Source of the DNA: a virus
Taxonomy: Duplodnaviria > Heunggongvirae > Uroviricota > Caudoviricetes
Length of the DNA: 13,336 nucleotides
Virus record (IMG/VR): IMGVR_UViG_2563366831_000002
Reading direction: 5' to 3' (one strand)
Positions 1 to 13,336 of this stretch are shown one piece after another. A program made the translations under genes and the position numbers. The notes beneath the pieces were generated by a model. That model had not been told where the DNA came from and did no database searches. It saw only the letters and a program-made list of their open reading frames with translations. Within the stretch, counting starts at the first letter, position 1; every line of letters begins with the position of its first letter.

Positions 1-117
1 TCATTTGATGATGCCTCTGTGTGAAATGACGGTAAACGACGCACTTGTGCCGGCACATAATAGCAAGCACCATAATAGATCAGATTCGATTCTTGCTGTA
101 AGTGATAATTATTCTCG

Positions 118-150
118 TTTTTCGGGTCCTTTCCGGCGATCCAACAGGCT
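118..150 (+). promoter_or_regulatory. Right genome end upstream of cosN; expected location of cosQ (packaging termination element)
   Basis: Non-coding sequence immediately 5' of the cosN nick closely resembles the remembered lambda right end (...GGTCCTTTCCGG.GATCC.ACAGG.TACG). Exact cosQ boundaries not determinable from sequence alone. Confidence 0.4.
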
Positions 151-170
151 ACGGGGCGGCGACCTCGCGG
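149..170 (+). other. cosN: cosN cohesive-end site; 12-nt 5' overhang GGGCGGCGACCT at 154-165 (nicks after 153 on top strand and after 165 on bottom strand)
   Basis: Exact match to the lambda cohesive-end sequence GGGCGGCGACCT followed by CGCGGGTTTTCGCTATTTATGAAAATTTTCCGG; located about 190 bp upstream of nu1 as in lambda. Confidence 0.9.
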
Positions 171-204
171 GTTTTCGCTATTTATGAAAATTTTCCGGGG
201 AAAA

Positions 205-213
205 TCATGTCGG
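205..213 (+). repeat. cosB repeat copy 1 (TCATGTCGG), candidate R3-like gpNu1 site
   Basis: Exact 9-mer TCATGTCGG; same orientation as copy 3. Confidence 0.5.
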
Positions 214-265
214 TACTTCTCGAACATAACTATTTGTTTTTTCTAATATCGAATCCGTAAAAGGT

Positions 266-274
266 CCGACATGA
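266..274 (-). repeat. cosB repeat copy 2 (CCGACATGA on top strand, reverse complement of TCATGTCGG), candidate R2-like site
   Basis: Exact inverted copy; extended match TTTTCATGTCGG on the minus strand. Confidence 0.5.
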
Positions 275-305
275 AAACGCCTAAAAAAGTCATTTTCGGG
301 CACTT

Positions 306-314
306 TCATGTCGG
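306..314 (+). repeat. cosB repeat copy 3 (TCATGTCGG), candidate R1-like site
   Basis: Exact 9-mer, extended TTTCATGTCGG; 28 bp upstream of nu1 start. Confidence 0.5.
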
Positions 315-341
315 CCCCTGTATTTATTGTGAGACTGTTTC

Positions 342-861
342 ATGAAGGTTAATAAAAAGAAACTTGCCGAAATTTTCAACGTGGATCCGCGAACGATTGA
401 ACGCTGGCAGTCTCAGGGACTCCCTTGCGTCTCCGGAGGTGGTAAGGGCGTTGAATCTGTATTTGATACCGCCATGGCAATTCAGTGGTATGCGCAGAGG
501 GAAGCTGATATCGAAAATGAAAAACTCCGTAAAGAGGTTGTGGATTACAGGGCTGCCAGTGAGGCAGATCTCCAGCCTGGGACTATTGAGTACGAACGCC
601 ATCGACTTACGCGTGCGCAGGCCGACGCACAGGAGCTGAAGAATGCCAGAGACTCCGCAGAGGTGGTGGAAACCGCATTCTGTACTTTCGTGCTGTCACG
701 GATCGCAGGTGAAATTGCCAGTATTCTTGACGGGATCCCTCTCTCGGTACAGCGGCGTTTTCCGGAACTGGAAAACCGACATGTTGATTTCCTGAAACGG
801 GATATCATCAAAGCCATGAACAAAGCAGCCGCGCTGGATGAACTGATACCGGGGTTGCTGA

Positions 862-887
<26 letters not shown>
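342..887 (+). CDS. nu1: Terminase small subunit (gpNu1), 181 aa; N-terminal about 75 aa divergent from lambda, remainder lambda-like
   Basis: ATG at 342, stop at 885-887; same length as lambda gpNu1. Residues from about [58 protein letters not shown]... onward match remembered lambda gpNu1; first gene after cos. Confidence 0.93.
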
Positions 888-4568
<3,681 letters not shown>

Positions 4569-4588
<20 letters not shown>

Positions 4589-5888
4589 TCTCCCGCATAT
4601 TGCCAGCATGGCCTTTAATGAGCCGCTGATGCTTGAACCCGCCTATGCGCGGGTTTTCTTTTGTGCGCTTGCAGGCCAGCTTGGGATCAGTCGCCTGACG
4701 GATGCAGTATCCGGCGACAGCCTGACTGCCGGAGAGGCACCCGCGGCGCTGGCGTTATCCGGTGATGATGACGGACCACGACAGGCCCGCAGTTATCAGG
4801 TCATGAACGGCATCGCCGTGCTGCCGGTGTCCGGCACGCTGGTCAGCCGGACGCGAGCGCTGCAGCCGTATTCGGGGATGACCGGTTACAACGGCATTAT
4901 CGCCCGTCTGCAACAGGCTGCCAGCGACCCGATGGTGGACGGCATTCTGCTCGATATGGATACGCCAGGCGGGATGGTGGCAGGGGCATTTGACTGCGCT
5001 GACATCATCGCCCGTGTGCGTGACATAAAGCCGGTATGGGCGCTGGCCAACGACATGAACTGCAGTGCAGGTCAGTTGCTTGCCAGCGCCGCCTCCCGAC
5101 GTCTGGTCACGCAGACCGCCCGGACAGGCTCCATCGGCGTCATGATGGCTCACAGTAATTACGGTGCTGCGCTGGAGAAACAGGGCGTGGAAATCACGCT
5201 GATTTACAGCGGCAGCCATAAGGTGGATGGCAACCCCTACAGCCATCTACCGGGTGATGTCCGGGAGACACTGCAGTCCCGGATGGATGCAACCCGCCGG
5301 ATGTTTGCGCAGAAGGTGTCGGCATATACCGGCCTGTCCGTGCAGGCTGTGCTGGATACCGAGGCTGCAGTGTACAGCGGTCAGGAGGCCATTGATGCCG
5401 GACTGGCTGATGAACTTGTCAACAGCACCGATGCGATCACTGTTATGCGTGATGCACTGGATGCACGTAAATCCCGTCTCTCAGGAGGGCGAATGACCAA
5501 AGAGACTCAATCAACAACTGTTTCAGCCACTGCTTCGCAGGCTGACGTTACTGACGTGGTGCAAGCGACGGAGGGCGAAAACGCCAGCGCGGCGCAGCCG
5601 GACGTGAACGCGCAGATCACCGCTGCGGTTGCGGCAGAAAACAGCCGCATTATGGGGATCCTCAACTGTGAGGAAGCTCACGGACGCGAAGAACAGGCAC
5701 GTGTGCTGGCCGAACCCCCCGGTATGACCGTGGAAACGGCCCGCCGCATTCTGGCAGCTGCACCACAGAGTGCACAGGCGCGCAGTGACACTGCGCTGGA
5801 TCGTCTGATGCAGGGGGCACCGGCACCACTGGCTGCAGGTAACCCGGCATCTGATGCCGTTAACGATTTGCTGAACACACCAGTGTAA
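4569..5888 (+). CDS. C: Head maturation protease / scaffold-related protein gpC (ClpP/SppA-like S49 family), 439 aa
   Basis: GTG at 4569 preceded by GGAGGAG (4557-4563); product starts MTAELRNLPHIASMAFNEPLMLEPAYARVFF as lambda gpC; overlaps B 3' end by 20 nt. The ORF-track ATG at 4434 lies inside B and is unlikely to be the real start. Confidence 0.88.
5283..5888 (+). CDS. nu3: Scaffolding protein gpNu3, 201 aa, translated in-frame from an internal start within C
   Basis: In-frame ATG at 5283 (MDATRRMFAQKVSAYTGL...), at the position equivalent to lambda nu3, sharing the C stop codon; Ala/Gln-rich C-terminal region typical of scaffold proteins. Confidence 0.75.
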   Translation: MDATRRMFAQKVSAYTGLSVQAVLDTEAAVYSGQEAIDAGLADELVNSTDAITVMRDALDARKSRLSGGRMTKETQSTTVSATASQADVTDVVQATEGENASAAQPDVNAQITAAVAAENSRIMGILNCEEAHGREEQARVLAEPPGMTVETARRILAAAPQSAQARSDTALDRLMQGAPAPLAAGNPASDAVNDLLNTPV

Positions 5889-5897
5889 GGGATGTTT

Positions 5898-6230
5898 ATG
5901 ACGAGCAAAGAAACCTTTACCCATTACCAGCCGCTGGGCAACAGTGACCCGGCACATACGGCAACCGCGCCCGGCGGATTGAGTGCGAAAGCGCCTGCAA
6001 TGACCCCGCTGATGCTGGACACCTCCACCCGTAAGCTGGTTGCGTGGGATGGCACCACCGACGGTACTGCCGTTGGCATTCTGGCGGTTGATGCTGACCA
6101 GACCAGCACCACGCTGACGTTCTACAAGTCCGGCACGTTCCGTTATGAGGATGTGCTCTGGCCGGAGGCTGCCAGCGACGAGACGAAAAAACGGACCGCG
6201 TTTGCCGGAACGGCAATCAGCATCGTTTAA
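5898..6230 (+). CDS. D: Capsid decoration protein gpD, 110 aa
   Basis: ATG at 5898 with AAGGGA 8 nt upstream; [64 protein letters not shown]... matches lambda gpD. Confidence 0.95.
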
Positions 6231-6240
6231 CCTTACCCTT

Positions 6241-6262
6241 CATCACTAAAGGCCGCCTGTGC
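6241..6262 (+). terminator. GC-rich stem-loop followed by T7 run in D-E intergenic region (terminator-like / mRNA-stabilising hairpin)
   Basis: GGCCGC-CTGT-GCGGC followed by TTTTTTT (6256-6262); same position as the known hairpin between lambda D and E. Confidence 0.6.
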
Positions 6263-6285
6263 GGCTTTTTTTACGGGATTTTTTT

Positions 6286-7311
6286 ATGTCGATGTACACA
6301 ACCGCCCAGCTGCTGGCGGCAAATGAGCAGAAATTTAAGTTTGATCCGCTGTTTCTGCGTCTCTTTTTCCGTGAGAGCTATCCCTTCACCACGGAGAAAG
6401 TCTATCTCTCACAAATTCCGGGACTGGTAAACATGGCGCTGTACGTTTCGCCGATTGTTTCCGGTGAGGTTATCCGTTCCCGTGGCGGCTCCACCTCTGA
6501 ATTTACGCCGGGATATGTCAAACCCAAGCATGAGGTGAATCCGCAGATGACCCTGCGTCGCCTGCCGGATGAAGATCCGCAGAATCTGGCGGACCCGGCT
6601 TACCGCCGCCGTCGCATCATCCTGCAGAACATGCGAGACGAAGAGCTGGCCATTGCTCAGGTCGAAGAGATGCAGGCCGTTTCTGCTGTGCTTAAGGGCA
6701 AATACACCATGACCGGTGAAGCCTTCGATCCGGTTGAGGTGGATATGGGCCGCAGTGCGGCGAACAACATCACACAGTCCGGTGGTACGGAGTGGAGCAA
6801 GCGTGACAAGTCCACGTATGACCCGACCGACGATATCGAAGCCTATGCGCTGAACGCCAGCGGCGTGGTGAATATCATCGTGTTTGATCCGAAAGGCTGG
6901 GCGCTGTTCCGTTCCTTCAAAGCCGTCAAGGAGAAGCTGGATACCCGTCGCGGCTCTCATTCCGAGCTGGAGACAGCGGTAAAAGACCTGGGCGAAGCGG
7001 TGTCCTATAAGGGGATGTATGGCGATACGGCGATCGTCGTGTATTCCGGACAGTACGTGGAAAACGACGTCAAAAAGAACTTCCTGCCGGACAACACGAT
7101 GGTGCTGGGGAACACTCAGGCACGCGGTCTGCGCACCTATGGCTGCATTCAGGATGCGGACGCACAGCGCGAAGGTATTAACGCCTCTGCCCGCTACCCG
7201 AAAAACTGGGTGACCACCGGCGATCCGGCGCGTGAGTTCACCATGATTCAGTCAGCACCGCTGATGCTGCTGGCTGATCCTGATGCGTTCGTGTCCGTAC
7301 AACTGGCGTAA
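6286..7311 (+). CDS. E: Major capsid protein gpE, 341 aa
   Basis: ATG at 6286; MSMYTTAQLLAANEQKFKFDPLFLRLFFRESYPFTTEKVYLSQIPGLVNMALYVSPIV... matches lambda gpE; 341 aa. The ORF-track start at 6259 is an upstream in-frame extension. Confidence 0.95.
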   Translation: MSMYTTAQLLAANEQKFKFDPLFLRLFFRESYPFTTEKVYLSQIPGLVNMALYVSPIVSGEVIRSRGGSTSEFTPGYVKPKHEVNPQMTLRRLPDEDPQNLADPAYRRRRIILQNMRDEELAIAQVEEMQAVSAVLKGKYTMTGEAFDPVEVDMGRSAANNITQSGGTEWSKRDKSTYDPTDDIEAYALNASGVVNIIVFDPKGWALFRSFKAVKEKLDTRRGSHSELETAVKDLGEAVSYKGMYGDTAIVVYSGQYVENDVKKNFLPDNTMVLGNTQARGLRTYGCIQDADAQREGINASARYPKNWVTTGDPAREFTMIQSAPLMLLADPDAFVSVQLA

Positions 7312-7352
7312 TCATGGCCCTTCGGGGCCATTTTCTCTCTGTGGAGGAGTCC

Positions 7353-7748
7353 ATGACGAAAGATGAACTGATTGCCCGTCTTCAGGTGCTGGGTGAGCAA
7401 CTGAACCGTGATGTCAGCCTGACGGGGACGAAAGAAGAACTGGTGCTCCGTGTGGCAGAGCTGGAAGAGGAGCTTGATGACACGGATGACGCTGCCGGTC
7501 AGGACACATCTGTCAGCCCGGAAAATGCGCTGACCGGACATGAAAATGAGGTGGTATCAGCGCAGCCGGATACCGTGATTGATACGGCTGCTCTGGTCAC
7601 GGTCGTGGCACTGGTGACGCTGCATACTGATGCACTTCACGCCACGCGGGATGAGCCTGTGGCATTTGTGCTGCCGGGAACGGCGTTTCGTGTCTCTGCC
7701 GGTGTGGCAGCCGAAATGACAGAACATGGCCTGGCCAGAATGCAATAA
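7353..7748 (+). CDS. FI: DNA packaging accessory protein gpFI, 131 aa
   Basis: ATG at 7353 preceded by GGAGGAG (7343-7349); MTKDELIARLQVLGEQLNRDVSLTGTKEELVLRVAELEEELDD... lambda gpFI-like with acidic linker. Confidence 0.88.
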   Translation: MTKDELIARLQVLGEQLNRDVSLTGTKEELVLRVAELEEELDDTDDAAGQDTSVSPENALTGHENEVVSAQPDTVIDTAALVTVVALVTLHTDALHATRDEPVAFVLPGTAFRVSAGVAAEMTEHGLARMQ

Positions 7749-7759
7749 CGGGAGGCGCT

Positions 7760-8113
7760 GTGGCTGATTCCGATAACCTGTTCGATGCTGCCATTGCCCG
7801 CGCCGATGAAACGATACGCGGGTACATGGGAACGTCAGCCACCATGACATCCGGTGAGCTGTCCGGTGCTGTGATACGTGGTGTTTTTGATGACCCTGAA
7901 AATATCAGCTATGCCGGACAGGGCGTGCGCGTTGAAGGCTCCAGCCCGTCCCTGTTTGTCCGGACTGATGATGTGCGGCAGCTGCGGCGTGGAGACACAC
8001 TGACCATCGGCGAGGAAAACTTCTGGGTGGACCGGATTTCGCCGGATGATGGCGGAAGCTGTCATCTCTGGCTTGGGCGTGGCGTGCCGCCTGCCGTTAA
8101 CCGTCGCCGCTGA
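7760..8113 (+). CDS. FII: Head-tail joining protein gpFII, 117 aa
   Basis: GTG at 7760 after GGGAGG; 117 aa as lambda gpFII; C-terminal ...GGSCHLWLGRGVPPAVNRRR recognisable. Confidence 0.9.
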   Translation: MADSDNLFDAAIARADETIRGYMGTSATMTSGELSGAVIRGVFDDPENISYAGQGVRVEGSSPSLFVRTDDVRQLRRGDTLTIGEENFWVDRISPDDGGSCHLWLGRGVPPAVNRRR

Positions 8114-8124
8114 AAGGGGGATGT

Positions 8125-8703
8125 ATGGCCATAAAAGGTCTTGAGCAGGCCGTTGAAAACCTCAGCCGTATCAGCAAAACGGCGGTGCCTGGTGCCGCCG
8201 CAATGGCCATTAACCGCGTTGCGTCATCCGCGATATCGCAGTCGGCGTCACAGGTTGCCCGTGAGACAAAGGTACGCCGGAAACTGGTAAAGGAAAGGGC
8301 CAGGCTGAAAAGGGCCACGGTCAAAAATCCGCAGGCCAGAATCAGGGTTAACCGGGGGGATTTGCCCGTAATCAAGCTGGGTAACGCGCGGGTTGTCCTT
8401 TCCCGCCGCAGACGTCGTAAAAAGGGGCAGCGTTCATCCCTGAAAGGTGGCGGCAGCGTGCTTGTGGTGGGAAACCGTCGTATTCCCGGCGCGTTTATTC
8501 AGCAACTGAAAAATGGCCGCTGGCATGTCATGCAGCGTGTGGCCGGGAAAAACCGTTACCCCATTGATGTGGTGAAAATCCCGATGGCGGTGCCGCTGAC
8601 CACGGCGTTTAAACAGAATATTGAACGGATACGGCGTGAACGTCTTCCGAAAGAGCTGGGCTATGCGCTGCAGCATCAACTGAGAATGGTAATAAAGCGA
8701 TGA
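8125..8703 (+). CDS. Z: Tail completion protein gpZ, 192 aa
   Basis: ATG at 8125 after AAGGGGGA; position and size equal lambda gpZ; stop overlaps U start (ATGA at 8700-8703). Confidence 0.9.
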   Translation: MAIKGLEQAVENLSRISKTAVPGAAAMAINRVASSAISQSASQVARETKVRRKLVKERARLKRATVKNPQARIRVNRGDLPVIKLGNARVVLSRRRRRKKGQRSSLKGGGSVLVVGNRRIPGAFIQQLKNGRWHVMQRVAGKNRYPIDVVKIPMAVPLTTAFKQNIERIRRERLPKELGYALQHQLRMVIKR

Positions 8704-9095
8704 AACATACTGAACTCCGTGCAGCCGTACTGGATGCACTGGAGAAGCATGACACCGGGGCGACGTTTTTTGATGGTCGCCCCGCTGTTTTTGATGAGGC
8801 GGATTTTCCGGCAGTTGCCGTTTATCTCACCGGCGCTGAATACACGGGCGAAGAGCTGGACAGCGATACATGGCAGGCGGAGCTGCATATTGAAGTTTTC
8901 CTGCCTGCTCAGGTGCCGGATTCAGAGCTGGATGCGTGGATGGAGTCCCGGATTTATCCGGTGATGAGTGATATCCCGGCACTGTCAGATTTGATCACCA
9001 GTATGGTGGCCAGCGGCTATGACTACCGGCGCGACGATGATGCGGGCCTGTGGAGTTCAGCCGATCTGACTTATGTCATTACCTATGAAATGTGA
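8700..9095 (+). CDS. U: Tail terminator protein gpU, 131 aa
   Basis: ATGA overlap with Z; 131 aa, [67 protein letters not shown]... lambda gpU-like. Confidence 0.92.
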
Positions 9096-9102
9096 GGACG
9101 CT

Positions 9103-9843
9103 ATGCCTGTACCAAATCCAGTAATGCCGGTGAAAGGGGCCGGGACCACCCTGTGGGTTTATAAGGGGAACGGTGACCCTTATGCAAACCCGCTTTCAGA
9201 CAATGACTGGTCGCGTCTGGCAAAGGTTAAAGACCTGACGCCCGGCGAACTGACCGCTGAGTCCTATGACGACAGTTATCTCGATGATGAAGATGCGGAC
9301 TGGACTGCGACCGGGCAGGGGCAGAAATCTGCCGGAGATACCAGCTTCACGCTGGCGTGGATGCCCGGAGAGCAGGGGCAGCAGGCGCTGCTGGCGTGGT
9401 TTAATGAAGGGGATACCCGTGCCTATAAAATCCGCTTCCCGAACGGCACGGTCGATGTGTTCCGCGGCTGGGTCAGCAGTATCGGTAAGGCGGTGACGGC
9501 GAAGGACGTGATCACCCGCACGGTGAAAGTCACCAACGTAGGACGTCCGTCGATGGCAGAAGATCGCAGCACGGTAACAGCGGCAACCGGTATGACCGTG
9601 ACGCCAGCCAGCGCTTCCGTAGTGAAAGGGAAGAGCACCACGCTGACCGTGGCATTCCAGCCGGAAGGCGCAACCGACAAGAGCTTCCGTGCGGTGTCAG
9701 CGGATAAAACAAAAGCCACCGTGTCGGTCAGTGGTATGACCATCACCGTGAAAGGCGTTGCTGCAGGTAAGGTCAACATTCCGGTTGTATCCGGTAATGG
9801 TGAACTTGCTGCGGTTGCAGAAATTACCGTCACCGCCAGTTAA
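9103..9843 (+). CDS. V: Major tail tube protein gpV, 246 aa, with C-terminal Ig-like (Big_2-type) domain
   Basis: ATG at 9103 after GAGGA; [64 protein letters not shown]... matches lambda gpV; 246 aa. The ORF-track start at 9073 is an upstream extension. Confidence 0.93.
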
Positions 9844-9858
9844 TCCGGAGAGTCAGAG

Positions 9859-10281
9859 ATGTTCCTGAAAACCGAATCATTTGAACATAACGGTGTGACC
9901 GTCACGCTTTCTGAACTGTCAGCCCTGCAGCGTATTGAGCATCTCGCCCTGATGAAACGGCAGGCAGAACAGGCGGAGTCAGACAGCAACCGGAAGTTTA
10001 CTGTGGAAGACGCCATCAGAACCGGCGCGTTTCTGGTGGCGATGTCCCTGTGGCATAACCATCCGAAGAAGACAAAGCTGCCTTCCATGAATGAAGCCGT
10101 TAAACAGATTGAGCAGGAAGTGCTTACCACCTGGCCCACGGAGGCAATTTCTCATGCTGAAAACGTGGTGTACCGGCTGTCCGGTATGTATGAGTTTGTG
10201 GTGAATGATGCTCCTGAACAGACAGAGGACGCCGGGCCTGCAGAGCCTGTTTCTGCGGGAAAGTGTTCGATGGTGAGCTGA
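9859..10281 (+). CDS. G: Tail assembly chaperone gpG, 140 aa
   Basis: ATG at 9859 after GGAGAG; 140 aa as lambda gpG; contains slippery heptamer near its 3' end. Confidence 0.92.
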   Translation: MFLKTESFEHNGVTVTLSELSALQRIEHLALMKRQAEQAESDSNRKFTVEDAIRTGAFLVAMSLWHNHPKKTKLPSMNEAVKQIEQEVLTTWPTEAISHAENVVYRLSGMYEFVVNDAPEQTEDAGPAEPVSAGKCSMVS

Positions 10282-10697
10282 GTTTCGCCCTGAAACTGGC
10301 GCGTGAGATGGGGCGACCCGACTGGCGTGCCATGCTTGCCGGGATGTCATCCACGGAGTATGCCGACTGGCACCGCTTTTACAGTACCCATTATTTTCAT
10401 GATGTTCTGCTGGATATGCACTTTTCCGGGCTGACGTACACCGTGCTCAGCCTGTTTTTCAGCGATCCGGATATGCATCCGCTGGATTTCAGTCTGCTGA
10501 ACCGGCGTGAGGCTGACGAAGAGCCTGAAGATGATGTGCTGATGCAGAAAGCGGCAGGGCTTGCCGGAGGCGTCCGCTTTGGCCCGGACGGGAATGAAGT
10601 TATCCCCGCTTCCCCGGATGTGGCGGACATGACGGAGGATGACGTAATGCTGATGACAGTATCAGAAGGGATCGCAGGAGGAGTCCGGTATGGCTGA
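9859..10697 (+). CDS. T: Tail assembly chaperone fusion gpGT, produced by -1 frameshift at 10257-10263 (G frame 9859-10262, then T frame 10262/10263-10697)
   Basis: T frame has no plausible independent initiation context and begins exactly at the slippery site; architecture identical to lambda G/GT; T stop 10695-10697 overlaps H start. Confidence 0.85.
10257..10263 (+). promoter_or_regulatory. Programmed -1 ribosomal frameshift slippery heptamer G GGA AAG (G frame)
   Basis: GGGAAAG at 10257-10263, 6 codons before the G stop; the -1 frame opens into the 145-codon T ORF (10263-10697). Confidence 0.85.
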
Positions 10698-13251
10698 ACC
10701 GGTAGGCGATCTGGTCGTTGATTTAAGTCTGGATGCGGCCAGATTTGACGAGCAGATGGCCAGAGTCAGGCGTCATTTTTCCGGTACGGAAACTGATGCG
10801 AAAAAAACAGCGGCAGTCGTTGAACAGTCGCTGAGCCGACAGGCGCTGGCTGCACAGAAAGCGGGGATTTCCGTCGGGCAGTATAAAGCCGCCATGCGTA
10901 TGCTGCCTGCACAGTTCACCGACGTGGCCACGCAGCTTGCAGGCGGGCAAAGCCCGTGGCTGATCCTGCTGCAACAGGGGGGTCAGGTTAAGGACTCCTT
11001 CGGCGGGATGATCCCCATGTTCAGGGGGCTTGCCGGTGCGATCACCCTGCCGATGGTCGGGGCCACCTCGCTGGCGGTGGCGACCGGTGCGCTGGCGTAT
11101 GCCTGGTATCAGGGCAACTCAACCCTGTCCGATTTCAACAAAACGCTGGTCCTTTCCGGTAATCAGTCGGGTCTGACGGCAGATCGTATGCTGGTCCTGT
11201 CCAGAGCCGGGCAGGCGGCAGGGCTGACGTTTAACCAGACCAGCGAGTCACTCAGTGCACTGGTTAAGGCGGGGGTAAGCGGTGAGGCTCAGATTGCGTC
11301 CATCAGCCAGAGTGTGGCGCGTTTCTCCTCTGCATCCGGCGTGGAGGTGGACAAGGTCGCTGAAGCCTTCGGGAAGCTGACCACAGACCCGACGTCGGGG
11401 CTGACGGCGATGGCACGCCAGTTCCATAACGTGACGGCGGAGCAGATTGCGTATGTTGCTCAGTTGCAGCGTTCCGGCGATGAAGCCGGGGCATTGCAGG
11501 CGGCGAACGAGGCCGCAACGAAAGGGTTTGATGACCAGACCCGCCGCCTGAAAGAGAACATGGGCACGCTGGAGACCTGGGCAGACAGGACTGCGCGGGC
11601 ATTCAAATCCATGTGGGATGCGGTGCTGGATATTGGTCGTCCTGATACCGCGCAGGAGATGCTGATTAAGGCAGAGGCTGCGTTTAAGAAAGCAGACGAC
11701 ATCTGGAATCTGCGCAAGGATGATTATTTTGTTAACGATGAAGCGCGGGCGCGTTACTGGGATGATCGTGAAAAGGCCCGTCTTGCGCTTGAAGCCGCCC
11801 GAAAGAAGGCTGAGCAGCAGACTCAACAGGACAAAAATGCGCAGCAGCAGAGCGATACCGAAGCGTCACGGCTGAAATATACCGAAGAGGCGCAGAAGGC
11901 TTACGAACGGCTGCAGACGCCGCTGGAGAAATATACCGCCCGTCAGGAAGAACTGAACAAGGCACTGAAAGACGGGAAAATCCTGCAGGCGGATTACAAC
12001 ACGCTGATGGCGGCGGCGAAAAAGGATTATGAAGCGACGCTGAAAAAGCCGAAACAGTCCGGCGTGAAGGTGTCTGCGGGCGATCGTCAGGAAGACAGTG
12101 CTCATGCTGCCCTGCTGACGCTTCAGGCTGAACTCCGGACGCTGGAGAAGCATGCCGGAGCGAATGAGAAAATCAGCCAGCAGCGCCGGGATTTGTGGAA
12201 GGCGGAGAGCCAGTTTGCGGTACTGGAGGAGGCGGCGCAACGTCGCCAGCTGTCTGCACAGGAGAAATCCCTGCTGGCGCATAAAGATGAGACGCTGGAG
12301 TACAAACGCCAGCTGGCTGCACTTGGCGACAAGGTTACGTATCAGGAGCGCCTGAACGCGCTGGCGCAGCAGGCGGATAAATTCGCACAGCAGCAACGGG
12401 CAAAACGGGCCGCCATTGATGCGAAAAGCCGGGGGCTGACTGACCGGCAGGCAGAACGGGAAGCCACGGAACAGCGCCTGAAGGAACAGTATGGCGATAA
12501 TCCGCTGGCGCTGAATAACGTCATGTCAGAGCAGAAAAAGACCTGGGCGGCTGAAGACCAGCTTCGCGGGAGCTGGATGGCAGGCCTGAAGTCCGGCTGG
12601 AGTGAGTGGGAAGAGAGCGCCACGGACAGTATGTCGCAGGTAAAAAGTGCAGCCACGCAGACCTTTGATGGTATTGCACAGAATATGGCGGCGATGCTGA
12701 CCGGCAGTGAGCAGAACTGGCGCAGCTTCACCCGTTCCGTGCTGTCCATGATGACAGAAATTCTGCTTAAGCAGGCAATGGTGGGGATTGTCGGGAGTAT
12801 CGGCAGCGCCATTGGCGGGGCTGTTGGTGGCGGCGCATCCGCGTCAGGCGGTACAGCCATTCAGGCCGCTGCGGCGAAATTCCATTTTGCAACCGGAGGA
12901 TTTACGGGAACCGGCGGCAAATATGAGCCAGCGGGGATTGTTCACCGTGGTGAATTTGTCTTCACGAAGGAGGCAACCAGCCGGATTGGCGTGGGGAATC
13001 TTTACCGGCTGATGCGCGGCTATGCCACCGGCGGTTATGTCGGTACACCGGGCAGCATGGCAGACAGCCGGTCGCAGGCGTCCGGGACGTTTGAGCAGAA
13101 TAACCATGTGGTGATTAACAACGACGGCACGAACGGTCAGATAGGTCCGGCTGCTCTGAAGGCGGTGTATGACATGGCCCGCAAGGGTGCCCGTGATGAA
13201 ATTCAGACACAGATGCGTGATGGTGGCCTGTTCTCCGGAGGTGGACGATGA
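10690..13251 (+). CDS. H: Tail tape measure protein gpH, 853 aa
   Basis: ATG at 10690 after AGGAGG; 853 aa as lambda gpH; long Ala/Gln/Glu/Lys-rich predicted coiled-coil middle, Gly-rich hydrophobic C-terminal segment; immediately follows G/GT as in all siphoviruses. Confidence 0.95.
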   Translation: MAEPVGDLVVDLSLDAARFDEQMARVRRHFSGTETDAKKTAAVVEQSLSRQALAAQKAGISVGQYKAAMRMLPAQFTDVATQLAGGQSPWLILLQQGGQVKDSFGGMIPMFRGLAGAITLPMVGATSLAVATGALAYAWYQGNSTLSDFNKTLVLSGNQSGLTADRMLVLSRAGQAAGLTFNQTSESLSALVKAGVSGEAQIASISQSVARFSSASGVEVDKVAEAFGKLTTDPTSGLTAMARQFHNVTAEQIAYVAQLQRSGDEAGALQAANEAATKGFDDQTRRLKENMGTLETWADRTARAFKSMWDAVLDIGRPDTAQEMLIKAEAAFKKADDIWNLRKDDYFVNDEARARYWDDREKARLALEAARKKAEQQTQQDKNAQQQSDTEASRLKYTEEAQKAYERLQTPLEKYTARQEELNKALKDGKILQADYNTLMAAAKKDYEATLKKPKQSGVKVSAGDRQEDSAHAALLTLQAELRTLEKHAGANEKISQQRRDLWKAESQFAVLEEAAQRRQLSAQEKSLLAHKDETLEYKRQLAALGDKVTYQERLNALAQQADKFAQQQRAKRAAIDAKSRGLTDRQAEREATEQRLKEQYGDNPLALNNVMSEQKKTWAAEDQLRGSWMAGLKSGWSEWEESATDSMSQVKSAATQTFDGIAQNMAAMLTGSEQNWRSFTRSVLSMMTEILLKQAMVGIVGSIGSAIGGAVGGGASASGGTAIQAAAAKFHFATGGFTGTGGKYEPAGIVHRGEFVFTKEATSRIGVGNLYRLMRGYATGGYVGTPGSMADSRSQASGTFEQNNHVVINNDGTNGQIGPAALKAVYDMARKGARDEIQTQMRDGGLFSGGGR

Positions 13252-13336
13252 AGACCTTCCGCTGGAAAGTGAAACCCGGTATGGATGTGGCTTCGGTCCC
13301 TTCTGTAAGAAAGGTGCGCTTTGGTGATGGCTATTC
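13248..13336 (+). CDS. M: Minor tail protein gpM, 5' portion only (truncated by window end)
   Basis: ATGA overlap with H stop (13248-13251); MKTFRWKVKPGMDVASVPSVRKVRFGDGY matches start of lambda gpM. Confidence 0.85.
   Translation, partial: MKTFRWKVKPGMDVASVPSVRKVRFGDGY

Follow-up and report, generated by a model that had tools for sequence, protein, structure and literature searches.

A probable phage-21-type cosB site with three R boxes beside a natural 21/lambda chimera of the small terminase subunit

The stretch of DNA analysed here (13336 bases, referred to as the window) carries a cos region near its left end, followed by the genes of the small and large terminase subunits, i.e. Nu1/TerS and gpA/TerL, both on the plus strand. 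The leftmost cos element is a cosQ/R4 box, CGGGTCCTTTCC (123-134, plus strand), which lies left of cosN and is identical, via alignment, to the R4 12-mer of phage 21 (record M81255, 136-147); it is a termination element and lies outside the specificity cassette described below. The terminase nicking site cosN (137-183, plus strand) matches M81255 150-196, shows 95-100 % identity to phage 21 as well as to lambda, and includes the 12-base cohesive end GGGCGGCGACCT at 154-165. A putative IHF site I2, TATGAAAATTTTCCG (183-197, plus strand), assigned purely by homology, aligns with I2 of M81255 at 196-210. To the right lie the three repeats that are the subject of this work, then Nu1/TerS (342-887, 181 aa), a full-length match to Pfam Phage_Nu1 (E = 6.5e-90), and the lambda-type gpA/TerL (862-2787, 641 aa), with hits to Pfam GpA_ATPase and GpA_nuclease and ~100 % identity to lambda from 911 on. 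Besides these Pfam hits, matches to the PDB entries 7LWR, 1J9I and 6HN7 identify the pair as the Nu1 and gpA that go with a complex cosB. By analogy, gpA would be the nuclease and ATPase that is positioned on cosN by cosB-bound TerS. Two small ORFs, at 102-260 (plus strand) and 324-602 (minus strand), cross cosN and the R sites or run antisense to Nu1, and have no counterpart in the phage 21 or lambda annotation.

The first ~96 bases of the window (1-96) precede cosQ and have no match in lambda or in the isolated Escherichia phage IdasGreatGrand; lambda-family matches begin at 97-103 and the IdasGreatGrand match at 123. The right-end region upstream of cos is thus another mosaic boundary.

Read directly from the sequence, the 9-mer TCATGTCGG lies at 205-213 (plus strand), 266-274 (minus strand) and 306-314 (plus strand), right of the cohesive end and left of the start codon of Nu1 (342), so that the three exact copies with an inverted middle copy reported by the first-pass annotation are borne out. 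These are the only exact matches on both strands of the 13336-base window, with none outside cosB, which is the restricted distribution that the first-pass view of the motif as a packaging signal presupposed. Dinucleotide-preserving shuffles yielded a mean of 0.10 copies (sd 0.32) and never three or more (0/200), which excludes a chance origin of the repeat. Copies of the 9-mer with one mismatch occur nine times elsewhere in the window, scattered and unclustered.

The repeat is in fact longer than the 9-mer and comprises 16-bp boxes, in which the core (T)CATGTCGG is direct in R3 and R1 and inverted in R2. R3, AATCATGTCGGTACTT (203-218, plus strand, around the 9-mer at 205-213), occupies bp 50-65 counted from the cohesive end, as do R3 of the phage 21 record OL657228 and R3 of lambda, and is the predicted primary TerS binding site. 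R2, TTTCATGTCGGACCTT (reverse complement of 261-276, minus strand, around 266-274), is identical to phage 21 R2 (M81255 273-288) at 16/16 positions. R1, TTTCATGTCGGCCCCT (304-319, plus strand, around 306-314), aligns with phage 21 R1, TTTCATGTCGGGCCTT (M81255 316-331), its first 11 bases being identical. Between R3 and R2 lies a predicted IHF site I1, AAACAAATAGTTA (227-239, minus strand), assigned at the level of sequence match with one mismatch to the IHF consensus WATCAANNNNTTR; its position at bp 74-86 is that of I1 in OL657228. The window thus has R3 at bp 50-65, three R boxes, an inverted R2 and I1 between R3 and R2, i.e. the arrangement of a complex cosB.

When 190-345 was compared by BLAST with deposited phage genomes, phage 21 was returned with 83.8 % identity over 136 bp (E = 2e-32), and so was IdasGreatGrand, whose cosB is 98.7 % identical. 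The sites of phage 21 are annotated in both of its records: M81255 gives R3 at 216-231, I1 at 238-252, R2 at 273-288 and R1 at 316-331, with labels referring to ‘gp1 of terminase’ and IHF, while OL657228 names R3, R2 and R1 as cosB gpNu1 binding sites (initiation of DNA packaging), remarks that R2 is reversed and has an IHF site at bp 74-86. When aligned to phage 21, all three 9-mers of the window fall inside the annotated R3, R2 and R1 boxes. Phage 21 has the same R core, CATGTCGG, in the same +,-,+ orientation, though its own R3 reads CGTGTCGG; accordingly, the R3 boxes (AATCGTGTCGGTACTT in phage 21, AATCATGTCGGTACTT in the window) differ by one base only, at bp 54, where the window has A and phage 21 has G, and phage 21 itself already has A at this position in R2 and R1. 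At bp 56 and bp 59, both R3 boxes have G. I1 lies at the same place in both phages, the recognition helix of TerS is identical, and R2 is unchanged. At ~84 % identity overall, the substitutions between the two cosB regions are concentrated in the spacers, with a further difference in the 3' flank of R1 (GCCTT in phage 21, CCCCT in the window), and the C-terminal two-thirds of TerS as well as TerL are 21-type in phage 21 and lambda-type in the window. The genetics of phage 21 packaging specificity and its sites has been worked out in the Feiss laboratory (PMC4669245, PMC9026076). On this alignment, the three repeats are the long-known R3, R2 and R1 boxes of phage 21 packaging specificity, and as such were already known.

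The spacing of the sites is shared with lambda as well. Counted from the cohesive end, the cores start at 53 (+), 113 (-) and 154 (+) for R3, R2 and R1 in the window, at 53, 112 and 153 in phage 21, and at 53, 114 and 155 for the CGTTTCC cores of lambda. The lambda-like R3/R2/R1 layout proposed in the first-pass annotation was therefore correct in both orientation and spacing, which are those of lambda and phage 21 cosB, and the alignment also agrees with it that the region is not identical to lambda cosB. Its view that the motif is unrelated to the lambda R site did not hold, however, since the 16-bp boxes align in register at bp 50-65 with 9-11 of 16 positions identical; lambda R3, AGGCGTTTCCGTTCTT, shares 11/16 positions with R3 of phage 21 and 10/16 with R3 of the window. 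In fact, lambda (gpNu1, PDB 1J9I) has the same subsite order, spacing, IHF site, protein fold and cosN, with homologous R boxes, and the cos sites of lambda and 21 are treated in the literature as sharing a common ancestor.

Among the differences from lambda are those at the published specificity positions. The lambda core CGTTTCC has T and C at bp 56 and 59, whereas the window core CATGTCGG has G at both, and the lambda helix IRTIQNWQEQG includes Glu24, whereas residue 24 of the window TerS is Ser. CGTTTCC is absent from the 200 bp upstream of the window Nu1, and the Nu1 helix itself is not that of lambda specificity. In packaging, lambda and 21 each favour their own DNA over that of the other by more than 1000-fold (PMC4669245), and published work identifies bp 56 and 59 of R3 as critical for this discrimination (PMC4669245, PMC9026076) and describes a clash between Glu24 of lambda TerS and the GC pair that 21 R3 has at bp 56 (PMC4669245, PMC9026076). 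With G at bp 56 and 59, a 21-type helix without Glu24 and a cosB homologous to that of phage 21, the window carries every published 21-type determinant. Phage N15, by comparison, also has a lambda-like cosN and an R3 at the equivalent position, but its simple cosB has a single R site, no IHF site, and a different R sequence and helix, whereas the three R boxes and I1 of the window set it apart from that simple form.

The protein that would read these sites shows the same dual affinity. Residues 1 to ~65 of the window TerS are of phage 21 type and residues ~70 to 181 are of lambda type (97-99 % identical to lambda), the former being the winged helix-turn-helix DNA-binding domain and the latter the oligomerisation and TerL-binding region. 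Residues 15-27, which include the recognition helix, are identical to those of 21 gp1, Ser24 included, where lambda has SIRTIQNWQEQGM. The solved DNA-binding domain structure of 21 gp1 (residues 1-54) was equated with PDB 7LWR by sequence comparison, a literature text search for this code having found no paper that mentions it; 49/54 of its residues are identical in the window. Of the five differences, A30V, K32G, S34G and I37V lie in or next to the wing (residues 30-37), while R7K lies outside it. Lys35, a proposed minor-groove contact (PMC9026076), is conserved.

Sliding-identity comparison with 21 and lambda shows a 21-like block from ~195 to ~540 and lambda-like sequence from ~560 onwards, placing the right-hand recombination junction, approximately, at 530-560 (plus strand) and the left-hand junction near 195, just right of cosN. 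Across the whole window, the only blocks less than 90 % identical to lambda are this cassette and one stretch of 89 % at 9589-9688, the rest being 96-98 % identical to lambda and lambda relatives; a search for further mosaic segments across the window found none below 89 % identity to lambda. The 89 % stretch lies inside the gene for major tail protein V, and a 3-base deletion relative to lambda was seen at ~7580. The exchanged unit (~195-560) thus consists of exactly cosB and the DNA-binding domain matched to it. The first-pass description of a packaging-specificity variant within a lambda-like module is thus right as to the cassette and its lambda-like head and tail surroundings; the specificity is not a new one, corresponding as it does to that of phage 21 (sites of M81255 and OL657228).

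By its sequence, the window TerS is a natural 21/lambda chimera with the architecture of the laboratory hybrid lambda-21 hy51. Laboratory lambda-21 hybrids such as 21hy51, which combine the cosB and the 5' half of gene 1 from 21 with the 3' half of Nu1, give viable phages of 21 specificity (PMC4669245, PMC9026076); as in the window, cosB and the 5' part of gene 1 come from 21 in them, and lambda supplies the 3' part of Nu1 as well as A. Unlike these laboratory-made constructs, the window chimera is a natural one, has diverged from 21 and is found widely in prophages of E. coli. Indeed, among ~77 complete TerS genes with a 21-type helix on viral contigs, a lambda-type C-terminus follows the 21-type DNA-binding domain in ~60 and a 21-type C-terminus does so in ~17, and the lambda-type chimera is the commoner natural arrangement.

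The correspondence between site and helix holds well beyond the window. Among 81 usable viral-contig loci with a 21-type TerS helix, C[AG]TGTCGG is found at R3 and R1 in 81/81 and also at R2 in 77/81, the remaining 4/81 having a one-base variant at R2. Nu1 homologues that share this N-terminus thus do carry the motif upstream, as the first-pass annotation had anticipated. The variant belongs to one group of four loci (the L113 group), in which the R2 core at the equivalent of 266-274 shows the one-base change GTACGACATG, i.e. CATGTCGT, with R3 and R1 intact, which fits the idea that R2 matters less than R3. As a negative control, a profile search of genome contigs with the alignment of the 21, lambda and window TerS returned lambda-helix loci only. 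In these 32 loci (bacterial genome contigs plus lambda itself) C[AG]TGTCGG is found in 0/32, whereas CGTTTCC is present at one or more of the same offsets in 30/32; in the other two, the Enterobacter loci L027 and L028, there is no exact match to either motif. Many of the control loci (L009-L018, L029-L036, L038-L040) consist of near-identical lambda Nu1 and cos on short or ~48.5 kb contigs from unrelated assemblies, such as Kitasatospora, Chromatium, Paenibacillus, Bradyrhizobium and Limosilactobacillus, and almost certainly represent contamination of the assemblies with lambda control DNA.

Taken over 38 distinct 21-type upstream sequences, the R cores are invariant in 22/24 alignment columns, compared with 62/118 columns in the remaining cosB (Fisher p = 2e-4, counting related sequences and alignment columns as independent). 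Such core invariance is the pattern expected for functional protein-binding sites and suggests apparent purifying selection. The proposal that the repeats are the likely recognition elements of the divergent gpNu1 N-terminal domain is supported by the homology to 21, the identical helix and the co-occurrence of helix and site, all three at the level of sequence.

The cohesive ends behave differently from cosB. At the positions equivalent to 154-165 of the window, loci with the 21-type cosB and helix read GGGCGGAAGGCG (L050, L063 and L093), GGGCGGCAGCGG (L113, L112, L117-L119 and L105) or GGGCGGGAGCGT (L106), so that bases 7-12 of the cohesive end differ, as do the left cosN flanks, and the first six, GGGCGG, are constant. 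This fits published observations that bp 7-12 vary among lambda-like cohesive ends (PMC4669245). Varied ends with the same cosB type indicate that the right half of cosN and cosB assort independently.

This type of cosB is common in E. coli. Its 156-bp stretch is matched in 1214 of the 5426 complete E. coli genomes searched, and at least 95 % identity is reached in 552 of the matching genomes, including O157:H7 EDL933, with one strain at 100 %. Of the 2249 matching places, 2247 are chromosomal. The window may come from a prophage, and a near-identical cos region is present in the isolated phage IdasGreatGrand. The IdasGreatGrand record (PP925829) has no annotated cos features; a ‘hypothetical protein’ CDS (L003 1293-1571) spans its cosN and R3 and is probably spurious, and the start of the large terminase is split off as a small ‘hypothetical protein’ (L003 2213-2356).

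The sites, their register with phage 21, the identical recognition helix, the bounds of the cassette and the association of helix type with site type are direct observations. We take 203-319 to be a phage-21-type cosB, at which a lambda-like cos phage or prophage would initiate packaging and whose R boxes would bind the winged helix-turn-helix of the adjacent TerS, and assign this reading a probability of roughly 93 %. Published work on lambda and 21 describes that the TerS winged helix-turn-helix binds R3, R2 and R1 (PMC9026076, PMC4669245), that IHF bends the DNA by ~180 degrees at I1 such that a dimer of TerS DNA-binding domains docks on R3 and R2 (PMC9026076, PMC4669245), and that cosB-bound TerS anchors TerL for accurate nicking of cosN (PMC9026076, PMC4669245). 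By analogy, TerS binding, IHF bending and discrimination against lambda DNA would be expected here too. IHF would bend I1 (227-239) and thereby bring R3 and R2 opposite one another, a dimer of the TerS DNA-binding domain would dock across the bend, and the lambda-type C-terminal half of TerS would hold the lambda-type gpA over cosN (137-183), where staggered nicks by TerL would produce the 12-base cohesive ends, with packaging proceeding rightwards. cosB and the first ~65 codons of Nu1 move as a single recombinational cassette (~195-560), which would confer 21 specificity on an otherwise lambda virion module. In view of bp 54 of R3, the four wing-area residues, R7K and the ~84 % identity of cosB outside the boxes, that this specificity is identical to that of phage 21 is something we infer.

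Those same differences could be read in another way, namely that the allele specifies a packaging specificity distinct from both lambda and 21, sharing the cosB architecture with 21 and not being interchangeable with it. The 83.8 % identity of cosB, the A that replaces G at bp 54 of R3, the CCCCT flank of R1 in place of GCCTT, and the 5/54 changed residues of the DNA-binding domain, of which four fall within the wing or beside it, would all agree with this. Yet the helix is identical to that of 21, all three 8-bp cores match the R2 and R1 cores of 21, bp 56 and 59 are as in 21, the proposed minor-groove contact Lys35 is retained (PMC9026076), and the change at bp 54 even moves R3 towards the 21 consensus, since R2 and R1 of 21 have A there; we therefore regard a separate specificity as distinctly improbable. 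A weaker form of the idea is also unlikely: the three perfect consensus cores, A at bp 54 of R3, the R1 flank and the four wing-area substitutions might make for a functionally distinct sub-specificity within the 21 type, with a different affinity for, or partial incompatibility with, authentic 21 terminase. If this were true, the repeated joining of the cosB and DNA-binding-domain cassette to TerL-binding domains of either lambda or 21 type would document that packaging specificity is still being shuffled naturally between prophages of E. coli.

Readings that deny the sites a present role in packaging fare worse. Many lambdoid prophages are defective, and the almost exclusively chromosomal location of this cosB type (2247/2249 places) would suit a decayed cos in a defective prophage, in which the sites are recognisable and the module is no longer functional. 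However, all cos subsites are intact, the Nu1 and gpA ORFs are full-length, the R cores appear to be under purifying selection, and a cosB 98.7 % identical is found in IdasGreatGrand, an isolated phage, all of which makes decay very unlikely; even if true, it would leave the identity of the sites unchanged. It is hardly credible that the three copies serve a transcriptional regulator as operators, or that they form a repeat of chance or structural origin with no link to packaging: an inverted R3/R2 pair with an A+T-rich spacer upstream of the first late structural gene does look superficially operator-like, but the shuffles speak against chance, position, orientation and spacing agree within 1-2 bp with the experimentally defined cosB of lambda and 21, the motif type follows the TerS recognition helix over more than 110 loci, and no regulator gene was found associated with the sites.

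The assignment to a phage-21-type cosB brings little new biology, considering that the element, its sites, its protein partner and even the chimeric architecture have already been described. Its use is rather in placing the phage or prophage in the 21 packaging-specificity class, which predicts the helper phages, cosmids and phage-inducible islands that its terminase would and would not be able to package, and the cos subsites could be transferred by homology to IdasGreatGrand, the closest deposited phage genome. Moreover, the window shows clearly, in a natural case, the modular TerS that had first been worked out with lambda-21 hybrids made in the laboratory: the DNA-binding domain and cosB move together and apart from the TerL-binding domain.

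Follow-up and report, generated by a model that had tools for sequence, protein, structure and literature searches.

A probable natural hybrid of phage 21-type and lambda-type packaging sequences at the cos end of a lambda-like Escherichia coli prophage

The packaging locus at the left end of the 13,336-nucleotide stretch of viral DNA analysed here (hereafter the window) is, with a probability of roughly 90%, a natural lambda/21 hybrid, in which cosB (R3-I1-R2-R1) and the first 64–73 codons of the terminase small subunit (TerS) belong to the specificity family of phage 21 while the rest is lambda-type. As a whole, the window very probably represents the arm of a lambda-like E. coli prophage that reaches from cos to the tail genes. 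It has the organization of the left arm of a lambda-like genome (cos, nu1, A, then W, B, C, D, E, FI, FII, Z, U, V, G, T and H), and every gene from nu1 to H is open. The 12-nt cohesive end GGGCGGCGACCT lies at 154–165, such that window position 154 corresponds to lambda bp 1, and it is followed by nu1 (terS; 342–887, + strand, 181 aa) and by A (terL; 862–2787, + strand, 641 aa), which overlaps the end of nu1, the gene context of a lambda-like TerS. The TerS protein scored 299.5 bits against Phage_Nu1 (PF07471; cutoff 30) over profile positions 1–164 of 164, and its per-domain identities mark it as chimeric. TerL carries the Pfam domains GpA_ATPase and GpA_nuclease and is lambda-type, with 633 of 641 residues as in lambda gpA and 8 differing. 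It does not resemble phage 21 gp2 at the N-terminus, and its first 60 residues are lambda-like except for residues 8–14.

Extent and boundaries of the mosaic block

A first-pass annotation of the sequence had described the first ~75 residues of TerS as only partly conserved relative to lambda gpNu1, and the protein from about residue 76 as essentially identical to it. Alignment agreed on both counts, with 43 of 73 residues identical over residues 1–73 (58.9%) and 106 of 108 over residues 74–181 (98.1%), where the only differences from lambda are at positions 131 (I/L) and 181 (D/G). The translation quoted there for the open reading frame at 342–887 was exact, and the lambda gpNu1 sequence given for comparison was the real one. 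The sliding-identity comparison with lambda that had been proposed as a check revealed breakpoints, and identity was not uniform across cosB and nu1. Per 100 nt, DNA identity to lambda was 88% at 101–200, 54–59% at 201–500, 76% at 501–600 and 94–100% from 601 to the end, and background divergence from lambda was ~2.2% over the other 12.7 kb. The divergence had been placed at 342–570; its presence within nu1 stood, but its confinement to that gene did not, as the block starts at 199 and includes all of cosB. The non-lambda block thus extends from 199, 45 bp to the right of the cosN nick, to ~560, covering the entire cosB and the winged-helix DNA-binding domain.

We then located the edges of the block from informative sites, defined as positions where lambda and phage 21 differ, using a three-way alignment and a two-breakpoint search. 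Within 199–533, 116 of 130 informative sites were 21-like, whereas 191 of 204 were lambda-like in the flanks (150–198 and 536–1003; Fisher’s exact p ~1e-57, block 199–533 vs. flanks). The left edge is sharp at 198/199 (lambda bp 45/46), just before R3, and the right edge falls at codons ~65–73, where the DNA-binding domain of known structure ends (PDB 1J9I, residues 1–68).

Fast or positively selected change of lambda nu1 in place, with no recombination, would account for the bare difference of the N-terminus from lambda, but for no more than that. Divergence jumps from ~2% to ~43% at sharp edges, including in non-coding cosB and at synonymous sites, and the block matches an independent lineage, namely phage 21 at 87% and, at 96–99.7%, a Logan contig (L012) and a satellite (L013), both described below. 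Divergence in place is refuted by these abrupt breakpoints together with the occurrence of the donor-type allele in other backgrounds, and we give it practically no weight relative to the hybrid reading.

To the left of the block, the DNA upstream of cos (4–149, + strand; the right chromosome end) is 21-type, with 66 of 68 informative sites matching the phage 21 record M81255 and not lambda. An R4/cosQ-region box (CGGGTCCTTTCC, 123–134, + strand) is identical in the window, phage 21, lambda and the phage isolate IdasGreatGrand (PP925829). The DNA at 4–149 also occurs in phage PhiR47_2, which continues with a lambda-type cosB. Between this segment and the block, 154–198 (+ strand), which holds the right part of cosN (the cohesive end at 154–165) and I2 (183–197), is lambda-type and matches lambda bp 1–45 at 45 of 45 positions; sites 171, 177, 195 and 197 are all lambda-type, and both phage 21 records agree with each other at these four. 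Because 4–149 is 21-type and 154–198 is lambda-type, there must be an extra boundary at ~144–170, separate from that at 198/199, and the pattern of informative sites therefore implies at least three mosaic boundaries: ~144–170, 198/199 and a zone at 520–560. A single crossover with everything to the left of the junction derived from phage 21 was ruled out by the four lambda-type sites in 154–198.

The junction zone (520–560, + strand) had identities of 58.5% to lambda, 61% to phage 21 and 63% to the satellite allele. The zone encodes 14 residues, forms the last 27–40 nt of the block (~520/534–560, residues ~60–73), is shared only with IdasGreatGrand and contig L012, and adjoins a 10-residue stretch that is conserved family-wide. 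Residues ~60–73 come neither from lambda nor from 21, so one additional parent at least, or an extra exchange, was involved. Of the two lineages joined here, either may be the recombinant.

Beyond the main block, the densest cluster of differences from lambda is a patch at 883–901 (+ strand), with 7 substitutions in 19 nt inside the nu1/A overlap. At the protein level it results in Nu1 G181D and in IDILRRV at gpA residues 8–14, where lambda has VNRLRHF; outside the patch, gpA has 3 further differences in 641 residues. Residues 8–14 of gpA fall in the N-terminal, TerS-binding part of TerL (PMC9026076). A search for the source of the patch among sequenced phages returned IdasGreatGrand as the sole carrier and no donor. 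Further along the arm, the head genes (900–8100) are lambda-type only, with ~40–79% identity to phage 21 per 100 nt, while the tail genes Z to H (8100–13000) are 96–100% identical both to lambda and to phage 21, and thus a lambda/21 head–tail mosaic boundary lies near 8100.

Packaging sites and recognition helix

Also proposed at the outset was an exchange of the DNA-binding domain along with its cognate cosB through a recombination junction within nu1, and this is what the alignments bear out, as R3-I1-R2-R1 and the recognition helix switch type together. The 21-type cosB (199–341, + strand) is 52% identical to that of lambda and 80% identical to that of phage 21. Binding sites for gp1 and IHF were mapped from M81255 and OL657228 via alignment. 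Positions of R3 (203–218, AATCATGTCGGTACTT), the IHF site I1 (225–239, reverse complement AAACAAATAGTTA) and R1 (304–319, TTTCATGTCGGCCCCT) were transferred from the annotated sites, and R2 (261–276, inverted, AAGGTCCGACATGAAA) is identical to the site in 21. A repeat finder recovered the R boxes independently, and with no prior, as direct and inverted repeats. R3, R2 and R1 all hold the 21 core CATGTCGG in place of the CGTTTCC of lambda, with order and orientation unchanged, and the layout R3-I1-R2(inverted)-R1 is kept as in phage 21. No indel between cosN and R3 was present in a four-way alignment, which matters because the spacing of cosN and cosB is critical (PMC9026076).

On the protein side, the N-terminus of TerS matched the DNA-binding domains in PDB by phmmer, with 6HN7_B (lambda residues 1–98, E = 4e-41), 7LWR (54 aa, identical to 21 gp1 residues 1–54 as aligned, E = 2e-28) and 1J9I (lambda 1–68, E = 8e-23) recovered, in keeping with the earlier assignment of this region as the DNA-binding domain. 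The recognition helix (11 residues) is identical to that of phage 21, where lambda has IRTIQNWQEQG. Discrimination between lambda and 21 is determined by R3 bp 56 and 59 and by TerS residues 20 and 24 (PMC4669245). At these positions the window has G/G, E20 and S24, as does 21, in contrast to T, C, Q20 and E24 in lambda. Features expected of lambda specificity did not appear, with no lambda-type R box in the window and a helix of the 21 type. By every criterion that sequence makes available, the locus would be placed in the 21 specificity class.

A cassette of the 21 family by descent could nevertheless have a packaging specificity of its own, differing from those of both 21 and lambda. The DNA-binding domain differs from that of 21 at 8 of 68 residues, with the differences concentrated in the wing (residues 30–37; CASKGSKGIE in 21), and cosB is only 80% identical to cosB-21, the R boxes differing at their edges: the base in R3 corresponding to lambda bp 54 is A in the window and G in 21, and R1 ends in GCCCCT in the window and GGCCTT in 21. 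Phage N15 illustrates that specificity can vary between related TerS/R3 pairs (PMC4669245). The differences from 21 in the wing, R3 and R1 therefore leave room for a shifted sub-specificity, but the identical recognition helix, the 8-bp R core, residues 20/24 and bp 56/59, all of which are 21-type, and the conserved Lys35 of the wing make a separate specificity improbable, and 21-type specificity is the reading we retain.

The wing sequence (window 427–450, TerS residues 29–37) is CVSGGGKGV, with the GGGKG of lambda, compared to CASKGSKGI in 21, and four lambda-like informative sites (430, 435, 436 and 441) are clustered within it. This wing is common to the satellite allele and contig L012, so it is a property of the allele family and not a private change.

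From this arrangement we infer how the hybrid terminase would operate. All parts that have to mate with the other packaging components are lambda-type: the TerS core, responsible for oligomerisation, the C-terminus that binds TerL, the TerL protein and the head genes. The C-terminus would keep the lambda-type TerL over cosN, the site of the staggered nicks. The phage would as a result fill its lambda-type heads with DNA bearing cosB-21-type sites and would not package cosB-lambda DNA. Homologous recombination at short conserved stretches is the most likely origin of the chimera; the left exchange site would be the conserved cosN/I2 DNA, and the right one the conserved stretch coding for the 10 residues that link the DNA-binding domain to the core helix.

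Source, prevalence and reassortment of the cassette

Database searches support a phage-21-type lineage as the likely source of the cassette. A search with the N-terminal residues alone had been suggested as a way to identify the donor, and tblastn with residues 1–73 returned phage 21 and its relatives, with 86.3% amino acid identity to 21 gp1 compared to 58.9% for lambda-type phages. At the nucleotide level, 199–560 was 87.6% identical to phage 21 (blastn), and the same allele was found in other E. coli elements at 96–99.7%. Phage 21 itself was ruled out as the donor, given its ~87% identity vs. 96–99.7% in those other elements. The short Logan contig from ERR2538163 (L012, only 3.2 kb) encodes at 1252–2048 a TerS (P0112) that is identical to the window type to ~residue 102 and has an unrelated C-terminal part thereafter. 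Upstream of it lies the same cos region (95.9% identity over window 97–679), and a DUF2971 gene on the opposite strand takes the place of terL after it.

Prevalence was assessed in 5,426 complete E. coli genomes, requiring one match covering at least 80% of the query. The chimera (window 150–900) was present in 540 of the 5,426 genomes, the equivalent segment of phage 21 in 632 and that of lambda in 3,910. Pure lambda or 21 loci were ruled out as contributors to the 540, since each covers only about half of the query. Several genomes were 100% identical over 150–900, and the cluster of TerS proteins at 90% identity had 837 members, named ‘MULTISPECIES: terminase small subunit’ by NCBI (P0001). 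One of the prophages with 100% identity over 150–900, in NZ_AP022105 (L008, NZ_AP022105.1), adjoins ydfA-ydfD/dicB and has an overall identity of 97.2% to the window. It has genes for a ‘sce7726 family’ and a ‘beta family protein’ between its lysis genes and cos, which are absent from the window, as the blastn match starts at window 123.

The same chimera, at 98–99% identity, is carried by IdasGreatGrand, a phage recovered as an isolate. It shares 180 of 181 TerS residues and has 99.2% DNA identity over 199–560, and it differs in TerS by V67E only, but its DNA upstream of cos is unrelated. In its record (PP925829.1, 2280–2423; L002), the first part of terL is annotated separately, as a ‘hypothetical protein’ of 144 nt, and an internal codon serves as the start of terL, a split that is probably an annotation artefact.

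These occurrences bear on whether the chimera is a working terminase or a dead product of a decaying prophage, or even an assembly artefact. The NZ_AP022105 prophage, 100% identical in cos–nu1, carries annotated frameshifts in portal, protease, Z and H, which speaks for a dead product. The morphogenetic ORFs of the window are, however, all open, the same chimera is carried by a phage isolate and by the 540 complete genomes, and its laboratory equivalent, hy51 (see below), is viable; we therefore regard a dead product as highly improbable. The intact reading frames, the presence of the same gene in IdasGreatGrand, its abundance in E. coli and the viability of hy51 suggest instead that the natural chimera would be functional.

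Alignment of database relatives revealed that the TerS family is built of three exchangeable parts: the DNA-binding domain (residues 1 to ~64, 21-type in the window), a central helix (residues ~65–101) and the TerL-binding part (residue ~102 to the end), separated by two 10-residue stretches that are conserved across the family. The lambda-type C-terminus occurs with at least four other types of recognition helix (IRTIQNWQEQG, VRTITGWQSQG, VRTITTWQSQG and an Enterobacter variant). The window-type DNA-binding domain is in turn joined to three C-terminal parts, that of the lambda type (P0001) and those of P0112 and P0120, with the junction near residue 102 in P0112 and near residue 64 in P0120, where a 21-like central part follows. 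This pattern is that of recombination at short linkers and supports the view that TerS is routinely reassorted at the two conserved linkers. The window is one ordinary outcome of such linker recombination, and the first-pass description of a classic lambdoid mosaic boundary was apt, the boundary being of a common and well-understood kind.

Known hybrids, satellites and the meaning of the cassette

The hybrid combines features of both parental types. It resembles phage 21 (OL657228, M81255; 7LWR) in the helix, the core CATGTCGG, the R3-I1-R2(inverted)-R1 order and the cosN–R3 spacing, but differs from it in the wing, in the central and C-terminal parts of TerS (~50% identical) and in TerL and the head genes (~60% DNA identity). 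It is similar to lambda in residues 74–181 (98%), in the order of the genes, in the way nu1 overlaps A and in cosN, whereas the DNA-binding domain (59%), the helix (IRTIQNWQEQG in lambda) and the R boxes (CGTTTCC-type in lambda) differ.

Its laboratory counterpart is the hybrid lambda-21 hy51 (Frackman, Siegele & Feiss 1985), which is viable, has 21 packaging specificity and serves as the standard 21-specific helper (PMC4669245, PMC9026076). It contains cosB-21, a small-subunit gene with its 5′ part from gene 1 and its 3′ part from Nu1, and the TerL and heads of lambda (PMC4669245, PMC9026076). The same architecture was found in the window, which has a 21-type cosB and 5′ part of the gene, a lambda-type 3′ part and a cognate TerL N-terminus of the lambda type. 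The two differ in that hy51 is a laboratory construct derived from phage 21 itself and has ~600 bp of 21 DNA at its left end, while in the window the donor allele is ~87% identical to 21, the 21-like stretch ends near codon 64, a stretch of 27–40 nt comes from a third source and the cosN-proximal 45 bp are lambda-type. Our literature search returned no paper with an explicit description of the natural chimera seen here, and statements on function therefore rest on the hybrid papers from the Feiss laboratory (PMC4669245, PMC9026076). TerS chimeras also occur in P22-like phages (cited in PMC4669245, PMC9026076), but the TerS of these phages belongs to an unrelated family and serves pac/headful packaging and not cos.

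The same cassette was observed in a PICI-like island of ~9.7 kb between cspD and clpS (L013, 1588–11127 in JAMXWO010000006.1, GCA_024125605.1), and the cspD/clpS island is also present in four other loci (L009, L010, L011 and L014). The island encodes, in order, an integrase, AlpA, a D5-type primase, SSB, a lambda-E-like capsid protein and a D-like decoration protein, followed by cos and TerS P0120, a 194-aa Nu1-family protein. No TerL or portal gene was found in the ~9.7 kb. Its cos site is full, with a 21-type cosB, and the DNA of its cosN, cosB and DNA-binding domain is 96% identical to window 199–519, after which the sequence becomes 21-like, with the change falling at the same linker. Given this near-identity, one specificity cassette is common to a helper-type prophage and a PICI-like satellite. 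That the cassette is mobile between lambda-like helper prophages and PICI-like satellites, with its replacement reflecting conflict over packaging, is an idea we put forward only tentatively and consider rather doubtful.

Escape from the PICI protein Rpp has been mapped to changes in the TerS of lambda and phage 80 at V3, Y50, A55, E65, D68, L69 and R70, including E65K, D68G, L69R and R70P (PMC6739421). The window lineage has V67 and Y69 (L69 in lambda and 21), both in the junction zone, and among the relatives examined Y69 was found only in this lineage. The location of V67 and Y69 next to or at Rpp-escape positions is suggestive only of a possible link to Rpp escape.

Taken as a whole, the chimera is of an already known kind, common in E. 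coli and present in sequenced phages and genomes, and it reproduces a laboratory hybrid studied since 1985. No new mechanism is indicated, and its distinguishing features (a diverged 21 allele, a lambda-like wing, a third-source stretch and the 883–901 patch) leave its kind unchanged. Packaging specificity in cos phages lies with a small cassette of cosB and the TerS DNA-binding domain, which can be replaced separately and leaves the fit among TerS, TerL and portal intact. The window is a clean natural case of this principle. For annotators, this means that the prophage looks like lambda in head and tail, yet should be neither packaged by lambda terminase nor a substrate for it. Cross-reaction is instead expected with elements of the 21 type, perhaps also with satellites that have the same cosB.
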